Shown here: piece after piece, positions 1-64,000 of the stretch
How positions within the stretch are numbered: position 1 is the stretch's first letter
How the letters are laid out: each line of letters starts with the position of its first letter
DNA from: Candidatus Hodarchaeota archaeon
GTDB lineage: Archaea > Asgardarchaeota > Lokiarchaeia > Sigyniarchaeales > SOKP01
DNA length: 64,000 bases
Direction of reading: 5' to 3'
Assembly (NCBI GenBank): GCA_048886685.1
Contig: JBHLKM010000016.1
Coordinates: 32,001-96,000, forward strand
Program-made: the position numbers and the translations under genes
The notes under the pieces: generated by a model
Seen by the model: only the letters and a program-made list of their open reading frames with translations
Told to the model about the DNA's origin: nothing
The model's database searches: none

Positions 1-827
1 GGTTTATTTACTACTAAATGTACAGGAGCTGTTGTTCCCAAACTAATTCCGATGTTGTTTTGCTCAATTGCACCCATCCCTAATAAATTTGCTTGAGTAT
101 CTCCACATCCTTTTACAACAGGAATCTCTTTTTGGTTTAATCCGAATTCTTTCATTAAATCAGATTTTAAGTCGCCGATTATTGTTCCTGGATCAATGAT
201 TTTAGGAAGAATTTCTGAATTAATGTTAAAAGCTTCAATGATTTCCTTACTCCATTTTTTTTTTTTAACATCAAAGAGTTGAGACTCCCCAATAGAAGTG
301 TAATCAGTATAGAACATTCCGGTAAGTCTATAGCCAATCCAATCATCTAACATTAATATTTTGTTTATATTATTATATTGGTCTTCTTGCTCTTCCTGAA
401 ACCATAATAAACGAGCTAATGTAAACATTAAAGAAGGACTATGTGCAGTTATATTGAATAGCTTTTCTTCTGTAAATTTATCTTCAATAAGATAAGCTGA
501 GTCGATACCCCTCATGTCAGTGTTAGGCCCACCATATATCTCATTACCCTTACTATCTAAAAAAACCGTTGCTATTCTTTGACCACATGAAGATATACCA
601 ATAATTTTTTCAGGCTTATTCTCTTTTAATACATTCTTTATGCAAATTTTAATTTTATTCCATATTTCATCCATGTTTAATTTCTTTACAAAACCATGAA
701 TATCTTCATCAATGATTTTATATTCTTGAGTTGAAACAGATTCCAGTTCTAATTTATCGGAAATAATACCAACTTTAACTATTTTTGAAGATATATCAAT
801 CGATATTATTTTATCTGGATTTGCCAT
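1..827 (-). CDS. FGGY-family carbohydrate kinase, 5' part (runs off window start)
   Basis: Not in the ORF track. Manual translation from ATG at 827 gives MANPDKIISIDISSKIVKVGII...IIGISSCGQRIATVFLD...GPNTDMRG, which matches FGGY N-terminal motifs. Confidence 0.8.
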   Translation of the reverse strand, partial: MANPDKIISIDISSKIVKVGIISDKLELESVSTQEYKIIDEDIHGFVKKLNMDEIWNKIKICIKNVLKENKPEKIIGISSCGQRIATVFLDSKGNEIYGGPNTDMRGIDSAYLIEDKFTEEKLFNITAHSPSLMFTLARLLWFQEEQEDQYNNINKILMLDDWIGYRLTGMFYTDYTSIGESQLFDVKKKKWSKEIIEAFNINSEILPKIIDPGTIIGDLKSDLMKEFGLNQKEIPVVKGCGDTQANLLGMGAIEQNNIGISLGTTAPVHLVVNK

Positions 828-896
828 TTCTTACTATCTCAAAATGTTTCAAATTTTTGAATAAAAATGCTAATGATAAACAAATAAAGATATATT

Positions 897-1529
897 CTAT
901 GTGAGATACTTTCGAGAGATTTCTCCTCTAGGCGATTCTTCTTCGAATAATATGGCTTGAAAAGAATAAATTTTGGTGTCTAAATCTTTCCAAGCGTCTG
1001 CTGGGAGCATAGATTTTTGACAAGTATGATTGAGAAAAGTTTCTACATCCCAATTCCTATCATGATCTATAGGAACTTGAGGAAGAAGTAATCCCCTTCG
1101 CCACCCTTTTTCTGCAATAAGTCCATCTCTTCCGATTACGATTTTATCAAGATATTCTTTGGGATCATTGACGATAATTAATTCTGGGGGTGTCAATATT
1201 GATAATTCGATAACAATTTCATCCATTTCTTCAAGAGTTACAGAAGGGAATCTAGGATCTTCAATAGCGGAGCTGATTGAGACTTTATGGATAACGTCAT
1301 AAAGAGAATATTTAGGTTCAATATAACCGATGCAACCTCTTAATGGATTACCCCATACTTCATATCTATTTAAGGTAACAAAAGCCCCATACTTATCATT
1401 GAACTTTTCTTTTATATATTCGGGAATAGGCTTTGCTCTATCGTTTTCTAGAAAAAATTCAATGTTGTCTCGAGCAAATTCAACTAGCAATTGACCATCT
1501 TTTAGACTAAATTTCTCTTCATAAGACAT
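897..1529 (-). CDS. AMMECR1-domain protein (AmmeMemoRadiSam protein A)
   Basis: GAFVTL, LRGCIG, DPRF, ELSIL, GRDGL and GLLLPQV motifs. Confidence 0.93.
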   Translation of the reverse strand: MSYEEKFSLKDGQLLVEFARDNIEFFLENDRAKPIPEYIKEKFNDKYGAFVTLNRYEVWGNPLRGCIGYIEPKYSLYDVIHKVSISSAIEDPRFPSVTLEEMDEIVIELSILTPPELIIVNDPKEYLDKIVIGRDGLIAEKGWRRGLLLPQVPIDHDRNWDVETFLNHTCQKSMLPADAWKDLDTKIYSFQAILFEEESPRGEISRKYLT

Positions 1530-1582
1530 AATCTGATTCCTATAATCGATTTGAGTTATGTATTATTATATTGCTTAGACAT

Positions 1583-2983
1583 TTATACTTTATAACTCGC
1601 TTTTAAAATTTTTCCATTTGAAGTACTTTTTTCATTATTTATTTCATTTCCACTTAAAAATACTTTCCAAATCTGAACAGTTGAATTACAATTTTCAAAT
1701 GGGGAGTATTTTGCTTTTGTTTTAAAGTTTTGAGATCTAATTGGAAATTTAGGGATCTTATCAATTATCGTTAAATCAGCATCATACCCGTCTTTAATAA
1801 AGCCTTTATTTTTTAAATTGAAAGTTTTAGCGGGATTTTCAGAAGAAATTTTAACGAAATTTTCTAATGAAAGGTTGAAATTAAAGATTTTATTTATTAT
1901 CATTAATGGGTAAGTCTCAAAACCAGGGAATCCAGAGGGGGCATCGAAATAATCTTGAGATTTTTCTTTTAAAGTATGAGGTGCGTGATCGGTTCCAATT
2001 AAAGATACATTACCTTTCTTAAGTTCATTAAATAAAAATTGACTATGTTCAGAACTTCTTAAAGGAGGTAATACCTTGCCATGATTTTTTTCATTTAACA
2101 TAATTTCATTCGACAGAAGTAGATGATGAGGAGTAATTTCAAAAGAAATTTTTAAGCTGTGTTCTGATTTTAATGCCTTTTGTATCGCCTTATAGCCTTG
2201 AATGCAGCTTACATGGCAAAAATGGACAATTGGATAATTATCTGGGGTTAATTTATTAATGGTGATATGTTTTTTATAATTTTCAATTATAAATTCAATG
2301 TATTTTTCTTCCATTTCGACCGGATTTAATTTATCGTGTAATTCTAAAGTATTAAATTTCTGGATTTTGAATCCATTAAGAATTTGTTCTTTTTCTTTAT
2401 CAGAGATTGAAAAACCAGCATGAATAAATAAGGGAATTTGGTATATAGAAGAGATAGTAAGAATTTTCTGAATATTATCGGTATTATTCCAATTTATATT
2501 GCTTAAGGGATTAAGTGGGTAAATTTTGAATCCAATTACTCCTAAGTTAATAATTTTTTTTATTTCGTTCTCGTCAATTTCTTTTGGAATCCCTGCTATA
2601 AATCCAACATCCACGTTAATACTAGATTGTGCTTTTTCCATCCAGCTCTTTACTTGATCTTCTGAAATTGCGGGAGGTTTTGTATTTGGCATATTAAATA
2701 CAGTTGTTATCCCAGAATAAGCAGCTGCTTTTGTTCCGGTAAAAAAGGTTTCTTTCTCACTTTGTTCCATATCACGCAGATGAGAATGAATATCAATTAT
2801 TCCTGGTAAAACTAATTTATTTTGACAATCTAATACCTTGTTATCCTCGTTCATTTCTAATAATCTTTTAAAATCATTCTCCTCAGGTTCATATTTAACT
2901 TCTACAATAATACCATTTTTGATAAGGATAGCTCCTTCATGTACTAAACCTTCAGAAAAGATTTTCGCGTTTTTTAGAATCAT
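1583..2983 (-). CDS. pyrC: Dihydroorotase-family amidohydrolase
   Basis: PGIIDIHSHLR, MPNTKP, CHVS, EITPHHL, PPLR and GTDHAPH motifs. Confidence 0.85.
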   Translation of the reverse strand: MILKNAKIFSEGLVHEGAILIKNGIIVEVKYEPEENDFKRLLEMNEDNKVLDCQNKLVLPGIIDIHSHLRDMEQSEKETFFTGTKAAAYSGITTVFNMPNTKPPAISEDQVKSWMEKAQSSINVDVGFIAGIPKEIDENEIKKIINLGVIGFKIYPLNPLSNINWNNTDNIQKILTISSIYQIPLFIHAGFSISDKEKEQILNGFKIQKFNTLELHDKLNPVEMEEKYIEFIIENYKKHITINKLTPDNYPIVHFCHVSCIQGYKAIQKALKSEHSLKISFEITPHHLLLSNEIMLNEKNHGKVLPPLRSSEHSQFLFNELKKGNVSLIGTDHAPHTLKEKSQDYFDAPSGFPGFETYPLMIINKIFNFNLSLENFVKISSENPAKTFNLKNKGFIKDGYDADLTIIDKIPKFPIRSQNFKTKAKYSPFENCNSTVQIWKVFLSGNEINNEKSTSNGKILKASYKV

Positions 2984-2997
2984 AAATCTATTTACTT

Positions 2998-3627
2998 TTA
3001 TAGAGTCTCTTGATGATCTTTTTGAAAATTAATATATAAAATTTTATTTTCTATTGGTTTAATTTTAGAAAGAGATAAAAAATTTATATTTTTCATTTGT
3101 CTAAACATATGGATAAGATCAGATTTTTCAGTAGAACTAGTAAAAGTTGGAATTACATAGAAATCTGATTCTTTAATAACTACCAGATCCTCTTTTATAG
3201 GTTCAATATCATCTACTATGAGATGAACATTTCCTTCTATGATAGATTTAAAATAGTGAATAAATGAAGAATCCCCCAAAAACCTTCTAACATAAATGCC
3301 TGGTGTAGATTTCATTGTATTTGTTTCTTTTGAATCATCTCTTCCCCTCATAAGAGATAAAGCTTTTAGAAGAAGTAAAGCTTGAGATCTTTCATCAGGA
3401 CCTAAATATCTTAATTTATTTCCTAGAAAACTTATAAGAAAATGCGCATCTTGGAAATACACATGCAAGTTATTATTTTTTCGAAAGGAATAAGATAGAC
3501 AAAAAGTTTCTCTTATACATGAGCACAACTCATAAACTTTTTGAGGAGTAAGGCCTTTATCAATATCTTTTTTTGTATAATAAATGATTTTTTCAAAGAG
3601 TAATAAGAAATTTACCAATCTAATCAA
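2998..3627 (-). CDS. TrmY-like (tRNA pseudouridine-54 N1-methyltransferase family) SPOUT protein, divergent C-terminus
   Basis: LCSCIRETFCLS, LRYLGPDERS and STPGIYV resemble TrmY. The GDH knot motif is not recognisable. Confidence 0.6.
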   Translation of the reverse strand: MIRLVNFLLLFEKIIYYTKKDIDKGLTPQKVYELCSCIRETFCLSYSFRKNNNLHVYFQDAHFLISFLGNKLRYLGPDERSQALLLLKALSLMRGRDDSKETNTMKSTPGIYVRRFLGDSSFIHYFKSIIEGNVHLIVDDIEPIKEDLVVIKESDFYVIPTFTSSTEKSDLIHMFRQMKNINFLSLSKIKPIENKILYINFQKDHQETL

Positions 3628-3652
3628 ACATAATATAAGTAAAATCTAAATT

Positions 3653-5026
3653 CTAAAATTTACCCAACTTCTTCATGAAGTCAGCACCTGCTTTCCCTCC
3701 AGGTAAACCTGGCATTCCCGGAAAACCCTTACCTTTTTTCTGCATTTGGAGGAATTTCTTCATGAATCGCTTCATCTGGCTATACTGGTCAAGCATTTTG
3801 TTTATTACTGAATAGTCTGTGCCCGAACCAATTGCAATCCGTCTTTTTCTTGTTTTTTTAATGATTTTCGGTTCCATTTTTTCTTCATGTGTCATAGAGT
3901 CTAAAACTATTCTCCATCTTTCGAGATTTCTCTCAGCATCATCTTTTAAAGCATCAGGTATGTTTCCTCCACCCATCATAGATAATATTTGTTGGAATTT
4001 TCCTACTTTTTTAATTGAAGCAAGCTGCTGATAAAGGTCCTCAAGCGTAAATCGTCCATGAATCATACGTTTAATGGTTTCTTCATCTGGGGTAATTTCA
4101 GCTTCTTCAACTTTTTGGACTAATGATTCAATATCGGGTACACCAAGTAGAGTTCCTACGAATTTAGATGGTTCAAATTCTTCAAGATCATCAATTTTTT
4201 CTCCAACACCTATGAAACGAATCCCCGCATTCGTAGCGGCACATGCGGATAAAGCACCACCGCCTTTAGCAGTTCCATCTAATTTTGTAACAATAATACT
4301 CCCGAGACTTGTAGTATTATCGAATTCAGTTGCTTGGTTGAATGCTTGTTGGCCTAAGGTTCCATCAACAACCAAAATTACTTCATTCGGCTTCAATTTT
4401 TGTTCAAGGATTGCCATTTCTTTCATTAATTCTTTTTCTTCTTTATGTCTTCCTGCTGTGTCTGCGATAATTAAATCATTTCCATCATTTATTGCTTTTT
4501 TAGTCTCTTGAATCGCAATTTTAATAGCATTTTTTTCATTTGGATTTCCATAGCACTTTACTCCAATTTGTTCAGTGAGTTGAACTAGCTGTTCGTAAGC
4601 ACCAGGTCGCCAAGTATCAGTTGTTAAAGCAGCTACTTTATATCCTTTGCTTTTGTAATATTTAGCTAATTTACCGATTGTAGTTGTTTTACCAGAACCT
4701 TGAATTCCAACAAGTAAAATCACATTCTTTTTTCCAGGCTTGATTCGAATTGGGGTTGGTTTTCCACCTAATAAGTTGATAAGCTCATCATGAACTAATT
4801 TTATTACAAAATCTTTCCGTTTTGCCTTCTGTAGCTTTGTGTTCATGGCTTCTTTTTTGATATTTTCTGTCATCTGGAAAACTAACTCAACTTTTACATC
4901 AGCACTCAAGAGACTTCGTTGAAGATCTTGAATAAGTGCACTTATTGCGTCCTTATCCACTATTGGAAGTCGTCTAATTCTACGGATCGCACTGTCTAAT
5001 TGTCTTCCAAGTTTTTCTAAGACCAT
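3653..5026 (-). CDS. srp54: Signal recognition particle protein SRP54
   Basis: GIQGSGKTT, DTAGRH, TKLDGTAKGGGALS and a Met-rich M domain. Confidence 0.97.
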   Translation of the reverse strand: MVLEKLGRQLDSAIRRIRRLPIVDKDAISALIQDLQRSLLSADVKVELVFQMTENIKKEAMNTKLQKAKRKDFVIKLVHDELINLLGGKPTPIRIKPGKKNVILLVGIQGSGKTTTIGKLAKYYKSKGYKVAALTTDTWRPGAYEQLVQLTEQIGVKCYGNPNEKNAIKIAIQETKKAINDGNDLIIADTAGRHKEEKELMKEMAILEQKLKPNEVILVVDGTLGQQAFNQATEFDNTTSLGSIIVTKLDGTAKGGGALSACAATNAGIRFIGVGEKIDDLEEFEPSKFVGTLLGVPDIESLVQKVEEAEITPDEETIKRMIHGRFTLEDLYQQLASIKKVGKFQQILSMMGGGNIPDALKDDAERNLERWRIVLDSMTHEEKMEPKIIKKTRKRRIAIGSGTDYSVINKMLDQYSQMKRFMKKFLQMQKKGKGFPGMPGLPGGKAGADFMKKLGKF

Positions 5027-5178
5027 TAAAACTTTGCTCTAATTTTTTGTAATGTATTTGGAATAGTTCTCAAAAACTAATATTTTTTTTTGAAAAAATA
5101 TAATATATCATAAAAGAAATGTCAAAATTAATTAAAAATATTTTGAATAAGAACAAACAAACTAAGGTGGTAATGTAA

Positions 5179-5607
5179 TTGTCTATTAGAAGAACAGAGA
5201 TACAAAAATTAAAATCTGGGCATTATATAATGATCGACGAGGAACCCTGTATTATTAAGTCAACAGAGAGAAGTAAAAGCGGGAAACATGGTCATGCTAA
5301 AGTTAGGGTCGTTTGTGTAGGTCTTTTCGATAATAATAAACGTTCATTAACCTTTCCAAGTGGTTCAATGGTTGATATTCCCGAGATTGTTAAGGGAAAC
5401 GCCCAAATCAATTTCATAGAAGATGCTTCGATCAATATTATGGATTTAGAATCTTATGAGTCTTTCGATGTTGATTGGCCGAAAGAAGAAGACTTATCAA
5501 AGAAATTGAAAGAACTCCAGGCAAATCCTGATAAGATATCAACAGCTCAAGTGGATTATTGGCAATTAGCTGGAAAAACTCTAATTAACAGAGTTTTTAC
5601 TAACTAG
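5179..5607 (+). CDS. eif5a: Translation factor aIF5A
   Basis: Hypusine motif SKSGKHGHAKVR. TTG start with upstream AGGTGG. Confidence 0.96.
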   Translation: MSIRRTEIQKLKSGHYIMIDEEPCIIKSTERSKSGKHGHAKVRVVCVGLFDNNKRSLTFPSGSMVDIPEIVKGNAQINFIEDASINIMDLESYESFDVDWPKEEDLSKKLKELQANPDKISTAQVDYWQLAGKTLINRVFTN

Positions 5608-5711
5608 ACAAACTAAATATATATTGTATTAATATTATTTTGAAAAAAAATATTTATTTTTTTGATAGTTATATGAAAAGTTAAGATTTAATTAAGGAAA
5701 GGCGCGGAATC

Positions 5712-6608
5712 ATGGAGAAAAAACCTATTGCTATTGCTTGTAGGCTAGATTCAGAAAGAGCAATCAAATTAGCCAAGAGAATTTTTGAATTTTTGGTAAA
5801 AAAAGGGGAAGTCATCTATTTAGAAACTAGAATTGCTCCGAAAATTTTTCTACATAATGGCATGGATTTAGCGGAGATGAGTGCTGATAATATTAAGTTC
5901 ATAATTACAATAGGTGGGGATGGATCAATTTTACGAGTTGCTAGTGGTTTATCACAAAAGGATCCTCCTCCTATTTTAGGCGTAAATGTGGGCTCTATAG
6001 GATTTTTAGATGAGTCCAATGAACGAACAATCTTTAAAGATCTAATACAAGCATTAAACGGTGATTTTGAATATGAAGTATGTTCAAAAATTACTCCTTA
6101 TATAGTTAAAGACTCTGAAGAAATCAGGTTGAATAATGCTTTGAATGAGATTTTAATAGTGTCTTCAAAGAGTTCTAAAGTACTCCAAGTATCGATAAGA
6201 ATTAATGGTATTTTCCTAAATCGTAGCTATTTAGATGGTGTAATAATCTCTACATCAACAGGATCCACTGCTTATAATTTAAGTGCTGGAGGTGCAATCG
6301 TTAATCCAAATATGGATATTATGCAAATAACACCGTTAAATAGTTTTGCTGGGTCAGGATTAAAGCCAATTATACTCCCAATTGATTCTCTAATTGAAAT
6401 TCAGCTCCTAAGACCCCGATTAGATGCAAAGATAGTTATAGATGGCCAAAGAACTATTAAAAAAATAGCTCCTAATACCAGAATCAGAATTCGTAAGGCA
6501 AATTCTCATAATAAATTCATTCGGTTTAGTAAAAGTTATTATACACGTTTAAGGAAGAAAATTCTTTCTACAGTAAGAACACCTATTGATGATTCACCAG
6601 AAGAATAG
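5712..6608 (+). CDS. nadK: NAD kinase
   Basis: GGDGS, GSIGFL, LNE and STSTGSTAYNLSAGG motifs. Confidence 0.95.
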   Translation: MEKKPIAIACRLDSERAIKLAKRIFEFLVKKGEVIYLETRIAPKIFLHNGMDLAEMSADNIKFIITIGGDGSILRVASGLSQKDPPPILGVNVGSIGFLDESNERTIFKDLIQALNGDFEYEVCSKITPYIVKDSEEIRLNNALNEILIVSSKSSKVLQVSIRINGIFLNRSYLDGVIISTSTGSTAYNLSAGGAIVNPNMDIMQITPLNSFAGSGLKPIILPIDSLIEIQLLRPRLDAKIVIDGQRTIKKIAPNTRIRIRKANSHNKFIRFSKSYYTRLRKKILSTVRTPIDDSPEE

Positions 6609-6612
6609 CATT

Positions 6613-7149
6613 ATGAATGAAAAATCACCGATTTATATTTTTGATACTAATATTTTCCTCACTGGTATTGATTTTAATTTGATTGAGGGAAAAATCTACA
6701 CAACCCCAAAAATAATCGATGAAATTACAGTAAGAAAATATAAGGATAAAAATAGAAATATTTTAAATAAAATAGACGCTGCAATCAACAGTAAAAAATT
6801 AATTCTAACTATACCCTCAGAAGAATTTATTTATAGAGTAGAACAAAAATCCAAATCTACAGGGGATTATAAAGCATTATCAAAGGCAGACACAGAATTA
6901 ATAGCATTATCCTTAGAGTTATTAGAAAACCAAAATGAGAACGTTAAAATGTATTCCAATGATTATTCAATTGAGAATATATGTTCTGAACTAAGTATCC
7001 CTTTCTCTCCCTTACATAAGGAGGGTATTAAATCAAAAATCGTTTGGGAAGTATATTGTCCTTTTTGCAAAAGCATACATAAAGCTGAAGATTTAAATAA
7101 AATATGCGAAAAATGTGGATCCAAATTAAAAAGAAGACCTAAAACCTAA
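6613..7149 (+). CDS. nob1: Nob1-like PIN endonuclease with C-terminal Zn ribbon
   Basis: IFDTN, LSKADTELIAL, SNDYSIEN and CPFC...CEKCG. The ATG at 6613 is preferred over the overlapping 6586 start. Confidence 0.9.
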   Translation: MNEKSPIYIFDTNIFLTGIDFNLIEGKIYTTPKIIDEITVRKYKDKNRNILNKIDAAINSKKLILTIPSEEFIYRVEQKSKSTGDYKALSKADTELIALSLELLENQNENVKMYSNDYSIENICSELSIPFSPLHKEGIKSKIVWEVYCPFCKSIHKAEDLNKICEKCGSKLKRRPKT

Positions 7150-7233
7150 AAGTAATATAATATATTAGTGGTAATTATATAAATTGTATCATATATTAAT
7201 ATCGAAGGTGTATAAAAAGGATAACTTGCAAAA

Positions 7234-8286
7234 ATGGGCGTTAAAATAAATGAATTAGTAAATGAAGTCAAACGAACGATAACATTTGAAAATCTTTTTA
7301 AAAAAAATATAGCAATCGACGCATTTAATACAATTTATCAATTTTTGGCTATAATTCGGCAACGAGATGGGACTCCATTAAAAGATTTTCAGGGAAAGAC
7401 AACTTCACATTTATCTGGATTGTTTTATAGGAGTATTAACTTTTTAGAGCATAATATAAGACCAATTTACGTTTTTGATGGTATTCCTTCTGAATTAAAA
7501 CTTGATACAATAAAAACGCGGAAAAAAGTTAAGGAAGAAGCTCAACAAAAGATGATTGAAGCTCAAGATGCAGAAGATTTTAAAGAAGCTAAAAAATTTG
7601 CCCAATTTACTTCAAAACTTGATGAGGATATGGTAGAAGAAAGTAAGAAATTAATTGAATCCATGGGCATCCCGATAATTCAAGCTACTTCTGAAGGAGA
7701 GGCTCAAGCTGCTTATATGGTTGAAGTTGGAGACGCTTGGGCATGTGCTTCTCAAGATTATGATGCCCTATTATTTGGCGGAGAACGTTTAGTTCGTAAT
7801 TTTGCGATTAGTCGGAGTAGGAAAGTAAAAGATACGACAGTAACTTTAGATATAGAGTATGTTTCGTTATCAAAATTCTTAAAAAATTTAGGAATTACTC
7901 GAGAACAGCTAGTTGAAATGGGTATCTTAATAGGGACCGATTTTTTTCCTGGAATTAAAGGTATTGGTCAGAAAACCGCCCTGGATTTAATTAAAAAACA
8001 CGATTCTATAGAAAATATCTTAAAAAACAATGTTAAGGTTGGAAATAAAGATATTCTATTGGATCTAGAACTAGTAGAGCACATTAAAAATATATTTCTA
8101 AATCCTGACGTTAATAATAATTATAATACACCAAAACCCAAGAAGATCGACTTTGAAAAGATAGAAGAATTATTAATTGAGCAGCATAATTTTTCTAAAC
8201 AAAGAGTTGAAAATGCTTTAGAAAGATTAAGAAAATTGGATTCTAAGAAAACTCAAGTTTCATTAGACGATTTTCTTAAGATTTAA
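7234..8286 (+). CDS. fen1: Flap endonuclease 1
   Basis: MGV start, YQFLAIIRQRDG, EGEAQAA, SQDYD and C-terminal PIP box QVSLDDF. Confidence 0.97.
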   Translation: MGVKINELVNEVKRTITFENLFKKNIAIDAFNTIYQFLAIIRQRDGTPLKDFQGKTTSHLSGLFYRSINFLEHNIRPIYVFDGIPSELKLDTIKTRKKVKEEAQQKMIEAQDAEDFKEAKKFAQFTSKLDEDMVEESKKLIESMGIPIIQATSEGEAQAAYMVEVGDAWACASQDYDALLFGGERLVRNFAISRSRKVKDTTVTLDIEYVSLSKFLKNLGITREQLVEMGILIGTDFFPGIKGIGQKTALDLIKKHDSIENILKNNVKVGNKDILLDLELVEHIKNIFLNPDVNNNYNTPKPKKIDFEKIEELLIEQHNFSKQRVENALERLRKLDSKKTQVSLDDFLKI

Positions 8287-8367
8287 ATGTTTAACGAAAA
8301 GGAAAAACTTTTACAAAATTAATAATTTGTATAATTTAGTATAATATTTTCTTAGAAATGAAAAATC

Positions 8368-10611
8368 ATGTCGTCTAATGACAATAATAATGAAGGAGAC
8401 AAACCAAAGAGTGGAAGTAATACTCCAAGTGTAGTGTTACGAGTACAGAAAGCTAAAAAGAGAGATATAAATAAGTCGATTATAAGAATTGATCAAAAAA
8501 CAATGGAAAAATTAAACATTCAAACTGGCGATGTTATTGAGGTTGTTGGTAAGAAGCAAAGCGCTGGAATTGCGTGGCCAAGTTATCCTCAAGATAATGG
8601 TTTGGGTATTGTACGTATTGATTCCAGATTACAGAAGAATACAGGAACCCGGATTGATGATACACTGGAAATTCGCAAAGTGAAGGCCGAAGCTGCCCAA
8701 AATATAGTTTTAGCACCATCTAATGTTAAATTTAGGAAAAATCCTCTTTTCGAGAGTTTTGTGAAAAGAAAACTAAATAATTATCCAGTTACACTCGATG
8801 ATTATATTTTCATATCCATAGGAATTAGCAGAGAAATTACTTTTAAAGTTATTAGTATGAGACCTAATGATGTTTGTATAATAAAACAAGACACAGTACT
8901 GAATATAAGCGAAAAAATTACTGAAGATGTTGAAGCTGGTGTTGGTTATATAACGTATGAGGATGTTGGTGGATTAGATAGAGAAATCCAGCGAGTACGA
9001 GAAATGGTTGAATTACCTTTACGACATCCCTCTTTATTTAAACGATTGGGGATTGATCCCCCAAAAGGAGTATTATTAAGAGGACCACCCGGTTGTGGGA
9101 AGACTCTATTAGCTAGGGCAGTTGCTAATGAAAGTGAAGCACATTTCATATCTATTAATGGTCCAGAAGTTATGAGTAAATTTTATGGAGAATCTGAGAA
9201 AAAATTACGTAAAATCTTTATTGAAGCAGAAGAAAAAAGTCCATCAATTATCTTTATTGATGAAATTGATGCAATTGCTCCAAAGAGAGAAACAGTTACT
9301 GGTGAAGTAGAACGACGAGTTGTTGCTCAACTTTTAGCTCTAATGGATGGCCTACATGGTAGAGGAAAAGTAATTGTAATTGGTGCGACTAACAGACCAA
9401 ATAGTTTGGATCCGGCTTTGAGACGACCTGGTAGATTTGATCGTGAAATTGAAATAAAAGTGCCTAATGAAAAAGGAAGATTAGAAATATTCCAAATACA
9501 TACACGGAACATGCCTCTTGATAAGAAAATTTCATTAAATGAGTTTGCCCAAATAACTCATGGATTTGTTGGGGCAGACATTTCTGCTGTGTCTCGAGAA
9601 GCAGCTATGTCAGCTTTACGAAGATATTTACCTAAGATAGATCTAGAATCAGAAATAATAGATCCAGAATTATTAGAAGAAATCGAGGTTACTAAAAATG
9701 ATTTTGAAGAAGCTTTAAAAGAGGTCTTACCTTCTGGAATAAGGGAAGTATTTGTAGAAGTACCGAATGTTACATGGGATCAAGTAGGCGGCTTAGAAAA
9801 TTTGAAACAGAAGTTGGTCGAGGCAGTAGATTGGCCTCTATCGAATCCATCTATATTTAGTCGTATGGGAATAAGGCCTCCGAAGGGAATTTTACTGTAT
9901 GGTCCACCTGGTTGTGGGAAAACGCTATTGGCAAGAGCTGTGGCAACTGAGAGTAAAGCCAATTTTATTTCTATAAAAGGACCAGAACTTTTATCAAAAT
10001 GGGTTGGAGAAAGTGAGAAAGCTATAAGAGAAGTTTTTAGAAAAGCAAAGATGGCAGCACCTTGTATTGTCTTTTTTGACGAATTTGATTCAATAGCACC
10101 GAGCCGAGGTAGACATACTTCTGATTCTGGAGTATCAGAAAAAGTCCTTTCACAATTTTTAACAGAATTAGATGGATTAGAAGTGATGAAAGATATTGTT
10201 GTAATTGCTGCGACAAATCGACCTGATATTTTAGATCCTGCGTTGATTAGACCAGGAAGAATTGATCGAATATTATTAGTTCCTGCTCCAGAAAAAAATG
10301 CAAGACTTGAGATCTTAAAAATATTTACCCAAGAGATGCCCCTTGGCGCAAATATGAAAATCGAACAATTGATAGAAATGACTGAAGATTTTTCTGGAGC
10401 CGATATAGAGACGTGGTGTCGTGAAGCCGCTATGATTGCTCTTAGAGAGAATATCAGAGCAAGAAAAGTTACACTGGAACATTTTAAAGAAGCTAGAGAA
10501 GATATTCATCCTACTATAACAAAAGATCTTATAGAATGGTATGAAAAATTCGGTGAGAAATTGAAAAGTCGAAGAATTGAAGAATCAAAAGAAGATAGGT
10601 TGTTCGTATAA
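8368..10611 (+). CDS. cdc48: CDC48/VCP AAA+ ATPase
   Basis: N-domain plus two AAA modules (GPPGCGKT twice, DEID/DEFD, RPGRFDR/RPGRIDR). Confidence 0.96.
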
Positions 10612-10689
10612 ATTTCACAAAATTAATTAGAAAAGTATTATTATTATCTACATTACTCTATTTTTTATATATACTTTAGGTGGTTTAAT

Positions 10690-10956
10690 ATCGAACGTTG
10701 GAATCAAAAACCAATAGTAAATTCATTGATAGATATCCTTCTTAAAAATAAAGGGGAAATTTTGGATAAACGTCTCGAAGAACTTCTTAAGAAAGAATTT
10801 CCTTATATTAATTCCTTAATCTTAGAAGAGTTATTTATGAAATTGGAAAGTATGTCAATAATTAACGTATTTCGCGTCTCAAAGAATAAAAAAATGATAG
10901 TTTATAATAAACAAAACAGTGCGATAAGAGAAGGGCTATCTTCTGATTTACTTTAA
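10690..10956 (+). CDS. Small winged-helix-like protein downstream of cdc48 (probable ATC start)
   Basis: The track ORF starts at TTG 10726, but the frame is open back to ATC 10690, 6 nt after AGGTGG. The LFMKLESMSIINV pattern suggests a wHTH. Confidence 0.55.
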   Translation: MERWNQKPIVNSLIDILLKNKGEILDKRLEELLKKEFPYINSLILEELFMKLESMSIINVFRVSKNKKMIVYNKQNSAIREGLSSDLL

Positions 10957-12474
10957 TTGCTTTTTTTCCCAATTTAGACAAATTTGAGCTAAAGAAATTT
11001 CTTCTGTATCAGAAATGTATTCCCTCTCTCTAATATCTACAAAAATAGGATAATTTACAGCAGTCCCCATCAATAGCATTTCGCCAACACCTAAACTTGA
11101 TATCATATTTGCATAGTCCTTTGTAATTGCTTCAGAACTATCCATAAGATGCTTCAAATCATATGGATTTTTTATATTTAGAACCATTTTTGAGTTACAT
11201 TGGGATAGAGCCGTAGTACTCAATCTTTTTGGTCTCTGACTTATTAAACATAAACAAGACATGAATTTTCTTCCTTCTCTGGCAATCATTTCGATTATAG
11301 GTTTAGAAATTGCTTTTGAGTGAGCAGCCTCAGGAGAAAATTGATGTGCTTCTTCAATAATCAGCAAAAAAGGAGGAATTTTATTTAATCTCCTTAAATT
11401 AAATAAGCGATTACAAATATAATCTACAATAATTTGTTTCTTTCTAATACTTATTTCTTTTTGAAGATTAAAAATTGTAATTTTCTGTTGTTCAATAATA
11501 TTATCCAAGTTTGGGTTCTCTTGGGAACCAAATAAAAACAGACGCTCTAAATCAGATAACCATCCTATCAATGCTTGTCGTGTGCTTTTATTTCCATTTA
11601 ATTCACGTTCAATTTGTTCAATTATATCGCTTATTGTGTACTGATTTTTCTTATTCTCATCCTTCTTCAACTTTTTGATAAATTTTGCGAGTTCTCTTAC
11701 TTGAACGTTTGATATATCTTCTTGATATTTCTTAAATGAATATATAGGCATTTTAGGGACAGATATTTGAAAATATGAGATATCTTGAATGCTTACTTTC
11801 TCGTTTAATTCAGGTACCTTCTTCAAATATAAATATTCTCCATGAACATCAAACAGGATTATTGCTGGGGTACCATAATCCTCATTTCTTTTCAATAGTT
11901 CTTCGATGAGAATTGATGTGAGATAACTTTTTCCACCTCCCGAAATTGATAGAATTGCAAAATGTTTATTTAATAATCGATTCATATTGATTTTAGCATT
12001 AGTGTTAGTAACTTTTACTTTACCTAAATTTAATCCTGTTTCTTTGTCAAATCCTATAAATTCATTGAGAAGATCTTCTTCTACAATATAAACTTCTCTA
12101 CCTGGACTTGCGGGGTAAGTCATCCTTAAAATTTTTTCAATATTAGTTTTTGAATTGTTCTTGAATTGTATTATCCCAAGACATTTCACAATAGCTATAG
12201 CGAATTCAAAATCTTCGCTTGGAAAAAGGCCCTTTAATATATTGGGATTATTATTAGTATTATAAGCTTTAATTGTTAAAGCGTCGCTAAAATATTCATT
12301 TAATAATATAATTTGTTCAATTATTCCAATTAAAAACCCTTCATTAGATTCTGTATAAACAAATAATCCCTTTTGAACGAAGTAATTATCCGTTCTTTTG
12401 CTAATAACAAAAGGGAACTGTGATACATCTGGTAGTTGTAGATAATTAAAAACTATTCCAGCTTTAATTGCCAT
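10948..12474 (-). CDS. HerA/FtsK-family ATPase (HAS-barrel-like N-terminus plus DUF87-type ATPase)
   Basis: HFAILSISGGGKS, FDVHGEY, IIEEAHQF, AREGRKF and SQRP. ATG 12474 preferred as start. Confidence 0.88.
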   Translation of the reverse strand: MAIKAGIVFNYLQLPDVSQFPFVISKRTDNYFVQKGLFVYTESNEGFLIGIIEQIILLNEYFSDALTIKAYNTNNNPNILKGLFPSEDFEFAIAIVKCLGIIQFKNNSKTNIEKILRMTYPASPGREVYIVEEDLLNEFIGFDKETGLNLGKVKVTNTNAKINMNRLLNKHFAILSISGGGKSYLTSILIEELLKRNEDYGTPAIILFDVHGEYLYLKKVPELNEKVSIQDISYFQISVPKMPIYSFKKYQEDISNVQVRELAKFIKKLKKDENKKNQYTISDIIEQIERELNGNKSTRQALIGWLSDLERLFLFGSQENPNLDNIIEQQKITIFNLQKEISIRKKQIIVDYICNRLFNLRRLNKIPPFLLIIEEAHQFSPEAAHSKAISKPIIEMIAREGRKFMSCLCLISQRPKRLSTTALSQCNSKMVLNIKNPYDLKHLMDSSEAITKDYANMISSLGVGEMLLMGTAVNYPIFVDIREREYISDTEEISLAQICLNWEKKQLK

Positions 12475-12615
12475 TTCTTTATTTAGGTATAATTTAATTA
12501 GTAAACAAATTAAATTAATCATATAAATGAACTAAAGAGCATAAAAAAAAGATAAGAGCAAAAGATTTCTGATTTAAAAAAATCAAAAGATAAAGACTTT
12601 AGGTTTCTAATACTT

Positions 12616-13230
12616 TCACTCATCTTCTTTTTCTAAGCTACCCAAAAGTCTTAAAATTAAATAATAACCGTTTTTCCAAAAATATATCATAAAGAGAGAA
12701 ACACCAATTATTACAAAAAGCCCAGTGCCCACTAATAATACCCACGGTCCGGTACTTCCTAAAAATGTAAAAAATTTACCTGAATCTCCTGATTCTGTTA
12801 TTATAAGGTTCCAAATAGGAACAAGTATGAATCCAATTATAATACCTATCAAACTTATTAATAATCCCCCTGCAGCGATTTTCACGCCAGTTCGATTTTT
12901 ATATTTTGCCTCAAGTTCTCTTTTTTTGTAAATAAATACCATTAATGACCTTGATGTTTTTTTGAACAATCCATAAAAGAAAACTAATAAGAAGAATAAT
13001 CCCGCTAAAAGGCCTCCAACTAAAGCTATTTGATATCCTAGATTTAGGTCTAAGAATAGTTCCCATTTATCAGTGGGGTCAATAAATATGTCAGCAGCAG
13101 TCCAAACAGCTCCTCCGATAGTAATCAGACTAGCTAAAACAATCAAAATATAGAAAGCTCCTGAAACCTTTTTCTGCGTTTTATTATATTCGCTAGTAGG
13201 GCCTGAAGAAAGTTCCTCCATATCATTCAC
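12616..13230 (-). CDS. Hypothetical membrane protein (about 4 TM helices, two similar halves)
   Basis: Four hydrophobic segments. Confidence 0.75.
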   Translation of the reverse strand: MNDMEELSSGPTSEYNKTQKKVSGAFYILIVLASLITIGGAVWTAADIFIDPTDKWELFLDLNLGYQIALVGGLLAGLFFLLVFFYGLFKKTSRSLMVFIYKKRELEAKYKNRTGVKIAAGGLLISLIGIIIGFILVPIWNLIITESGDSGKFFTFLGSTGPWVLLVGTGLFVIIGVSLFMIYFWKNGYYLILRLLGSLEKEDE

Positions 13231-13374
13231 AACTCATTTATTATTTTTTTATACAAGAGATGAAAATTTCGTCAGAATAACACTATGTATTTATAATTAA
13301 AAAAAAAATAACAATTAAGATATATAAAATTGATGATTATGAGCTAGATATATTTATAAAATAAAATTAGGTAT

Positions 13375-14913
13375 CTATTTTATATCTAAATTATTAGATA
13401 AATCATTTAGCCTTTTATAAAGATTGTTCTTTTCTAAAAAATTGTACAATTCATTTGAGTATTTATAGAGTTCTTCATAGTGTTTATGACGGTCCACATT
13501 AGAAACCCATTTTTTATCGATTTTACATAGACTTTCAGCAGCTTCTGATATATCTGGAAAAATTCCTGCCCCTGAAGCAGCAAGTATGGCAGCACCAAGC
13601 GAGGTTGCTTCTTCTATAATATTTCTTACACATGTTATTCCTAAAACATCAGCATATATTTGATTCCATAAATCTGAACGAGATCCACCACCAGTTAATT
13701 TTAATTCTTTTGGTTCAATTCCGATCTCTTTAAAAACTTCTATATTTTTTCGAATTTCAAACGCAATACCTTCTAATGCGGCTCTATATAAATCCTTACG
13801 CTCATGTCCTAAAGCCAAACCAAATAAGACGCCTCTAGCATGAGGATTCCAGTGTGGTGCTCCTGCTCCTACTAAATGCGGTATTAATAGTAACCCATTT
13901 GCACCCATTGGAGATTCTTCAGCTTCAGCAATCATGATATCATAAGGGTCTTGTCCTTTTTCTTTTGCAATCTCACTTTCAGCCAAGCCAACTTGATCTC
14001 TAAACCATCTAAGAGTTGCTCCAGAAGTAAAAATACTTGCTTCTTGAACCCATGTCCCAGGAACAGCATGGCAACTACATAATACACGCTTTTGGGGATC
14101 GAAATTTGGTTTCTCTAAAAATGCTAGAATAAAGCTTCCTGTTCCAGTTGTGCATTTAATTTCACCTGGAGAAACAACTCCAACACCCAAAGCAGCAGAT
14201 TGTTGATCTCCTGCACCAGTAACTACTAATGTTTTTTTATCAAACAAAGTTTCATCTGTTGTCATTTCTCCTATATCTATTCCACTCTCTAATGTTTCTG
14301 GCATTTTATCTAAATCAATTTCTAATTCAGAGGCAATTTTGTCTGAATATTTCAAATTAGAAATATCAAACAACATTGTTCGTGAAGCGTTTGAGAAATC
14401 GGTACAAAATTTACCTGTTAATTTGTGAATGATGAAATCTGAGACAAGGAGAAATTTATGAGTTTTTTGATAAATTTCTGGTTTTTTATCCTTAAACCAT
14501 AAAATTTTAGTTGCTGAAAAGTAAGGGTCGATTGTTAAACCTGTAGTTTTATAAATTTTATCTATCCCAACTTTGGTATTAATAAATTCTACTTGATCAA
14601 TCGTTCTTCTATCTTGCCAGACTATAGCATTATGAAGAGGATTGCCCTCTTTATCAACGGGTACAATAGTTTCTCTTTGGTTGGTTACAGAAAGGCTAAC
14701 AATATCAGTTTTATCAATTCCACTTTTTTTGATCGCTCGTTCTATAGTTTTTTTAAGGGAATCCCACCATACATTAGCATCTTGTTCTACAAAAGAGGGA
14801 GAAGGGTAAAAACTTTGCCACTCTTGATAATCACTAGCAATTATTGTCCCTACTAAATCAAATATATACGTTCTACAACCCGTTGTACCTAAATCTAATG
14901 CGGCTACAAACAT
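13375..14913 (-). CDS. FGGY-family carbohydrate kinase (xylulokinase/glycerol kinase-like)
   Basis: DLGTTG, TNQRET, WQDRRT, SNASRTML, GDQQ and GGGSRS motifs. Confidence 0.93.
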   Translation of the reverse strand: MFVAALDLGTTGCRTYIFDLVGTIIASDYQEWQSFYPSPSFVEQDANVWWDSLKKTIERAIKKSGIDKTDIVSLSVTNQRETIVPVDKEGNPLHNAIVWQDRRTIDQVEFINTKVGIDKIYKTTGLTIDPYFSATKILWFKDKKPEIYQKTHKFLLVSDFIIHKLTGKFCTDFSNASRTMLFDISNLKYSDKIASELEIDLDKMPETLESGIDIGEMTTDETLFDKKTLVVTGAGDQQSAALGVGVVSPGEIKCTTGTGSFILAFLEKPNFDPQKRVLCSCHAVPGTWVQEASIFTSGATLRWFRDQVGLAESEIAKEKGQDPYDIMIAEAEESPMGANGLLLIPHLVGAGAPHWNPHARGVLFGLALGHERKDLYRAALEGIAFEIRKNIEVFKEIGIEPKELKLTGGGSRSDLWNQIYADVLGITCVRNIIEEATSLGAAILAASGAGIFPDISEAAESLCKIDKKWVSNVDRHKHYEELYKYSNELYNFLEKNNLYKRLNDLSNNLDIK

Positions 14914-15016
14914 AATTGATTTACAGTTTATGATTCATAATTATAATAATAAGTTATAGATTGAATTATTGAATAAAATCCTTTTTGAAGGTTTTAATAA
15001 AATAGTCTTTTTTACA

Positions 15017-15694
15017 TCATGTTTCATACCCGCAATAGGGACACTTAAATTTTAGAAGTCCTACATTAAAGCCTTTTATTTGTGCGATCAGCTTATTACA
15101 ATTTGAACAACGTGGAGAATACTCGGGAAACCACTGTCCTTTAATGTTTGGCATTTGTTTAAGCCTATCAATAAACTTCAGTTTTACCAATTCCTTCCTA
15201 TCTACTTGGATTAATTGCTGTTCTTCAGCGATTGATTTTCCTTTAGGGGCTAAAACCATTACGAATTTCATTTTTTGTGGATTATTGAGTAAAGACAACG
15301 TTCTTAAAATAGCTTCTTTTTTATATTCTTTGAATAGTTTTCCCAATTCTGGAGGTGCTAAAGCTACTAAGGTTGCTTGTGAATCTTTAAATTCATTTTT
15401 AACTTTTTGAAATAAAAATTGAAAAATTCTTCTTTCAATGTCCATTCCCCATACAAGATTCCATGGTTTGATATCGTAATCTTCGCCACTTGGACCCACA
15501 ATTCGTTTGATACTTTCAACCCACGAATAATGTTTGAACTTATAAAGATTTGAGAGTGTATCATCAAAATATTCTGGTTCAATTACAGGAAATGTTTTAA
15601 AGATATTTTTTAATGAATATAATTTCACTTCAGTTAAAGATTTTAAATTAAGCGAATCCCATGGTGTTAAAGTGAAAATACTAAAGAAATCCAT
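15017..15694 (-). CDS. Hypothetical protein with C-terminal Zn ribbon
   Basis: CSNC...CPYCG at the C-terminus. Confidence 0.7.
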   Translation of the reverse strand: MDFFSIFTLTPWDSLNLKSLTEVKLYSLKNIFKTFPVIEPEYFDDTLSNLYKFKHYSWVESIKRIVGPSGEDYDIKPWNLVWGMDIERRIFQFLFQKVKNEFKDSQATLVALAPPELGKLFKEYKKEAILRTLSLLNNPQKMKFVMVLAPKGKSIAEEQQLIQVDRKELVKLKFIDRLKQMPNIKGQWFPEYSPRCSNCNKLIAQIKGFNVGLLKFKCPYCGYET

Positions 15695-15812
15695 TTGTTT
15701 TCATTTTTTTTTCATATAATAGAATATATTATCAATAGAGTCCATGTTTAAAAATTAATTTTATATTTTAAATTAACAATTTTTAAAAATTACATTCAAT
15801 ATAATATCTCGT

Positions 15813-16964
15813 ATGACTTCGATTTGGGATATTAAGGCTGATGTTGTTCAAAAAGGAGATAGATTAAGAGATGTCTCTCCTTTACATGATAAAACTATTG
15901 TGGATGAAATAGGTTTTACCCACTATATATTCAGTAAAACTTTATTTAATAATCCATGGTATAAAATACCTGATAATGACTTAGAATTGTTTAAAAACTT
16001 TTTAGATGGGGGATCACGAACATATCCTTCTGATGGGAGTATCCCATGTGATATAATAGCGGGAGAGGCAAGAAAAATACTTAATAGAATTGTAGATATT
16101 TCTAATGAACCTAATAATGTATTCTATAATGATGCGTGTGAAACACTTAAGGAAGGTAAATTTAATTTAGTCCGCGGTACTCTTAAATTATATTTAGGTA
16201 AATATACTACTAGAGATTGGAGGAGGAAAAGATTCACGGATGACATTGATTTCTGGGTCTTCAAAGTACACTTATTAGACCATGTTTTAAGAGAAATGGG
16301 TTGGGTTAAAAATAAAGAAACTGGAGAATTTGAAAAAAGTGTAGATTGGGTTAATCCAGATACGGGAGAAACCAGACATGAAGCTCTTTGTGCTGCAAAT
16401 AATCTAAATCAATTACTTGATTTCGGTGCTGGAAGTTATTTAGAAGGAACCAAGTTAAAAGAGATCTTTAATAAGAAGTTGAAAAGAGGTCATGATGTTG
16501 ATCTAAGTGATATAATAAATGTGGCTTTGTACAATGATGAATCAATTGGGAGAAATAAAGATGAATGGAATGATGTTTGGGAATCATTTGAAGCCGCTAC
16601 TAATACTAGAAATTCTAGAATTACTTCAAATATAATCAGTTTATGTCGTTATTCAATAGGTATTGCGGATCATTTAGAAAGGGTTAGTAGTGCTATAGCT
16701 AAATATCATGATAAAATTTTAGATAAAAATGAATATCCTGATGAAATATTAAAAAGAATCTGTAGAACATCAATCCATTGGATAGATTATCTCAAAAGTA
16801 ATGGTCCAGATGCGACCAGAAATATGTTACATGAATTCTTACTTGAACAAAAAGATGAAAAGGTTAGTCATGTGAAAAATTTAAGGTCATTTGTCGAAAA
16901 AATCCTTAGATTACTTAATTCCAAATATGAATATCTCAAAATTATATTTGAAATTGAGAATTAA
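15813..16964 (+). CDS. Hypothetical protein with a pol-beta-superfamily nucleotidyltransferase-like motif
   Basis: LVRGTLKLYL...RFTDDIDF resembles the hG[GS]...TxDxD signature. Confidence 0.55.
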   Translation: MTSIWDIKADVVQKGDRLRDVSPLHDKTIVDEIGFTHYIFSKTLFNNPWYKIPDNDLELFKNFLDGGSRTYPSDGSIPCDIIAGEARKILNRIVDISNEPNNVFYNDACETLKEGKFNLVRGTLKLYLGKYTTRDWRRKRFTDDIDFWVFKVHLLDHVLREMGWVKNKETGEFEKSVDWVNPDTGETRHEALCAANNLNQLLDFGAGSYLEGTKLKEIFNKKLKRGHDVDLSDIINVALYNDESIGRNKDEWNDVWESFEAATNTRNSRITSNIISLCRYSIGIADHLERVSSAIAKYHDKILDKNEYPDEILKRICRTSIHWIDYLKSNGPDATRNMLHEFLLEQKDEKVSHVKNLRSFVEKILRLLNSKYEYLKIIFEIEN

Positions 16965-18217
16965 TCATATAATATAATCAATTCTTCCTTTATTGGTTCT
17001 ATTTCTTTTAATAAGCGACGTTTAGTAGCACCATGAAGTAACCAAAATCCTGTCATTGATATTAGACACAGAATTCCGGCCAAATACCATACCCAGTTCG
17101 GACCAAGACGATCTATAATTAATCCCGCAGCTATAACCCCAAAAAGATTTGGTATCGCCCATTGGAAACCAAAAATAGCCATATATCGTCCACGTTTATC
17201 TTCAGGAGCAAAAGACACTGCGGCCGCTTGAGAAACTGGTGTTACAATCATTTCTCCTACTGTGATAATTACCATTGCGACAAAAAACAGGTATACAGCA
17301 GAGATAAAACCATACATTCCGAATCCAATCATATAAAAAAAAGTTCCAAGTATCATCATCTTCATCGGAGCATACTTTGAAATCCTCTTGGTTATCCAGA
17401 ATTGAAATAACACCACCATAAATGCATTCATGCTCAATAAGAAACCAAAATTCTGCGCTGAGAATTCATGAACATCCCGTAGAAATACTGAAAGCGTACT
17501 ATTCATCTGTATATATACTAACACAGTTATCGCAGAGACTATGAGGAATAACATATATACCCAGTCCTTTAACACTTCTTTATATCCGATAAGAGTTTTA
17601 ATTACTGTTTCTTCTGGCTCATCATCTTGTCTTAGAGGTTTTGTCTCCGGAATAACAAGATATACAATAATAGCAGTGATTATACTGCTCACAGCATCCG
17701 CAATGAATAGAAGAATAAACGACCGAGTTGCTAAAAATCCCCCAAAAATCGGACCGATAGCCGCTGAAAGATTAAATGCCACCCGTAGAATTCCAAATCC
17801 CTCCGCTTGCTTCTCTGTCGGAAGTAAATCTGCTACCATAGCTTGCCGTGCAGGTCTTCCAAAATTACCTACTAGCCCTAAAAATCCCGCGATAAGGTAA
17901 AAGAGATTCAAATTATCAACTAATCCCATTGAAATATTACCTATCCCGCTAGCAACTAAACCCATTATCACCATCGCGCGACGTCCATATTTATCGGCTA
18001 AGGCCCCTCCTATCATGCCACCAAATATATTTCCTGCTGAAAAGATTGAAAAGAGGATTCCCACTTGGGTCATCCCTACGCCAAAATGCTCAGTAATATA
18101 CAACGCATAAAAGGGATGTAATAAAAAGGATCCTAGCATATCAATGAAAGTAGCTAGAGCTAGCACTTTAAATGCATTAGGGTATTCTTTAAACGCACAT
18201 CGAATTTTTGTGAACAT
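16961..18217 (-). CDS. MFS transporter
   Basis: About 12 TM helices and motif A GALADKYGRR. Confidence 0.93.
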   Translation of the reverse strand: MFTKIRCAFKEYPNAFKVLALATFIDMLGSFLLHPFYALYITEHFGVGMTQVGILFSIFSAGNIFGGMIGGALADKYGRRAMVIMGLVASGIGNISMGLVDNLNLFYLIAGFLGLVGNFGRPARQAMVADLLPTEKQAEGFGILRVAFNLSAAIGPIFGGFLATRSFILLFIADAVSSIITAIIVYLVIPETKPLRQDDEPEETVIKTLIGYKEVLKDWVYMLFLIVSAITVLVYIQMNSTLSVFLRDVHEFSAQNFGFLLSMNAFMVVLFQFWITKRISKYAPMKMMILGTFFYMIGFGMYGFISAVYLFFVAMVIITVGEMIVTPVSQAAAVSFAPEDKRGRYMAIFGFQWAIPNLFGVIAAGLIIDRLGPNWVWYLAGILCLISMTGFWLLHGATKRRLLKEIEPIKEELIILYD

Positions 18218-18407
18218 GTTGATATCATCTGTTAATAAGATTGTAATTACAACGTATAGAGTTATAATATATTCTATAATTATGTTGAAAAGTATGTTTA
18301 GTAATGAATTTTGGATATTTATAGATGAAAAAGTTGAACTTCTATTGAAGTTTGAACTTAAGAAATTATTGTAACCAAATAAAAATCGACCTAATCGTTA
18401 TTTTGGT

Positions 18408-18440
18408 AAAAAAAAATCTTCGTGAAAGATGCGTTTCACG
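18408..18440 (-). terminator. Putative terminator downstream of pfk (hairpin plus U tract)
   Basis: Minus strand reads CGTGAAA-CGCATC-TTTCACG, then AAGA and T9. Confidence 0.5.
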
Positions 18441-18591
18441 TACTATTTACTACAAGCATTACCTCAAAACTCTTCTCATTGTCTTTTGATGAATGCATTT
18501 AATAAACTCATTCCGATAGTGTTCTTTTTCGTTTTATGATAGCAAAAAGAATTCCTCTGATTTCACCCATAATCTAACCTCACGTGATTAA

Positions 18592-19801
18592 CTATTTTTG
18601 CTTTGAAAGGTATCTAATTTTTACGAGTAAATCTCGAAGTTCCATTTTATCATTGTCAGATGTTATGTATTTCTTTTTTACTCCTTCTGAAAGCGGGATT
18701 GTTTCAATTTTATTTCCTTGGAGAGATACCATATTCCCAAATTTACCTTCTAAAACAAGTTTCATTGCTGCTAATCCAAACCTTAATCCTAAAATCCTAT
18801 CAAATGAATTAGGTGGTCCGGCACGCATGGTGTGACCAAGAACTACACTTCGACATTCGAAATCTACTCCATTTTTCTCAAATTCTTGTTTTAAATCGTC
18901 TCTTAAGTTTAATTCTTCAACAATTATTTGGGACATATTCAATTTTACTAATAATGGATTACCAAATGTATCCTTAGGTAATTTATCAATTGTTTCTTTA
19001 GATATGGTTTTAAAATCTCGGTTAAGAGATTCTAAATTCGGATAGGCTCCCTCTGATGTAGCAATTATATGATATTTATAGCCAGCATTAACTCTTTTTT
19101 TCAAAACATCAATAACATCTTTTTCTAAGTCAAATGGCGTTTCTGGGATTAATATTATATCTGCTCCAGCAGATATTCCGCTATACATTGTTAAAAAACC
19201 TGCATCTCTGCCCATTACTTCTACAACAAATACTCTTTGATGCGATCGAGCCGTGGTTGTAAGATTATCCATCGCGTTAGAGGCTAGTTGTGTCGAACTC
19301 CAGAAGCCAAACGTATAATGTGTTCCCTGCAGGTCATTATCAATAGTTTTTGGCACTCCTACTACTTTAGCATCAGCGAATCTATACAAATTATCAGCCA
19401 CTCCAAGAGTATCGTGTTCAGTTTAAAACAGAAGTTATTCTAAAACTCCACCGATAGCAATTAGAGCATCTATTCCTAATTCTTCAAACTTTTTGGTTAA
19501 TTCTTTAGCTTTTTCCTCTTTTGCACTTACTCCCTTAAATGGATTCGTCCTACTTGTATATAGGATAGTCCCCCCCACAGTATGTAGGTCATCATGTTCT
19601 GCTATATTAAGTGGAATTGTTTGGTTTTCCACAAATCCTTTCCATCCCTTAAGGATGCCAACACATTCAATCCCAGTATCATAAGCTTTAAGCATGATTC
19701 CATAAAGTACGGAATTTAAACCGGGACAGTGTACGACAGTTAAGGAAACCTTTAGACATGGCTCCGCCGCCCGTGAGAATTCCAACTTTTTTAATTGCTA
19801 T
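18592..19801 (-). CDS. pfp: PfkA-family phosphofructokinase, predicted PPi-dependent. Three exons (19762-19801, 19446-19730, 18592-19415) give 382 aa after removal of two BHB-type introns
   Basis: Joined exons (40+285+824=1149 nt) read (M)AIKKVGILTGGGDCPGLN...ALIAIGGDDTLGVA...PKTIDND...EVMGR...LGHTMRAG with no internal stop. SD GAAGGTGA lies 6 nt before an ATA start. Confidence 0.9.
19416..19445 (-). other. Putative mRNA intron 2 of pfk (30 nt, BHB-type, contains in-frame TAA)
   Basis: GGT GGA G^TTTTAGAATAACTTCTGTTTTAAACTGAAC^AC GAT. Exon stem UAUCG/CGAUA, bulges AG^U and AC^A, 9-bp intron stem. Confidence 0.85.
19731..19761 (-). other. Putative mRNA intron 1 of pfk (31 nt, BHB-type, frameshifting)
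   Basis: GGC GGA G^CCATGTCTAAAGGTTTCCTTAACTGTCGTAC^AC TGT. Central helix GCGG/UCGU, bulges AG^C and AC^A. Confidence 0.8.
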
Positions 19802-19807
19802 TTATAA

Positions 19808-19815
19808 TCACCTTC
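19808..19815 (-). promoter_or_regulatory. Shine-Dalgarno site of pfk
   Basis: GAAGGTGA, 6 nt upstream of the ATA at 19801. Confidence 0.7.
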
Positions 19816-19935
19816 ATTAATTTTTATTTTTTTGACTAATTAATTAAGCCATTTTTGATTAAAAATGTTATTATGAAGTTATATTTAAAAAGATATAAAT
19901 GAAATTATCTTTCCATTCCTTTTTTTTTTAAAAAT

Positions 19936-20337
19936 CTATTCATTTTCATTATTTCCTAACCATTCTTTAAATGTTTTTTGAGGGATCATTTCCTGTATTG
20001 ATATACCTGTCTGTTCTTTAAATTGCTTTTCTATCTCCCTCGTCCATAGCTTCTTATCTATCTGATCATTCAGCTTTATTAAGACTATACCTCCTCTTGC
20101 ATCAAAAGCATCACGTTTAAATGAATCTCTTTGCCTTGTTTTGTATTTACTATGCCAATACATCTCCCAAAACTCATATAATACCTCATATTTCTTTCCA
20201 TTTATCAAAACACTGTTATATCCATCTACATGAGATCTCGGGTGAACTTTTTTATTCACTCCCTTAATTTTTATTTGATTTCCTACAATATTGCGTAAAT
20301 GTGTATGATCAAATTTTACGCCAAATATTTTTTCCAA
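19936..20337 (-). CDS. Hypothetical protein, possible PD-(D/E)xK (Vsr/DUF559-like) nuclease domain or remnant
   Basis: HVDGY...VLYEFWEMYWH...RD pattern resembles the VDG...EFxGxYWH nuclease motif. Confidence 0.5.
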   Translation of the reverse strand: MEKIFGVKFDHTHLRNIVGNQIKIKGVNKKVHPRSHVDGYNSVLINGKKYEVLYEFWEMYWHSKYKTRQRDSFKRDAFDARGGIVLIKLNDQIDKKLWTREIEKQFKEQTGISIQEMIPQKTFKEWLGNNENE

Positions 20338-20345
20338 TAGTAGGT

Positions 20346-20915
20346 TTATTCTGATTCTTTTTTTTCAAATTTTTCAAATTTATATTTTGATTTATCTTTT
20401 GGGATTATATAGCTCCCTCCTTCAGAATCAATAATTTTTAATGTAAATTCGAATTTTCCTTCTAATGCGTTTTTCAAATTATTTAAAAGATCTTCAATCT
20501 CAGGTATTTCTGGGTCTCCTTCTTTGAGATTCTTCCTATATATTGAAACGGCACTTTCAAATCTATATAAAATACCTTCTACATTAGTATAATAAAAATT
20601 GGCTCTGGGACCTGGTTCTACAATTAATTCGAGCTCAGGAATTTCTAATTTTCCTACAGGGGAACGGTAAATCTTTGATTTAAGGTCTTCTTCAGTTGTC
20701 ACTTTCAAGGTCATAATTCCTGGATCCATATTTGTTGTTAAAGGAATTACATCATTTTTATGAAAGCTGCAAGTATCGCATTCGAACTTCAATATGAGCA
20801 TCTTGTCTCCATCAGGTAAATCATAGACATTCTTAATGATGTCTATTGTGCCATTTTCACATGAGGGACATTTAAATGAATATAAAATTTCACTATTTTT
20901 TTTCTCAGTAGACAT
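20346..20915 (-). CDS. ZPR1 zinc-finger protein
   Basis: CPSC...CDTC, IPELELIVEPG, TNVEGIL and D-x-x-G-x-S-Y-I motifs. Confidence 0.92.
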   Translation of the reverse strand: MSTEKKNSEILYSFKCPSCENGTIDIIKNVYDLPDGDKMLILKFECDTCSFHKNDVIPLTTNMDPGIMTLKVTTEEDLKSKIYRSPVGKLEIPELELIVEPGPRANFYYTNVEGILYRFESAVSIYRKNLKEGDPEIPEIEDLLNNLKNALEGKFEFTLKIIDSEGGSYIIPKDKSKYKFEKFEKKESE

Positions 20916-21157
20916 AAGGATAATAAAAATTTCAAATTAGCTTAAATTTAATCTCAACTTATTTTAAAGTTACTCAATATTAATTTAAAATAAAGCAATT
21001 TCGAAAATAAACTATATATTAGAACCTTATTTTTAGATATAATAATTATAATTAAAAACTCTATATTATTGTTTAATATTGCAATTATAGGAGAAAAATC
21101 AAAAGAACTATCATTGATTAATTACAAAAGAACTCAATAATAAAAAGTTGGTTAAAT

Positions 21158-21736
21158 TTGTCTCTAGAAGAAAAAATAGTAGAAATCTCTATGCATTGTA
21201 GAGGCGGTCAAACATGTATAACTGCTAGTCAATTACTAGCTGAAATGGCATTCGAGGAAGGCTTTAAGGACACAATAGCGATTCCCATAATTGGGGCTGA
21301 GCGAAGGGGCGCTCCTATCCAAGCATTTTCAAAAATTTCAAGAAGTAAATCGATTAAAACATACGATAGTGTAGTAAATCCAGATTATATTTTGATGTTT
21401 GATACCTCATTGCTGGAGATCCCGAGAATTAAAGAAAGCATAAAGGAAGGTGCAACATTAATAGCAAATAGCCCAAATCCAATCGATACTACTGACTTTC
21501 CTAAAAACATAAAGATTTTTATTGTCGATGCTACAGGAATTTGCATCGAAAAAGATTTTATGCATTCTAGTGGTCCTATCCTAAATATTCCTATGTTAGG
21601 TGCTTTTGGAAAGGTTACAGGGTATTATGATCTTAAAAGCATGGAAAAAGTTATTAAAAAAGAATTTGGGGAAGGGAGATTGGAAAAAAATATGAGCGTC
21701 GCAAGAGCAGCTTATGAAACAGTAAAGGAGGTATAA
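21158..21736 (+). CDS. porC: 2-oxoacid:ferredoxin oxidoreductase gamma subunit
   Basis: [12 protein letters not shown] and NIPMLGA. First gene of a gamma-delta-alpha-beta operon. Confidence 0.9.
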
Positions 21737-21738
21737 TA

Positions 21739-22086
21739 TTGACAAAATCTAAAAAATGGAAGAATATCAACAAGTCTGTTGAAGAGCGTCCAAAAGTCCA
21801 AGAGTATAAAGATTGGGAGGAATTGCCGCCTATTCCAATATCTTTGCCCATAGATGGAAGCATTGGTACCACTGGGGATTGGAGAACTTTTAGGCCTATT
21901 ATCAAAGAAGGATGTAATCAATGTGGTATCTGTTGGATGTATTGCCCAGAAGGAGTAATAAAAAGGAAGCAAGATGGTTCTTTTGAAATAGATCTTAACT
22001 ATTGTAAAGGTTGTGGGATTTGTGCGAAAGAATGCCCATCAGATAATATAGAAATGGTAAGAGAGAGTGATATAAAAGATGGTTGA
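21739..22086 (+). CDS. porD: 2-oxoacid:ferredoxin oxidoreductase delta subunit (2x[4Fe-4S])
   Basis: TGDWRTFRP and two CxxCxxCxxxCP motifs. Confidence 0.92.
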
Positions 22087-23335
22087 AGCTCAACAAGATT
22101 TTATTCAGGAAAGAGAAACAAAAATAATTAAAGGAAATGTAGCTGCTGCGTATGCTGCAAAATCAGCTCGAGTTCAAGTAATCAGCGCATATCCAATTAC
22201 ACCACAAACTACTGTGGTTGAAAAGTTATCTGAATTTGCAGATAATGGAGAAATGCCAGGAACTCAATATATAAAAATGGAATCAGAACATAGCGTTTTT
22301 GCTGCTGTAATAGGTGCAAGTAAAGCAGGCACTCGAACATTTACAGCAACATCCGGTCAAGGTATATTTTATGCACATGAAATGATTCATTGGGCAGCAG
22401 GTGCCAGACTTCCTATTATTGTTGCTATTGCTTCAAGAGGACCAGCACCACCTTGGAATATTTGGGCAGATTTTACCGATGTGTTAAGTCAACGTGATAC
22501 AGGATGGATGAGTTCGTTTTGTGCTTCTCATCAAGAAATATATGATGAAATCCTGATGTCATATAAAGTTTGTGAAGATCATGAGGTTTTACTTCCCAAA
22601 TTTGTTGCTTATGGTGGTTTTATATTATCTCATACTTCAAAACCAGTGATAATTGAAGACCAGGATCTTGTTGATAAATATTTACCCTCATTGCCTGGTG
22701 AAGAAGGGTGGCCCCATATTTGGATGGATCCTAAGAGACCGATGATGTTTGGTAATCTTATTATGCCTTCGGGATTTTATTACGAATTTAGAATGAAAAT
22801 TCATGACTCCTTTATTCGAGCCAAAGAAAAGATCAAAAATGCAGCAAAAGAGTTTGAGAATGTTTTTGGGAGAAGTTATGGAAATGGATTAATTCAAGAA
22901 TACCATATGGATGATTCGAAGGTGGGTGTTGTAATTTATGGTGATTTAGCATTACAAATGGAACAGGCTATAGATGATTTAAGAGAAGAAGGATATAAGG
23001 TAGGCATGGTGAAATTAAGACATTTCCGACCGTTTCCTGTAGAAGATATCCTCAATTCTATTAAAAAAGTGAAACTTATAGGAGTTATTGATAGAGCGAC
23101 AGCGTTTGGATCACAAACTGGAGGCCCAGTTAGCTGTGAGGTTAAAGCCGCTTTGCATGAAACAAAAAATACCCCTACTGTATTGCCTATAATAAATGGC
23201 TTGGGTGGAAGAGAAGTATCTTTAGAACAACAAAAAGATCAATTAAAAATGTTAATTAAATTAGAAGAAATTGGAGAATTACCCAAAGATATGATACATG
23301 GAACTCTCTGGGATGGACTATTGGAGGTTGAATAA
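22079..23335 (+). CDS. porA: 2-oxoacid:ferredoxin oxidoreductase alpha subunit
   Basis: [19 protein letters not shown] and RPFP motifs. Confidence 0.93.
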
Positions 23336-23338
23336 CAA

Positions 23339-24280
23339 ATGGTTAAATTAAAAGAAGCATTAGATTCATGCCAAGAAGAATATTTCCTTCCAGGAAATTC
23401 TTGCTGTGCTGGTTGTGGTCTTGAAATTGCTCTTCGTTGGGCAATGAAAGCTTTAGGACCTAATACAGCATTGGTTACTCCAGCTTCATGTTTGAATGTA
23501 GTAATTGGGTTATGGCCAAAAACAGCACCAAATTTTCCTTTTACTAATATGGCTTTTGCAGCAGGAGCAGCGGCAGCCACTGGTATGGAAGCGGCTTTCA
23601 AGGCTAAAGCATATAAGTTCCCTAATAAAGGATGGGATGAAATAACAACTTTAGTATTTGCTGGAGATGGAGGTACTGCAGATATAGGTATTCAAGGTCT
23701 CAGTGGAGCTGCAGAAAGAAATTCAAACATTATATATACTTGTTACGACAATGAGGCATATATGAACACTGGGATCCAACGATCTTCGAGTACACCTCAT
23801 GGGGCAATTACAACAACAACGACTCTTGGAAAGGAAAGATATAAGAAAAATCTTCCAGGTATTCTAGTTGCACATGACATACCTTATGTTGCAACATGTA
23901 GTATAAGCGAACCACTTGATTTGTATGATAAATTTAAAAAAGCTAAATCAATTAAAGGTTGTAAATATATACACATTTTAGCTCCTTGTCCTCCAGGTTG
24001 GGGATTCGGTTCCGAAGAAGCAATAGAAATTGCTCGTTTAGCTGTTAAATCAGGCTCATGGATATTATATGAAGTTGAAAATGGTATTATGAAATTATCA
24101 AAAAAGAGCAAGTCTTTATTAGAACCTTCTAAAAGAGTTCCATTAGTTGAATACCTTTCCAAACAAAAACGTTTTTCACAGATTTCTGAGAAGGATTTAA
24201 TAGAACTTCAAGAACGCCTAGATCATAATTGGGAGCGAATAAATGTTGAATTAAGTTGTCAAGAACAATATCCAAAATAA
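23339..24280 (+). CDS. porB: 2-oxoacid:ferredoxin oxidoreductase beta subunit
   Basis: CAGCG, GDGG (TPP), DNEAYMNTGIQRS and PCP motifs. Confidence 0.93.
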   Translation: MVKLKEALDSCQEEYFLPGNSCCAGCGLEIALRWAMKALGPNTALVTPASCLNVVIGLWPKTAPNFPFTNMAFAAGAAAATGMEAAFKAKAYKFPNKGWDEITTLVFAGDGGTADIGIQGLSGAAERNSNIIYTCYDNEAYMNTGIQRSSSTPHGAITTTTTLGKERYKKNLPGILVAHDIPYVATCSISEPLDLYDKFKKAKSIKGCKYIHILAPCPPGWGFGSEEAIEIARLAVKSGSWILYEVENGIMKLSKKSKSLLEPSKRVPLVEYLSKQKRFSQISEKDLIELQERLDHNWERINVELSCQEQYPK

Positions 24281-24376
24281 TTTTACAATTCTTTTCCTAA
24301 TGCAGTTGATTTCAGAATGAAAATATAATAGAAGAAAACCTTAGAGTACAATAAGGAAAAAATATTATATTTATTA

Positions 24377-25036
24377 ATGGGATTTTTAGTAAAATTAGCA
24401 GGAAAAGAACTAAAAGAGATTGAGTTTTATCTAAAAATTGCGGTTGATTTTATAATTCAAGGAAAAGTGATTAGCTTCCCAACCGACAGTGTTTATGGTA
24501 TTGGAGGAAATCCTTTAAATTTAGATGTTGTTAATAGATTATATGATATCAAATTTCGAGACAGAGCTAAAGGGTTTCTTCTATTAGTCTCCGATTTTGA
24601 AGAGGCTTTAAAAATTGCAGAGTTTAATGAATTAGCTAAAAAATTAGCTAAACGATATTGGCCAGGTCAATTAACATTAATTTTAAGAAAAAAGGAACGA
24701 AGTATAATTCCACCAGAAATAACTGCTTTTAAGAATACAATTGGCTTACGAGTCCCAGAGAACGAGATTATCTTGAAAATTTTGAGCCTTTTGAAAGCAG
24801 ATGGACATCTCGGAGTTATAATAGGAACTTCCGCAAATTATTCTGGTGAACCTCCTTGTATTAGTGGAGAGGAAGTTGCAAAGAAATTATTAAGCCCTAT
24901 TGATTTAATCATTGATGCGGGTAAATCTAAATCACAATTATCAACAACTATAGTTGATTGTACTACGTCAGAACCAAAATTTTTAAGAATAGGGATGATG
25001 CCTGAAGAAGAGATTTTGGATTTTTTATCAAAATAA
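24377..25036 (+). CDS. Threonylcarbamoyl-AMP synthase (Sua5/TsaC, YrdC domain only)
   Basis: FPTDSVYG, KxR, WPGQLT, TSANYSG and STTIVD motifs. Confidence 0.92.
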   Translation: MGFLVKLAGKELKEIEFYLKIAVDFIIQGKVISFPTDSVYGIGGNPLNLDVVNRLYDIKFRDRAKGFLLLVSDFEEALKIAEFNELAKKLAKRYWPGQLTLILRKKERSIIPPEITAFKNTIGLRVPENEIILKILSLLKADGHLGVIIGTSANYSGEPPCISGEEVAKKLLSPIDLIIDAGKSKSQLSTTIVDCTTSEPKFLRIGMMPEEEILDFLSK

Positions 25037-25569
25037 TGAGGAAGGTATATATGAAAAATTTTAATTTACTAATCTCAACATCTAGATTTAATGAGACTAA
25101 TGCCGCTACCGAAATGTGGTTTACCCTATTAATGTGTGGTGATAATTATCCTATTATTTCAAAATTAACGTTTCCTGGACTAATTTCTGCTTTATCTAAC
25201 ATAGATGCCAAAAAAGTAATTCTAAAAATACAACAAATATTGAAAAAAGATCCTCATTTTTTCCAATTTATCTTAAATATTATTCCCATTGATTTTATTT
25301 GTGAAACTAATATAAAAATATTAGCAAATCTAATACAAGAAAATTCAAAAACTTATATAAAAGAAGGAGATTCTTTCAAAATAGTATTAAAAAGAAGAAA
25401 GCATGAAAAAATAGAAAGGAATAATGCAATTGAACGAATTGCCAACCGAATAAATAATAAGGTTGATCTTGAAAATCCAGATAAAGTTATTAGAATTGAG
25501 GTACTAGGTAATTTTTGTGCCGTGTCTTTTCTAAAACGAGATGATATTATTAAAATAGGGAATCTCTAA
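25036..25569 (+). CDS. THUMP-domain protein
   Basis: FKIVLKRR and KVDLENPDKVIRIEV. Confidence 0.85.
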   Translation: MRKVYMKNFNLLISTSRFNETNAATEMWFTLLMCGDNYPIISKLTFPGLISALSNIDAKKVILKIQQILKKDPHFFQFILNIIPIDFICETNIKILANLIQENSKTYIKEGDSFKIVLKRRKHEKIERNNAIERIANRINNKVDLENPDKVIRIEVLGNFCAVSFLKRDDIIKIGNL

Positions 25570-25586
25570 AAGTTTTTTTTAATTAT

Positions 25587-26291
25587 TTATGTCTTTTCTA
25601 TGTTTACCAGAGCCATTTTCTCACAAATTAAATCAAATATTGCTCTAGACAAAGATTCTAAATCGTTTTTGAACTCTACTAAATCTTTTTCCTTATTCCC
25701 ATAAGATTTTAAAACAGATTTGATTTGTGATGAATTTATATCAAATTTATCTATGATCGTGTTGATTTTTTCAATTCTTAAGTTATTTATTGTTAAATCT
25801 ATCTCTTTGACGTCTAAAATTTGTATGAGCTCCTCATTAATTTTATATAGGTTATCATATGGTGAAACAATACAGATTATAATGTTTCCTTCCTTTAAAT
25901 CATAATAATCAATTCCGAAGGATTCAATAGCTTTACTGATTTGCCGATTTGAAGATAGATATAACAATAATTCAATATTTTTTTTATTTGATATATGTGT
26001 TTTATGAAAAAAAGCTTTTTGCATGTAATAACACGCAATAAAGATATGGTCTTGATTTAAAAGATATTTATCGCTAATAAATTGTATAGTTGACTCTTCA
26101 TATTTATTTTGGAGTTCCTCAATTATGTTAAATAAATAATTTAGAACTTTATCTTCACCATCTATGTCATTAGCTTTTAAAAATTGATTTAAGTCAAATT
26201 TAATTTGATTTACTCCAACAAAATATCTTAATTCTATTGTATCAAAATAAAAACTTCTTACAATCATACAGGGAGTCTCCAAGTAAACCAA
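25587..26291 (-). CDS. cgi121: KEOPS subunit Cgi121-like
   Basis: ELLLYLSSNRQISKAIESFG and C-terminal EKMAL. Confidence 0.85.
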   Translation of the reverse strand: MVYLETPCMIVRSFYFDTIELRYFVGVNQIKFDLNQFLKANDIDGEDKVLNYLFNIIEELQNKYEESTIQFISDKYLLNQDHIFIACYYMQKAFFHKTHISNKKNIELLLYLSSNRQISKAIESFGIDYYDLKEGNIIICIVSPYDNLYKINEELIQILDVKEIDLTINNLRIEKINTIIDKFDINSSQIKSVLKSYGNKEKDLVEFKNDLESLSRAIFDLICEKMALVNIEKT

Positions 26292-27031
26292 TCTGGCATT
26301 AAACTATATTGGATTCTAATGAAAATGAATGTTATAAGAAATAATATTAAATAAATTGTAAAAATCCAATCTTTTACTAAAAATTTAATTGTATAATAAA
26401 ATGACCTTTCTTTCTCACTTCCAAAGGCTCTTGATTCTAAAGCTTCTGCTACATTAAAAGCCCTTCTAATTGAGCATATGATTAATGGGATTAATAAAGG
26501 AAAGAGGTTTTTGATTTGATTAATAAGCCCTTTTTTTTCCATTTCATATCCTCTACTTTGTTGAGCATCGATGATATTTTGGGCTTCAGTAGCAATGGTT
26601 GGTACAAATCTAAACGCTAAAGAAAAAGAAAAAGCAAATTCGTATGGAAATTTCATAGATATCAAAGAAAGAGCTAAGTCGTTAGGATCCACTGTTAAAA
26701 AAAAGATTGAAAAGGCGGAAACCATGATACAAATTCTCAGTATCATAGCAATAGCAAACGATAAGGATAAGAATAATGTGTTTAATATAATTATAAAAAC
26801 AACTAAAAATGATAAACCCCGAATACTCTTTATCCACTGTTTGAGGATTTTGCCAATGATAACTAAAGGGATTAAACTCAAAAAAATTATGAGTAAAGGA
26901 ATAATTTGATTGAATAATAAAGCACTTATAGTGTATATTAGTGCAAATACCAGTTTAGCTCTTGGATCTAAATTATGTAAAAAAGAGTCCTTTTTCATAA
27001 ATTTAAAAGCATTGAGAAATTCTAAAGACAT
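26264..27031 (-). CDS. ecfT: ECF transporter transmembrane component T
   Basis: LDPRAKL, RFVP, AQQSRG and ALESRAF motifs. Confidence 0.92.
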   Translation of the reverse strand: MSLEFLNAFKFMKKDSFLHNLDPRAKLVFALIYTISALLFNQIIPLLIIFLSLIPLVIIGKILKQWIKSIRGLSFLVVFIIILNTLFLSLSFAIAMILRICIMVSAFSIFFLTVDPNDLALSLISMKFPYEFAFSFSLAFRFVPTIATEAQNIIDAQQSRGYEMEKKGLINQIKNLFPLLIPLIICSIRRAFNVAEALESRAFGSEKERSFYYTIKFLVKDWIFTIYLILFLITFIFIRIQYSLMPDWFTWRLPV

Positions 27032-27046
27032 ATACTTTTACTCCTC

Positions 27047-27913
27047 CTAAACACTAGTAGTTTTTTTTCTCAAAAATTTAATTAGATATTCAGTAATTTC
27101 GCTTTTTGAAAAATACTTATTGATACCTTGGAATCCTATTTCTTGCAAAACTAAAGATAACTGCCGAGTTTGCGGGAGAATTAAAGATGATCTTTCAGTT
27201 AAAAATCCATTACTTAATACATTATGAGTTGGACCATCTGCAATAATTTCTCCGCCCTCCATTAAAATTGTCCTAGGGATAAATTCATAAGCAAATTCAA
27301 TATTATGAGTGATAATTATGATTGTTTTGCCTTGTTTCTTCTCATTATTGATTAGTCTTATAAAAGATTCAATTTCTCTAGCATCTTGACCTAGTGTAGG
27401 TTCATCAAATACTAAGATTTCAGGGCCTCTGCAAATTATTGAAGCAATAGCTAATTTTTTAGATTCCCCTCCTGATAAATTTAAAGGAGATCTATCGCGG
27501 TATTTGTCAAGGTTAAAATTTTTTAAGATTTCATTTGTTTTTAATTCAAGCTCCTCCTTGTTCATATTTAGATTTTTTAAAGAGAATTCAATCTCATCTT
27601 CAACAGTGTTAGCAAATAGCTGATGAGAAGGATTTTGAAAAATTAAACCTACTTTTTTAGATAACTCGGCTATACTTTTAGAACCAATGTTTTTATTGTT
27701 AATGTAAATATTACCTGATGTTGGTCTTATTAATCCATTCAAGGTTCGAATAAGAGTCGTTTTACCAGCTCCATTTTTACCCATTATTCCTAATAACTCT
27801 CCTTTATAAACATTTAAATTGATATCTTTCAATGCTATAGTACCATTTGGATAAGTATATTCGACATTTTCAATAATTATTAATGGAAAATCCTTCGATA
27901 TCGTAATCACCAT
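27047..27913 (-). CDS. ecfA: ECF transporter ATPase
   Basis: GKNGAGKTT, FQNP, LSGGE and DEPT. Confidence 0.92.
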   Translation of the reverse strand: MVITISKDFPLIIIENVEYTYPNGTIALKDINLNVYKGELLGIMGKNGAGKTTLIRTLNGLIRPTSGNIYINNKNIGSKSIAELSKKVGLIFQNPSHQLFANTVEDEIEFSLKNLNMNKEELELKTNEILKNFNLDKYRDRSPLNLSGGESKKLAIASIICRGPEILVFDEPTLGQDAREIESFIRLINNEKKQGKTIIIITHNIEFAYEFIPRTILMEGGEIIADGPTHNVLSNGFLTERSSLILPQTRQLSLVLQEIGFQGINKYFSKSEITEYLIKFLRKKTTSV

Positions 27914-28758
27914 TAGTCCGATTGTAATTTTTTCATAGAATCTATTGCAGCTGGAATTGAGGCCGGAATTTTTCCAGAAAATAAGTTTTCATTTTTTAAT
28001 CTATTGAATATCGTATAAATTACAGGTTTATTTAACATTAAATTTTGAAAATGTTTCCCATTGAGCACATCATCACGAGAACCATATTCAACAACTTCTC
28101 CGTTACTTATCAAGACCATTTGATCTGCAAAAGGAAGTACTAAGTCTAATCGATGTTCGCTTATCAGAATTGTAAGATTTCTCTCAACTTGAATTTCTTT
28201 TATCAAATTAATGATTTTTTTTGCCATATAAGGGTCTAATAAAGCTGTTGGTTCATCCAATATTAGAATTTTGGGTTCTAAGACAAGGATTGAAGCAATC
28301 GCAACACGTTGCTGTTCTCCACCACTTAATTCGAATGGTGCTTTATCCAAAATATGTTCAATTTCGGTTAATGAGGCACTTTCTTTTATCCTTTTTGAAA
28401 TTTCTTTTGAAGGTATACCTAAATTTTCCAGTCCAAATGCAATTTCATGTTCAACATTCATAGCGATTAATTGATTCTCCGGATTTTGAAAAACTATGCC
28501 AACATCAGTGGATAATTCAGCAATAGGGGTATTACTTGTATCTTTTTCATTTATAAATACTTTTCCCTTATAAAAACCAGAATAAAATTGGGGGATTAAA
28601 CCGTTCATGCATCTAATTAAGGTTGTTTTTCCAGAACCAGTTTCCCCACATAACAAAATAAAGTTATCTTCTTCTATTATTAAATTAATGTTATTTAGGG
28701 CATATTCTTCATTTCCTTTATAACGATAAGAAAATCCTTCAAATCTTATTAAATCCAT
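27913..28758 (-). CDS. ecfA: ECF transporter ATPase
   Basis: GETGSGKTT, FQNP, LSGGEQQR and DEPT. Confidence 0.92.
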   Translation of the reverse strand: MDLIRFEGFSYRYKGNEEYALNNINLIIEEDNFILLCGETGSGKTTLIRCMNGLIPQFYSGFYKGKVFINEKDTSNTPIAELSTDVGIVFQNPENQLIAMNVEHEIAFGLENLGIPSKEISKRIKESASLTEIEHILDKAPFELSGGEQQRVAIASILVLEPKILILDEPTALLDPYMAKKIINLIKEIQVERNLTILISEHRLDLVLPFADQMVLISNGEVVEYGSRDDVLNGKHFQNLMLNKPVIYTIFNRLKNENLFSGKIPASIPAAIDSMKKLQSD

Positions 28759-28821
28759 ACTTAAAATGCATCCTTAATTCAGCCTTGAATAATAATAATG
28801 TGTAATGATTTAAAATTTAGA

Positions 28822-29826
28822 TTATAAAAATTGTTTTATTCTTTCAACGACTTTAAGAAGAACAGATTCTAAATCCGCATTAAAGGTTAAAGATGCTGCA
28901 CCATCGTGTCCCCCACCACTTCCATTAGAATCTTCTGATATTTCTTCTAATATTTTCCCTAGATGTAATCCAGTTTTCATACAAATACTTTTTTTTGCTC
29001 TACTATTAATTAAATTCTTACTTTTTTCCTTTGTATAAATAATACTTATATCACATCCAGTTTTTATTAACATTGATGCAACACTGGCGCCAAAACTACT
29101 GACATTACTAATTCCAATTAAATAATCTCCTTTACGTATTAACTCAACTCTCTGTAGTCCTTTTATTTTAGCGATCTTTTCTGAAATATCCACTTCAGTT
29201 TTTAACATTAACTTTAGCTCCTGGAAATTTACTTCTCCATCTAATAAATCGCTTACTTTTTTAATTGTTTCATTATTTCCATATTTAAAAAAACCAGAAT
29301 CAGTTAAAATGGCAGCAACTATTAAATTTTTATAGGGGGGTGTTATATTCTGGTTGTAATAATTAAATAAATCTAAAATAATTTCAGATGTTGAAATAGC
29401 ATTATCATTAATTAAATTTAGTGAAGCTATGTTTCCGTTTTGTAATTTATTTTTATTAAAATGGTGATGATCTATAAACACATAAGGAATTTCTAATTTA
29501 ATGACTTCACTACAACTGAATTGTATTTGACTCAGATCGTTTGTGTCTGTTATTATACATACATCAAATTCGGAAAATTTTACCTCACTTTTATAATTAA
29601 AATTGAATTCAGGCAACTTTTCTGAGAAATTAAGCATAAAATTTTTTGTATGGTTCGAAAGTTCTGATAGTAAGATTGATATTGGTTTGTTGGTGTGCTG
29701 GAGTAAAAAGAATTTTAAAGCAAAACAAGATACAAACCCATCAATATCGGCTAAATCATGAGTTGTAATAAGGATTTTTTTACCTTTTAAGAAGGTTAAA
29801 AAATCTTCATATTTTGAATGCAACAT
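28822..29826 (-). CDS. DHH/DHHA1 phosphoesterase
   Basis: THDLADID, IDHH, TDSG and GGGHDGAA motifs. Confidence 0.9.
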   Translation of the reverse strand: MLHSKYEDFLTFLKGKKILITTHDLADIDGFVSCFALKFFLLQHTNKPISILLSELSNHTKNFMLNFSEKLPEFNFNYKSEVKFSEFDVCIITDTNDLSQIQFSCSEVIKLEIPYVFIDHHHFNKNKLQNGNIASLNLINDNAISTSEIILDLFNYYNQNITPPYKNLIVAAILTDSGFFKYGNNETIKKVSDLLDGEVNFQELKLMLKTEVDISEKIAKIKGLQRVELIRKGDYLIGISNVSSFGASVASMLIKTGCDISIIYTKEKSKNLINSRAKKSICMKTGLHLGKILEEISEDSNGSGGGHDGAASLTFNADLESVLLKVVERIKQFL

Positions 29827-29834
29827 GAAGCTGT

Positions 29835-30197
29835 TTAGGCGCTTTTATTTTGAAGATCAGCTTGAATTGAATTACTTAAAGTTGTAATTTGATTTTCTAA
29901 TCTTGATTTTTTTTGATCTAAGGTTTTTAATCTCATTTCGAGAGTTACTTTTAAGCTTTTTTTCTCATCAAGGAGCTTATTCTTTTCACTTTTTACCAGT
30001 ATTCCCCCAATTGACTTAAAAACCGGTGTATCCGCTTCTATTTTTTCCAATTCTTCTATTGCAAATTCGGTTTCTCTTAGATGGGATTCTGTCTGATTTT
30101 TTTGGGAATTAATAATTTCATAGGTTTGTTGTAGGTTTGCTAAATTTTGGATTTTATTTCTTTGTTCCTCATCAAGATTATTTAAATTGATTGACAT
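29835..30197 (-). CDS. pfdB: Prefoldin beta subunit
   Basis: Coiled coils flanking VFKSIGGILVK. Conserved position after pcc1. Confidence 0.92.
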   Translation of the reverse strand: MSINLNNLDEEQRNKIQNLANLQQTYEIINSQKNQTESHLRETEFAIEELEKIEADTPVFKSIGGILVKSEKNKLLDEKKSLKVTLEMRLKTLDQKKSRLENQITTLSNSIQADLQNKSA

Positions 30198-30261
30198 TTT
30201 ATTTACTTCTTCTTATTCTCTACTTTATTTTATAATTGAATTGTACTAATATTTCTTTACT

Positions 30262-30534
30262 TTAAGAAATTTCTGCTATTTTTATGGTGCTATCAATGAC
30301 TTTTCCAAAACTAATAATTTCATTCATACTAGCTCGAAATGCCGTGATATCACAAGATTCAACTTTAAAAACTAACTTACTATCATCTTGTTTGTTTACC
30401 AATACTTTAGATCGATAAGTTTGTAATTTTTTAATTTCTGGAATAAAGGAGTTATATGATATATCTCTTATTTGAGAATCATTAAAATTTAATTCTATTA
30501 TTGATTTAATGGTAAAAGGTTTATTTATTTTCAT
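30262..30534 (-). CDS. pcc1: KEOPS subunit Pcc1
   Basis: RSKV...DITAFRASMN, and its position between rpl37ae and pfdB. Confidence 0.85.
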   Translation of the reverse strand: MKINKPFTIKSIIELNFNDSQIRDISYNSFIPEIKKLQTYRSKVLVNKQDDSKLVFKVESCDITAFRASMNEIISFGKVIDSTIKIAEIS

Positions 30535-30815
30535 TATTCTTCAATTGTTTCTAATTCTCTTTGCTTACGTTTTGCGATTCTAAAAGATTCGGCACCTCTA
30601 GGAGTTTCAATAAAATATGCACCTCCTGTAAATCGAGCATCACATTTTCTGCAATGCCAAATGCCCGTTGATATTCTATGTATAGATCCTCTAGTTTCAC
30701 ACCTAGGGCATTTAGTATCTCCTTTCATTTTTTCTAAAATTAAACGAGTTCTTTTGCGTAAGGTACTCCCATAACGAGCACCGTATTTACCTGTGATTCC
30801 TGTTCGTTTTCCCAT
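30534..30815 (-). CDS. rpl37ae: Ribosomal protein eL43 (L37Ae)
   Basis: GKYGARYG, CPRC and GIWHCRKC...FTGGAY. Confidence 0.96.
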   Translation of the reverse strand: MGKRTGITGKYGARYGSTLRKRTRLILEKMKGDTKCPRCETRGSIHRISTGIWHCRKCDARFTGGAYFIETPRGAESFRIAKRKQRELETIEE

Positions 30816-31003
30816 TTTAGTTCAAAATTAGTTTTTAATAATCGATGTTATATTAAAACTTAGGGTAAACTATAAATTTTTCTAAACAACAAGAGAACTT
30901 TTAGGGAGAATTTTATTTTTTCCCCGAGTAAAACAAATTACAAAGGAAATTTATAAATAAATAAGAATTTAACAATTAAATTAATTATAATTTCTAATTT
31001 TTA

Positions 31004-33736
31004 TTGTCGTTTATGTTAAACAAGGTATCTTTTATTGCAGATTTAACTCAATTAGATATTGATAATGTAGAACTAGGAAATAAGGCTACAAATTTAAGTA
31101 AATTAATTCAATATAATTTCTCTGTTCCTAAAGGTTTTGTTATTAAAACTAATGCATATGACGAATTTGTTAATTTTAATAATCTTGATGGTATAATACA
31201 AGATTCCTTGGTAAAAATTGTGTTTGATAATTTTGAGACTATTGAAACGTGCTCTAAAACGATCCAAGACTCAATTGAAAATGGTGAATTTCCCTTAGAA
31301 ATAGCTAATGAATTGGAATTGAAATATAGAGAATTTTCATCTTATAATGTTGCTGTACGATCATCAGCCATAGCTGAGGATCTACCATCTGCTTCGTTTG
31401 CTGGACAATATGACACATATTTGAATTTAGGGGATTTTGCCCAAATTCTTAAGTATATAAAGAAATGTTATGCGTCGTTATGGACAAGTCGGGCGATTGT
31501 GTATAGATATAAAAACAAAATCCCTCATGAGAAGGTTAAAATTGCAGTTATTGTGCAAAACATGATAGATGCGAAATTTGCTGGTGTTCTATTTACTTTA
31601 AATCCAATAACTTCAAAGAATAACGAATTATTAATTGAGTCAAATTATGGATTAGGAGAGTCAATTGTATCAGGAAAAAGTAGCCCAGATCAATTTTTCA
31701 TTCAAAAGTTAAGGAGGGGATCACTTAAAATCCTCAATAGGCGAATTGGCCGAAAAAAGTTAGCAGCATATCCTAAATATAAAGGGAATGATGAGGGTAT
31801 TGAGTATAAGGAATTGTCTGAAGAATTAGCTCAACAATCGTCTCTTTCTGATGAAGCTATTATAAAAATTGCTAAATTAGGACTTCAAATAGAAAAAAAA
31901 TTCAACGGAATTTCTCAAGATATTGAATGGGCTATAGATAAGGATAATCGAATTAATATTCTGCAAACACGGCCTATCACAGCATTTAAAGCTGAAAGCA
32001 TCCCCTCTGAAATATTATGGAGTAGAGGATATTCAGATGATTATTGGAATGATAATGTTACACCTCTTTATTTTGAACTTTTAGGCGATCCTATCACAAA
32101 AATAGTTAATATTGAATTAAACGACATTATGGGTTATAAGCAAATGGATATTGAATTACTAAAATTATATAAAGCTCATGTTTATTTCAATCTCAATGTG
32201 ATAAAAAGAAAAGTAGAGAATGAAATTCCAAAATTTATTCGTAATGAAGACGTTTTAAACTATTTTCCGGAGGGGTCAGGACCTTATGGAAAGAGTAAAG
32301 TAAAGGAGCTTCCGTTTCATCTTATTAGTCGAATAGTTGCAGAGCTCAGAATAAGTTCTTATGATCCTAATGGATCAATGTCTAAAACCGCTGAAGCTTA
32401 TGAAAATTGGAATCAAGAAACATTTATTCCTTACTGTAAAAAATTCGAAAATCAACTAAAAGAATTTGATGATTTAACAAACCTAATTAGATTAATTGAA
32501 GAATTAGATAGAATTATGATTGGGCATTTTCGACTCATTCGTTATGGGATTCCCGTTCATAATATAGGCATGAATTTATTAGTTCAATATCTTCTTACCC
32601 GTTTTATTGGCAAAGAGGAATGTTATAAACTATACCCAATTTTAATATCCGGACTTCAAAACAAGTTAACAGAAACAAATGATCAAATTCATAATTTATC
32701 TTCTCTGATTAATAAATCTGAGGAGCTGAAATCAATATTTAATAATCAAGATTCATCAGAGATATATAATATTTTATTAAAAAACAGCACTCAGTCTTCT
32801 CAAAATTTCCTAAATGAATTTGTAACTTTTTTAAATGAACATGGGGTACGTGGATTTACGAGAGAAATTTTTTATCCCCGCTGGAAAGAACCACCAATGA
32901 CTAATGTTTTTGATATTCTAAAATCATTAGTAATGGATAAATGGGAAGAATTGGATACGATAAAAGCAAAAAATTTGAAGAAAAGAGAACTAACTGAAAT
33001 GATTGTAGAGAAAAAGATAAGATCTCAACGATTTGGATTATTAAAATGGAAGATTTTCTCTGTAATAATAAAAAATAGTAGAAAATACATATCATTTAGG
33101 GAAGATCAGCGTTTTAACCTTGATAAATGGATCACAATGAATAGAAATGCCTATTTAAAGATCGGAAAAGTTTTCACAGAAAGAGGTATAATACCAGATG
33201 AAAATAAAATCTTTTTCCTCTTTAAACGCGAAATTAAGGATTTAGCTTTGGGGAATTATAAAAGTCAAGAAATTCAACAAATATCATCTAATGTTATTAA
33301 ACGCTATGAAGAATTTAAAAGATATGAAAATAAGATACCTCCTAAATTCATTATGGGTTCAAGAGAATTTAATGATGAGTTAAAATACAATGATAAAAGT
33401 CAGATTTTTAAAGGGCTTCCCGCGAGTCAGGGCACTATGATTGGACCCATCCGTGTCATTCATGATATAAATCTCATCTCTACAGTACGAGCTGGTGAGA
33501 TCTTAGTTGTACCACAAACAGATCCTGGTTGGACTCCTGTTTTTTCAAAAATCGGGGGATTGATAACGGAAACTGGTGGTATTCTTTCTCATGGAGCCGT
33601 AGTCTCACGAGAATTTGGTATTCCGGCGGTAACGAATATTATAAATGCAAGTAAAATTTTTACTACTGGTCAAATAGTAAAAATAAATGGTTATAATGGA
33701 ACCGTTATACTTCAAAACTTAAATGAGAGAGGATAA
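31004..33736 (+). CDS. PEP synthase-like / rifampicin-phosphotransferase-architecture kinase (ATP-grasp, helical middle domain, C-terminal phospho-His swivel)
   Basis: VAVRSSA.EDL..SFAGQY, DIEWA, LQTRPIT and C-terminal TDPGWTP...GGILSHGAVVSREFGIP. Confidence 0.88.
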   Translation: MSFMLNKVSFIADLTQLDIDNVELGNKATNLSKLIQYNFSVPKGFVIKTNAYDEFVNFNNLDGIIQDSLVKIVFDNFETIETCSKTIQDSIENGEFPLEIANELELKYREFSSYNVAVRSSAIAEDLPSASFAGQYDTYLNLGDFAQILKYIKKCYASLWTSRAIVYRYKNKIPHEKVKIAVIVQNMIDAKFAGVLFTLNPITSKNNELLIESNYGLGESIVSGKSSPDQFFIQKLRRGSLKILNRRIGRKKLAAYPKYKGNDEGIEYKELSEELAQQSSLSDEAIIKIAKLGLQIEKKFNGISQDIEWAIDKDNRINILQTRPITAFKAESIPSEILWSRGYSDDYWNDNVTPLYFELLGDPITKIVNIELNDIMGYKQMDIELLKLYKAHVYFNLNVIKRKVENEIPKFIRNEDVLNYFPEGSGPYGKSKVKELPFHLISRIVAELRISSYDPNGSMSKTAEAYENWNQETFIPYCKKFENQLKEFDDLTNLIRLIEELDRIMIGHFRLIRYGIPVHNIGMNLLVQYLLTRFIGKEECYKLYPILISGLQNKLTETNDQIHNLSSLINKSEELKSIFNNQDSSEIYNILLKNSTQSSQNFLNEFVTFLNEHGVRGFTREIFYPRWKEPPMTNVFDILKSLVMDKWEELDTIKAKNLKKRELTEMIVEKKIRSQRFGLLKWKIFSVIIKNSRKYISFREDQRFNLDKWITMNRNAYLKIGKVFTERGIIPDENKIFFLFKREIKDLALGNYKSQEIQQISSNVIKRYEEFKRYENKIPPKFIMGSREFNDELKYNDKSQIFKGLPASQGTMIGPIRVIHDINLISTVRAGEILVVPQTDPGWTPVFSKIGGLITETGGILSHGAVVSREFGIPAVTNIINASKIFTTGQIVKINGYNGTVILQNLNERG

Positions 33737-34721
33737 AAAAGTGGAGCCATTAACTCATATTGATCAATGTACAAACCATCCAGAATGGAATGAATCTTAC
33801 TATTTTGTTTTTCATAGCAAAGAACATAATTTAGGAGGAATGACACGATTAGGATTTAAGCCCAATAAGCAAGAAGCAATGACTTTTTTCTTCTTATTCT
33901 TACCTGATGGTTCAGCAGCAGGATATAATTTAGTTCAAAAAGTTAAGGACTATACAGATTCCCTTCAAGTTGGCGGGGTTGTTCATACTTGCAAAAATGG
34001 CTCACAATGGAACTACAGATTTCAAGGAAATATGATTGTTGTAGAGAATCCGGAGGATTTACCAAAAGTTCGAGAAAATCCTACATTGATTGCTAATACT
34101 GTAAAAGTAGAAATCGATATAGATTTTTATCCTTTTAGTACCGTTTATGAATATAGCGAAAATATGACTCCAGAATCATTAGAAATAGGTAAAAAAGCGG
34201 GAGATAAACACTGGGAGCAAATAGCTAATCTTTCTGGAAATATTCAGATCGATGATATAAATTACCCTATAGAAAATACTATCGGACAAAGAGATCATAC
34301 TTATGGTGTCAGAGATTGGACAGAAGTAGGTAATTGGTTATATTATGTAGTGTGGTTTGATAAAAATTTAGGAATAAATCCAGCAACTATAGTTACAGAA
34401 GATGGTCGTTTATCCACTGGAGGATTTTTGTTTAAAAATGGGGAAAATATACCGTTAAAAACAATAAAAATTGTTGATCAGAAATTTAGAGAAGATGGAA
34501 TCTTTCCTGTTAGTTCAGAAATTGAAATTATTGATGTTTTAGGTGAAAACCATTTATTAAAAGCTTTTGTAGGACCAATTATCCCAGTACCTTTTTTAGA
34601 TAGTGAGGGAAACCAATCTATACTCGTTCAATCAATAGGTAATTTTGAATTGGATGGAAGAAAAGGTGGGTATGGAACGTTCGAAACCTTGAGAAAAGTG
34701 AAACGAAAAAAGATAGAATAA
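33723..34721 (+). CDS. Hypothetical beta-barrel protein (hydroxyneurosporene synthase/tocopherol cyclase-like)
   Basis: WNESYYF, HWEQ and GQRDHTYGVRDW. Overlaps the end of the upstream kinase. Confidence 0.6.
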   Translation: MREDKKVEPLTHIDQCTNHPEWNESYYFVFHSKEHNLGGMTRLGFKPNKQEAMTFFFLFLPDGSAAGYNLVQKVKDYTDSLQVGGVVHTCKNGSQWNYRFQGNMIVVENPEDLPKVRENPTLIANTVKVEIDIDFYPFSTVYEYSENMTPESLEIGKKAGDKHWEQIANLSGNIQIDDINYPIENTIGQRDHTYGVRDWTEVGNWLYYVVWFDKNLGINPATIVTEDGRLSTGGFLFKNGENIPLKTIKIVDQKFREDGIFPVSSEIEIIDVLGENHLLKAFVGPIIPVPFLDSEGNQSILVQSIGNFELDGRKGGYGTFETLRKVKRKKIE

Positions 34722-34773
34722 ATTCAAATTATTAAGATAACCGGAATAAAATAATAAAAAATATTAAAAAAAA

Positions 34774-35601
34774 TTATTTAAGGGAACACTTATATTGTAA
34801 AAGATTTAATTCTTTTCTTAGTTTCTGACCAATTTCTAGAGATTTTTTTCCTAACATCTTAATATCATCAATTGAAAATGTAGCCGCTCCGCTTTTTTGA
34901 ATAGAGGTTATTTTTTTGTCAGTTACCGATATTGAGATTTTTCCCTCACAAATTAATTCTTCAGGTAAATTAGGATCTAAAAAGATAATTTCATCTATCT
35001 TTCCATAAGTTAAAACTAAGGGTAGTTCATTAACTAAATCGACACCTGTTAAATATTTTCCTGTCCATTCAAGGCCATTATCTCCAATTATGCCCTCGGG
35101 AAGATGTGCTGAAAGTAATGTAGTTAAGGCACTTACTCCTCCAGCATCAATTAAATTTCCATCATGATTTATGACATACATATCAACAAATAAGATATAG
35201 ACTGCTTCTTTTTCTTTAATACAGAGTTTTTGTGTTTGAATGCAATCAGCATGTCTGAGACCTCGATCAACAACTCTCGCAAGTTCTATAGATTGTTCAT
35301 CTGGAGGTCCTCTTTCAAATAATGGAGATGCTAATGGAAGTAGTTCTGCCATTATAGTACAAACACCTTCATCTGGAATATCTGGAAATGGTTCACCAAT
35401 CTCATATTTTAAACCAGTAATAATCCTTGTATCACCTAATGATACATCAGCAGAACCTTCAGCTGAGGTAATTATATCGCTTTTAATTTTAAATTCGCGA
35501 TGTTCCCATAATCCCCTCGCATCAATACGCTCTTCCTTCTTTAAATTTGCTTTAATATAACTTTTTTCTATCCGTGATACTATTCGCTTAACATCCATCA
35601 T
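34774..35601 (-). CDS. rrp42: Exosome complex component Rrp42
   Basis: RIDAR, AEGSA, ELARVVDRGLR and DGNLIDA. Confidence 0.95.
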   Translation of the reverse strand: MMDVKRIVSRIEKSYIKANLKKEERIDARGLWEHREFKIKSDIITSAEGSADVSLGDTRIITGLKYEIGEPFPDIPDEGVCTIMAELLPLASPLFERGPPDEQSIELARVVDRGLRHADCIQTQKLCIKEKEAVYILFVDMYVINHDGNLIDAGGVSALTTLLSAHLPEGIIGDNGLEWTGKYLTGVDLVNELPLVLTYGKIDEIIFLDPNLPEELICEGKISISVTDKKITSIQKSGAATFSIDDIKMLGKKSLEIGQKLRKELNLLQYKCSLK

Positions 35602-35603
35602 CT

Positions 35604-36359
35604 TTACTTTTCACCCTCATTTTCTTTTAAGGTTAAATATTTACTTTTCAAGGAATCTAATTGGATTTGATATATTTTAGCTAAAGCATCTTTTGCTAGA
35701 TCTAAGAATTCATTCATCTCATCTAAGTCCATATCTCCATCAAATTGTAATAATGAGATTTCTTCATTATACCATGTAATAGCGATCGGTAAGTCAGCCT
35801 CTCCCGCTTTATCTTCAATTCCAGAAAGATCTACTATTTTTTTACCATCTATTTTGCCAACTGCTACAGCCGAAACTAAACTTCTCATAGGTATTCCTGC
35901 ATCTGCTAAAGCTAATGCTGCTACAGTTGTACTGGCGCATCTAGTGCCTCCATCAGCATCCATTACGTCAATAAATACTTCAAAACTCGTACCCGGGTAT
36001 AACTCAAGAAAAAGGGTTGGCTCTAAACAATCAGCCACAATCATAGAAATTTCTTTTTCTCTGCGACCGGGAGCAGGTCTCTTTCTATCAAAGACGGAAA
36101 ATGTCGCCATTCTATAAAAAACTCTTAAAATTCCTCGATCTGGCTTAGCTAAATGGTGCGGGTGAACTTCTCTTGGTCCATAAACGGCAGCAAAAATTTT
36201 ATTATTTCCCCATTCCAGATATGCAGAGCCATCTGCACTTTTGATGACACCTACTTCCATTTTGATAGGTCTTAATTCCGTTACATCCCTACCATCAAGT
36301 CTTTTTCCATCTTTACGAAATAACTTCTCGGGATATTCATCCTTAATAATTAACGGCAT
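35604..36359 (-). CDS. rrp41: Exosome complex component Rrp41
   Basis: RLDGR, ADGSAY, YGPRE, RREKEIS and ADGGTRCA. Confidence 0.96.
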   Translation of the reverse strand: MPLIIKDEYPEKLFRKDGKRLDGRDVTELRPIKMEVGVIKSADGSAYLEWGNNKIFAAVYGPREVHPHHLAKPDRGILRVFYRMATFSVFDRKRPAPGRREKEISMIVADCLEPTLFLELYPGTSFEVFIDVMDADGGTRCASTTVAALALADAGIPMRSLVSAVAVGKIDGKKIVDLSGIEDKAGEADLPIAITWYNEEISLLQFDGDMDLDEMNEFLDLAKDALAKIYQIQLDSLKSKYLTLKENEGEK

Positions 36360-37175
36360 TTATTCTATACCTCTTATTTTTTTCTCATTTGTAATAAATT
36401 CCTGTATTCGGTCAGTTAAACCCACTGTGTGTGCTTCTGTCGCAATTTTCTCTATCGATTCTACCAGTAATCTTTCATGAGCAATATCTTCACCTTTTAA
36501 CCATATACGTCCATTTTGAGTAACAAAAATATTACTTTTTGTCAAATTTTTTAGCATTTTAATCATTGATCCATTACGACCAATAACCCGAGGAATTTTG
36601 GGAGGATCTATTGAAATTACGATACCATTGTTTTTCTTGCCCAAATATTTTCCAACAGTTGTTAATTCGGGCTTGTTTAAACGATCAGCTGATAAAATTT
36701 TGACAATCAAGATATCTCCTATTTCATATTTTTCAGCCTCTTGTTCACCTCGTTGATAACTACCACCTCTCATTGATCTCATTTTACCTCTTTTTATTGT
36801 GTTTTTTGGTTTAAGTGTGCCAAAATCCTTTGCATTAATATCACATTTATATTTCACAGGATTTTTATCAACAACAAGCGCTATAACTTTATCCCCAGGT
36901 CGAGGAGTATAAAATCCTCTAAGGGGAATCACATTTACATAATTTTTTCTTACTTGTTTTAACCCAATGTTTAAGGAAATTATCTTAGTTCTGTCATTAT
37001 TATAAATTGTGCCTCTACCTGGTAAAAAATTCTTAGTGTCTTCAATTAATACCTCTCCAGGCACCACAATATCTCTAGAATCTTCATCGCTATCGTAGTC
37101 TTCGAAATCTTCATCCTCTTCGTTATTATTTTCTTCAGTTTCATCTATACCATCTTCATTTATTTCTTTCTCCAA
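36360..37175 (-). CDS. rrp4: Exosome complex component Rrp4 (acidic N-terminal extension)
   Basis: VVPGE, an S1 domain and KH motif IPRVIGRNGSMI...NGRIW. Confidence 0.95.
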   Translation of the reverse strand: MEKEINEDGIDETEENNNEEDEDFEDYDSDEDSRDIVVPGEVLIEDTKNFLPGRGTIYNNDRTKIISLNIGLKQVRKNYVNVIPLRGFYTPRPGDKVIALVVDKNPVKYKCDINAKDFGTLKPKNTIKRGKMRSMRGGSYQRGEQEAEKYEIGDILIVKILSADRLNKPELTTVGKYLGKKNNGIVISIDPPKIPRVIGRNGSMIKMLKNLTKSNIFVTQNGRIWLKGEDIAHERLLVESIEKIATEAHTVGLTDRIQEFITNEKKIRGIE

Positions 37176-37266
37176 AATAACTCACACTCTTTTCTTAATT
37201 TATCAATTACTACCTAACCATTGCTAAAAAAATAACATAAACGAGAATTAATTAAAAACTTCTTGG

Positions 37267-38070
37267 TTAGGATTTTAAAAGTTTGGTTTGAACTCTCCCA
37301 TGAGTAAGCTTGTTTAGTTTATCTATCAATTCCATTTGTAATCCTGCTGGCAAGCTAACAACAGAAACCCATGATCCATCGGATTGCCATTCTTCTTTTT
37401 TAATCTGTGCTAGTTGAGCCACAATATTATATCCTTTAGCAGTAAATGCTGAAGGAATTTTTATTGCTATCTCTACTTGTTCCATCCGAATAGGAATGAT
37501 TGCTCGAATGCTCTTAACTACGTCTTCAACTTGTTCTTCAGCATTCCTCATTAAATCTATTTTTACTTTTGCTTCTTCAATAGCTTTCTCTATTCTTTGA
37601 TAAGGATGAGGTTTCTTATTCTGAGGATTAATCGCATTTTTACTAATAATTGTGATTATTTGTTTCAATTTTTTACTCTTTTCCTCTTCTCTTTGAGTTT
37701 TCGTCCAGTGTATTTCTCCATCAATTAGAATGTGTCCAGCTATTCTCATACCCTCTGTCGTATTAAAAACGGCTTCCATATCTCCGTCTGTTGCCTTTTT
37801 ACCTCTCCTTAAATCTTCAAAGACAGTAAAAGTTTCAAAAATTAGTTCTAAATCTATCTTATTATTATTCAGGATATCATCAATAGAAAGACGTGATTTT
37901 TCTGCTCCTGCTTTTAAACGTTTGTCGATTTCTTCCCGAATTAATTTCTTTGCTTCCCAAGCTTTCTCTGGATCCATTAGCATCTCGAAACGTCTTCCAG
38001 ATTTTTCAATTTTTCCAATAATATATCCGCCTAAATCAATTCTTGCTCTGTCAGTTGGTCGATCGATCAT
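37267..38070 (-). CDS. Ribosome maturation factor SBDS/Sdo1
   Basis: RFEML, INPQNKKPHP, EEWQSDGSW, and position between psmA and rrp4. Confidence 0.95.
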   Translation of the reverse strand: MIDRPTDRARIDLGGYIIGKIEKSGRRFEMLMDPEKAWEAKKLIREEIDKRLKAGAEKSRLSIDDILNNNKIDLELIFETFTVFEDLRRGKKATDGDMEAVFNTTEGMRIAGHILIDGEIHWTKTQREEEKSKKLKQIITIISKNAINPQNKKPHPYQRIEKAIEEAKVKIDLMRNAEEQVEDVVKSIRAIIPIRMEQVEIAIKIPSAFTAKGYNIVAQLAQIKKEEWQSDGSWVSVVSLPAGLQMELIDKLNKLTHGRVQTKLLKS

Positions 38071-38189
38071 AATATAATTTCACAACTGTGTAACTTGATT
38101 TTCCTTGATTTCTCTCTATTCCGTTCTTCTAACTTTGGATTACCTGATAAATATAATGGGCTGGAATCCTTGATTATGTATACAAGATT

Positions 38190-38912
38190 TTAGGAAGATT
38201 CTAGTTTATTTATTAATTCTTCCTTTTCTTCTACACTTAGAAGTTTGAACATTTTATCTTCTTTCAATATAAAAGCTATATCACATGTATTTTTATTTAG
38301 ATTATCACCCATTATTTCCTTCAGAGCTCTTAAGGGTAATAATTTTAATTCCTCATCACTCATATCTTCTTTATAATGTTCTTCAAGGTAAGCCCTTGCT
38401 TCTGTTGCACCCGATCCGATAGCGAATCCTTTATAGGCCCAAAATGCACCACTGGGATCGGTTAGAAATAAGGATGGACCATTTGAGTCAATTCCAGCAA
38501 CCAAAAGGGAAACACCGAAGGGACGTACTCCCGCATTCTGAGTGAATGCCTGTTTATATTCGCAAATATTTATTGTGCTATCTTTTACTGAGATTTTCTC
38601 ATCATAATTTAATAAATTGACCTGAGCCTGAATTCTTGCACGATCTATAAGCACTCGAGCATCACTGGTCAGTCCGGCTATGGCGACCCCAATATGGTCG
38701 TCAATTTTAAATATTTTTTCTGAACCAATCGTTTCCTGGAGTTCAGAACTTTTCTTCTCAACAGCAAAAACTACTGATGCTTTATTCCTACATACAATGG
38801 CAGTTGTCCCACGACGTACTGCCTCTATAGCATATTCAACTTGAAATAGCCTTCCTTCGGGTGAAAATTGCGTAATAGCCATATCATATCCGCGTCCTGC
38901 TTGCTGAAACAT
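38190..38912 (-). CDS. psmA: Proteasome alpha subunit
   Basis: YDMAITQFSPEGRLFQVEYA and RPFGVSLL. Confidence 0.97.
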   Translation of the reverse strand: MFQQAGRGYDMAITQFSPEGRLFQVEYAIEAVRRGTTAIVCRNKASVVFAVEKKSSELQETIGSEKIFKIDDHIGVAIAGLTSDARVLIDRARIQAQVNLLNYDEKISVKDSTINICEYKQAFTQNAGVRPFGVSLLVAGIDSNGPSLFLTDPSGAFWAYKGFAIGSGATEARAYLEEHYKEDMSDEELKLLPLRALKEIMGDNLNKNTCDIAFILKEDKMFKLLSVEEKEELINKLESS

Positions 38913-39169
38913 TTTTTACTAACCTCCTTAATTCGATTTTATATTTTTTTTAAAAACCTAAAGAATTTTACCAGAAAGGCAAACTCTCTTAAATTTTAAA
39001 TTTTAATTAATTCTTTTTATTTATATTATTTTTTTGTTTTACTTAGTTAAAAAGTAGTAATAAATACTAAAATAAATATTTTGTTTAAATATTTTAAAAA
39101 AAGGGTAAAATTTGATTGAAAAAACAAGGTAGAGAAGGTTTGGATTATTTGTCTTAATCTTAACGGAAA

Positions 39170-39541
39170 TTATGACCATGCAACTTTATTAATGAAAATT
39201 GACCATTCTAGAATGATAAGGCCTTCATCTCTGGTGTGAGCAACTAAATAATCTCCTTCCTTTGTGATCGATCCAACGATATTGCCCTTACCTCCACCAA
39301 TATTTTTAGCAGCTAATTGGATATCATCATTTTTTAAAACAGCGAATCGATTGTTTTGAAACATGACGGCCGGTTCGTTTGTTTTCCAAGCAGTAAGAAG
39401 TGCCTTCCCTTCTTCATTAGATAATTGAAAATCTCCTGACTTGTAGACAACCTCTCCCTCACTGTTTAACAGAAATATTTCTTCTACTCCTTCTTGTTCT
39501 TCTAAAGCTTTGACTAACACTTGAAATCTTTGCTCTTCCAT
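39170..39541 (-). CDS. Asgard profilin-like protein
   Basis: 123 aa. The pattern IFLLNSEGEVVYKSGDF...FQNNRFAVLK...LAAKNIGGGKGNIV parallels Lokiarchaeal profilins. Confidence 0.7.
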   Translation of the reverse strand: MEEQRFQVLVKALEEQEGVEEIFLLNSEGEVVYKSGDFQLSNEEGKALLTAWKTNEPAVMFQNNRFAVLKNDDIQLAAKNIGGGKGNIVGSITKEGDYLVAHTRDEGLIILEWSIFINKVAWS

Positions 39542-39708
39542 ACTTTTTCATCTATCAAATTAATTCTGTTTTTTGTTACATTGAAAAATAATAATTTAGT
39601 AATTTAAGTCTTTTTAGAACTAAAAAACCTATAGTTTGATGTGATAGGAAAAGTATTTTACCTTACAGAGATTAAAATATTTAAACTCCTTTAGTTTCTT
39701 GCTACTTT

Positions 39709-40503
39709 GTGTTCTCTATGGTAAAAAATTTGGTTTTATTTGACAAAATCTATAATGTTTCTATGAAGAGAAAAAAGGAAGATATATACCTGAGATATTT
39801 AAAGTATGTAAGAGAGCACGTTAAAGGATTCCCAAATACTACATTGAAAATAAAAAAATTAAGGGAATTTGATAAAAGATTCGAAATTAGTATAAGTGGT
39901 CCTGAAGAAGTTTTTGTGTTTAATCTCTTAAAAAATGAAATTGGGAGTATAACAGAGTTTAAGGATATCAAAGATGGCAACATTATTAAGGGTGTACTAA
40001 CTGATGTAGGGAAAGTGGGTTTTGGTTTATTTATAGATTGCGGAGTTGTAAATCCTCAAGTTGATGTTTTAATAAATTTACATAAACTCAGGGAGCAGTT
40101 ATGTAATAAACGTGAAAAATCTTTGACAGAAATTATTGAAGCCTATGATTTTATTGATCATTTCCCTTTAGAAGTTAAAATCGTAAAAAAGAATAACGAA
40201 AACCATAGACTTCAGGGAGAAATTGCCCTGAATTCGCTAAACATCTTTGAAAAGATTATAAATGAGAATCTTGAGGCTATTTTTTTAAGTGGGGAAACTA
40301 AGGGTCAATTTAAAAAAGCTATCACACGAAAAGGCCATTTTAGGGATATCATTACCCTAAAGAGATTTGGTTTCTTAGAAAATCTAGTCTTATTAAAAAA
40401 AGATTCCGATGCACCAGGGATCATCGCTCATATTGGAAAAGAACTTGAAAACTGTAAGTTTAGTGTCTTACAGCCGAAACGAATCAGAATGTTGTACAAT
40501 TAA
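39709..40503 (+). CDS. DUF2110-like OB-fold protein
   Basis: GKVGFGLFIDCG, FIDHFPLEV, GHFRDII and DAPGIIAHIG. Confidence 0.75.
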   Translation: MFSMVKNLVLFDKIYNVSMKRKKEDIYLRYLKYVREHVKGFPNTTLKIKKLREFDKRFEISISGPEEVFVFNLLKNEIGSITEFKDIKDGNIIKGVLTDVGKVGFGLFIDCGVVNPQVDVLINLHKLREQLCNKREKSLTEIIEAYDFIDHFPLEVKIVKKNNENHRLQGEIALNSLNIFEKIINENLEAIFLSGETKGQFKKAITRKGHFRDIITLKRFGFLENLVLLKKDSDAPGIIAHIGKELENCKFSVLQPKRIRMLYN

Positions 40504-40515
40504 TCTTAATAATAG

Positions 40516-40588
40516 TGGGCCAGGAGAGGATTGAACTCCCGACCTTCGCGGTGTAAACGCGACGTCATAACCACTAGACCACTGGCCC
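40516..40588 (-). tRNA. tRNA-Val(TAC), no intron
   Basis: GGGCCAG/CTGGCCC acceptor stem, anticodon arm TCGCG-TTTACAC-CGCGA, T loop TTCAAT. Confidence 0.95.
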
Positions 40589-40603
40589 CAGATTTAATAT
40601 AAG

Positions 40604-40686
40604 CGCAATCGGTGGGATTCGAACCCACGAATCCGTTGGACACTGGTTTAGCAGACCAGCGCTCTACCAGGCTAAGCGACGATTGC
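40604..40686 (-). tRNA. tRNA-Ser(GCT), no intron
   Basis: GCAATCG/CGATTGC acceptor, anticodon arm CTGGT-CTGCTAA-ACCAG, long variable arm, G discriminator. Confidence 0.94.
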
Positions 40687-40820
40687 TTGCTATATTTTAA
40701 TAAAGGTATAATATATTACATTTTCAATATAACGATTCAAAATTTTAATATTTTATCATCTAACTAAATTGTTTGGAAAAAAAAAGAAAAATAAAAAGAA
40801 AAGATAATCTTCAATTTAAC

Positions 40821-41309
40821 TTATTCGGAGATTATCTCAAAAACCATTTTTTCGATGATAGGCTTTTTTGTATAGCGTTTATCGTAATACCAACCAACTA
40901 GATGCGGTTTTTGCTCAGGAGTTTTGTTTGGTACTGGAGGGACAACAATAATCATAACACCATTTGAGAGATATTTTAAGATCCGCTTATCTATAGTATG
41001 CAGCTTCTCGTTACCGCTAGGATGTGAATGCCATTGCCAAACTATATCAACTCCTAGCTCTTGCTTAAATTTCCGCATATTATATATCTTGGATTTTTTA
41101 TATCTCATCCAACTTCTCGGTTTTACATGAACTTTTGTTTTACGTAGGTCTGAATTCATAATAAACTGAGTGCAGATTCCAAAATTTTCTTTGCGATCAG
41201 CGAAAAGCCACCCATGACAAATTTGAGGATACTCCTCGGCAGCTTTTTGAGTTATCTCTTTAAATAAACTTTCTGGTATTAAGTAACGAAAATCTTTAGC
41301 CCCACTCAT
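40821..41309 (-). CDS. JAB/MPN (JAMM-like) domain protein
   Basis: WQWHSHP...D metal motif. N-terminal YPQICHGWL lacks the usual catalytic Glu. Confidence 0.75.
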   Translation of the reverse strand: MSGAKDFRYLIPESLFKEITQKAAEEYPQICHGWLFADRKENFGICTQFIMNSDLRKTKVHVKPRSWMRYKKSKIYNMRKFKQELGVDIVWQWHSHPSGNEKLHTIDKRILKYLSNGVMIIVVPPVPNKTPEQKPHLVGWYYDKRYTKKPIIEKMVFEIISE

Positions 41310-41458
41310 ATTTTACCATCACAATTAGACATCAATGTAGCATAAAATTTATATTTTTCTTTAAAGACAAGAGAGAACTAGGTATAGAACAATATAAAAC
41401 AAAAAAAATTTATTATATTGAACATACTCTAATTTAATTACTAGATATCAAAAAATTA

Positions 41459-41560
41459 GCAGATGTAGCCTAGTTGGTAAGACGCTGGCCTTGAGTAGAA
41501 CTTACAATCAAGTGAGCCAGTGCGCGTGAGCGCTCGGGGGTTCGAGTCCCTCCATCTGCG
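41459..41560 (+). tRNA. tRNA-Ser(TGA) with a 19-nt canonical (37/38) BHB intron at 41496-41514
   Basis: CTGGC-CTTGAG^TAGAACTTACAATCAAGTG^A-GCCAG. Helix CUUG/CAAG, bulges AG^U and UG^A, long variable arm. Confidence 0.93.
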
Positions 41561-41582
41561 CTTTGTAAACTAGTTTTTGAAA

Positions 41583-41686
41583 GGGCTATTGGCGCAGGCA
41601 GGTAGCGCAGCAGGCTCTTAACCTGACGGTCGGGGGTTCGAATCACTCGTTTGGAAAAGACGAGTGCGAAATTCCCTCATAGCCCG
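41583..41686 (+). tRNA. tRNA-Lys(CTT) with a 30-nt non-canonical T-loop (59/60) BHB intron at 41643-41672
   Basis: GGGCTAT/ATAGCCC acceptor, anticodon loop CTCTTAA, GGGGG-TTCGAA^TCACTCGTTTGGAAAAGACGAGTGCGAAAT^T-CCCTC. Confidence 0.9.
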
Positions 41687-41803
41687 TTCTTTTTCTTTAT
41701 TAATAGTAGACATTCCATAAAATCCTCTGGGTCTAAAGATTTATTGTTTACTCCAATCTTAATTACATTAAACATAATTCCTTTCTTTTTAGTTGAAATT
41801 CAT

Positions 41804-42637
41804 TTGAATAAAGAAGAAGCTAATAATAATAGGTCAAAATTAAGGATACATCCAAATCTTAGAGAAAATTTCTTTTATATTATAGATTCAAAAGATAAGG
41901 CATATAGGCTAGGATTTTTATATGCAGATGGAGGAATAACTGTAGATAAACGAAATCTTGCTAGTTATAGGCTTAAAATTGAAATTAATAAGAAGGATGA
42001 ATATCTAATTGATAGATTTTGTAACACTATAGGTTTTGAAAAAAAATATAAATCATATAGAAAAGATTCCAATACAGTCAGAATTCGTATAGGGAATAAA
42101 AAGTTAATCAATGATCTAGTGTCAAAGGGAGTTTACTTAAAAAAATCAAAAATTATTGAATTACCAGATTTGAATACTAGAGCCTTTTATTTAGCCTTCC
42201 TTTTAGGTTATTTTGATGGTGATGGTAAACAAGTAACCTCAAAAATTACATCTGGAAGTAGAAAATTCTTAGAACAAATTAAAAATTTTTTTAATTTACA
42301 TACAAAAATTCATACAAAATCCGGTTATGGAAATGCATATGATTTGTATTTAGGGAGTAAACTATTCAATGAAATGATGGATAATTATCAGTTTAGCTTA
42401 CCAAGAAAGAGATTTAAGTTTCCTTCGAGAGAAGAAAGAATTAAGAAAATGAGAAAGAATGCATGGAAACATGGGAACAATAGAAAATTGGTAATTAAAA
42501 AAGAAAAACTCGAAAAATTAGTTTGGGAAATATCTATATCCAAAATTGCAGAATTATATGATGTATCAGATACAACAATCATAAATTACTGTAAAAGATG
42601 GAAGATTATTAAACCGCCTAGAGGATTTTGGATTTAA
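41804..42637 (+). CDS. Free-standing two-motif LAGLIDADG endonuclease-like protein with C-terminal HTH
   Basis: AYRLGFLYADGGI and AFLLGYFDGDG motifs, C-terminal SISKIAELYDVSDTTIINYCK. TTG 41804 preferred because the track start lies inside tRNA-Lys. Confidence 0.85.
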   Translation: MNKEEANNNRSKLRIHPNLRENFFYIIDSKDKAYRLGFLYADGGITVDKRNLASYRLKIEINKKDEYLIDRFCNTIGFEKKYKSYRKDSNTVRIRIGNKKLINDLVSKGVYLKKSKIIELPDLNTRAFYLAFLLGYFDGDGKQVTSKITSGSRKFLEQIKNFFNLHTKIHTKSGYGNAYDLYLGSKLFNEMMDNYQFSLPRKRFKFPSREERIKKMRKNAWKHGNNRKLVIKKEKLEKLVWEISISKIAELYDVSDTTIINYCKRWKIIKPPRGFWI

Positions 42638-42668
42638 TATAATTAAATGTTTTTTAATTTTTCTCAAA

Positions 42669-43625
42669 TCATAAAAATTGGAAAATTACTTCAAAGTCTG
42701 AGAAATCAAATGGTTTTAAAATATAGCCATCTGCCATAGTTTCGGACATTTTCTTCTCTACTTCGCTCCCAGGTATAGCAGTTAATAAAAAGACAGGTAT
42801 TGCTTTATATTTCTGATGTTCCTTAATCATTTTACAGATTTCATAACCTGAAATATCGGGAAGAATAATATCTAGCAGAATCAATTTAGGGACGCCACCC
42901 CTTAACTCATCGATACCTTTAGTCCCACTCACGACGCCTTTACATTTAAAACCTTTGCTTTCAAAATAACTGGTTAATAGCCGAATGGTCGCTAAATCGT
43001 CCTCAATTAATAGGATATCATATTGTGGCTCAATTTCTTCCGTTTTTATATCGTCTAGAATGTTAATAATCTTATTTTCAAGAAGCATACTTTGATCAAA
43101 GATATTTTTAATAGTTGATAATATTTCTTCATCTAGATCATCTTTATAGTTCTCTAAAAGTAGTTGGCTAAAACCTTTGATGGTAGTTAATGGCTCCTTT
43201 AGAGCATGTGAAATGTTTGAAAGAGTTTTTTCATTCATTCCTTTTAATCCACCGCTCAGCAAATCTGACTTTTTCTCAATGTAATAATCCACGCTATCTC
43301 TAATTAATGCTGATATTGTTGAATAGTCATGAGATTCCTTAAAGTCTTGCCATTTGGTTTTGGTCTCTTCAGATACATATAAAGAAATCCGTTCCTTGTC
43401 TCGATCGTAGATTTTCTCTCCTTTTAACCACTTTTTAAACCCCTCAGTTATAGTTCCTCGCCAAATCGCATATCCACCGGTTTGGTCTTGATATATTTGC
43501 ATTAATTTTTGTCCACGTGGGCTTTCAAGATCTAGTTTTGCAATCTCCTCATCAGTCATACTTATACGTTCGGGATCGCTTTCATCATTTTCTTCTTTTT
43601 TGTTTGGTTTTTTTTCGCCCGAAAT
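42669..43625 (-). CDS. RHH-HisKA-receiver regulator, paralogue 1 (probable ATT start; first ATG at 43559)
   Basis: ERISLYVS...TISALIRDSV (RHH), SHALKEPLTTIKGF (HisKA), IEDD...LLDIILP...LTA...KPF (REC). Confidence 0.85.
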   Translation of the reverse strand: MSGEKKPNKKEENDESDPERISMTDEEIAKLDLESPRGQKLMQIYQDQTGGYAIWRGTITEGFKKWLKGEKIYDRDKERISLYVSEETKTKWQDFKESHDYSTISALIRDSVDYYIEKKSDLLSGGLKGMNEKTLSNISHALKEPLTTIKGFSQLLLENYKDDLDEEILSTIKNIFDQSMLLENKIINILDDIKTEEIEPQYDILLIEDDLATIRLLTSYFESKGFKCKGVVSGTKGIDELRGGVPKLILLDIILPDISGYEICKMIKEHQKYKAIPVFLLTAIPGSEVEKKMSETMADGYILKPFDFSDFEVIFQFL

Positions 43626-43917
43626 TTTCTCTCCAACTCTCTAGGTTTTAATATTATTGATTTTATAAATTTGTAAAAGAAATACTATTAATATTTTTGT
43701 ATACTTCTTATTAAAATTTGTATCTAATATTATATTTGCTTTCTTTTTTTATAATAATAATCGTTAATAAAATGATTGTTTACAATAATTTGTAAATTTT
43801 TATCATTTAATAATTCTTTTTTATTATAAATAGTAATGTGTTATGTAAGCATAGTATTAAAACTGAAAATCAGTTGTTTCTGAACTCACTTATAAGAAAA
43901 ATATGGAGATTGTTCTA

Positions 43918-44883
43918 TTATTTTTTTTTACCCTTTAAGATATCAAAAATAACTTCAAAATTATTAAAATTAAAAGGTTTTAATATATACCCATCAGCAT
44001 TAGTTTCTTCTAAATTTTTCTCCACTTCAGAACCAGCTATAGCTGTTAAGAAATAAACTGGAATATTTTTATATTCTTTATCGGACTTAATGGTCTTGCA
44101 GATGTCATATCCACTTAAATCCGGCAAAATTATATCTAATAAAATTAGCTTGGGAATGGCATTTCCTAATTCTTCCAGTCCTTTAGAACCGCTAACAACA
44201 CCTTTACATTTAAACCCTTTACTTTCAAAATAACTCTTAATAAGGCGAATTGTTGCTAAATCATCCTCAACCAATAGAACATCATATTCAGGTTCTACCT
44301 TAATATTATCTAAAATATTAATTTTATCTAAAATATTAATTATTTTCTTTTCAAGTAGGATACTCTGTTCAAATATATTCTTTACCGTATCTAATACCTG
44401 TTCATTTAATTTTTCTCTGTAATTCTCGAGCAGTAATTGTGAATATCCTTTTATTGATGTAAGTGGTTCTTTCAGTGTATGAGAAATGTTAGAAATAGTC
44501 TCAGGATTTAACTTTCCTAAACTAGTACCTTTTAAATGCTCTTGACTCTCAATAAATGTATCTACTGCTTCTCTAATTAATTTTGAAATAGTTAAATTAC
44601 CATCATGCTTGGTATAATCTAACCATTTCAATTTAGTATCTTCAGAAACATATAAAGAAATCCGTTCTTTGTCCCGTTGATAAATCTTTTCTCCTTTTTG
44701 CCATTTTTTAAAGCCTTCAGTTATTACTCCACGCCATACCGCATATCGATTAGTTTCTCTTTCATATTGTTTCATTTCCTCAGTTTTTTCAATGGAATTA
44801 TTATCAATTTTTATTAAATCCTCATCTTCGAAGATGTCTTCTGTTTTGTCGGTAGTTTTATCTGTATTCTTTGAAGGCGGAAT
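43918..44883 (-). CDS. RHH-HisKA-receiver regulator, paralogue 2 (probable ATT start; first ATG at 44775)
   Basis: Same architecture as paralogue 1 with long identical blocks. Confidence 0.85.
   Translation of the reverse strand: MPPSKNTDKTTDKTEDIFEDEDLIKIDNNSIEKTEEMKQYERETNRYAVWRGVITEGFKKWQKGEKIYQRDKERISLYVSEDTKLKWLDYTKHDGNLTISKLIREAVDTFIESQEHLKGTSLGKLNPETISNISHTLKEPLTSIKGYSQLLLENYREKLNEQVLDTVKNIFEQSILLEKKIINILDKINILDNIKVEPEYDVLLVEDDLATIRLIKSYFESKGFKCKGVVSGSKGLEELGNAIPKLILLDIILPDLSGYDICKTIKSDKEYKNIPVYFLTAIAGSEVEKNLEETNADGYILKPFNFNNFEVIFDILKGKKK
44306..44341. repeat. Perfect 18-bp tandem duplication inside paralogue 2
   Basis: TTATCTAAAATATTAATT x2, giving INILDK-INILDN in the protein. Confidence 0.9.
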
Positions 44884-45185
44884 TTTTTGACCACTAATTG
44901 CTCTCGATAGTTTTTATTGAAAACCTAATAAAAGAACTTATATTTAACGTTTTTTTATTAGTTAAATTTTGAGGGATATGCGTATGAAAAAAATTTTCCA
45001 CTCAGTATTGAACAATTAATAAAGATTTTTGTACACAAACAATAATTACACCATTTAATAAACTCCTAAAAAAAGTATTAAAAAATATGTAAATGAAATG
45101 AAATTGCTGATAGCCATAGTAAAACAAATAAAGATAAAAGATCTAATCTTAAAATTAAAAAAAATAATTTAATTAATATTAGTCG

Positions 45186-48100
45186 TTATTTTTTTCCTTT
45201 TTCTTGAGTTTTTAAATCAAAATATGCATCCTCAAGCACTTTTAGATATTCAATTAAAACTTTTTTTGCTTTCGATTTTTGTTCGTATGCTAATTTGATA
45301 TTGCTTAAAAGATATTTTGGGAAGATATAATCAATGTACAGATCAGAGAGAAGGGTGTAATACTCAATATTGTTCTCATCTTTAAAGACTTTAATCATTT
45401 GAGTATCCCATAACATTTTCAGTACGCTATAGATATCTTCAACCCCTTTCTTTTTAAGCTTTTCAAAATCTTGTTTTGTGATAATCGCCGTTCTTAATAA
45501 TCGTAGTGTTTCATAAACTTGCGGATTGATCAATATCTCCACAATTCGAAGGTTATCTTCTTCTGAGGGATGATAATTTTGAAAAAATTTCTTTACTTCA
45601 GATGAATAAGCTTTAGCAAATTGAGTTGGTAAACCTTTAACTATTGGATTCTCTAACAAATTAATTGGGGGTACTCGAAGCATAAAAAGATCTTTAGTAA
45701 GGAAAATTAATTCTGAAGGCATACCCTTTACTGAGACTTCTTTAATAATATCTCTTTTAATAAGATCAATTAAAATTGCATCTAAATCGATGTAACTTTC
45801 AACATATTTGTCCTTAATCCAAATTTCTAATTCAGATTTATAGGCTGCACCATAATCCCTTAAATTTTTAATAATTATTCGTTTAAGTTCATTATAATAA
45901 TTATTTGCTAAAATTTCTTCTTCACTAAGAGAGGGGTATACTGCTATTCGGTGAAAAAGTGAAGGGATCATATGTAAGTAAGAATCATCTGGTAAATTTT
46001 GTAATATTATATGAACAATATCTGACATTCCACCTTCATAAACATCAGGATCATCATCTAAATTTAAAAATAAAAGAAGATAATATCCTGGTTCTGGTCC
46101 TGTATAGTATGATAGGATGTTTAGAGAGCCAGCAGTTAATGTAATTACTCCTTTTTCTTCACTATATTCATGGGCACTATAGACTTGCAATAGTGTTTTT
46201 TCAGAAATTTCAAAATTTTTAGGATATGTAGTAACGATTTCAGTCCCAATCCTTTCATCCCATTTCATCAATACCATTCCTACAGGTTTTTTATCATGCT
46301 TTCTTGAAAATTCGGCGACTTCTCTCTCTTCTTTAGGTATCTTCTTATACTTTTCAATTTTGATCCCAAAAATATCTTCTAACGATAATCCTAGCGTATC
46401 CCATTTTTCTCTTATTAATTCCCCTATAAAAGTTTCTTTATTGTGGTATAAAAGGGATTCTGGGATTATCTTATTTCCATCAATTGCTTTTTTCATGGAT
46501 CTAATTTTTTTAACGAATTTAGGAATTGTAGCATATTTATAGACTCTATATCCAACTATACTACATATTGATGCAGCAATAGCAAAAAGGATTAATAGAA
46601 AGTAAAAGGTGGGCATTCCAGGGAAAACTTCTTCCATCTGAACTACAATGGTGATGCTAAATTCTTGAGTGATGTAATCTTGTTTTGAAACATTGATTTT
46701 ACCAGTTAAAGTCTGAGCAGAAAAAAATGCATTTATATTATCTGTAGGAAAATTAAGTTTATAAATACCATTTCCAATTTCTTCAAATTCATATAAAATT
46801 CCTTTTATATCTAATATTACTGTAGCATTTAATAAAGGTAAATCACCTTTAGTGGGATCTGTTACCTCTATCTCAATTGGAACTAATTTGCCCTGAACCA
46901 CGCTTATTTGACTATCTTTAAATCTATCACTAAGACTGTAGCTAATCTCTCTTTTATTGATGAATAATGAAAAAATCACAATTTTATAATCATAATTATC
47001 TTTATCGAAAAAAATTGTTATTACGTATTTTCCTACTGCTAATGTTTCAGTATTCAAATCTAAAACATATAAATCATCTGTAGTAGTGTTTAAGATTCCT
47101 CCACCACTTTCAATAACTTTATTCTCATCATCATACTTTTCCCAAGTAAAATCTTGATATTTCAAACCAATGATGTTTCTCCCTGTTAATTCGTCGGCGT
47201 ATGAAAAAGTATAATTAATAGAATCCTTTACGTATATATTATCCATATGATATAAATAAATATTTGAACTCCCATTAATTAGAGTTAATCGGTTTAATAT
47301 AATCAAATCTAAATATAGGTTTGCCTCTGATGAGTCATAATAATCTTTAATGGGGGAGAATATTAGGGTATACTTACCAGTATTTATAATTGATGTGTCA
47401 ATAGTTTTTATATAACATCCCAAGTTTACATTGTATTCAATAGTTCCATAAATGTAAGGTGCTTCTTGTATTTCATAAGATACTTTTCCTATAATATCAT
47501 AACTTATTTTTCGTGAATATTGAATTGTAAAAGAAAGAGTAAAATTAACTGATTGATCCGCTTCTATAACTGCTGTATAAAGAATGTCTTTACTAAAATC
47601 TCTTAATGAGAATAAACCCTCTCCTGCCCCTCGAGGACTATCAGATATACTATATAATTGGCCTCCAATTGTAATTCTCATATTAATTTCTGATGGAAGA
47701 AGATAATCAGTACCATTATTTATTCCCTTGATCCACAATATAGCACCATCATCAAACCAACCATTCTCAACAGCACTAATTTGAAATACCCCACCATTAT
47801 TAATATCCTTCTTATTCCTCGACAAATTAAGAATTTCTAGATATTGATTTTTATAAAACTCTTGAATATAATCAACCTTAATTATAACATCAAATATTAC
47901 ATTAGTGTCGCTTTCAACATCAAATAAGAATTGATTGCTTTGAGGATAAATTATTCTATCATCTATTGTTAAAATTCCAGTCCCATTTGAATATCCCTGG
48001 TCTAAATTATATTTAAATCCCTCATTAGTAGTTATATTAATAGTTGTTGGATTAGATAAATTTACTTTACTCCATGTGGAGGTATTATAACAATTATATA

Positions 48101-51100
48101 TCTCAAAAGAAATACGTTTAATTGCCCATCCTTCAACTTCAGTTAAAACAGATATAGTATCTGTTATATTAAATTCTGAAAATTGAATATTAATTGTATC
48201 TCTTATAAAATAAGCATCAACTATGATATCTATAGACTCTGTAAAAGTACCGTCTATTTTAAAAGTAAAATTGTTGTTGCCAATTAGGCTACCTTTATTC
48301 AATGCAATTTCTAGATTATACCAACTCCCGTTATTCGCAATCGAATCATAATAATAATAATTACTATTACTAGTATTAAAAATATGTTTCCCTCCATAAT
48401 CATCAGTAATATTAAGATTGATATCTCCCTCAGGAACTCCGAAAGTTACATTATATACATTAAATACAATCCTAGATAAATTAAAATCGTTATAAATGCT
48501 AGGGATGGAAAATGTGAAAGTATCACTATTATTTTTAACTAAATTTTTTTCAATCGTAAAACGTTCTGAAATTGCACCGTAAGTATTTACTGAAAAATTA
48601 ACATTATCTGACCAATACACAGTTTGAGCAGAATAATCGTTTTCTGATTGGTTTAGTATTAACTCATTCTTTAAAATCTGTAATTGAAATATTAAATCTT
48701 GAGGAAGGATGTATCCAGATTTTTGAGCTGAGATTTTGATTAAATAATATGTACACTCTAATCCTGAAGTTTCAATTTTAACTTGATGGACACCTATGTT
48801 ATTTTCTTCAATAGGAATTATCTGTGATTGAATGAGAGTCGTACCTTCCAATATTTGATATAACATTGAATCGGCATAAGTAGGTCCTAAAAATGACTCA
48901 TAACTAGATGGTACTTTGGTAACATTAAATAAAATTCTTAACTTTAATATTGATCCCCATTTGATAGCAATATTATCTGTTGGATTGAAGGATACTAAAC
49001 TAGTCTCAAATTTTTCTAACTCACTCTGGGTAATATCAATCTTGATTTCATAAGTGATTTTTGCGTTAATTGAAAAATTAACATCATAAACCATTCCAAG
49101 GGTAAGACCTGATATTTCAAATTGCCATTGCTTCCCATAAAAATCAAGATTTAAGGAATAATTTGAATTAATTCCAGAGGAATTTAACCATCTAAAAATT
49201 GCATTTCCGTATAAATCCGTGGTTAAATTTACAATATTTTCTTCCGTGTTAGTATTATTTAATATTAATTTTACTCCACTCACTGGTTGAGATGTATCAA
49301 TTGTAATTACTGTAAAATTAACGGTTGTTAGTTCCACTTGTACTAGAACTGTTGAATTTACTGTATTTATAACACCTGTTTTAAGTTTAATAGTGTTAGG
49401 AGTATAATCGATATCTTTGTAAAAAATTGAGTAATTATATTGGTAAGGGGTTGTATTTACCCACCAAAATGTGGCATGCCCCACATTATCAATTGTACAA
49501 TTTTGAAGATTATGTGAACTATTGCCAACAATTATCCACCCTGAATCAACAGGAATCCCATCAACGTCTAATACTTCAAAGAAATTTGTGCTAACATTAC
49601 AAATTAGATTTATTATTTGAAAAGTTTTATCGATTAGAATTGCTGTTGACGTAGTATTTACTATTTCTTTATGGTTACCATCATAAGATATTATTGTGAC
49701 TGTAAAGTTATATTCTGCTTCAGTTAAATTAGAAAATAAAACACCTCCATTAATATCTGCGATATCAGTTCTAATTAATTTAGTATAATTGTACATAGTG
49801 ATATTGGCATAAGGTATTGTATTACCATATAAATCAATAGCATTAACTTGAGCAGTATTAATCCCTACCAATTCAGTTTCTTGTTCCAATCCAAGAGAGA
49901 AAAATAAACTAGGATCATGTTGGTTATTGTATTCCGTTTCAATCCACCCAGGAGTGAGTGCAACATTAGATATTCGGATTTCGTCTAATAAACCATCTAT
50001 ACCGAATGTCACCCATGGAAATTGAAGATCTTTGGTATTACTAACGCCACTAACCCCACTGATGTCTGTACCTGTTCCATCTTCAATTCCATCTTTATAA
50101 ATACGAATCTTATTATTAGCTCTATCAACTACTCCTGTAATATGGATCCATGAATCAAAAATGATATTGGTGCTTGGAGAACCAATAACCGAAGTTCCGT
50201 CGGATATGCGAAAGCTAAGATAATTACCTGTTGTTGGTGTTTCAAAATCAAAACCTTTATCTCCTGCTGATGATGCTCCTTTATATAACGGTACTTGCCA
50301 TGTTCCCAAACTATCATCAATATTAATCCAAAAACTAACTGTGAAACTAGTTAATCCAAAATCAAGATGGTTATCGTTAGGATCTCCAACATTAACCGTC
50401 CCAGTAGAGCCTGTAGTCGCAAAATTAAAACCTCCGTTTACTTTACCACCAAGAACCCGGGAGACTGTCCCTGTAACTGTTCCGCTAGCATGATATTGAG
50501 TTGAGTCAAGAGCATCGCCACTTAATTCGGATAGGTGCCATACACCTTTATAATTAGAATTCCATACTCCCTCATGACTCCCTTGTGGATGTAAAGTTGA
50601 ATTTCCATAAAACATACGAATTAATGTATCTGTAGAGGTCGAAAGAGAGGGAAACCGAACCCAAGCAATCAATTGAGCATGAGTAATATTATAATTTTGG
50701 TTAAATAATTCTATTTCATGATCAAGCCAGTCATTACCTAATGCAAATGCAATATCTTGACCATCAGGTTGGACATCATTATGTAAATCTTGATCAGTAA
50801 TAGAAATTAGAACAGGAAAATTAGTATGATCAACTAAACCCATAACCTTAGTATGATCGATTATTATCTCTTTATAATACTTAAAATCGTTAAAAGAAGG
50901 GATGTAAACTAAATTTGAAGTACCTATACTATAAAAACTATTAGGATTATATTGGTTATTATACCCTGTTTCAATCCACTCAGAACTGATTGCAATATTA
51001 GAGATACGGATTTCATCGAATAATCCTTTAAAGTGGTATGAAGTAGACCAATCTTCACTTAAATAAAGTGTCCTGGCAGAATTGATATTCCCATTTGTGA

Positions 51101-52136
51101 TAGAAGTGTCTGAATCTATCAACTGCCCATCTTTATAGATATAAGCTCTTCCAGCACTCCTATCTAAAACACCTACAAAATGGATCCAGGTATCAACTGT
51201 TATGGCATTAGATGAATATACATTAAATACATTATTTATACCATCTCCACCAGAAAATCTAACAGCATTAGTTCCTTTGAACCGCATTAACCAACCTTCA
51301 TTATTATCCACATCACCATTCCCTTTAAAAATAGCACCATATTGATCTGAAGTCATTGTTCCGTCTCTATATATCCAAGTTTCTACCGTAAAACTACCTG
51401 TTCCAAAATCAAGGTGACCATCAACAGGATCTCCCATATCAACCTTACTATCTACCCCATCACAATAATAACCCCCATCTATCTGACCAGAGGTTCCTTG
51501 AGTAACTCCTCCCGAAGGAGTACCATGAGTTGCATAAAAAGTCGAATCTCGAGCTAAACCACTTGATTCTGAAAGATGCCACACACCCTTATAATTCGCA
51601 TTCCACACCCCATTCGGATTTTCCCTACTACTCATAGTAGAGTTACTGTAATACATAGTTATTTGAGTATCAATAAGTGGAGATAATGAAGGAATTCTAA
51701 CCCACGCAACTAAATGAGCATGTGTATTATTATAGGTTTGGTTAAATAACTCAATTTCATGATCAAGCCAAGTATCATTTAGCGCGAAAGCTATATCATC
51801 ACCATCATTTTGGACTTCATAGCGTAAGTCTGAATCGTATATTGATATTAACAAGGGAAAATTAATATGACTACTTGTACCTATGACTTTAGTATGATCG
51901 ATTGTAATTTCTTTAAAGAATTTAAAATGTTTTTGATTAGGAGGATTATTCGAAGAAATATAAATATTCGGTTCTCTAACTGTTTCTCTTTTATCATATC
52001 CGTGATTTAAGTTTCTATTTAAATTTAAAAACAATGATGTGTTAATAATTGTAGGGAATATTATAATAAATAGTAAAATTACTAAAGATTTTAGTCTATA
52101 CTTGAATCCTCTTGAAATTTTTCTAATGTTTTTCAT
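45186..52136 (-). CDS. 2316-aa membrane-anchored surface protein: two (DUF2341-like + LamG) modules, beta-sandwich stalk, TM helix, cytoplasmic longin/uDENN-like domain
   Basis: N-terminal hydrophobic helix. Repeated NFP(L/V)LISI...AWVR...YKGVWHLSE and LamG FTV..WI...DEIRIS. TM FYFLLILFAIAASICSIVGY followed by LMKWDERIGTEIVTTYP. Confidence 0.8.
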   Translation of the reverse strand: MKNIRKISRGFKYRLKSLVILLFIIIFPTIINTSLFLNLNRNLNHGYDKRETVREPNIYISSNNPPNQKHFKFFKEITIDHTKVIGTSSHINFPLLISIYDSDLRYEVQNDGDDIAFALNDTWLDHEIELFNQTYNNTHAHLVAWVRIPSLSPLIDTQITMYYSNSTMSSRENPNGVWNANYKGVWHLSESSGLARDSTFYATHGTPSGGVTQGTSGQIDGGYYCDGVDSKVDMGDPVDGHLDFGTGSFTVETWIYRDGTMTSDQYGAIFKGNGDVDNNEGWLMRFKGTNAVRFSGGDGINNVFNVYSSNAITVDTWIHFVGVLDRSAGRAYIYKDGQLIDSDTSITNGNINSARTLYLSEDWSTSYHFKGLFDEIRISNIAISSEWIETGYNNQYNPNSFYSIGTSNLVYIPSFNDFKYYKEIIIDHTKVMGLVDHTNFPVLISITDQDLHNDVQPDGQDIAFALGNDWLDHEIELFNQNYNITHAQLIAWVRFPSLSTSTDTLIRMFYGNSTLHPQGSHEGVWNSNYKGVWHLSELSGDALDSTQYHASGTVTGTVSRVLGGKVNGGFNFATTGSTGTVNVGDPNDNHLDFGLTSFTVSFWINIDDSLGTWQVPLYKGASSAGDKGFDFETPTTGNYLSFRISDGTSVIGSPSTNIIFDSWIHITGVVDRANNKIRIYKDGIEDGTGTDISGVSGVSNTKDLQFPWVTFGIDGLLDEIRISNVALTPGWIETEYNNQHDPSLFFSLGLEQETELVGINTAQVNAIDLYGNTIPYANITMYNYTKLIRTDIADINGGVLFSNLTEAEYNFTVTIISYDGNHKEIVNTTSTAILIDKTFQIINLICNVSTNFFEVLDVDGIPVDSGWIIVGNSSHNLQNCTIDNVGHATFWWVNTTPYQYNYSIFYKDIDYTPNTIKLKTGVINTVNSTVLVQVELTTVNFTVITIDTSQPVSGVKLILNNTNTEENIVNLTTDLYGNAIFRWLNSSGINSNYSLNLDFYGKQWQFEISGLTLGMVYDVNFSINAKITYEIKIDITQSELEKFETSLVSFNPTDNIAIKWGSILKLRILFNVTKVPSSYESFLGPTYADSMLYQILEGTTLIQSQIIPIEENNIGVHQVKIETSGLECTYYLIKISAQKSGYILPQDLIFQLQILKNELILNQSENDYSAQTVYWSDNVNFSVNTYGAISERFTIEKNLVKNNSDTFTFSIPSIYNDFNLSRIVFNVYNVTFGVPEGDINLNITDDYGGKHIFNTSNSNYYYYDSIANNGSWYNLEIALNKGSLIGNNNFTFKIDGTFTESIDIIVDAYFIRDTINIQFSEFNITDTISVLTEVEGWAIKRISFEIYNCYNTSTWSKVNLSNPTTINITTNEGFKYNLDQGYSNGTGILTIDDRIIYPQSNQFLFDVESDTNVIFDVIIKVDYIQEFYKNQYLEILNLSRNKKDINNGGVFQISAVENGWFDDGAILWIKGINNGTDYLLPSEINMRITIGGQLYSISDSPRGAGEGLFSLRDFSKDILYTAVIEADQSVNFTLSFTIQYSRKISYDIIGKVSYEIQEAPYIYGTIEYNVNLGCYIKTIDTSIINTGKYTLIFSPIKDYYDSSEANLYLDLIILNRLTLINGSSNIYLYHMDNIYVKDSINYTFSYADELTGRNIIGLKYQDFTWEKYDDENKVIESGGGILNTTTDDLYVLDLNTETLAVGKYVITIFFDKDNYDYKIVIFSLFINKREISYSLSDRFKDSQISVVQGKLVPIEIEVTDPTKGDLPLLNATVILDIKGILYEFEEIGNGIYKLNFPTDNINAFFSAQTLTGKINVSKQDYITQEFSITIVVQMEEVFPGMPTFYFLLILFAIAASICSIVGYRVYKYATIPKFVKKIRSMKKAIDGNKIIPESLLYHNKETFIGELIREKWDTLGLSLEDIFGIKIEKYKKIPKEEREVAEFSRKHDKKPVGMVLMKWDERIGTEIVTTYPKNFEISEKTLLQVYSAHEYSEEKGVITLTAGSLNILSYYTGPEPGYYLLLFLNLDDDPDVYEGGMSDIVHIILQNLPDDSYLHMIPSLFHRIAVYPSLSEEEILANNYYNELKRIIIKNLRDYGAAYKSELEIWIKDKYVESYIDLDAILIDLIKRDIIKEVSVKGMPSELIFLTKDLFMLRVPPINLLENPIVKGLPTQFAKAYSSEVKKFFQNYHPSEEDNLRIVEILINPQVYETLRLLRTAIITKQDFEKLKKKGVEDIYSVLKMLWDTQMIKVFKDENNIEYYTLLSDLYIDYIFPKYLLSNIKLAYEQKSKAKKVLIEYLKVLEDAYFDLKTQEKGKK

Positions 52137-52511
52137 TGAAATTCAATGTTTTTTTTAAATAAATATATAAAATTACATAGAAATGTTTTTACTTTGTTTT
52201 TAAAACAAATTAAGAATTAGAAGAGAATTTTGATTTATATTTTTTTGTTCATATAAATTTTATAAGCAGATAAGTTGAGGGGGATATTGCATTAATTTTA
52301 AGAGATTATACCTGCAATTATAAAAGATGATATGAAATATTATTATTGGATTCCTTAATATAAATATTACTGTTTAATATATAAAAAAAGTTTATTTTGT
52401 GAATTTATCAATAGTCACCCTTCCTACATATTTTCCTTGTTCCAGCTCTTCAAATACCTAAATTTTTATAAAGATTACCTAATTAAAACTAAATTAAGGT
52501 GAAAACTGTTT

Positions 52512-53027
52512 ATGGTAAAGGAAATAAAAAATGTGTCTTTTATAGATGCAAAAACACAAGTCGAAGTCGCAATTACAAGGATCGCATTGTTGCACTTAGC
52601 TTTCTCAAGAACTTTAGTCGAGCAGTTAGGTCAAGAAAAAGGGAAAGAATTAATTCTTAAATCTATTATGGAATATGGTAAAATGATTGGTGAAAGAACA
52701 ATTCAACGTAAACAGGACCTTCCTAAATATGGCGTTCACGAGAAATTTGAGGGAGGAAAAGTCCATGGTTGTATTTTTGCAAAAATTTTTCACGAGTATA
52801 AGGAAGAAGATCTAGGATGTTTGTACTGCTATGTTGATGCTGCTAAATCTATGACAGTAAATCCAAAACGCAAACTCATTCATAAAGAGTGCGATGCGTG
52901 TGGCGACGATTATTGCGTTTTTGAATCGATCCCTACCACGGAAAAAGAGCAAATTCAATTTGTCGAGAAAGATGTAGAATGGAAAAATGTCGATCCTCGG
53001 CTTGTTGAAGGTATAAAAAGAGGTTGA
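52512..53027 (+). CDS. ATC-hydrolase-like (V4R-like) Cys-rich protein
   Basis: GCIFAK...GCLYCYVDAA...GDDYC. Confidence 0.7.
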   Translation: MVKEIKNVSFIDAKTQVEVAITRIALLHLAFSRTLVEQLGQEKGKELILKSIMEYGKMIGERTIQRKQDLPKYGVHEKFEGGKVHGCIFAKIFHEYKEEDLGCLYCYVDAAKSMTVNPKRKLIHKECDACGDDYCVFESIPTTEKEQIQFVEKDVEWKNVDPRLVEGIKRG

Positions 53028-53034
53028 AAAATAT

Positions 53035-53871
53035 ATGAGTGAACAAAAAATTTATGGGTACAATAGAGAGCAATTAATGAAAATAGAACCAGGAATTCTG
53101 AGAACTTTCATTCATGAGAGAACACACCATGGGATTGAAGTATTAATTTATAGGATTCTTGCAGGGAAAAAGAAAAAACCCAGAAATTTTGGATATCAAG
53201 CAAAATTGCTTCTCGAAGTATGGAAAGAAAGAGGATTGTCCATAGATGCTCCCGATCTTCAATGGTCCGCAAGATATGTTGAGTTAGCAGATAGGTTGAA
53301 TGCAGGTGAGAGAATATCGCTTGAAGAAAAATTACCCCTGCCATTTTCAGAACAGGAGATAATTACGGTTAAAAAGTTACTATATGAGAGAAGATCTATA
53401 CGGCAATTCCTAAATAAGCCTGTTCCAGAAGAAATGGTAAATGAAATCATGAAAGCAGGATTGATGGCTCCTCAAGGCTGTAATGTTGGTTCCACACGAT
53501 TCATTATTCTACGGGATCCTAAAGAAATGAAGATGTTGGCTAGCGACATACCCATTGAAAATGGTGTGATGATCGTGGTTTGCCAAGATATGCGAGTTTA
53601 TGAATGTCTTAGGTTCGACGAATTCGTTCCTCAAAACATTTATTTTGACGCTGCCGCTGCTGCTGATCATATGGTATTAATGGCTCATGCATTGGGTTTA
53701 GGTGCTTGTTGGTTAACTCATGGATCAGAGACCCAGAAGAAGATCCAGCAATATTTTGGACTACCAGAAACTTTTATAAGTCGATGTCATATCATCTTGG
53801 GATGGCCCGATGAAGCTCCAATAAAGTCTGGAAGAATGAAGCTAAAAGAAGCAATTATCGAGAAAAAATAA
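53035..53871 (+). CDS. Nitroreductase-family protein with N-terminal extension
   Basis: RRSIRQF, APQGCN and AHALGLGACW. Confidence 0.9.
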   Translation: MSEQKIYGYNREQLMKIEPGILRTFIHERTHHGIEVLIYRILAGKKKKPRNFGYQAKLLLEVWKERGLSIDAPDLQWSARYVELADRLNAGERISLEEKLPLPFSEQEIITVKKLLYERRSIRQFLNKPVPEEMVNEIMKAGLMAPQGCNVGSTRFIILRDPKEMKMLASDIPIENGVMIVVCQDMRVYECLRFDEFVPQNIYFDAAAAADHMVLMAHALGLGACWLTHGSETQKKIQQYFGLPETFISRCHIILGWPDEAPIKSGRMKLKEAIIEKK

Positions 53872-53965
53872 CACATAATACGCAAATAATGTAAAAGTAA
53901 AAAAAAAAGAAAAAAAAATTGAAACATCTGAATACTTGATAAAATCTACTCAAAGATTAGTTTTC

Positions 53966-54532
53966 TTAACTTCCACTGCTTTCGCTCCCAGATGCTTTTG
54001 CTTTTTCTTCTGCTTTTTTTTGTTTAGCTTGTTTTTTTGCTAATTTAACATCCCCAAATGAAGGAGTCAATTTTGAGCCTTTTACCGGTAATATGCACGT
54101 TCCATCTTGTTTTACAGATCCTCTAGAAGCAACCATTGCTGTTTTTTGATTAAAGTGTAGCTCCAAGCGCCATTGATTATATATGTCATCTTCTTTTCCC
54201 TTGCCCTTTTTTTTTTGCCATGTTGGCAATTTAATCTTAAAAGGATATTCTTTTGTCTCGCCTGCCTTTAATTTCTCACCAGAAGCAATGTCCCATTGCT
54301 TTAATTCCTTCTTTCGATCTCTCCAAGCTTCAGTTTCTTCTCCAGTTTCAGGATCCGTAGAAGTGACAAATTCTTTATATATATCATATAATTCAATAAA
54401 CAACTTTTTTAACTTTTTATCCTTTTTTTCTCCGTTGGTTATTATGATCTTTCCTCCAATTTCATCATTGGGTTTAACGATTAGTGGAGGATCTTTAATC
54501 TCATATGCTACATGAACTTTTGTTCCAACCAT
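53966..54532 (-). CDS. Hypothetical protein, arrestin-N/SpoOM-like beta-sandwich
   Basis: Weak pattern: EIGGKIII...LFIELY...LKAGETKEYPFKIKLP. Confidence 0.5.
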   Translation of the reverse strand: MVGTKVHVAYEIKDPPLIVKPNDEIGGKIIITNGEKKDKKLKKLFIELYDIYKEFVTSTDPETGEETEAWRDRKKELKQWDIASGEKLKAGETKEYPFKIKLPTWQKKKGKGKEDDIYNQWRLELHFNQKTAMVASRGSVKQDGTCILPVKGSKLTPSFGDVKLAKKQAKQKKAEEKAKASGSESSGS

Positions 54533-54647
54533 AATTTTTGCACCAAAAATGTAATATATTTAGACTTTATAAATGCATTTGGAATTAGTATATTAATGCT
54601 TTCAAGGAGTCAAAATCTAAAAAAAAAAAGGAATATATTAGTTCTTA

Positions 54648-55388
54648 TTATTTTGAATTTTTCTTGAGTATTTCTGCTACTTTAGCTATATATTTATCCA
54701 TTTTAGGTCCTTTTTTGACAATCACGGTAATATTCATGTCAGTAACTTTTTCTTTCCCTTTTTTATCGGTGAAAGGAACGTCTACTTTATACTTGATAAC
54801 ACCTTTTTTAATCTTCTTCTCTTCTATGTCATAATTGTCCTTAAATGGATAAATATGGCCATAATTCAAGATATTAGATGCCTCCATATCTGCTGCCACA
54901 GATTTAGCGATGGAATCTGATACTGACTTGTGAACAGCATACGACCCAAGCCTAATAAATTCCAAACCCATTCCACTTAATCTCGCTTGTTTAATTTCCT
55001 TCTTTCCCGAAGCAATAATCCTAAAATTCGAGATGTAAAGCATCCCAGTAATTTCCGAATTGTCGTCTTGGAGCCATCCCTCTGTAATTACCTTAAATTC
55101 CTCACCTGGAAGTTTACAAAATTTCTTAATGAAATGCGTTTCAAAATCAACCAGTTTTGGTCCATATCTCGCTGATGCCATGAACATAAATCCTTTATAT
55201 ATTTTATCATTGAACTGCTCTACGTCCGCTTCGATAATAGCCTTGAAAATCTCACCCATCGCATCATATTCATCGGGTACAAGCTTTTTAAATCCCCCTA
55301 ACAACTTCTTTACGACATTTCCGTGCTTTTTATTAGCAATAAGATCTAATACCTCATCTTTAAGAGCAACATAATCAGTTGGTGCCAT
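54648..55388 (-). CDS. Hypothetical protein with a possible GRAM/PH-like domain
   Basis: KLPGEE...TGMLYISNFRII resembles the GRAM-type G-x-L-Y-I-[ST]-N-x-R motif. Confidence 0.5.
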   Translation of the reverse strand: MAPTDYVALKDEVLDLIANKKHGNVVKKLLGGFKKLVPDEYDAMGEIFKAIIEADVEQFNDKIYKGFMFMASARYGPKLVDFETHFIKKFCKLPGEEFKVITEGWLQDDNSEITGMLYISNFRIIASGKKEIKQARLSGMGLEFIRLGSYAVHKSVSDSIAKSVAADMEASNILNYGHIYPFKDNYDIEEKKIKKGVIKYKVDVPFTDKKGKEKVTDMNITVIVKKGPKMDKYIAKVAEILKKNSK

Positions 55389-55684
55389 AAAATTTGCCTC
55401 ATTTCGATTAAATTTCTAAAAATATGAAAGACGGTATGAAGAATACTCTCAACCTTTTTCATAATTTTTTTTCAAATTACTAATAACATGATAAGTTTAA
55501 TGTTTAAATGTTTGCAAAGTCTTTTTTTTAAGTTGGTTTGATTTCCGAAAACATTAAGGTTCTAATGTAAAAATTTTTTTTCTTCTTTTTTCTTGAAATC
55601 TGGTTTCTCTGTGTATTAATTTCTATTTATTAGCTTCAAAATTAATGTTTTAAAAACTTTGAAATAGTTCAATTATTATAGGAT

Positions 55685-56365
55685 TTATTTTTTATAATTA
55701 TCTAAAACTTGTTCAACTTCACGTTTGCCAAGCAATTTTTTTAAGATTGGGATTGCTAAAGATTTAGAGAAAAACTTTGGATTGAAATTGTTATCAACCC
55801 ATTTTTTTAATTGATTAATGACACTTTTTAAGTCTTGTGAAACTTTATGTATACCTCTGGTTGGCTTAGAAAAAGAGACATCTTCTACTGGTAATCCATC
55901 CACGTATACCATAACCTTCCATTGTAATTCTTTTTTTCTGAAGGTTTCCCCCTCTACATGGATTATATTTACCTCTATTAGTTTTCCAATATAATAATCA
56001 TTTCCGAAACCAAATTTATCCACAAAAGAAGTAAAGTACTCTACTGGTAATGAAGCAAATGCATCGTATAGCTCAAGAATATTAATGTCTACGCACAGTC
56101 CATGAAATACGTTGTCAAGATCTCCCGTCTTAAGCTCTGCTATTGAAAAATAGCGTAAATATCCAAGATTTGCAAGTAAATATCTCATTAGAGCAGGATC
56201 ATACTGAGAAAAAACCTCAATAAATTGCTGTTTAAGTTGAGGAGATGGTTCTTTATCCTGTTCCAAAACGTTTAAATAAAGTGATCTTAACTCTAAGGCT
56301 CTTTGTTTTAAAATCTGATCAGAAACTTCTTCTAGGATTTCCTTCTCCTTATCAGTGAATTTCAT
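55685..56365 (-). CDS. Hypothetical protein
   Basis: 226-aa ORF with no recognised motif. Confidence 0.65.
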   Translation of the reverse strand: MKFTDKEKEILEEVSDQILKQRALELRSLYLNVLEQDKEPSPQLKQQFIEVFSQYDPALMRYLLANLGYLRYFSIAELKTGDLDNVFHGLCVDINILELYDAFASLPVEYFTSFVDKFGFGNDYYIGKLIEVNIIHVEGETFRKKELQWKVMVYVDGLPVEDVSFSKPTRGIHKVSQDLKSVINQLKKWVDNNFNPKFFSKSLAIPILKKLLGKREVEQVLDNYKK

Positions 56366-56927
56366 AAGTAATTATATCTAATTTTTCCTTATGAATCTAT
56401 AGAGATTAGCTATTTCCTAAAGAATTGAAAATAATTTTTAGTATATGATTCAATGCTTCAATTTGTACACAAATTGTGAAATTTCAATTTTTTATCTCAA
56501 AAATACTTTCATCCTCAAACCTATTTTTTTACATTTTAGTAGTAAATTAACGATTATAACACATCAATTATCTAAAAAGCGACAAAAATAACTATTAGCA
56601 TGTGTTTCTTATAAAAAATAGATATCACAAAACTATTATAACACTTTTTTTATCATTGCATTGCATAAAAAAATTAAGATTGTTTTCTCTAGATACTTTT
56701 TTATACAAATCACAAAGATATTGTGCTCATATATAAATACAATTTTTACAACAAAACATTTATATATGAGATTGTGATACTAATATTATAACTAAGAATG
56801 ATTTTTTCACACAAATGTTTCTCACAAAAGTTTTGTGTACAAAAAAATCTGACTAAATAGCGGTTGTGCGTTAAAAAAAATTTTTTAAAAATTACCTTCA
56901 TAAGATTTGGGCTAAGGTTAGGGAATA

Positions 56928-57827
56928 ATGGTTGTAAGAGATATTGAAATAAGTCCTCAGGCGAGTTTTTGTCCTGAATGTGGCGGGGGTACAATTTCAA
57001 TTCATCAAAAAGGGGAAACAGTTTGTCAGCAGTGTGGCTTAGTAGTGAATGAGAAAGAAGTTGATATTTCTCATAGTGGAATTAGAGCGTATTCAAAACA
57101 GGAGAAGGATAAAAAAGAACGAACAGGCTGCCCTATATCCATTTTAATGCCGGATATAGGATTAAGTACTATTATAGATAGAACAAAGATAAAGAATCCT
57201 GATTTAAGAAGGGCAGCTAAGTGGAACACGCATTTATCATGGGAAAAGAGAAATATGCTTATAGCTATAACAGAATTAAAGAGAATTGGCGGCAATTTAA
57301 ATTTCCCTGAGCGTGTCAAAAAGGCAGCAGTTCGTCTTTATAAAGAGGTATTTAAGAAGAATTTATTACGGGGGAGGTCAATAAATGGGATGATTGCAGC
57401 ATGTGCGTATTATGTATGCAAACAAGAGAGAGTACCTATTACACTACAGGAAATCTTAGATGAGGCGTCTATAAACGATAACATAGTAAAAAAGTGTTAT
57501 AAAATTTTAGTACGAGAACTGAACCTAAAATCTCCACATATCGATCCAATTGCATTGATTCCGAGATATTGTGCAGATTTAGGATTAAATATCAATATTG
57601 AGAAGGAAGCAATAAAAGTATTAAAAAATTTCATAGAAGCTACTTCCATCTGCGGTAAAGATCCGAAAGGGTTATGTGCAGGAGCGATTTATTTAGTAGC
57701 AAAGCTAAAGAACCGAAAAGTAAGTCAGAAAGATATTTCACGGGTGATAGGGGTTACAGAGGTAACCTTACGCTCGAGGTATAAAGAATTTTTACAACAC
57801 GTTAGTTTTAATTTTAATGCAAACTAA
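56928..57827 (+). CDS. tfb: Transcription initiation factor IIB paralogue
   Basis: CPECG...CQQCG ribbon, LRGRS, GKDPKGLCAGAIY and VTEVTLRSRYKE. Confidence 0.95.
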   Translation: MVVRDIEISPQASFCPECGGGTISIHQKGETVCQQCGLVVNEKEVDISHSGIRAYSKQEKDKKERTGCPISILMPDIGLSTIIDRTKIKNPDLRRAAKWNTHLSWEKRNMLIAITELKRIGGNLNFPERVKKAAVRLYKEVFKKNLLRGRSINGMIAACAYYVCKQERVPITLQEILDEASINDNIVKKCYKILVRELNLKSPHIDPIALIPRYCADLGLNINIEKEAIKVLKNFIEATSICGKDPKGLCAGAIYLVAKLKNRKVSQKDISRVIGVTEVTLRSRYKEFLQHVSFNFNAN

Positions 57828-58073
57828 ATTTTTCTTTTTACATTTCCAATAGAGTTTGAGGAGACTCATCTCCTCATTTTAATTTAACTCTGATATTCCC
57901 ACTGATAGATCAACGATTTTTACTCTCGTAACATTTTCAGAAGCAATATCCCTCGATTTTGATTAAATATTTAAATAAAAAATCAATAATAATTACTTGA
58001 AATCTAATTTAATGTTTTATGATTTAAAATCAAATTTTCAATTAAAAATAAAAAAAGAGGGTGTTGCTAAATC

Positions 58074-58385
58074 ATGGCAATTTTTATGCTTACTTCTTGG
58101 TTTCCATTCAATAAAGCTATAGAAGTTGGGAATTTAGTAACGAAATATACTAAACTTCCTGATTATATAACAAAATGGCGAACTTTCTCAACAGCTGATG
58201 GTCCCGAAGGAATGAAAGTTTACAATCTAATATATGTTAAAGATGATAAGATTGTGGAAGCAGAGCTTTATGTTGCAAGGTTAATGCGAGAGTTTACTGA
58301 TGGGATTAACGGATATACATATAAAGTAGAAGTAGTTTTGAGTGGTACAGATACTCGAAAATCTCTAGATGTAAAATTGTTGTAA
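58074..58385 (+). CDS. Small hypothetical protein
   Basis: 103-aa ORF with upstream GAGGGTG. Confidence 0.7.
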   Translation: MAIFMLTSWFPFNKAIEVGNLVTKYTKLPDYITKWRTFSTADGPEGMKVYNLIYVKDDKIVEAELYVARLMREFTDGINGYTYKVEVVLSGTDTRKSLDVKLL

Positions 58386-58615
58386 ACATAAAATCAATTA
58401 TCTTTTTTTTTAAATTTAAAATTAGAATAAGAATAGTAGATGGATTTTTTTTCTAAAAGAATTTGGAATTTGAACCAGAATAGTTTTATTATTATTTACT
58501 TTAAAGATTTTTCTATCTCTATCAAACTTTAAAAAAATTTAAATAATAGCTCTTTCATAATAGAGGTAAAAATTAGATTGAAAAAAAAATTATAATATTT
58601 CTAGGGTGAAGTTTT

Positions 58616-59575
58616 ATATCAAATTTATTTTCGATTATATTTTTAGCAATTGGAGCTTTAATTTTTATTTTGATTATAAGATATATAGTCATTACAACAA
58701 GATGTTCTAAGTGGCCAGTTGTTGTTGGTGAGATTATTTCGTCAGAAATGAAGCCAAAATATAAAAAATTAGCTGAATTTACTGAAGCAGTCCACACGGT
58801 CGCTGGGATTTATCAACCAGATATAACCTATACCTATGATATTGATGGAGAGAAATACACTAATAATATGGTGAGACCAGTCGGAAGAAATGTGTATAAA
58901 GATAAACCTTTGGTACAGCGGGTATTAAATTTGTTTCCGGTAGGTTACAAGGTCTACATTTTCTACAATCCTAAAAATCCTCATAAATCAGTACTGGATC
59001 CTTGGATACGTTTTTCTCCAGTAGCAATTACGATACCTACAGCTCTAATTTTCCTAGGTTTGGGATTTTCTTTTAGTGGATTTAGTTTATTAATTCCAAT
59101 AGGGATAAATTTTATTTCATTTGCATTATACGTTGTTTCTGTGCTAATTATTGGACAAAATTTTAGATATTTAGTGAAAGCATTGAAAAGTAAAAAATGG
59201 CCCTATGTGGAAGGAGAAATACAAAAAGTAATGGTATATAGAAAACAAGAAGATCAAGCTGTCTCTTATAATGTGGACGTAACCTACACTTATGAGGTTC
59301 AGGGACAAAAATTTACTAATCATCAAATAAAACTCGATTTCGTACATGGAACTCGAACATTCGTACCAAAAATCTTTGCTATGATGAAAGTAGAAAAATA
59401 TGAAGAAGGAAATAAAATTAATGTTTTTTACGATCCTCACAATCCCAATGAATCAATACTGGAGCGTGGCCTAAGTTACTTTACATTTTTCCTGATGTTG
59501 ATTGTAGGTATTGGATTATTCTTTTTTGGCTTTTTCGTAATTCAATTAATGATTTATAATATTTTACTTGGATAG
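58616..59575 (+). CDS. Tandem DUF3592-like membrane protein (probable ATA start)
   Basis: Two WPxVxGEI...YTY...YxPxNP repeats. The frame extends from TTG 58670 to ATA 58616 behind GGGTGA, adding the expected first TM helix. Confidence 0.8.
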   Translation: MSNLFSIIFLAIGALIFILIIRYIVITTRCSKWPVVVGEIISSEMKPKYKKLAEFTEAVHTVAGIYQPDITYTYDIDGEKYTNNMVRPVGRNVYKDKPLVQRVLNLFPVGYKVYIFYNPKNPHKSVLDPWIRFSPVAITIPTALIFLGLGFSFSGFSLLIPIGINFISFALYVVSVLIIGQNFRYLVKALKSKKWPYVEGEIQKVMVYRKQEDQAVSYNVDVTYTYEVQGQKFTNHQIKLDFVHGTRTFVPKIFAMMKVEKYEEGNKINVFYDPHNPNESILERGLSYFTFFLMLIVGIGLFFFGFFVIQLMIYNILLG

Positions 59576-59787
59576 ATCTTATCTTAATACGTATGTAAGC
59601 AGAGACCAATTCTATTAAAAAAATGTCGAATCTTAAAATCTGATTTTTATCCATTTTTTTTAATCTGCAGGAAATGATTAATTACTCTAATATTCTTTTT
59701 TTTAGTAATCTATAAAATCTGAATTATTCCAACAATAAAGAATGGGAAATATATTTTCCACAGTAAATTTAATTATGATGTAGCTTT

Positions 59788-60909
59788 ATGTTTTTCAATC
59801 ACACTTACTTAGTAAAGGGGTCATTATTTTTGGAAGAGAATTGGAAAGATAATATTCCTACACCTGCTCTTATATTGAATTATGATAAAATGGTTGAAAA
59901 TATTGAGTTAATGGCAAAATTTGCGAAAAGTGATAAAGTAAATTTACGTCCACACGTAAAAACACATAAATGCCCTAAAATTGGTCAGTTGCAATTGAAG
60001 GCAGGGGCTAGAGGGATATGTGTTGCCAGGATTGGAGAAGCCGAAGTTTTTACTCAAAATGGTTTTGATGATATTTTAATAGCAAATCAAGTAGTTGAAA
60101 TTAATCAAATAAAGAGATTAGTTAGCTTAAATAAGCATTCCTTGGTTAGAGTCTGTGTTGATTCAGAGAAAAATATAGTAGACCTAAGTAAATTAGCATT
60201 AAAAGAAAATGTTGAATTAGAAGTGTTAATAGAGGTAGATGTTGGTTTAGGGAGAAATGGTGTTAAGCCAGGTGACCCTGCATTAGAGTTGGGAAACTTT
60301 ATTAAAGTCCAAAAGGGATTAAAGTTGGTTGGAATTCAAGGCTATGAAGGACATTTAATATCAATAAAAGATCCAGAACTTAGAAAACAAAAAACCGAAG
60401 AATGCATGGAAAAATTAGTTCAAACGAGAAATTTACTAAATGATAATGGATTTAACATTGATTATATAACCGCTAGTAATTCGGTTACCTATAAGCATTC
60501 TGCTAAAATTGATGGTATCACTGAAATTCAACCGGGAACTTATATTTTTAATGATGAGCACCATTCTCAATTAGTTCCAGAATTCAACATCGCCACATCA
60601 ATTTTGGGTACAATAACAAATATCCCAGGGAATAGAATATATACTCTAGATATCGGAATGAAAGCGGCTACTAATGACAATGGGTATCCTGTTTTTAAGG
60701 ATTATCCTAAATGTAAGATAAAAGTAATGATGGAGGACCATTCAGTTTTTTTATCTGGAAAACAGGATAGCTTTGAAATCGGACAAAAAATTGAACTTAT
60801 CCCTTCACACATTTGTACAACCGTAAATTTATATGATTTCTATACCGTGATTAAAAATGATGAAGTAATTGCTAAATGGGATATTTTAGCGAGAGGGAAA
60901 AATTATTAA
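59788..60909 (+). CDS. D-threonine aldolase / DSD1-like PLP enzyme (alanine racemase fold)
   Basis: TPAL, RPHVKTHK, GYEGH, EIQPG and PSHICTTVNL. True start may be TTG 59830. Confidence 0.9.
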   Translation: MFFNHTYLVKGSLFLEENWKDNIPTPALILNYDKMVENIELMAKFAKSDKVNLRPHVKTHKCPKIGQLQLKAGARGICVARIGEAEVFTQNGFDDILIANQVVEINQIKRLVSLNKHSLVRVCVDSEKNIVDLSKLALKENVELEVLIEVDVGLGRNGVKPGDPALELGNFIKVQKGLKLVGIQGYEGHLISIKDPELRKQKTEECMEKLVQTRNLLNDNGFNIDYITASNSVTYKHSAKIDGITEIQPGTYIFNDEHHSQLVPEFNIATSILGTITNIPGNRIYTLDIGMKAATNDNGYPVFKDYPKCKIKVMMEDHSVFLSGKQDSFEIGQKIELIPSHICTTVNLYDFYTVIKNDEVIAKWDILARGKNY

Positions 60910-60974
60910 TTATAGTGATTTGCTATAAATAAAAGAATTCCTATTTGAAACTTAAGCTAGGAATAGATTTTTGA

Positions 60975-61703
60975 CTAATTTTGATGCCCAGTTCTTCTTG
61001 CTGCTATTTGGCCAACTTTCCTTCCGGGTGGACGATTTCTGCTGGTTGTGGTAGATTTGTGAGGAGATTGTTTTGCACCACCTCCATAAGGGTGGCTAAC
61101 CGCATTCATAGCCACTCCTCTAGTTACAGGCCACTTTTTCGCTTTAGATTTATTATAATGGAACTTATTACCCGCTTTTAGGAATGGTTTATCTGTACGA
61201 CCTCCTCCAGCAACCACACCTACAGTTGCAAGGCAATTTTCATTTATCCATTTGGTTTTCTTTGATCGAAATAGGAGTTCAACTTTACTCCCAGATCTAT
61301 TTCTTACAATTGCAGCAACGCCAGAAGCTCTAGCAAATTTACCACCATCCTGTGGGGTTGACTCGATATTAAAAACCAATGTCCCTAATGGCATTTTTTT
61401 CAAAGGCAGAATATTTCCAACCTCTACTGCCTGACCATATCCGGTTTTTGATTGGATAAATTCTTGTCCTATATAAATTCCCTCTGGGGGAAGCCAATAT
61501 CCTTTCTCGCCATTATCGTATTGAATTACCGCTACGGGAGCACCTCGTCCCGGTGAATGGATGAGATCTATTACTTTAAATGCAAACAGTTTCTCGTTTT
61601 TTAGGAATGGACGATATTTTACAGCTCCAATGTGACGATGTGAGGGTGATCGAAAGGGTAAAGTCCCTCTACCTTTCCGTTGAGCAAGTATACGTTTTCC
61701 CAT
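60975..61703 (-). CDS. rpl2: Ribosomal protein uL2
   Basis: MGKRILAQRKG and RGVAMNAVSHPYGGG. Confidence 0.97.
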   Translation of the reverse strand: MGKRILAQRKGRGTLPFRSPSHRHIGAVKYRPFLKNEKLFAFKVIDLIHSPGRGAPVAVIQYDNGEKGYWLPPEGIYIGQEFIQSKTGYGQAVEVGNILPLKKMPLGTLVFNIESTPQDGGKFARASGVAAIVRNRSGSKVELLFRSKKTKWINENCLATVGVVAGGGRTDKPFLKAGNKFHYNKSKAKKWPVTRGVAMNAVSHPYGGGAKQSPHKSTTTSRNRPPGRKVGQIAARRTGHQN

Positions 61704-61830
61704 ACGTCTTCACGATATTTTCTGAATATAATTTTAAATTATTTAAACCTTAAATTTTTTATTGTTTTCAATGAAATTTAAGAAATGATTAAGAAAAGAA
61801 TTTATCAAAAACTGCCATGAATCAGGGATT

Positions 61831-63189
61831 TTAGAGTTTATTATTTTTCAAAAGTGTATCAATATCATAGTTAAAAGCAATTGGTAATTCTCTATCAATA
61901 AATTCGCCTGCGATATTTTGGAGCAATAATTTTTTAATTTCTTCGGGATCACTCGTTTGTCCTAAAACCCAGCCTAATTTGACATATCCAACCTCTGGCA
62001 ACAAATTTTTACCTGGTATTATGCCCAAATCTAATAGTTCGCGCCCCGTACTGTAAACTTGCATACCAACAAAACCGTGTAAAGTTTGTGTAGTCATAAG
62101 AATTGTCATTCCCTCTTGTACGGCTCTTTCTATCGAGTTATAGAGATTGGTAGGTAAATGACCTAATCCTGTTCCAGCAAAGACAATCCCTTTATATCCT
62201 TTATCGATATAGAAATCAATCACTTCTGTATCAATTTCAGGATATGAATATATAAGAGCTACCTTGTTTTCAAAGTTAGTAGAAGCTACTGTATTTGAAT
62301 TTGATCTTCTTTTATAATCTTTGGTAAACATCTTAATTTTTCTATCCCGAACCATTCCAAGAGGTATATTATCGATTGTACGGAATGTATCTCTTACAGA
62401 AGAATGCATTTTTCTTACAGTAGTGCCTCTATGGATTAAACCATAATCATGTGAAGTAGAACCTAACATTGAAACAACCACTTCGGCGATGTCAGAACCA
62501 GCTACAATGGCGGCGTTGATTAAATTTAAAGCAGCATCAGAAGAGGGTCTATCAGAACTTCTCTGGCTTCCAACTAACACTACAGGGATTGAAAGTTCCT
62601 TTAGCATGAATGATAGTGCCGCACTCGTAAAAGACATAGTATCTGTTCCATGGCCAATCATAATGCCTTCAATTCCAGAATGTGCTGCTTCTTCAATTTT
62701 CTTAGCTAATTTTTGCCAATACTCATGTTTCATATTCTCAGAGAGGATTTCAAAAACCATTTCACACTCAAGATTGCATATTTCTGCCAATTCTGGAACT
62801 GTGCTAAATAATTCTCCTGGAGTAAAAGAGGGTATTACAGCTCCTGTAGTATAATCTAATCTTGAGGCAACTGTTCCGCCTGTACCTAATAATGTAATAA
62901 TTGGGAGATTTTTGTTTTTTGGAAACTTTTTTTCTGGAATCTTATAAACTGCTTCTCTTTTTCCAATTTTTTTGATCTCTTGAACCTCAGAGACTTTTAT
63001 TCCAATATTATAATTATTTTCTAGCTTAAGATTAATGAAGTTGGGAGCCGAATACTCGCTTCTTGGCAATATAATGCCTTCATAATTGGTTTTTGATGTT
63101 TTAATTTGAACGATATCCCAGATTTCTATTTTATTCTCTTCTAAAAGTTTTTTTCCTTCTGCTTTATATCCTTTTAATTTTTCACTCAA
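61831..63189 (-). CDS. gatD: Glu-tRNA(Gln) amidotransferase subunit D
   Basis: GTGGTVASR, HGTDT and SQRSSDRPSSD. Confidence 0.96.
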   Translation of the reverse strand: MSEKLKGYKAEGKKLLEENKIEIWDIVQIKTSKTNYEGIILPRSEYSAPNFINLKLENNYNIGIKVSEVQEIKKIGKREAVYKIPEKKFPKNKNLPIITLLGTGGTVASRLDYTTGAVIPSFTPGELFSTVPELAEICNLECEMVFEILSENMKHEYWQKLAKKIEEAAHSGIEGIMIGHGTDTMSFTSAALSFMLKELSIPVVLVGSQRSSDRPSSDAALNLINAAIVAGSDIAEVVVSMLGSTSHDYGLIHRGTTVRKMHSSVRDTFRTIDNIPLGMVRDRKIKMFTKDYKRRSNSNTVASTNFENKVALIYSYPEIDTEVIDFYIDKGYKGIVFAGTGLGHLPTNLYNSIERAVQEGMTILMTTQTLHGFVGMQVYSTGRELLDLGIIPGKNLLPEVGYVKLGWVLGQTSDPEEIKKLLLQNIAGEFIDRELPIAFNYDIDTLLKNNKL

Positions 63190-64000
63190 TTATTTCAACT
63201 CCTCTAATTTTTCTTTTATAGCAATTTCCAATTCCTTAGAAACAATAGCACCATCAATTTTACCTCGGGCTTTTTTCATGACTTCTCCCATTAATGGTCC
63301 TTTTGCCCTCATTTCTTTTTCTTTTATCAATTTAGAGTTGTTTTTTATAATCTCTCCAATCATTTCTTTTAGATCTTCTAAAGAAAGTTTTTCGATTTTT
63401 AATTTCTTTTTGATTTGATCAATAGAGAGGTCTGGAGAGTCAGCTTTCAAGCCCATTACTTCTTCAATTGCTTCTTTACTGATTTCTTTTCTCTTCAATA
63501 ACGTAAATATTTCAAGAAAATCATTATCACTAATATTTTCTACATTTTTCCCCTCTCTTCTAAGAGCTGTCGTAGTTTCTAATAAAGTTGTTAATATTAA
63601 AGAGGGATTTTCGGGATATAATTTAATTAAATCATCAAATAAACTGAGTTTTCCCGTAAAAATTAGGTCTTTTATAATTCTTTCTTCAGTTTTATATTTT
63701 TTAGAATATTGTTTTATTGTTATCCATGGGTATTCAGGCAGGCTTTTTTTAATTTCATTAATTTCTTCTTCTAAGTTAAATATAGCTTCTGTATCTGTAT
63801 CAGGATATAGTCTTGCGCCTCCATGGAGTTCTCTTAAAAATTCGGTATTTCCCGTTTCAAGGGCTCTTCTGGTTTCAGGAGGGACACCTTCAAATGCAAA
63901 CTTCACCCGATTAATAATCACTTTCATAGCTTTTTTTATTTCTTTATTAGAACCTAATATTAAAACAAAACAATCATCTTCTTTAGATGATAGTTTTTCT
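63190..64000 (-). CDS. gatE: Glu-tRNA(Gln) amidotransferase subunit E, 3' part (runs off window end)
   Basis: GVPPETR, GARLYPDTD and LMGEVMKKARGKIDG. Directly upstream of gatD. Confidence 0.94.
   Translation of the reverse strand, partial: EKLSSKEDDCFVLILGSNKEIKKAMKVIINRVKFAFEGVPPETRRALETGNTEFLRELHGGARLYPDTDTEAIFNLEEEINEIKKSLPEYPWITIKQYSKKYKTEERIIKDLIFTGKLSLFDDLIKLYPENPSLILTTLLETTTALRREGKNVENISDNDFLEIFTLLKRKEISKEAIEEVMGLKADSPDLSIDQIKKKLKIEKLSLEDLKEMIGEIIKNNSKLIKEKEMRAKGPLMGEVMKKARGKIDGAIVSKELEIAIKEKLEELK

What the first reader, a model, noticed from the sequence alone, without database searches (positions are those of the whole stretch)
18592..19815. Phosphofructokinase gene split by two BHB-type mRNA introns: probable spliced metabolic mRNA in an Asgard-type archaeon
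Seen in sequence: the gene appears as two fragments. Deleting exactly 19731-19761 (31 nt) and 19416-19445 (30 nt) restores an uninterrupted 382-aa PFK. Both conserved motifs are rebuilt at the junctions (LTGGG-D-CPG and AIGG-D-DTL), and all other motifs are intact. Each insert can be folded so that its two boundaries fall after the second base of a 3-nt bulge on either side of a 4-nt central helix. Established knowledge: this is the cleavage geometry of the archaeal tRNA splicing endonuclease (EndA, with RtcB ligation). BHB introns in protein-coding genes are rare and best known from crenarchaeal cbf5. Inference: the mRNA of a central glycolytic/gluconeogenic enzyme needs two splicing events. 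Retaining intron 1 gives a 37-aa peptide, and retaining intron 2 stops at an in-frame TAA. Carbon flux could therefore be coupled to splicing activity. Standard pipelines would miss this as a pseudogene.
Basis: partly seen in the sequence, partly recalled or inferred. Interest (0 to 1): 0.96.

Follow-up and report, generated by a model that had tools for sequence, protein, structure and literature searches.

The report
Two tRNA-type mini-introns in Asgard phosphofructokinase
The only phosphofructokinase gene of this Asgard archaeon is broken by two ~30-base inserts shaped like the introns archaea cut out of tRNAs, so its messenger RNA almost certainly has to be spliced, and the inserts appear to spread between species together with selfish DNA-cutting genes lying next to the gene.

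Summary
Observation confirmed with two corrections: the 382-aa frame starts at a non-AUG codon (ATA, 19801), and intron 2 is a relaxed BHB (3 of 4 central pairs). The host is a Promethearchaeota (Loki) archaeon with one pfkA, a two-subunit EndA and RtcB. Among ~110 family orthologues, an insert occupies site 1 in 31 (30/31/32 nt) and site 2 in 22 (30 nt). Removal always restores the frame, dN/dS is ~0.06-0.08, silent exon positions are frozen only within the BHB footprint, and an exon silent site covaries with the intron. tRNA-Lys genes of the genus carry the same 30-nt architecture. No spliced RNA was seen. Regulation of carbon flux is unsupported: presence is patchy and recombinational. A free-standing LAGLIDADG gene lies upstream in 7/30 intron-1 loci versus 0/78 without. 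This window has the promoter block shared with those loci, plus a truncated EDxHD-like nuclease gene. Best reading: EndA/RtcB-spliced mRNA introns (~0.9), probably spread by collaborative homing (~0.6). Papers found report archaeal mRNA splicing only for cbf5 and HVO_1309. This scan reported the same pfk introns, and the endonuclease link, earlier on other genomes.

The parts
19762..19801 (-). pfkA exon 1 (13 codons + G), starting at a non-AUG codon (ATA, 19801)
   Evidence: Translation. ATG stands at the same position after the same Shine-Dalgarno in L045 and L061; ATA/ATT/ATC in 9 of 31 intron-1 loci vs a non-canonical start in 2 of 80 intron-less loci
19731..19761 (-). intron 1, 31 nt, BHB; splits the Asp codon of the GGGD motif after its first base
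   Evidence: Same site in 31 loci of 5 genera, 30/31/32 nt; 92.5% of cells paired, 24 double changes vs 8.6 in shuffles
19446..19730 (-). pfkA exon 2 (285 nt)
19416..19445 (-). intron 2, 30 nt, relaxed BHB/BHL (1+9+5+9+4+2 architecture); splits the first Asp codon of GGDD after its first base; in-frame stops
   Evidence: Same site and length in 22 loci; 97.2% of cells paired; same architecture in tRNA-Lys introns of the genus
18592..19415 (-). pfkA exon 3 (carries PKTIDND, MGR, HTMR)
   Evidence: dN/dS 0.035-0.075 against nine orthologues
19802..19865 (-). promoter/5' leader block with Shine-Dalgarno (AAGGTGAT, 19814-19807) shared with intron-1 loci of other genera, including those carrying the LAGLIDADG gene
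   Evidence: The nine best matches to the 100 nt upstream are all intron-1 loci
19936..20337 (-). 5'-truncated remnant (133 aa) of a ~600-740-aa putative EDxHD/Vsr-like homing endonuclease gene inserted between zpr1 and pfk
   Evidence: Homologues P0001-P0007; profile hits the I-Bth0305I catalytic domain 3r3p at E=0.003; close relatives lie beside pfk
20346..20915 (-). zpr1-like gene; lies 60-130 nt upstream of pfk in nearly all intron-less family loci, marking the empty state

Best explanation
The gene is a functional PfkA-family phosphofructokinase (probably PPi-dependent, inferred from the GGDD and PKTIDND motifs) with two protein-spliced micro-introns. Steps: (1) shown in sequence: the pre-mRNA can fold at each insert into a BHB made partly of exon bases, and selection keeps those pairs; (2) inferred from established archaeal biochemistry: the (alpha-beta)2 EndA, which has the loop lysine needed for relaxed motifs, cuts after the second base of each bulge, and RtcB joins the exons; (3) inferred: translation starts at ATA behind a strong Shine-Dalgarno and gives a 382-aa enzyme. 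Origin and spread (less certain, ~0.6): the introns sit in the most conserved motifs and move between lineages by homologous recombination. For intron 1 this is probably driven by a free-standing LAGLIDADG homing endonuclease gene upstream that would cut intron-less alleles (collaborative homing), carrying promoter, start codon, exon 1 and intron as one block and later decaying. In this genome the LAGLIDADG gene is absent from the locus, but the block remains, next to the remnant of a second pfk-linked nuclease gene.
For: Frame restored exactly. Same two sites in 31 and 22 orthologues; frame-shifting lengths 31/32 at site 1; no internal stop in any of 115 CDS after removal. dN/dS median 0.084 between intron-bearing pairs vs 0.075 between intron-less pairs. 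Silent exon positions are fixed only where they pair, e.g. site 2 position -8 is C in 21/22 vs 17/91 and +2 is C in 22/22 vs 16/91; third-position identity falls to background outside codons -4 to +1. The exon silent base covaries with its intron partner: C-G in 28 loci, T-A in 3. Intron stems show compensatory changes, 0/500 shuffles. Only one pfkA; no ADP-PFK or FBP aldolase/phosphatase found. Two EndA subunits, with the catalytic His and the loop Lys aligning to A. pernix K44, plus RtcB. Same 30-nt architecture in tRNA-Lys introns, which must be spliced, and similar inserts in the single-copy rpl11 and three more genes. Both introns split an Asp codon after base 1, as in cbf5 (PMC2738675). 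Homing: LAGLIDADG upstream in 7/30 vs 0/78 (Fisher 7e-5; 6 independent pairs, none opposite, sign test p~0.06); shared promoter block; 5' tract swap between L044 and L053; 22 and 15 minimum changes on the tree.
Against: No spliced transcript, excised circle or peptide was observed. BHB-constrained folds are less stable than free folds, and RNAalifold recovered only 3 central pairs for site 1 with a different exon pairing. Intron 2 has an invariant G.A mismatch and, in 5 copies, a second U.U mismatch. Covariation at site 2 rests on one pair, and related sequences inflate the shuffle tests. For homing: no cleavage data; 23 of 30 intron-1 loci lack the LAGLIDADG gene; the phylogenetically corrected test is borderline; the EDxHD-like assignment rests on E=0.003, and one locus with that gene lacks intron 2 (L229).
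Confidence: 0.88

Rival explanations
1. Real spliced introns kept as a regulatory device that couples carbon flux to EndA activity.
For: Single pfkA and no alternative enzyme found; the unspliced message cannot give enzyme; relaxed motifs could splice inefficiently; the non-AUG start could lower expression.
Against: About 72% and 81% of scored orthologues lack intron 1 and intron 2; sisters at 0.02-0.1 distance differ; similar inserts occur in unrelated genes and tRNAs; association with nuclease genes.
Confidence: 0.1
2. Real introns, ancient in the family and lost repeatedly by precise deletion or ordinary gene conversion, with no role for homing endonucleases.
For: Intron 2 divergence tracks the exon tree (Mantel rho 0.52, p=0.0005); a few intron-less sisters keep intron-type flanks (L041 site 1; L012, L105 site 2); most intron-bearing loci have no adjacent nuclease gene.
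Against: LAGLIDADG gene never found upstream of an intron-1-less allele (0/78); promoter block shared across genera only among intron-1 loci; intron 1 tracks the tree weakly (rho 0.23, p=0.08). Change counts cannot orient gain versus loss. Compatible with the splicing part of the best explanation.
Confidence: 0.3
3. Pseudogene broken by small mobile hairpin insertions, or an assembly artefact.
For: In-frame stops and a frameshift; no canonical start codon; the genome is an assembly with 8% contamination; a stray pfk fragment with intron 2 lies on C5.
Against: Same sites in dozens of independent assemblies with diverged, pair-preserving sequences; no other lesion in any carrier; dN/dS ~0.05 on this lineage's own branch (0.028/0.58); no flanking duplication; no second copy of either insert outside pfk sequence.
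Confidence: 0.02
4. The inserts are skipped by the ribosome (bypassing/recoding) or excised at the DNA level rather than spliced from RNA.
For: Hairpins can promote bypassing (own knowledge); no RNA evidence was available to exclude it.
Against: Both inserts split a codon and have no matched take-off/landing codons; site 1 tolerates 30, 31 and 32 nt; the conserved feature is exon-intron pairing with bulges at both boundaries, identical to the tRNA introns; no recombinase sites or repeats.
Confidence: 0.04

Closest known systems
cbf5 pre-mRNA intron of Desulfurococcales/Sulfolobales (PMC2738675; review PMC10485636)
   Same: Short relaxed-BHB intron in a coding sequence, placed between bases 1 and 2 of a conserved Asp codon, patchy across relatives, host with (alpha-beta)2 EndA
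   Different: Here two introns in one central-metabolism gene in Asgard archaea, one of several such genes per genome, with neighbouring free-standing nuclease genes. cbf5 splicing is shown experimentally; this is not.
Haloferax HVO_1309 mRNA intron (review PMC10485636)
   Same: mRNA substrate of the archaeal splicing endonuclease, seen spliced in RNA-seq according to the review
   Different: Different lineage and enzyme type (alpha2); a single gene
Asgard tRNA introns (bioRxiv 10.64898/2026.10.13.758758)
   Same: Short BHB introns, gained repeatedly, EndA (alpha-beta)2; the 30-nt class is shared with tRNA-Lys of this genus
   Different: That paper treats tRNA genes only (no occurrence of 'mRNA') and leaves the route of arrival open
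Collaborative homing of phage group I introns with free-standing endonucleases (described in PMC10448857)
   Same: ORF-less intron in a conserved gene with an adjacent free-standing homing endonuclease gene; joint inheritance
   Different: The intron is a 30-nt protein-spliced BHB element in a cellular archaeal genome, not a self-splicing ribozyme in a phage; cleavage not shown
I-Bth0305I / EDxHD homing endonucleases (PMC3239194, PDB 3r3p)
   Same: C-terminal Vsr-like nuclease domain after an N-terminal region; weak profile match
   Different: Free-standing, longer N-terminus with cysteine motifs, truncated in this genome; match only E=0.003

Membership tests
Archaeal BHB (EndA-spliced) introns | Boundaries after the second base of two 3-nt bulges separated by a 4-bp helix | tested here: met
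   Intron 1: 4/4 central pairs in this genome, 99% of cells across 27 sequences. Intron 2 meets only the relaxed form, see next row.
Archaeal BHB (EndA-spliced) introns | Strict canonical hBHBh' at intron 2 | tested here: not met
   Outer central position is G.A in 21/22 copies and G.G in 1; it fits the relaxed/BHL class that (alpha-beta)2 EndA cleaves (PMC5829648)
Archaeal BHB (EndA-spliced) introns | Structure conserved by selection (covariation, frozen exon bases) | tested here: met
   strong at site 1, one doubly changed pair at site 2
Archaeal BHB (EndA-spliced) introns | Precise removal restores the product found in intron-less orthologues | tested here: met
Archaeal BHB (EndA-spliced) introns | Host encodes a broad-specificity EndA and RtcB | tested here: met
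   Two PF01974 genes and one RtcB; the alpha subunit aligns to A. pernix EndA, including the loop Lys and catalytic His
Archaeal BHB (EndA-spliced) introns | Excision from RNA in vivo or cleavage in vitro | not testable with these tools
   No RNA run was listed for this stretch
Group I / group II self-splicing introns | Ribozyme core of several hundred bases | tested here: not met
   Inserts are 30-32 nt single hairpins
Collaborative homing (intron plus free-standing endonuclease) | Adjacent free-standing homing endonuclease gene co-occurring with the intron | tested here: met
   LAGLIDADG (PF14528 above cut-off) upstream in 7/30 vs 0/78; not present at this window's own locus
Collaborative homing (intron plus free-standing endonuclease) | Association holds across independent lineages | tested here: inconclusive
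   6 independent pairs, about 5 concordant, 0 discordant, median p=0.06
Collaborative homing (intron plus free-standing endonuclease) | Endonuclease cuts the intron-less allele at the insertion site and not the intron-bearing one | not testable with these tools
   Needs a cleavage assay
EDxHD / Vsr-like homing endonuclease (ORF 19936-20337) | Vsr-like catalytic domain | tested here: inconclusive
   3r3p E=0.003; Atlas feature neighbours DUF559/DUF2726 at 0.91; no Pfam hit; fold model unusable (pLDDT 41)
PPi-dependent PfkA | Asp at the donor-specificity position (GGDD) and Lys in PKTIDND | tested here: met
   Motifs present; that they indicate PPi use is own knowledge. NCBIfam best hit is PFK_mixed (below cut-off), and an ATP-named subfamily model passes its cut-off, so the donor is not settled.

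The most novel reading that the evidence does not exclude
Lokiarchaeia carry a family of ~30-nt protein-spliced BHB micro-introns that invade both tRNA and protein-coding genes. They are spread by free-standing homing endonuclease genes beside the host gene, the intron making the allele immune. Routine multi-intron mRNA splicing would then exist in relatives of eukaryotes, and there would be a concrete, testable route for how such introns move.
Probability: 0.55. Interest if true: 0.92.

Novelty: new variant of a known kind. Interest (0 to 1): 0.8.

Why it matters
Papers I could search document archaeal mRNA splicing for cbf5 and HVO_1309 only, and none reported it in Asgard archaea. A two-intron mRNA for the apparently sole fructose-6-phosphate/bisphosphate enzyme, plus candidates in rpl11 and thioredoxin, would make EndA/RtcB a general mRNA-processing system in relatives of eukaryotes. 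It also means databases hold these genes as fragments (86- and 274-aa pieces), which distorts metabolic reconstructions. The link to free-standing homing endonucleases addresses a question that a 2026 preprint on Asgard tRNA introns leaves open, namely how the introns arrive, and can be tested with a simple cleavage assay.

Tried and rejected
RNA evidence: no RNA holder was listed for this stretch, so no reads could be laid; this is no evidence either way. The three closest database proteins (94-95%) come from intron-less alleles with different silent sites, not from spliced copies. A de novo BHB + ORF-joining scan gave 287 mostly spurious hits and was discarded; only homology-based calls are used. 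RNAalifold did not return the full BHB for site 1. Structure prediction of the nuclease remnant failed (pLDDT 41); Pfam and PHROGs gave no convincing family. The 30-nt length difference in exon 2 between genera (285 vs 315 nt) is present in intron-less genes and is in frame, so I treated it as a protein indel and not a third intron. No source for either intron was found elsewhere in this genome or in 1.6 Mb of a relative. No endonuclease-like ORF (by motif) was seen beside the rpl11, thioredoxin, scramblase or C4 inserts. A candidate insert on C18 was a start-codon shift. A specific tie between the EDxHD-like gene and intron 2 is not established: 4 of 5 scorable loci have intron 2, but duplicated pfk 3' fragments beside it in L212 and L228 point to a target in the 3' half. 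No paper on the Asgard PFK structure 9cir/44xa was found. A sigma-70 promoter scan was at chance level.

Full report
OBSERVATION. The minus strand carries a PfkA-family gene in three pieces: 19801-19762, 19730-19446 and 19415-18592. Deleting 19761-19731 (31 nt) and 19445-19416 (30 nt) gives 382 codons without a stop and rebuilds GGGD-CPG and GGDD-TL. Retention gives 37 aa (insert 1) or 111 aa (insert 2). Both inserts fall between the first and second base of an Asp codon. Related loci with the same leader have ATG (L045, L061) or ATA/ATT/ATC at that position, so I infer real non-AUG initiation; this is untested.

HOST. A 91% identical orthologue lies in a record titled Promethearchaeota, and database names are Lokiarchaeota/Promethearchaeota. 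The genome (100% complete, 8.4% contaminated) has one full pfkA and a 230-bp fragment on C5. No ADP-dependent kinase or FBP aldolase/phosphatase was found with those family models. It has two EndA-domain genes and RtcB. One EndA aligns over its length to the A. pernix catalytic subunit, with the catalytic His and the loop Lys corresponding to K44. PMC5829648 reports that this loop gives (alpha-beta)2 enzymes their ability to cut relaxed motifs, and that Asgard enzymes have it.

COMPARATIVE TEST. I searched 152 genomes of the order and examined about 125 loci. Interrupted loci were fetched preferentially, so frequencies are approximate. Site 1 holds an insert in 31 of 110 scored loci of the family, across five genera (23 of 31 nt, 7 of 32, 1 of 30; 28 distinct sequences). 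Site 2 holds one in 22 of 113 (all 30 nt; 15 distinct). None was seen in eight loci of other families. After removal no CDS of 115 has an internal stop. dN/dS is 0.03-0.07 for this gene against nine orthologues; the median is 0.084 among intron-bearing pairs and 0.075 among intron-less pairs. This rejects pseudogene and assembly artefact.

STRUCTURE. Intron 1 has a 4-bp central helix, two 3-nt bulges, an exon stem with one bulged base and an interrupted intron stem. 92.5% of cells pair, and 24 cells change on both sides against 8.6 in shuffles (0/500, with the caveat that relatedness inflates this). The most telling pair joins a silent exon base to the intron: C-G in 28 loci and T-A in 3. Intron 2 has a perfect 5-bp exon stem and a 9-bp intron stem, but only three central pairs, with G.A at the outer position in 21 of 22 copies. 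It is a relaxed motif, and only one pair shows double changes. Silent exon positions are fixed in carriers where the model pairs them or places the bulge (site 2: -11, -8, -5, -2, +2) and free in non-carriers; the effect disappears outside codons -4 to +1. Random genome positions meet the geometry in 0.025% of cases, never as stably. Against: free folds are more stable than the BHB folds, and RNAalifold gave a different exon pairing at site 1, so the enzyme would have to capture a minor conformer.

NOT AN ISOLATED CASE. A motif-free comparison with 1.6 Mb of a congener recovered both pfk inserts blind. It found four more frame-breaking 30-35-nt inserts in this genome (single-copy rpl11, a thioredoxin, a scramblase-like gene, a small C4 gene) and two in the relative, all foldable as strict or relaxed BHB; in-frame protein indels generally scored lower. 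Only sites that differ between the two genomes are visible this way. tRNA-Lys genes of the genus carry ~30-nt inserts of the same 1+9+5+9+4+2 plan at two or more positions, also patchily. Because tRNAs must be spliced, this is an internal control that the class is removable.

HOW THEY SPREAD. Presence is scattered: at least 22 changes for 28 carriers of intron 1 and 15 for 19 carriers of intron 2, barely fewer than shuffled labels. L044 and L053 differ at 11 positions over 340 codons but at 16 in the first ~22 codons and in the leader, where L044 matches another species. This is a recombination tract that includes the intron site. Intron-less loci almost always have zpr1 60-130 nt upstream; intron-1 loci often have an extra gene or a wider gap. 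In seven the extra gene is a two-motif LAGLIDADG endonuclease (one frameshifted): 7/30 versus 0/78, Fisher p=7e-5; 6 independent pairs, none discordant, p about 0.06. Its close relatives (59% or more) occur only beside pfk in the genomes searched. This window lacks that gene but has the same ~65-nt promoter/leader block as four of those loci, and its nine best matches are all intron-1 loci from several genera. Non-canonical starts follow the same block (9/31 vs 2/80). Between zpr1 and pfk the window has instead a 133-aa ORF that is the C-terminal end of 600-740-aa proteins and weakly matches the I-Bth0305I nuclease domain (E=0.003). Its close relatives lie beside pfk, upstream or convergently downstream, in seven other places where pfk is on the contig or joined by overlap, and an eighth shares this window's flank; its target is unclear. 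A second instance in the same window: an intron-bearing tRNA-Lys at 41583-41685 is followed by a LAGLIDADG gene, as in one other genome with a related intron, and in none of the intron-less copies read (2 cases only). The arrangement resembles collaborative homing in phages (PMC10448857). Cleavage is not shown, and ancient presence with repeated loss remains possible, especially for intron 2, whose sequence tracks the exon tree (rho 0.52).

COMPARISON WITH THE LITERATURE. It works like the cbf5 intron, including the position inside an Asp codon (PMC2738675). A 2023 review lists cbf5 and HVO_1309 as the spliced archaeal mRNAs (PMC10485636). A 2026 preprint covers Asgard tRNA introns only, notes that none of its newly found inserts has been shown spliced in a cell, and finds no general arrival route. 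My searches found no paper on Asgard mRNA introns or on free-standing endonucleases with BHB introns; most subscription papers are outside this library. All sequence-testable features of a BHB intron are met, strictly for intron 1 and in relaxed form for intron 2; excision itself was not testable. This scan has reported the same pfk introns in other genomes; those notes are leads, and the numbers above are my own.

VERDICT. Real feature; EndA/RtcB-spliced mRNA introns about 0.9; spread by collaborative homing about 0.6; regulatory coupling to carbon flux about 0.1. New variant of a known kind; interest 0.8.

Noticed in passing
window 41583-41685 (+) and 41627/~41750-42634 (+): tRNA-Lys(CUU) gene missed by ARAGORN, with a 30-nt strict BHB insert in the T-loop, followed directly by a free-standing LAGLIDADG gene. 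The same pairing with a related intron occurs in G007 (L268); no such gene after intron-less copies read.
   Followed up: partly
window 41459-41561 (+): tRNA-like gene with an insert near the anticodon, called tRNA-Thr with a 19-nt intron in one ARAGORN run and missed in another; identity not resolved.
   Followed up: no
G000 C1:204867 (+), 35 nt: Frame-shifting relaxed-BHB insert in the single-copy ribosomal protein uL11 gene, absent in G021.
   Followed up: partly
G000 C1:288858 (-), C2:163723 (-), C4:207110 (-): 30-nt stop-containing BHB-like inserts in a thioredoxin (just before WCGPC), a scramblase-like gene and a small unassigned gene, absent in G021.
   Followed up: partly
G000 C5:244014-244245 (+): Stray 232-bp pfk fragment (part of exon 2, intron 2 at 28/30 identity, 14 nt of exon 3), 95% identical to the window gene, in an intergenic region; recombination debris or contamination.
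   Followed up: partly
L212:2-64 and L228:1-57: A second pfk fragment lies on the far side of the EDxHD-like gene, suggesting that this gene inserts with a duplicated or replaced 3' part of pfk.
   Followed up: no
L080, L081 upstream of pfk: Intron-less alleles with the intron-1-type Shine-Dalgarno and no canonical start codon (apparently ACG); possible loss of intron 1 after the block arrived.
   Followed up: no
family-wide: LAGLIDADG genes related to the pfk-linked one occur in 58 of 133 genomes, often in several copies, free-standing or inside long ORFs (likely inteins); their neighbours were not screened for micro-introns.
   Followed up: no
G021 C1:296203 (+) and C1:335882 (-): 29- and 30-nt BHB-like frame-breaking inserts in the relative that are absent in this genome.
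   Followed up: partly

What the first reader, a model, noticed from the sequence alone, without database searches (positions are those of the whole stretch)
19410..19456. pfk intron 2 forms a near-complete hBHBh' fold
Seen in sequence (minus strand): exon stem UAUCG/CGAUA; central helix GUGG/CUGA (one G-A mismatch, two wobbles); 5' bulge AG^U; 3' bulge AC^A; intron stem UUUAGAAUA/UGUUUUAAA (9 bp with wobbles) closing an ACUUC loop. The AG^U bulge is identical to that of the tRNA-Ser(TGA) intron in this window. The splice sites predicted from the fold match those predicted independently from protein conservation. The intron interrupts codon 109, equivalent to the Mg-binding Asp of the GGD motif. 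Inference: the weak central helix may make splicing inefficient or conditional.
Basis: partly seen in the sequence, partly recalled or inferred. Interest (0 to 1): 0.85.

Follow-up and report, generated by a model that had tools for sequence, protein, structure and literature searches.

The report
tRNA-type mini-intron in Asgard pfk
A 30-base insert with two stop codons splits the active-site motif of the only phosphofructokinase gene of a Loki-type Asgard archaeon and is very probably cut out of the mRNA by the tRNA-splicing enzymes; its "weak" central helix is conserved and common in this organism, so it does not look like a regulatory switch.

Summary
Observation confirmed. The insert (19416-19445, minus strand) is a real relaxed bulge-helix-bulge intron. 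Only the fold-predicted placement restores GGDD. The same 30-nt insert, always with a stop, occurs in 19 genomes and 21 metagenome contigs, mostly with pairing-preserving changes; the gene is under purifying selection (dN/dS 0.03-0.11). The genome encodes a two-subunit EndA with the relaxed-substrate loop, and RtcB.

The fold as drawn is not the predicted ground state: a slipped register burying the 5' bulge is about 6 kcal/mol better. Covariation still favours the BHB register.

"Weak helix, so conditional splicing" is not supported. The mismatch is unpaired in all 24 distinct variants; 6 of 9 homology-verified mRNA introns and a tRNA-Thr intron of this genome mismatch at the same position. 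Repairing it in silico lowers the cleavable conformer 50-150-fold, because the new base pairs in the slipped register. Slower splicing is not excluded.

No RNA evidence was obtainable. The papers I searched report splicing inside an archaeal coding sequence only for cbf5. This scan already found this same intron in other genomes (e1-5564849, e1-5589182).

The parts
19416..19445 (-). pfk intron 2, 30 nt, phase 1 inside Asp109 of GGDD; in-frame TAA at 19437-19435 and 19425-19423
   Evidence: present in 19 GTDB genomes and 21 metagenome contigs, absent at the same site in 51 orthologs
19452..19456 (-). exon-exon stem h, 5' strand (pairs with 19414-19410)
   Evidence: 99.2% of cells paired; synonymous codons fixed in intron-bearing alleles
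19448..19451 (-). central helix H, exon strand GUGG
19445..19447 (-). 5' bulge AG^U; predicted cut between 19446 and 19445
   Evidence: geometry; third base variable U/A
19422..19444 (-). intron hairpin h': 9-bp stem with a 5-nt variable loop (19435-19431)
   Evidence: 97.7% paired, one A-U to G-C double change; stem identity 0.92 against loop 0.69
19418..19421 (-). central helix H, intron strand CUGA; A at 19418 faces exon G 19451 and is always a purine
   Evidence: 25 A, 1 G, no C or U in 26 distinct variants
19415..19417 (-). 3' bulge AC^A (a 1x4 internal loop if G.A is open); predicted cut between 19416 and 19415
   Evidence: geometry; first base invariant A, second base saturated, all four letters
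19410..19414 (-). exon-exon stem h, 3' strand
19731..19761 (-). pfk intron 1, 31 nt, phase 1 inside Asp14 of GGGD; central helix GCGG/UCGU
   Evidence: all four central pairs form in 30 of 31 distinct variants, with C-G to U-A double changes
19762..19801 (-). pfk exon 1 (40 nt) from an inferred ATA start; GGTGA ribosome-binding-like site at 19812-19808
   Evidence: the start is inferred from alignment to the ATG of relatives
19446..19730 (-). pfk exon 2 (285 nt)
   Evidence: dN/dS 0.03-0.11
18592..19415 (-). pfk exon 3 (824 nt with stop); spliced product 382 aa, PPi-type GGDD/PKTIDND phosphofructokinase
   Evidence: nearest solved relative is the sequence of PDB 9CIR, Ca. Prometheoarchaeum PPi-PFK
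19936..20337 (-). 133-aa ORF inserted between ZPR1 and pfk, possibly a nuclease domain or remnant (accessory; link to the intron unproven)
   Evidence: absent from all other loci examined; atlas feature hits to DUF559/DUF2726 clusters at 0.91, a lead only; no Pfam hit
41496..41514 (+).
   Evidence: the spliced form is recognised by ARAGORN as Ser tga

Best explanation
A relaxed BHB (BHL-like) mRNA intron removed by the archaeal tRNA-splicing machinery as routine maturation. The pre-mRNA forms an exon-exon stem and an intron hairpin that hold the two junctions together. The two-subunit EndA, using its CSL-type loop, selects the register with two 3-nt bulges four positions apart and cuts after the second base of each. 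RtcB joins the exons, rebuilding the GAC codon of the Mg-binding Asp109. Without splicing, translation stops four codons into the insert. The G.A at the exon-side end of the central helix is a tolerated, selected feature of this lineage's introns. At this site it is probably kept because C or U there would pair with G8 and lock the RNA in a slipped duplex that cannot be cut. The intron is dispensable (many close relatives lack it) and moves or is lost repeatedly, perhaps helped by homing-endonuclease genes that insert upstream. Shown: sequence, placement, conservation, selection, enzyme genes. Inferred: cleavage, ligation, the reason for the purine, the route of spread.
For: Unique placement restores GGDD. 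All 40 orthologous inserts are 30 nt with a stop. BHB pairs hold in 92.6% of cells against 31-41% when slid; pair 7-38 is U-A, U.G or C-G, pair 8-37 is G.U or G-C, pair 21-27 is A-U or G-C. The pairs that distinguish the slipped fold fail in 15/24 (6-41) and 9/24 (12-35) variants. Junction codons are fixed in 16-17 of 17 intron-bearing alleles against 6-26 of 38 intronless, while 4-fold sites elsewhere are 42% identical. dN/dS is 0.03-0.11 on both sides. G000 has no second intact pfk. EndA alpha aligns to A. pernix K44/R46 and the Tyr-His-Lys triad; a second subunit and RtcB are present. Nine homology-verified mRNA introns in this genome, six with a position-1 mismatch; 5 of 16 tRNA introns also have a mismatched helix. 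In-silico A39C and A39U lower the BHB-like share from 1.8e-5 to 3.6e-7 and 1.2e-7, while the natural U37C raises it to 4e-3.
Against: No spliced RNA was seen. ViennaRNA gives the BHB conformer about 1e-5 of the ensemble, also in 210-nt context, and the slipped pairs A10-U37/G11-C36 remain possible in 22-24 of 24 variants. Some orthologs keep only two central pairs (G103, G120, G121). Only two pairs show double changes and relatives are not independent. Junction-codon fixation could also reflect co-transfer with the intron. The gene needs a non-ATG start. The negative-design effect is not general: repairing position 1 in the other five mRNA introns leaves the BHB share similar or raises it.
Confidence: 0.85

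Rival explanations
1. The intron is spliced, but the weak helix is a selected rheostat: competition between slipped and BHB registers makes PFK output depend on temperature, ions or EndA level.
For: The gap to the BHB fold (5.9-7.1 kcal/mol) is near the top of the 0-7.3 range of this genome's introns. The competitor fold is available in nearly all orthologs. No variant fills the fourth pair. The predicted BHB share rises with temperature. A. pernix EndA cuts BHL more slowly than BHB (PMC3241643).
Against: 51 of 70 orthologs examined lack the intron, with at least 14 changes on the tree, which fits a dispensable element better than a conserved control. The same mismatch occurs in tRNA-Thr and in trx, cdhA, thiolase and gamma-CA introns. 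Helix strength varies freely among carriers (two to three pairs). A simpler cause explains the purine. Temperature dependence is generic to any such fold.
Confidence: 0.1
2. The insert is not removed; the gene is a pseudogene, or the two fragments work as split proteins.
For: Gene callers annotate 265-269-aa and 113-115-aa fragments in databases. The start codon is ATA.
Against: dN/dS 0.03-0.11 in both exons, no other lesion, only full-length pfk of the genome, and the structure is conserved in 40 carriers at dS near 1. The split destroys the GGDD motif.
Confidence: 0.03
3. The ribosome passes the insert by read-through or bypassing, without RNA cleavage.
For: The insert is a multiple of three and forms a hairpin after a GGA codon, recalling T4 gene 60 (own knowledge).
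Against: It splits a codon, so hopping cannot rebuild Asp109. There is no matching landing codon. Two stops of differing type among orthologs would need reading through, adding 10 residues to the phosphate-binding loop. Exon-exon pairing and the 4-nt stagger would be unexplained. Intron 1 shifts frame.
Confidence: 0.01
4. The insert is excised at the DNA level in part of the population, or is an assembly artefact.
For: Closely related alleles exist with and without it.
Against: It occurs in 40 separate assemblies. No terminal repeats or target duplication in G000 (no sliding possible). The exact empty junction occurs in none of 159 genomes, G000 included.
Confidence: 0.01

Closest known systems
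cbf5 pre-mRNA intron of Desulfurococcales and Sulfolobales (Watanabe 2002; Yoshinari 2006; Yokobori 2009, PMC2738675)
   Same: Short intron in a coding sequence, relaxed BHB, hetero-oligomeric EndA, inserted between bases 1 and 2 of an active-site Asp codon, patchy gain and loss.
   Different: cbf5 splicing is shown by cDNA and cleavage; this is not. Here the host is a central metabolic enzyme of an Asgard archaeon, the gene has two introns, and the genome has at least nine in unrelated genes.
HVO_1309 BHB intron of Haloferax volcanii (PMC7714728; PMC10485636)
   Same: mRNA processed by the tRNA-splicing endonuclease.
   Different: It lies in the 5' UTR and is cut by an alpha2 enzyme; it does not interrupt a codon.
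Non-canonical tRNA introns of Asgard archaea (bioRxiv 10.64898/2026.10.13.758758)
   Same: Same size range, BHB-bounded, repeatedly gained, relaxed class frequent, two EndA paralogues in most genomes.
   Different: That study covers tRNA genes only (the word mRNA does not occur in its text). By its rule this site is 'relaxed', a class it finds too permissive to be evidence alone.
Homing BHB introns of archaeal rRNA, and free-standing homing endonucleases acting beside an intron (own knowledge)
   Same: EndA-type removal; LAGLIDADG genes occur directly upstream of pfk in several intron-bearing relatives.
   Different: The intron encodes nothing. The association is mainly with intron 1, is not significant on independent pairs, and G000 has a different short ORF at that place.

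Membership tests
Archaeal EndA-spliced (BHB-type) intron | Precise removal restores a conserved product | tested here: met
   One placement restores GGDD; 382-aa PFK, about 86-92% identical to intronless orthologs of the genus
Archaeal EndA-spliced (BHB-type) intron | Junctions after base 2 of two 3-nt bulges on opposite strands, four positions apart | tested here: met
   Geometry matches the protein-defined junction; register supported by variation at pairs 7-38 and 8-37
Strict hBHBh' class (Marck and Grosjean) | All four central positions form standard pairs | tested here: not met
   Position 1 is G.A in 24 of 24 variants in alignment A3; 2-3 pairs overall
Strict hBHBh' class (Marck and Grosjean) | Flanking exon helix h and intron helix h' | tested here: met
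   5 bp and 9 bp; 99.2% and 97.7% of cells paired
Relaxed BHB / BHL intron | Host encodes a broad-specificity EndA, (alpha-beta)2 with a CSL-type loop | tested here: met
   Two PF01974 genes; alpha K56/R58 align to A. pernix K44/R46, triad Y139/H147/K178. Sequence only; activity not tested.
Archaeal EndA-spliced (BHB-type) intron | RtcB ligase available | tested here: met
   Full-length PF01139 match, E 1e-167
Archaeal EndA-spliced (BHB-type) intron | BHB conformer is actually adopted | tested here: inconclusive
   Not the predicted ground state; the same holds for most tRNA introns of this genome in local windows; comparative data favour it
Archaeal EndA-spliced (BHB-type) intron | Cleavage and ligation shown on RNA | not testable with these tools
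   No RNA run could be laid on this stretch
Group I or group II self-splicing intron | Ribozyme core of hundreds of bases | tested here: not met
   30 nt; no Rfam match over the insert
Regulated non-spliceosomal mRNA splicing (IRE1-HAC1/XBP1 type) | Signal-dependent change in spliced fraction | not testable with these tools
   No expression data; patchy presence argues against a conserved switch

The most novel reading that the evidence does not exclude
Loki-type Asgard archaea splice many mRNAs with the tRNA endonuclease using their own relaxed rule (three central pairs and an open position beside the 3' cut). These 30-nt introns spread by hitch-hiking with free-standing homing endonucleases, and at pfk the competing fold sets a condition-dependent limit on a key glycolytic enzyme, that is, regulated mRNA splicing in the closest prokaryotic relatives of eukaryotes.
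Probability: 0.1. Interest if true: 0.9.

Novelty: new variant of a known kind. Interest (0 to 1): 0.66.

Why it matters
Splicing inside an archaeal coding sequence is documented, in the papers I could search, for cbf5 alone. If confirmed, Asgard archaea carry multi-intron protein genes processed by EndA and RtcB, the same chemistry type that eukaryotes use for tRNA and, with a different nuclease, for XBP1 mRNA. That bears on when mRNA splicing became routine. It also means pfk and other genes in these genomes are annotated as fragments, which distorts metabolic reconstructions. This site gives a 47-nt substrate with natural variants and a clear prediction (A39C worse, U37C better), so the substrate rule of an Asgard EndA can be tested in vitro without culturing the organism.

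Tried and rejected
RNA evidence: no RNA holder was listed for this stretch; this is no evidence either way, and no reads were laid. I looked for a spliced copy among protein-database hits: no full-length protein exceeded 98% identity to an intron-bearing allele, and the nine contigs checked had ordinary intronless junction codons. A motif-only genome scan gave 164 candidates, mostly noise; pfk intron 2 stood out, but the scan is not usable as a census. A motif-free comparison with 400 kb of genome G021 recovered intron 2 but missed intron 1 and gamma-CA, so it undercounts. The GlcF candidate could not be verified against an intronless relative. The AG^U identity with tRNA-Ser was rejected as uninformative. 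The slipped fold as the conserved structure was rejected on its distinguishing pairs. Negative design as a general cause of position-1 mismatches was rejected. A single clade of intron-bearing alleles was rejected (AU p 3e-77). The link between the upstream insertion and intron 1 is strong in raw counts (10/20 against 1/46) but not significant on independent pairs (median p 0.125). Sigma-70 promoter scan at chance level and not suited to archaea. Literature: eight searches found no paper on Asgard mRNA introns; subscription journals are not covered. Searches were input errors.

Full report
Setting. The window is 28-37% G+C. Genomes carrying the same insert are named Promethearchaeota (Loki-type Asgard) in their records. 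The stretch lies in a minus-strand pfk gene that appears as two ORFs. Removing 19731-19761 and 19416-19445 gives a 382-aa protein with intact GGGDCPG, GGDD and PKTIDND motifs. Its nearest solved relative is the sequence of PDB 9CIR, Ca. Prometheoarchaeum PPi-PFK. It is the only full pfk of the genome.

Observation. Only one of 13 deletion placements restores GGDD, and it is the one the fold predicts. The motif quality is reached by 18 of 200,000 intron shuffles and 7 of 8.8 million genome positions. The split codon is the first Asp of GGDD, described as Mg-binding in PPi-PFK; the number 109 assumes an ATA start. The tRNA-Ser(UGA) intron has the same 5' bulge, but this follows from codon and anticodon letters, and the third base varies among orthologs.

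Is it a real intron? Of 70 genome loci examined, 19 in three genera carry the insert and 51 lack exactly those 30 nt; a pattern scan added 21 metagenome contigs. The loci are not a random sample; in the two protein-based sets the share was 5/30 and 4/30. All 40 inserts hold an in-frame stop. In 24 distinct variants the drawn structure pairs in 92.6% of cells against 31-41% when slid, with double changes at two pairs; relatedness inflates such counts. Stem identity is 0.92, loop 0.69, last base 0.32, so the intron is old enough for free sites to saturate. Synonymous junction codons are fixed in 16-17 of 17 carriers, while 4-fold sites elsewhere are 42% identical. dN/dS is 0.03-0.11 on both sides. 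Intron 1 gives independent support: four central pairs in 30 of 31 variants, with exon-intron double changes. The genome encodes two EndA subunits and RtcB. The catalytic subunit matches A. pernix EndA best, including the K44/R46 loop that confers cleavage of relaxed motifs (PMC3241643).

The fold. ViennaRNA does not predict the drawn BHB. Its minimum slips the pairing by two bases so that the 5' bulge pairs with the intron (-10.5 against -4.6 kcal/mol), also in longer context. This is not peculiar: tRNA introns of the same genome show gaps of 0-7.3 kcal/mol in the same kind of window (junctions set by hand, partly guided by the motif, and each spliced form recognised by ARAGORN). Comparative data favour the BHB register. 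Changes at 7, 37 and 38 mostly keep or strengthen BHB pairs, while pairs special to the slipped fold fail in 15 and 9 of 24 variants. With three of four central pairs the site is a relaxed BHB, not strict hBHBh'.

The weak helix. The G.A position never pairs; its intron base is A in 25 and G in 1 of 26 variants, never C or U. Using leads from earlier notes, I verified against intronless relatives seven more mRNA introns in this genome (uvrB, uL11, gamma-CA, thioredoxin, the gene noted as cdhA, two in thiolase). With the two in pfk that makes nine. Six mismatch at this same exon-side position and one elsewhere (binomial p 0.001; the set was picked by readers, so it is not unbiased). Five of 16 tRNA introns also have a mismatched helix; tRNA-Thr(UGU) has A.G at position 1 and tRNA-Arg(UCU) has one Watson-Crick pair, two wobbles and a mismatch, as here. 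So the enzyme must handle such substrates routinely (inference). For this site there is a specific reason for the purine: C or U would pair with G8 in the slipped register, lowering the BHB-like share 50- and 150-fold, whereas the natural U37C change raises it about 240-fold. These are model energies without protein, and the effect does not extend to the other introns. The conditional-splicing inference therefore lacks support, though slower splicing is possible.

History. Intron-bearing alleles are scattered over the pfk tree (at least 14 changes among 66 rows; one clade rejected). Four intronless alleles keep the 5' junction codons, as expected after loss. Contig C5 of this genome holds a 232-bp pfk piece, 94.8% identical, with the intron variant of genome G008; this suggests DNA movement between relatives or contamination of the bin (8.4%). 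Extra ORFs between ZPR1 and pfk occur in 10 of 20 intron-1 carriers and 1 of 46 others, and three tested are LAGLIDADG endonucleases. Homing with co-conversion is a reasonable lead, not a result.

Comparison. It works like the cbf5 intron, which also splits an active-site Asp codon after its first base and has a relaxed motif (PMC2738675). Reviews list cbf5 and the 5'-UTR intron of HVO_1309 as the archaeal mRNA cases (PMC10485636, PMC7714728). A 2026 preprint documents abundant Asgard tRNA introns but does not treat mRNA. Earlier agents of this scan reported these pfk introns in other genomes; those are unchecked notes, not independent support.

Verdict. A real, selected, relaxed-BHB intron, very probably spliced by EndA and RtcB (0.85); RNA proof is missing. 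Novelty: new variant of a known kind. Interest 0.66.

Noticed in passing
window 19799-19812 (-): pfk has no in-frame ATG: a TAA directly precedes an ATA that aligns with the ATG of relatives, 6 nt after a GGTGA site. G026, L059 and L081 likewise have ATT or ATA, so non-ATG starts recur in some intron-bearing alleles.
   Followed up: partly
G000 C5:244014-244245 (L160): Orphan 232-bp pfk fragment, 94.8% identical, carrying intron 2 in the variant of genome G008 and ending about 14 nt after it; DNA-derived. Transfer or bin contamination.
   Followed up: partly
window 19936-20337 (-): 133-aa ORF inserted between ZPR1 and pfk, with weak likeness to DUF559/DUF2726 nuclease-type clusters. Relatives carry LAGLIDADG or other ORFs at this place, nearly only when intron 1 is present.
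   Followed up: partly
window 19731-19761 and loci L057, L059, L090, L092, L108, L130, L132: Two different intron sequences (31 nt and 30-32 nt) occupy the same site 1, suggesting separate gains or deep divergence.
   Followed up: partly
G000 C1:288858(-), C1:204867(+), C3:76487 and 76537(+), C3:215413(+), C5:86550(+), C18:88180(+): Seven further mRNA introns of 29-35 nt verified against intronless relatives, including a 16-nt micro-exon in a thiolase.
   Followed up: yes
window 41459-41561 (+): tRNA-Ser(UGA) is missed without the intron option and miscalled tRNA-Thr with it; at least 16 tRNA genes of this genome have introns, many at non-canonical positions.
   Followed up: partly
window 41563-41660 (+): A tRNA-like stretch resembling the genome's tRNA-Lys(UUU) start but with a broken 3' acceptor side lies just after tRNA-Ser; possibly a degenerate copy.
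   Followed up: no
L007, L008 and other carriers ending in AG: In 11 of 24 variants the intron ends in AG like exon 2, giving a 2-nt direct repeat and a sliding junction; G000 has none.
   Followed up: no
window 18421-18440: Bidirectional terminator-like hairpin between pfk and the downstream MFS gene.
   Followed up: no

What the first reader, a model, noticed from the sequence alone, without database searches (positions are those of the whole stretch)
19722..19773. pfk intron 1: relaxed BHB with an alternative pairing register
Seen in sequence: central helix GCGG/UCGU, bulges AG^C and AC^A, exon stem GGGC-G/C-(U)-GUCC, and an internal AAGG-UUU-CCUU hairpin. The exon has repeated GGC codons, so a second register (ACGG/CUGU plus GCGGCGG/CUGUCGU) is possible. 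It would move the 5' cut 3 nt upstream and give an in-frame product lacking one Gly (TGGDCPG). Inference: this may allow alternative 5' splice-site choice or a conformational switch. This fold is less clean than that of intron 2.
Basis: partly seen in the sequence, partly recalled or inferred. Interest (0 to 1): 0.7.

Follow-up and report, generated by a model that had tools for sequence, protein, structure and literature searches.

The report
tRNA-type intron in Asgard phosphofructokinase gene
The only phosphofructokinase gene of this Loki-type Asgard archaeon is broken by a 31-base insert shaped like a tRNA intron, so its messenger RNA very probably has to be spliced; the proposed second, alternative cut site is not supported.

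Summary
The insert is real: 31 nt (19761-19731, minus strand), splitting the Asp codon of the GGGD motif in the single full-length pfk gene of a Promethearchaeota (Loki) genome. Unspliced, translation stops after 37 codons; removing it and intron 2 gives 382 aa. An insert sits at this exact site in 14 of 75 relatives sampled without bias. In 47 distinct alleles (three sequence clusters) it folds as a bulge-helix-bulge (BHB), with two-sided changes in the central helix. Interrupted genes stay under purifying selection (dN/dS 0.074). The genome has a two-subunit EndA with the broad-specificity loop, and RtcB. A motif-free census found 8 more such inserts in 0.89 Mb. An EndA-spliced mRNA intron of the cbf5 kind is likely (0.88); no spliced RNA was seen. 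This scan already reported the class in other Loki genomes; the papers I could search show it inside a coding sequence only for cbf5.

The parts
19808..19812 (-). Shine-Dalgarno-like GGTGA upstream of pfk
   Evidence: same spacing in relatives
19762..19801 (-). pfk exon 1 (13 codons plus the first base of the Asp codon); apparent start codon ATA at 19801-19799
   Evidence: relatives have ATG/GTG/TTG/ATA/ATT/ATC at the same position
19731..19761 (-). intron 1, 31 nt, frameshifting, phase 1 in the Asp codon of GGGD
   Evidence: gap against intron-less congeners; 14 of 75 unbiased relatives carry an insert here
19764..19767 (-). central BHB helix, exon strand GCGG
   Evidence: 99.3% of cells paired in 34 alleles; two-sided changes in L054, L055, L185
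19733..19736 (-). central BHB helix, intron strand UCGU
19761..19763 (-). 5' bulge AG^C; predicted cut between 19762 and 19761
   Evidence: frame restoration fixes the junction; BHB geometry (PMC6379350)
19730..19732 (-). 3' bulge AC^A; predicted cut between 19731 and 19730
19737..19760 (-). irregular intron-internal stem with the AAGG/CCUU hairpin
   Evidence: 93.4% paired, 3 pairs with two-sided changes
19768..19773 (-). exon-exon stem, 5' arm (pairs with 19729-19722)
   Evidence: 99.4% paired; matches the codon bias of intron-bearing alleles
19722..19729 (-). exon-exon stem, 3' arm
19446..19730 (-). pfk exon 2
19416..19445 (-). intron 2, 30 nt, two in-frame stops, phase 1 in the first Asp codon of GGDD
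   Evidence: 12 of 75 unbiased relatives
18592..19415 (-). pfk exon 3, intact to the stop codon

Best explanation
A BHB-type mRNA intron removed at one fixed junction. Shown here: the insert, its fixed position, the conserved BHB geometry, purifying selection on the interrupted gene, and an intact two-subunit EndA plus RtcB in the genome. Inferred: the pre-mRNA folds into exon stem / 4-bp helix / two 3-nt bulges; EndA cuts after the second base of each bulge (G^C and C^A); RtcB joins the exons, rebuilding the Asp codon of GGGD; with intron 2 also removed, a 382-aa PfkA-family enzyme is made (GGDD and PKTIDND motifs point to the pyrophosphate-dependent type, from my own knowledge of the family). 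The slipped 7-bp fold is a by-product of the GGC-GGC codon repeat and can at most lower splicing efficiency. The intron is gained and lost among species, at least partly as a short DNA patch with its flanking codons. It is most likely a tolerated insertion that persists because it sits in an essential motif and is spliced out, rather than a regulatory device.
For: Junction fixed at G^AC in every allele, with 30, 31 or 32-nt inserts of three sequence clusters. Removal restores 378-390 codons without stops in every full-length locus. dN/dS 0.074 in frameshifted alleles against 0.062 in intron-less ones. Only full pfk copy in the genome. Primary structure 96.5% paired, 0 of 500 shuffles as high, slid controls 30-55% (kin are not independent, so this is not a P value). 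Helix GCGG/YCGY changes to GUGG/CCAY in L054, L055, L185. Intron-bearing alleles keep the exon codons the fold needs: ACG 12/14 vs 12/61, helix GGC 13/14 vs 9/61, GGA 14/14 vs 36/61, GAC 13/14 vs 12/61. EndA alpha is closest to Aeropyrum pernix (3P1Z, E 5e-34) with the Tyr/His/Lys triad and the loop Lys aligned; a second subunit lacks the His; RtcB is intact. Eight more 30-37-nt disruptive inserts in 893 kb restore the homologue's protein on removal; 6 pass a strict BHB test that no neutral in-frame indel passes.
Against: No spliced transcript was seen. This allele's BHB is not the predicted minimum-energy fold (about 0.1% of the ensemble), so cleavage would need the enzyme to capture a minor conformer. 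The apparent start codon is ATA. Flank codon bias can also arise from co-transfer of flanks with the intron, not only from selection for pairing.
Confidence: 0.88

Rival explanations
1. One reading: two usable registers give alternative 5' splice sites (31 vs 34 nt) with a biological role.
For: The GGC repeat lets the same intron strand pair 3 nt upstream; the 4-bp alternative helix can form in 42 of 45 alleles; the 34-nt product is in frame; this EndA type cuts relaxed motifs.
Against: Open-bulge alternative is 6.1 kcal/mol worse here and worse in 47 of 47 alleles; closing pair in 1 of 45; its exon stem only 78.7% paired, with the A-U pair broken in 29 of 34; L055 and L096 break it; no homologue has TGGD, so the product is probably inactive (inference).
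Confidence: 0.04
2. The slipped 7-bp fold is a selected off-state that tunes how much pfk mRNA is spliced, with a single junction. This can hold together with the best explanation.
For: In this allele the slipped fold (-10.9) beats the BHB (-9.5); the 7-bp helix is 99.6% paired in this intron cluster.
Against: Those columns are nearly invariant and are already explained by the primary fold and the Gly codons; the BHB is more stable than the slipped fold in 29 of 34 alleles of the cluster; 0 of 13 alleles of the other clusters can form it; about 80% of relatives have no intron 1 at all.
Confidence: 0.12
3. The gene is a pseudogene broken by an insertion that is never removed.
For: ATA start codon; weak predicted fold; no RNA evidence in hand.
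Against: No further lesion in any full-length carrier; dN/dS 0.074 at dS about 1.2; single copy; non-ATG starts recur at the same position in many relatives.
Confidence: 0.04
4. The insert stays in the mRNA and is passed by translational bypass or frameshifting, or is removed by some enzyme other than EndA.
For: A hairpin follows a GGA codon, loosely like phage T4 gene 60 bypassing (own knowledge); EndA action was not shown directly.
Against: The Asp codon is split and no contiguous GAC/GAT is available in this allele; a frameshift would leave about 10 extra residues in the phosphate-binding loop; 30-, 31- and 32-nt inserts at one site need different shifts but share one BHB geometry. Too short for group I/II introns; no GT-AG ends.
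Confidence: 0.04

Closest known systems
cbf5 pre-mRNA intron of Desulfurococcales and Sulfolobales (Watanabe 2002; Yoshinari 2006; Yokobori 2009, PMC2738675)
   Same: Short BHB or relaxed-BHB intron inside a coding sequence; placed between the first and second base of a key Asp codon; patchy gain and loss; hetero-oligomeric EndA.
   Different: Another phylum (Promethearchaeota); a central metabolic gene with two introns; one site occupied by three intron sequence clusters; present in only about 19% of relatives; one of many such introns per genome; splicing is shown for cbf5 but not here.
Non-canonical tRNA introns of archaea, including Asgard (PMC11291895; bioRxiv 10.64898/2026.10.13.758758)
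   Same: Same size class and BHB geometry; repeated gains; two-paralogue EndA common in Asgard genomes. This genome's tRNAs carry similar short introns.
   Different: Sits in an mRNA. Neither paper reports mRNA introns in the passages found. No copy of this intron's sequence was found elsewhere in the genome, tRNAs included (7 mismatches allowed).
Haloferax HVO_1309 5' UTR BHB intron (Schwarz 2020, PMC7714728)
   Same: mRNA substrate of EndA.
   Different: In a leader, not a reading frame. That paper names cbf5 as the only other mRNA case.
XBP1/HAC1 non-conventional mRNA intron of eukaryotes (own knowledge, not tested here)
   Same: Short frameshifting mRNA intron joined by a tRNA ligase (RtcB in animals).
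   Different: Cut by IRE1 at two stem-loops, regulated by stress; no BHB, no EndA.

Membership tests
EndA-spliced BHB mRNA intron (cbf5 kind) | Insert interrupts a reading frame that is restored by exact removal | tested here: met
EndA-spliced BHB mRNA intron (cbf5 kind) | 4-bp central helix flanked by two 3-nt bulges, junctions after the second bulge base | tested here: met
   4/4 pairs in 44 of 45 alleles; two-sided changes; two G.U pairs here, so a weak helix
EndA-spliced BHB mRNA intron (cbf5 kind) | Outer exon stem and inner intron stem adjoining the bulges (at least one for relaxed forms) | tested here: met
   outer closing pair 45/45, inner 42/45; both stems carry 1-nt bulges
EndA-spliced BHB mRNA intron (cbf5 kind) | Host encodes a broad-specificity EndA and an RNA ligase | tested here: met
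   two EndA subunits, alpha with triad and loop Lys; RtcB; by sequence only
EndA-spliced BHB mRNA intron (cbf5 kind) | Interrupted gene is functional | tested here: met
   dN/dS 0.074; single copy; indirect
EndA-spliced BHB mRNA intron (cbf5 kind) | Spliced mRNA exists and EndA makes the cuts | not testable with these tools
   no RNA run was listed; no enzyme assay possible
Alternatively spliced BHB intron (two 5' sites) | Second register forms a 3-nt bulge 4 bp from the 3' bulge and is conserved | tested here: not met
Group I / group II / spliceosomal intron | Ribozyme core, or GT-AG ends | tested here: not met
   31 nt, begins CC and ends AC

The most novel reading that the evidence does not exclude
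One family of Loki archaea runs routine, genome-wide mRNA splicing with the tRNA machinery (roughly 30 or more introns in this genome by extrapolation), with introns repeatedly colonising the same catalytic codons and moving between species as short DNA patches; in this allele a competing slipped fold may also gate how much phosphofructokinase is made.
Probability: 0.75. Interest if true: 0.85.

Novelty: new variant of a known kind. Interest (0 to 1): 0.7.

Why it matters
Published work I could search shows EndA splicing inside an archaeal coding sequence for cbf5 only. A polymorphic intron in a core sugar-metabolism gene, with many others in the same genome, would make mRNA splicing an everyday process in a lineage close to the origin of eukaryotes. 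It offers sister alleles with and without the intron for studying intron gain and loss. It also means that gene callers split or truncate such genes in Loki genomes (pfk fragments of about 265 and 113 aa are in the databases), which can distort metabolic reconstructions. The 0.75 in the novel case refers to genome-wide splicing; the gating clause alone is about 0.12.

Tried and rejected
Spliced product in public protein collections: no exact match to the in-silico spliced product of any carrier among 120 best hits; five intron-less contigs inspected had intron-less-type flanks and look like ordinary intron-less genes. A genome-wide motif plus frame-rescue scan without homologues was weak: no enrichment at first, 18 against 7-10 in displaced controls after a coding filter, and it missed pfk intron 1 itself, so I relied on the homologue census. 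That census cannot see frameshifting inserts in the relatives, nor introns shared with them. RNAalifold did not return the BHB, and single-sequence folding is at chance level. Within the 31-nt cluster alone, pair counts cannot separate the two registers (96.5% vs 92.1%); the other clusters do. Assembly artefact rejected: shared by many independent assemblies. tRNA donor for the intron not found. My first spliced translation was out of frame by a coordinate slip; corrected. Paper searches found no report of Asgard mRNA introns; the library lacks most subscription journals.

Full report
What is there. The window lies in a 4.4-Mb genome whose closest pfk relatives are Promethearchaeota (Lokiarchaeia) assemblies such as Loki_b32. 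On the minus strand a PfkA-family gene runs from 19801 to 18592 in three pieces. Alignment with congeners shows two clean inserts: 31 nt at 19761-19731 and 30 nt at 19445-19416, both between the first and second base of an Asp codon after Gly-Gly. Unspliced, the frame stops after 37 codons; without intron 1 only, after 111; without both, it gives 382 residues. The closest solved structure of an intron-less orthologue is a 424-aa phosphofructokinase (PDB 44XA/9CIR, E 1e-145) with both motifs intact. This is the only full pfk copy in the genome.

The observation. Taken alone they are no better than shuffled sequence (z +0.3 to +0.4), so relatives were needed.

Relatives. In a set found with exon 3 only, and so blind to intron 1, 14 of 75 genomes carry an insert at this site and 12 of 75 carry intron 2; the two vary separately. 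Genome and metagenome searches gave 47 distinct intron-1 alleles of 30, 31 or 32 nt in three sequence clusters, from at least four genera of one family; none was seen in the neighbouring family's pfk genes that were aligned. The junction is always G^AC. Every full-length carrier yields an open frame of 378-390 codons once the inserts are removed. Pairwise dN/dS is 0.074 for alleles with a frameshifting insert and 0.062 for intron-less ones. On the pfk tree the intron needs 13 changes of state, at least 7 forced by well-supported branches; this does not tell gain from loss.

The primary BHB. On 34 alleles of the 31-nt cluster the structure is 96.5% paired, against 30-55% for slid partners, with three inner-stem pairs changed on both sides. 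Across clusters the central helix changes on both sides: GCGG with YCGY becomes GUGG with CCAY in L054, L055 and L185. Carriers keep the G+C-rich synonymous codons that the fold uses, in a genome of about 30% G+C. Kin are not independent and flanks can travel with the intron, so these counts support the fold without giving a probability.

The alternative register. Moving the 5' cut 3 nt upstream needs the bases at 19766-19764 to be an open bulge. Forced open, this allele folds at -3.4 kcal/mol against -9.5 for the primary BHB, and the primary wins in 47 of 47 alleles. The pair that would close the alternative bulge exists in 1 of 45 alleles against 42 of 45. L055 and L096 have a mismatch in the alternative helix but not in the primary one. 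The alternative exon stem would favour TGT for Cys; carriers mostly use TGC, which breaks that pair in 29 of 34 and strengthens the primary stem. The product would read TGGD; 118 homologues read TGGGD, one TSGGD, none TGGD. The 7-bp slipped helix does form on paper (-10.9 here), but it pairs the would-be bulge and puts seven pairs next to the 3' bulge, where EndA needs four (PMC6379350). It is possible in 33 of 34 alleles of this cluster and 0 of 13 others. It may slow splicing; it does not offer a second site.

The machinery. The genome has two EndA genes. One aligns best with the Aeropyrum pernix alpha subunit, with the catalytic Tyr, His and Lys and the lysine of the loop that confers broad specificity; the other lacks the His and reads as the structural subunit. 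RtcB is intact. Several tRNA genes carry short introns.

Not an isolated case. I aligned genes sampled from two congeners to this genome without using any RNA motif. In 893 kb, eight disruptive inserts of 30-37 nt restore the homologue's protein on removal: thioredoxin, a GH38 mannosidase-like gene, cdhA, uL11, dnaG and three others (gene names from their motifs, my reading). Six pass a strict BHB test, the other two are near misses, and no neutral in-frame indel passes. All eight lie in the first 80 codons of the aligned frame. Extrapolation gives roughly 30 or more per genome; this is an estimate and a lower bound.

How it moves. L106 (both introns) and L273/L274 (neither) differ by 4.4% overall, but 10 and 8 differences fall in the two 60-nt windows holding the intron sites, against 1.9 elsewhere (Poisson 3e-5 and 7e-4). 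That fits exchange of short DNA patches carrying the intron or its empty site with flanking codons. L059 lacks intron 1 yet keeps the carrier-type 5' flank exactly. An orphan 240-nt pfk fragment with intron 2, 95% identical, sits on contig C5. How an intron first arrives is not resolved here.

Comparison and verdict. It works like the cbf5 intron, which also splits an Asp codon after its first base (PMC2738675), and it meets every defining feature I could test; splicing itself was not testable. A 2020 paper names cbf5 as the only coding-sequence case (PMC7714728), and a 2026 preprint on Asgard tRNA introns does not mention mRNAs. Earlier agents of this scan reported the same class in other Loki genomes; those notes are leads, not support. 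Verdict: real intron, probably spliced at one junction (0.88); alternative splice site unlikely (0.04); interest 0.7, carried by the intron system and not by the alternative register.

Noticed in passing
window 19801-19799 (-): pfk appears to start with ATA. Among carriers with the same leader type the codon at this position is ATA 11, ATG 7, ATT 5, GTG 2, TTG 1, ATC 1. In the unbiased set non-ATG starts are 4/14 in carriers and 6/61 in intron-less genes (P 0.08).
   Followed up: partly
window 19445-19416 (-): Intron 2 has a strong inner stem but a weak central helix; a better 4-bp helix also exists 3 nt upstream there, which would delete a Gly from GGDD. Not tested across alleles.
   Followed up: partly
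G000:C5:244006-244245 (+): Orphan 240-nt fragment of pfk exon 2 with intron 2, 95% identical, with no flanking pfk sequence.
   Followed up: partly
G000 C1:288862(-), C4:207112(-), C20:41204(-), C2:163725(-), C2:6637(-), C18:88177(+), C1:204868(+), C1:28179(-): Eight further BHB-like inserts confirmed against intron-less homologues.
   Followed up: partly
G000 C2:178230(-), C6:98861(+), C17:95399(-): Strong BHB candidates from the motif scan only: purA-like, a CxxC Fe-S protein, and a P-loop of a CobA/BtuR-like gene; not checked against homologues.
   Followed up: no
L193 and L054/L055/L062 clusters: Unrelated intron sequences at the identical pfk site suggest repeated insertion or replacement at a preferred target.
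   Followed up: partly
G000:C1:221073-221165: A tRNA-Sec gene is called in this genome.
   Followed up: no
window 15813-16964 (+): 383-aa ORF with a nucleotidyltransferase-like D-x-D motif next to an MFS transporter; not examined.
   Followed up: no

What the first reader, a model, noticed from the sequence alone, without database searches (positions are those of the whole stretch)
19414..19769. Both pfk introns occupy the same 10-nt target, CGGYGGAG^AC, in phase 1 of an Asp codon
Seen in sequence: site 1 is CGGCGGAG^AC and site 2 is CGGTGGAG^AC. Both introns end in TAA(A)CTG...AC and are 30-31 nt long, the same size as the tRNA-Lys intron. Inference: this suggests either sequence-specific intron gain (reverse splicing, or homing by an endonuclease in trans) or duplication of one intron to a look-alike site. 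Insertion into essential motif codons is what parasitic introns and inteins favour, because imprecise loss destroys the gene. The GGDG motif of nadK here uses different codons (GGTGGGGAT) and is uninterrupted.
Basis: partly seen in the sequence, partly recalled or inferred. Interest (0 to 1): 0.72.

Follow-up and report, generated by a model that had tools for sequence, protein, structure and literature searches.

The report
Two tRNA-type introns in Asgard phosphofructokinase
The phosphofructokinase gene of this Asgard archaeon carries two 30-31-base introns of the kind normally cut out of tRNAs; the look-alike sequence around them is real but is mostly forced by the Gly-Gly-Asp protein motif plus the RNA shape the splicing enzyme needs, and is not a DNA target shared with the organism's other mRNA introns.

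Summary
Observation confirmed: this Promethearchaeota pfk has a 31-nt insert (19731-19761) and a 30-nt insert (19416-19445), both in phase 1 of the Asp of a GGD motif, at CGGCGGAG^AC and CGGTGGAG^AC. Both fold as bulge-helix-bulge (BHB) introns. They occur in 30 and 21 of 133 family genomes, and an exon base covaries with its intron partner. The shared-target reading fails its own test. None of 21 other BHB mRNA inserts (15 here, 6 in a relative) matches the 10-mer better than 6/10; six in-frame GGYGGAGAC sites here are empty; the two introns are unalike. Codon usage alone does not explain the match: the core is in 27/28 filled and 0/124 empty alleles. Six bases are fixed by Gly-Gly-Asp; the rest follow from BHB rules (bulge A, closing G-C pair). 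A model trained on the other introns ranks the two sites 1st and 5th-9th of 1,111 in pfk. That both landed in GG^D stays somewhat unlikely (roughly 0.1-0.4%), so ancient copying in cis is not excluded. Splicing is inferred; no RNA data. The scan noted Asgard BHB mRNA introns before on other DNA.

The parts
19808..19812 (-). Shine-Dalgarno-like GGTGA upstream of pfk
   Evidence: sequence; same arrangement in G026
19762..19801 (-). pfk exon 1 (probable ATA start at 19799-19801; ends ...LTGGG + first base of Asp)
   Evidence: an in-frame stop precedes the ATA
19762..19769 (-). 5' part of junction 1, CGGCGGAG: central-helix strand GCGG (19764-19767) and bulge AG
19731..19761 (-). intron 1, 31 nt, BHB with bulged inner stem; central-helix partner TCGT at 19733-19736
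   Evidence: absent in 58 alleles, present in 15 of 81 family loci; 30 of 133 genomes; pair table
19446..19730 (-). pfk exon 2 (285 nt)
   Evidence: dN/dS about 0.05-0.06
19446..19453 (-). 5' part of junction 2, CGGTGGAG: central-helix strand GTGG (19448-19451) and bulge AG
19416..19445 (-). intron 2, 30 nt, BHB with a straight inner stem of about 9 bp, two in-frame TAA; central-helix partner CTGA at 19418-19421 (3 of 4 pairs)
   Evidence: absent in 66 alleles, present in 13 of 81 loci; 21 of 133 genomes; fold
18592..19415 (-). pfk exon 3 (824 nt, starts with the last two bases of the Asp of GGDD)
   Evidence: Pfam PFK 9e-53; only full-length PF00365 locus in the genome

Best explanation
These are two independently acquired BHB introns in the pfk mRNA, cut out by the tRNA splicing endonuclease (EndA) and ligated by RtcB. 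The shared 10-mer is convergence, not a recognition sequence. Six bases are fixed by Gly-Gly-Asp. The A at -2 is the first bulge base, favoured in nearly all introns here. The C at +2 closes the exon helix with G at -7. The pyrimidine at -5 pairs with the intron's central-helix strand and differs between the two sites (C versus T). The C at -8 pairs with G+3 at site 2 and varies at site 1. GG^D in phase 1 is simply among the most BHB-compatible places in the gene. Once an intron is in, it locks the silent bases within about 12 nt, and it then moves in or out of alleles, together with those flanks, by homologous recombination between related species. Shown: anatomy, boundaries, distribution, covariation, purifying selection, lack of a shared target. 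Inferred: splicing, the enzymes, independent origin, recombination as the route. How each intron first arrived is not known.
For: No match above 6/10 in 21 other mRNA introns; A at exon -2 in 20/23 and at intron -2 in 23/23, although the boundary score used pairing only; central-helix strands about 60% GC in a 31% GC genome. Exon -5 and its intron partner change together: C:G in most site-1 alleles, T:A in G069, G071, G147; T:G, T:A and C:G at site 2. Silent-site identity among filled alleles is 0.82-1.0 just 5' of the junction and falls to background beyond about 14 nt at site 2. A model trained on the other 21 introns, using protein-level options only, ranks the sites 1 and 5-9 of 1,111. The introns are unalike. 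dN/dS is 0.05-0.06 in filled and empty alleles alike. Two EndA genes and RtcB are present. Filled alleles are scattered among empty sisters on the pfk tree. Junction mosaics exist: L212 has a filled-type 5' flank and an empty-type 3' flank at site 1, and L209 shows the reverse at site 2.
Against: Under my independent-insertion models both introns landing in GG^D is still uncommon: 1e-4 to 1e-3 to 4e-3, before allowing for post-hoc choice and several two-intron genes. No empty pfk allele has the full core (0/124, about 3.5 expected from marginal base frequencies; my arithmetic, alleles not independent). Four site-2 alleles have only two canonical pairs in the central helix (T:T at -5), and intron 1 does not fold better than its shuffles (z 0.75). 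The census is incomplete (about 1,970 ortholog pairs). The ranking model rests on 21 positives.
Confidence: 0.72

Rival explanations
1. One intron was copied in cis to the look-alike GG^D site of the same gene in an ancestor of the family (reverse splicing or ectopic conversion), and the copies have since diverged beyond recognition.
For: Same gene, same motif, same phase, both about 30 nt; low probability under independence; both introns are old enough to span 3-5 genera; they co-occur in 13 genomes against about 5 expected (counted).
Against: No similarity between the families: mean score 9.8-10.4, the same as against unrelated introns, whereas each family is 71-100% conserved within itself. 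The other two-intron gene here (thiolase) has unlike junctions. Co-occurrence is also expected from linkage at 285 nt. Copying was not a general route for Asgard tRNA introns (bioRxiv 10.64898/2026.10.13.758758).
Confidence: 0.15
2. Sequence-specific gain or homing: a trans-acting endonuclease, or a reverse-splicing step that reads the sequence, places introns at CGGYGGAG^AC.
For: Scattered distribution with near-identical introns in distant alleles (30/30 and 30/31 where third positions are 57-59% identical); no empty pfk allele with the full core; a free-standing LAGLIDADG gene lies in the window (41789-42637).
Against: Six empty in-frame GGYGGAGAC sites and two empty perfect 10-mers in this genome; other introns use other junctions; the two sites share nothing beyond -8/+2, while LAGLIDADG enzymes read 14-40 bp (my knowledge); homing needs empty alleles that carry the target, and none does; no long co-conversion tract; the introns encode nothing.
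Confidence: 0.07
3. The inserts are not spliced; the gene is a pseudogene or is rescued by recoding.
For: The start codon is ATA rather than ATG; no transcript evidence is in hand.
Against: dN/dS 0.05-0.06 in filled alleles; the only full-length PF00365 gene in the genome; the same inserts in 30 and 21 genomes with compensatory changes; a frameshift plus two stops inside two invariant motifs cannot be bypassed by simple read-through.
Confidence: 0.06

Closest known systems
cbf5 pre-mRNA intron of Desulfurococcales and Sulfolobales (Watanabe 2002; Yokobori 2009, PMC2738675)
   Same: [quoted passage not shown]
   Different: cbf5 splicing is shown experimentally and was the only coding-region example cited in PMC7714728. 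Here there are two introns in a glycolytic gene, in an Asgard genome with about 17 such inserts, and splicing is only inferred.
Archaeal tRNA BHB introns, including the Asgard census (bioRxiv 10.64898/2026.10.13.758758)
   Same: Same geometry and size (the 30-nt tRNA-Lys intron at 41643-41672); repeated presence at sites that allow a BHB; no families shared between loci.
   Different: Host is mRNA, so protein and RNA structure constrain the same bases. That preprint does not treat mRNA (0 occurrences of the word).
tRNA intron transposition in Thermoproteales (Fujishima 2010, as reviewed in PMC4033280)
   Same: Proposed gain of BHB introns at new sites by copying.
   Different: There, similar intron sequences recur in different genes. 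Here none of 23 mRNA introns has a second copy in another gene.
Homing introns and inteins with LAGLIDADG endonucleases
   Same: Insertion in conserved motif codons; scattered occurrence among relatives.
   Different: No encoded endonuclease, no extended shared target, no target in empty alleles, no long co-conversion tract.

Membership tests
Archaeal BHB (EndA-spliced) intron | 4-bp central helix between the last exon bases and the intron 3' end | tested here: met
   Intron 1 4/4 pairs in all 6 genus alleles; intron 2 3/4 (G:A mismatch) in all 5; relaxed to 2/4 in 4 family alleles
Archaeal BHB (EndA-spliced) intron | Two 3-nt bulges, cut after the second base, coinciding with the insert boundaries | tested here: met
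   Boundaries fixed by alignment to empty alleles fall exactly there
Archaeal BHB (EndA-spliced) intron | Flanking intron-side and exon-side helices | tested here: met
   Intron 2: 9-bp inner stem and 5-bp exon stem in 5/5; intron 1: bulged stems
Archaeal BHB (EndA-spliced) intron | Pairing conserved through base changes | tested here: met
   Exon -5 with intron partner C:G versus T:A; inner stem T:A versus C:G; alleles are not independent
Archaeal BHB (EndA-spliced) intron | Splicing endonuclease and ligase encoded | tested here: met
   Two PF01974 genes, one PF01139 gene
Archaeal BHB (EndA-spliced) intron | Removed from the RNA in vivo or by EndA in vitro | not testable with these tools
   No RNA holder was listed
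Target-specific mobile (homing) intron | Other insertions share the target sequence | tested here: not met
   21 other introns, best 6/10
Target-specific mobile (homing) intron | Empty alleles carry the intact target | tested here: not met
   0/58 and 0/66
Target-specific mobile (homing) intron | Co-conversion of flanking sequence over tens to hundreds of bases | tested here: inconclusive
   Confined to about 12 nt at site 2; mildly raised to -29 at site 1 (0.85 versus 0.62-0.68)
Target-specific mobile (homing) intron | An endonuclease that cuts the empty site | not testable with these tools
   LAGLIDADG-like matches exist in the genome; their targets are unknown
Transposed intron family (Thermoproteales type) | Similar intron sequences at different loci | tested here: not met
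   pfk pair rank 139/253; no copies elsewhere except a duplicated pfk fragment

The most novel reading that the evidence does not exclude
BHB mini-introns in Asgard mRNAs are gained by reverse splicing or copying into sites whose sequence already fits the incoming intron's central helix. The two pfk introns would be an old in-cis copy pair, and empty alleles with the full GGYGGAG^AC core would be missing because they get invaded.
Probability: 0.15. Interest if true: 0.8.

Novelty: new variant of a known kind. Interest (0 to 1): 0.48.

Why it matters
The headline claim, a DNA target for intron insertion, does not hold. What remains still matters. The papers I could search report BHB splicing inside an archaeal coding sequence only for cbf5, yet this Asgard genome has about 17 candidates, two of them in its only phosphofructokinase gene. 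The pfk data add a rule: such an intron rewrites and locks the silent bases of about 12 flanking exon positions, so shared junction sequences are a consequence of introns and cannot be read as insertion targets. This bears on how 'proto-splice sites' are interpreted, and it makes the gain question testable with a larger census. Practically, these genes are mis-called as broken in Asgard annotations, which affects metabolic reconstructions.

Tried and rejected
RNA search: no RNA holder listed; this is no evidence either way. Homology-free intron discovery by BHB scan plus coding potential was swamped by operon junctions and showed no length peak, so only homology-checked inserts and earlier-noted leads were used. 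A scan for introns shared by G000 and G005 was mostly noise and gave only RNase HII. A second copy of intron 2 in the genome looked like transposition but is a DNA duplicate of a pfk fragment. A 19-nt match of the uvrB intron inside the window lies in AT-rich sequence that reads as coding and is probably chance. The tRNA intron list from my BHB scan is rough: several calls are tRNA stems, not introns. The third-position column was mis-phased and was not used. No further introns were found in pfk neighbours across 80 loci. Literature searches found no paper on Asgard mRNA introns; most subscription papers are not covered. ATP versus PPi specificity was not settled.

Full report
What is there. 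The window comes from a Promethearchaeota (Loki-type Asgard) genome, judged by the record titles of its closest pfk relatives. The minus-strand pfk gene (18592-19801) is interrupted by a 31-nt insert (19731-19761) and a 30-nt insert (19416-19445). Alignment with 29 genus relatives fixes both boundaries without ambiguity. Removing them gives 382 aa with one terminal stop. It is the only full-length PF00365 gene in the genome, and an intact relative matches an Asgard-type solved phosphofructokinase (PDB 44xa/9cir, E 1e-145). The tRNA-Lys intron (30 nt, 41643-41672) and the uninterrupted nadK motif are also as described.

They are BHB introns. Each insert forms a bulge-helix-bulge with its exons, and the canonical cut sites coincide with the alignment boundaries. 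Intron 2 has a 9-bp inner stem, a 5-bp exon stem and 3 of 4 central pairs. Intron 1 has 4 of 4 central pairs and bulged outer stems; on energy alone it is not better than shuffles (z 0.75). Across the family, intron 1 is in 30 and intron 2 in 21 of 133 genomes (chance matches excluded by eye), and pfk genes of other families show neither signature. The exon base at -5 and its intron partner change together: C:G in most site-1 alleles, T:A in G069, G071 and G147; T:G, T:A or C:G at site 2, with T:T in four alleles. Filled alleles are under the same purifying selection as empty ones (dN/dS 0.05-0.06). Two EndA genes and RtcB are present. Splicing is therefore strongly implied but not shown; no RNA holder was listed.

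Test 1: do other mRNA introns share the target? I aligned about 1,970 genes to 2.8 Mb of a congener, G005. In-frame indels without stops mostly scored poorly as BHB, whereas frame-breaking inserts clustered at 28-37 nt and nearly all folded as BHB. With leads from earlier notes, checked here, the set is 17 in this genome and 6 private to G005. One of the 17 (LURP-like) rests on structure and frame only, and RNase HII is shared with G005. Their junctions are diverse: the best match of any of the 21 others to CGGYGGAG^AC is 6/10. What they share is structural: A at exon -2 (20/23), A at intron -2 (23/23), and central-helix strands of about 60% GC. For several of these introns the boundary was chosen as the best-pairing offset within 4 nt, but that score did not use base identity.

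Test 2: are matching sites filled? Six in-frame GGYGGAGAC sites in this genome and three in G005 are uninterrupted, one with the perfect 10-mer. A scan of all GGYGGAG sites found convincing inserts only in pfk and in a duplicated pfk fragment. Pattern scans over 36 and 52 genus genomes gave the same result for the ^ACGA and ^ACTG contexts. About 100 NAD-kinase-family matches have no stops inside.

Test 3: is it just codon usage? No. The core GGYGGAG^AC is in 14/15 and 13/13 filled alleles but 0/58 and 0/66 empty ones. The lock is short: silent-site identity among filled alleles is 0.82-1.0 just 5' of the junction and returns to background beyond about 14 nt at site 2, with a mild excess to -29 at site 1. 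That is the reach of the BHB arms. Base by base, G-7, G-6, G-4, G-3, G-1 and A+1 are fixed by Gly-Gly-Asp; A-2 is the bulge rule; C+2 pairs with G-7; Y-5 pairs with the intron and differs between sites; C-8 pairs with G+3 at site 2 and varies at site 1 (21/30).

Test 4: is one intron a copy of the other, or of a tRNA intron? The pair ranks 139 of 253 by global similarity. Family-against-family scores equal those against unrelated introns, while each family is 71-100% conserved within itself. No tRNA intron or other locus matches. The shared TAA(A)CTG is out of register: inner stem in intron 1, central helix in intron 2.

What is left. Why both in GG^D? A rough model trained on the other 21 introns, using only what the protein allows, ranks site 2 first and site 1 fifth to ninth of 1,111 positions, so these are prime sites. 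The chance that two independent introns take exactly these two is still about 0.1-0.4% in that model (1e-4 in a cruder one), before allowing for post-hoc choice. Also, no empty allele has the full core although about 3.5 would be expected from marginal frequencies (my arithmetic; alleles are related). I leave about 15% for an old in-cis copy and 7% for targeting.

How they move. Filled alleles sit next to empty sisters throughout the pfk tree (tree built from the part downstream of both introns). The nearest empty relative usually lacks the filled-type flanks, which argues against clean deletion as the main route. Mosaics with a switch right at the junction exist (L212 at site 1, L209 at site 2). 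Allele exchange by homologous recombination fits; its direction is not shown.

Comparison with what is known. The closest case is the cbf5 intron of Crenarchaeota, also in phase 1 of an Asp codon (PMC2738675) and cited as the only other such example in PMC7714728. A recent census of Asgard tRNA introns found repeated gains at BHB-compatible sites and no general copying route (bioRxiv 10.64898/2026.10.13.758758), which parallels this result; it does not treat mRNAs. Earlier notes of this scan describe the same kind of intron in other Asgard genomes; they were leads only.

Verdict. The inserts meet every testable feature of BHB introns. The shared-target interpretation fails; the match is largely a product of protein motif plus splice-structure constraint. 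New variant of a known kind; interest 0.48.

Noticed in passing
L177:1320-1550 (G000 C5 about 243970-244245): Orphan DNA duplicate of about 270 bp of pfk exon 2, intron 2 and a few codons of exon 3. Its intron equals that of G008 and differs from the window's copy at two structure-neutral positions.
   Followed up: partly
window 19799-19812 (-): pfk appears to start at ATA behind a GGTGA box; G026 has ATT or ATC at the same place and shares the upstream region (56/67) although the downstream gene parts are not sisters.
   Followed up: partly
window 41789-42637 (+): Free-standing double LAGLIDADG-like ORF directly after a tRNA cluster; target unknown.
   Followed up: partly
window 41643-41672 (+): 30-nt BHB intron in the T-loop of tRNA-Lys(CTT); ARAGORN misses this gene.
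   Followed up: partly
G005 C1 near 337488, 435337, 1129379, 1410049, 1505072, 2599625 (loci L047, L052, L087, L101, L106, L160): Six BHB inserts of 28-31 nt private to G005, in genes that look like a zinc-ribbon protein, mevalonate kinase, uL11, a CinA-like protein, a cis-prenyltransferase and an unnamed protein (names from motifs, my knowledge). uL11 has introns at different positions in G000 and G005.
   Followed up: partly
family matches (G069, G071, G091-G094, G144, G147): Divergent 30-32-nt variants of intron 1 at the same position; some share the loop of the common type, others may be separate gains.
   Followed up: no
L207, L214, L221, L247, L265: Empty site-2 alleles with the filled-type 5' flank but AT after the junction: scars of intron loss or junction recombinants.
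   Followed up: partly
G000 C1:320652-322529 and C15:64024-64281: LAGLIDADG-like domains inside long frames (1,771 and 1,190 aa), probably inteins.
   Followed up: no
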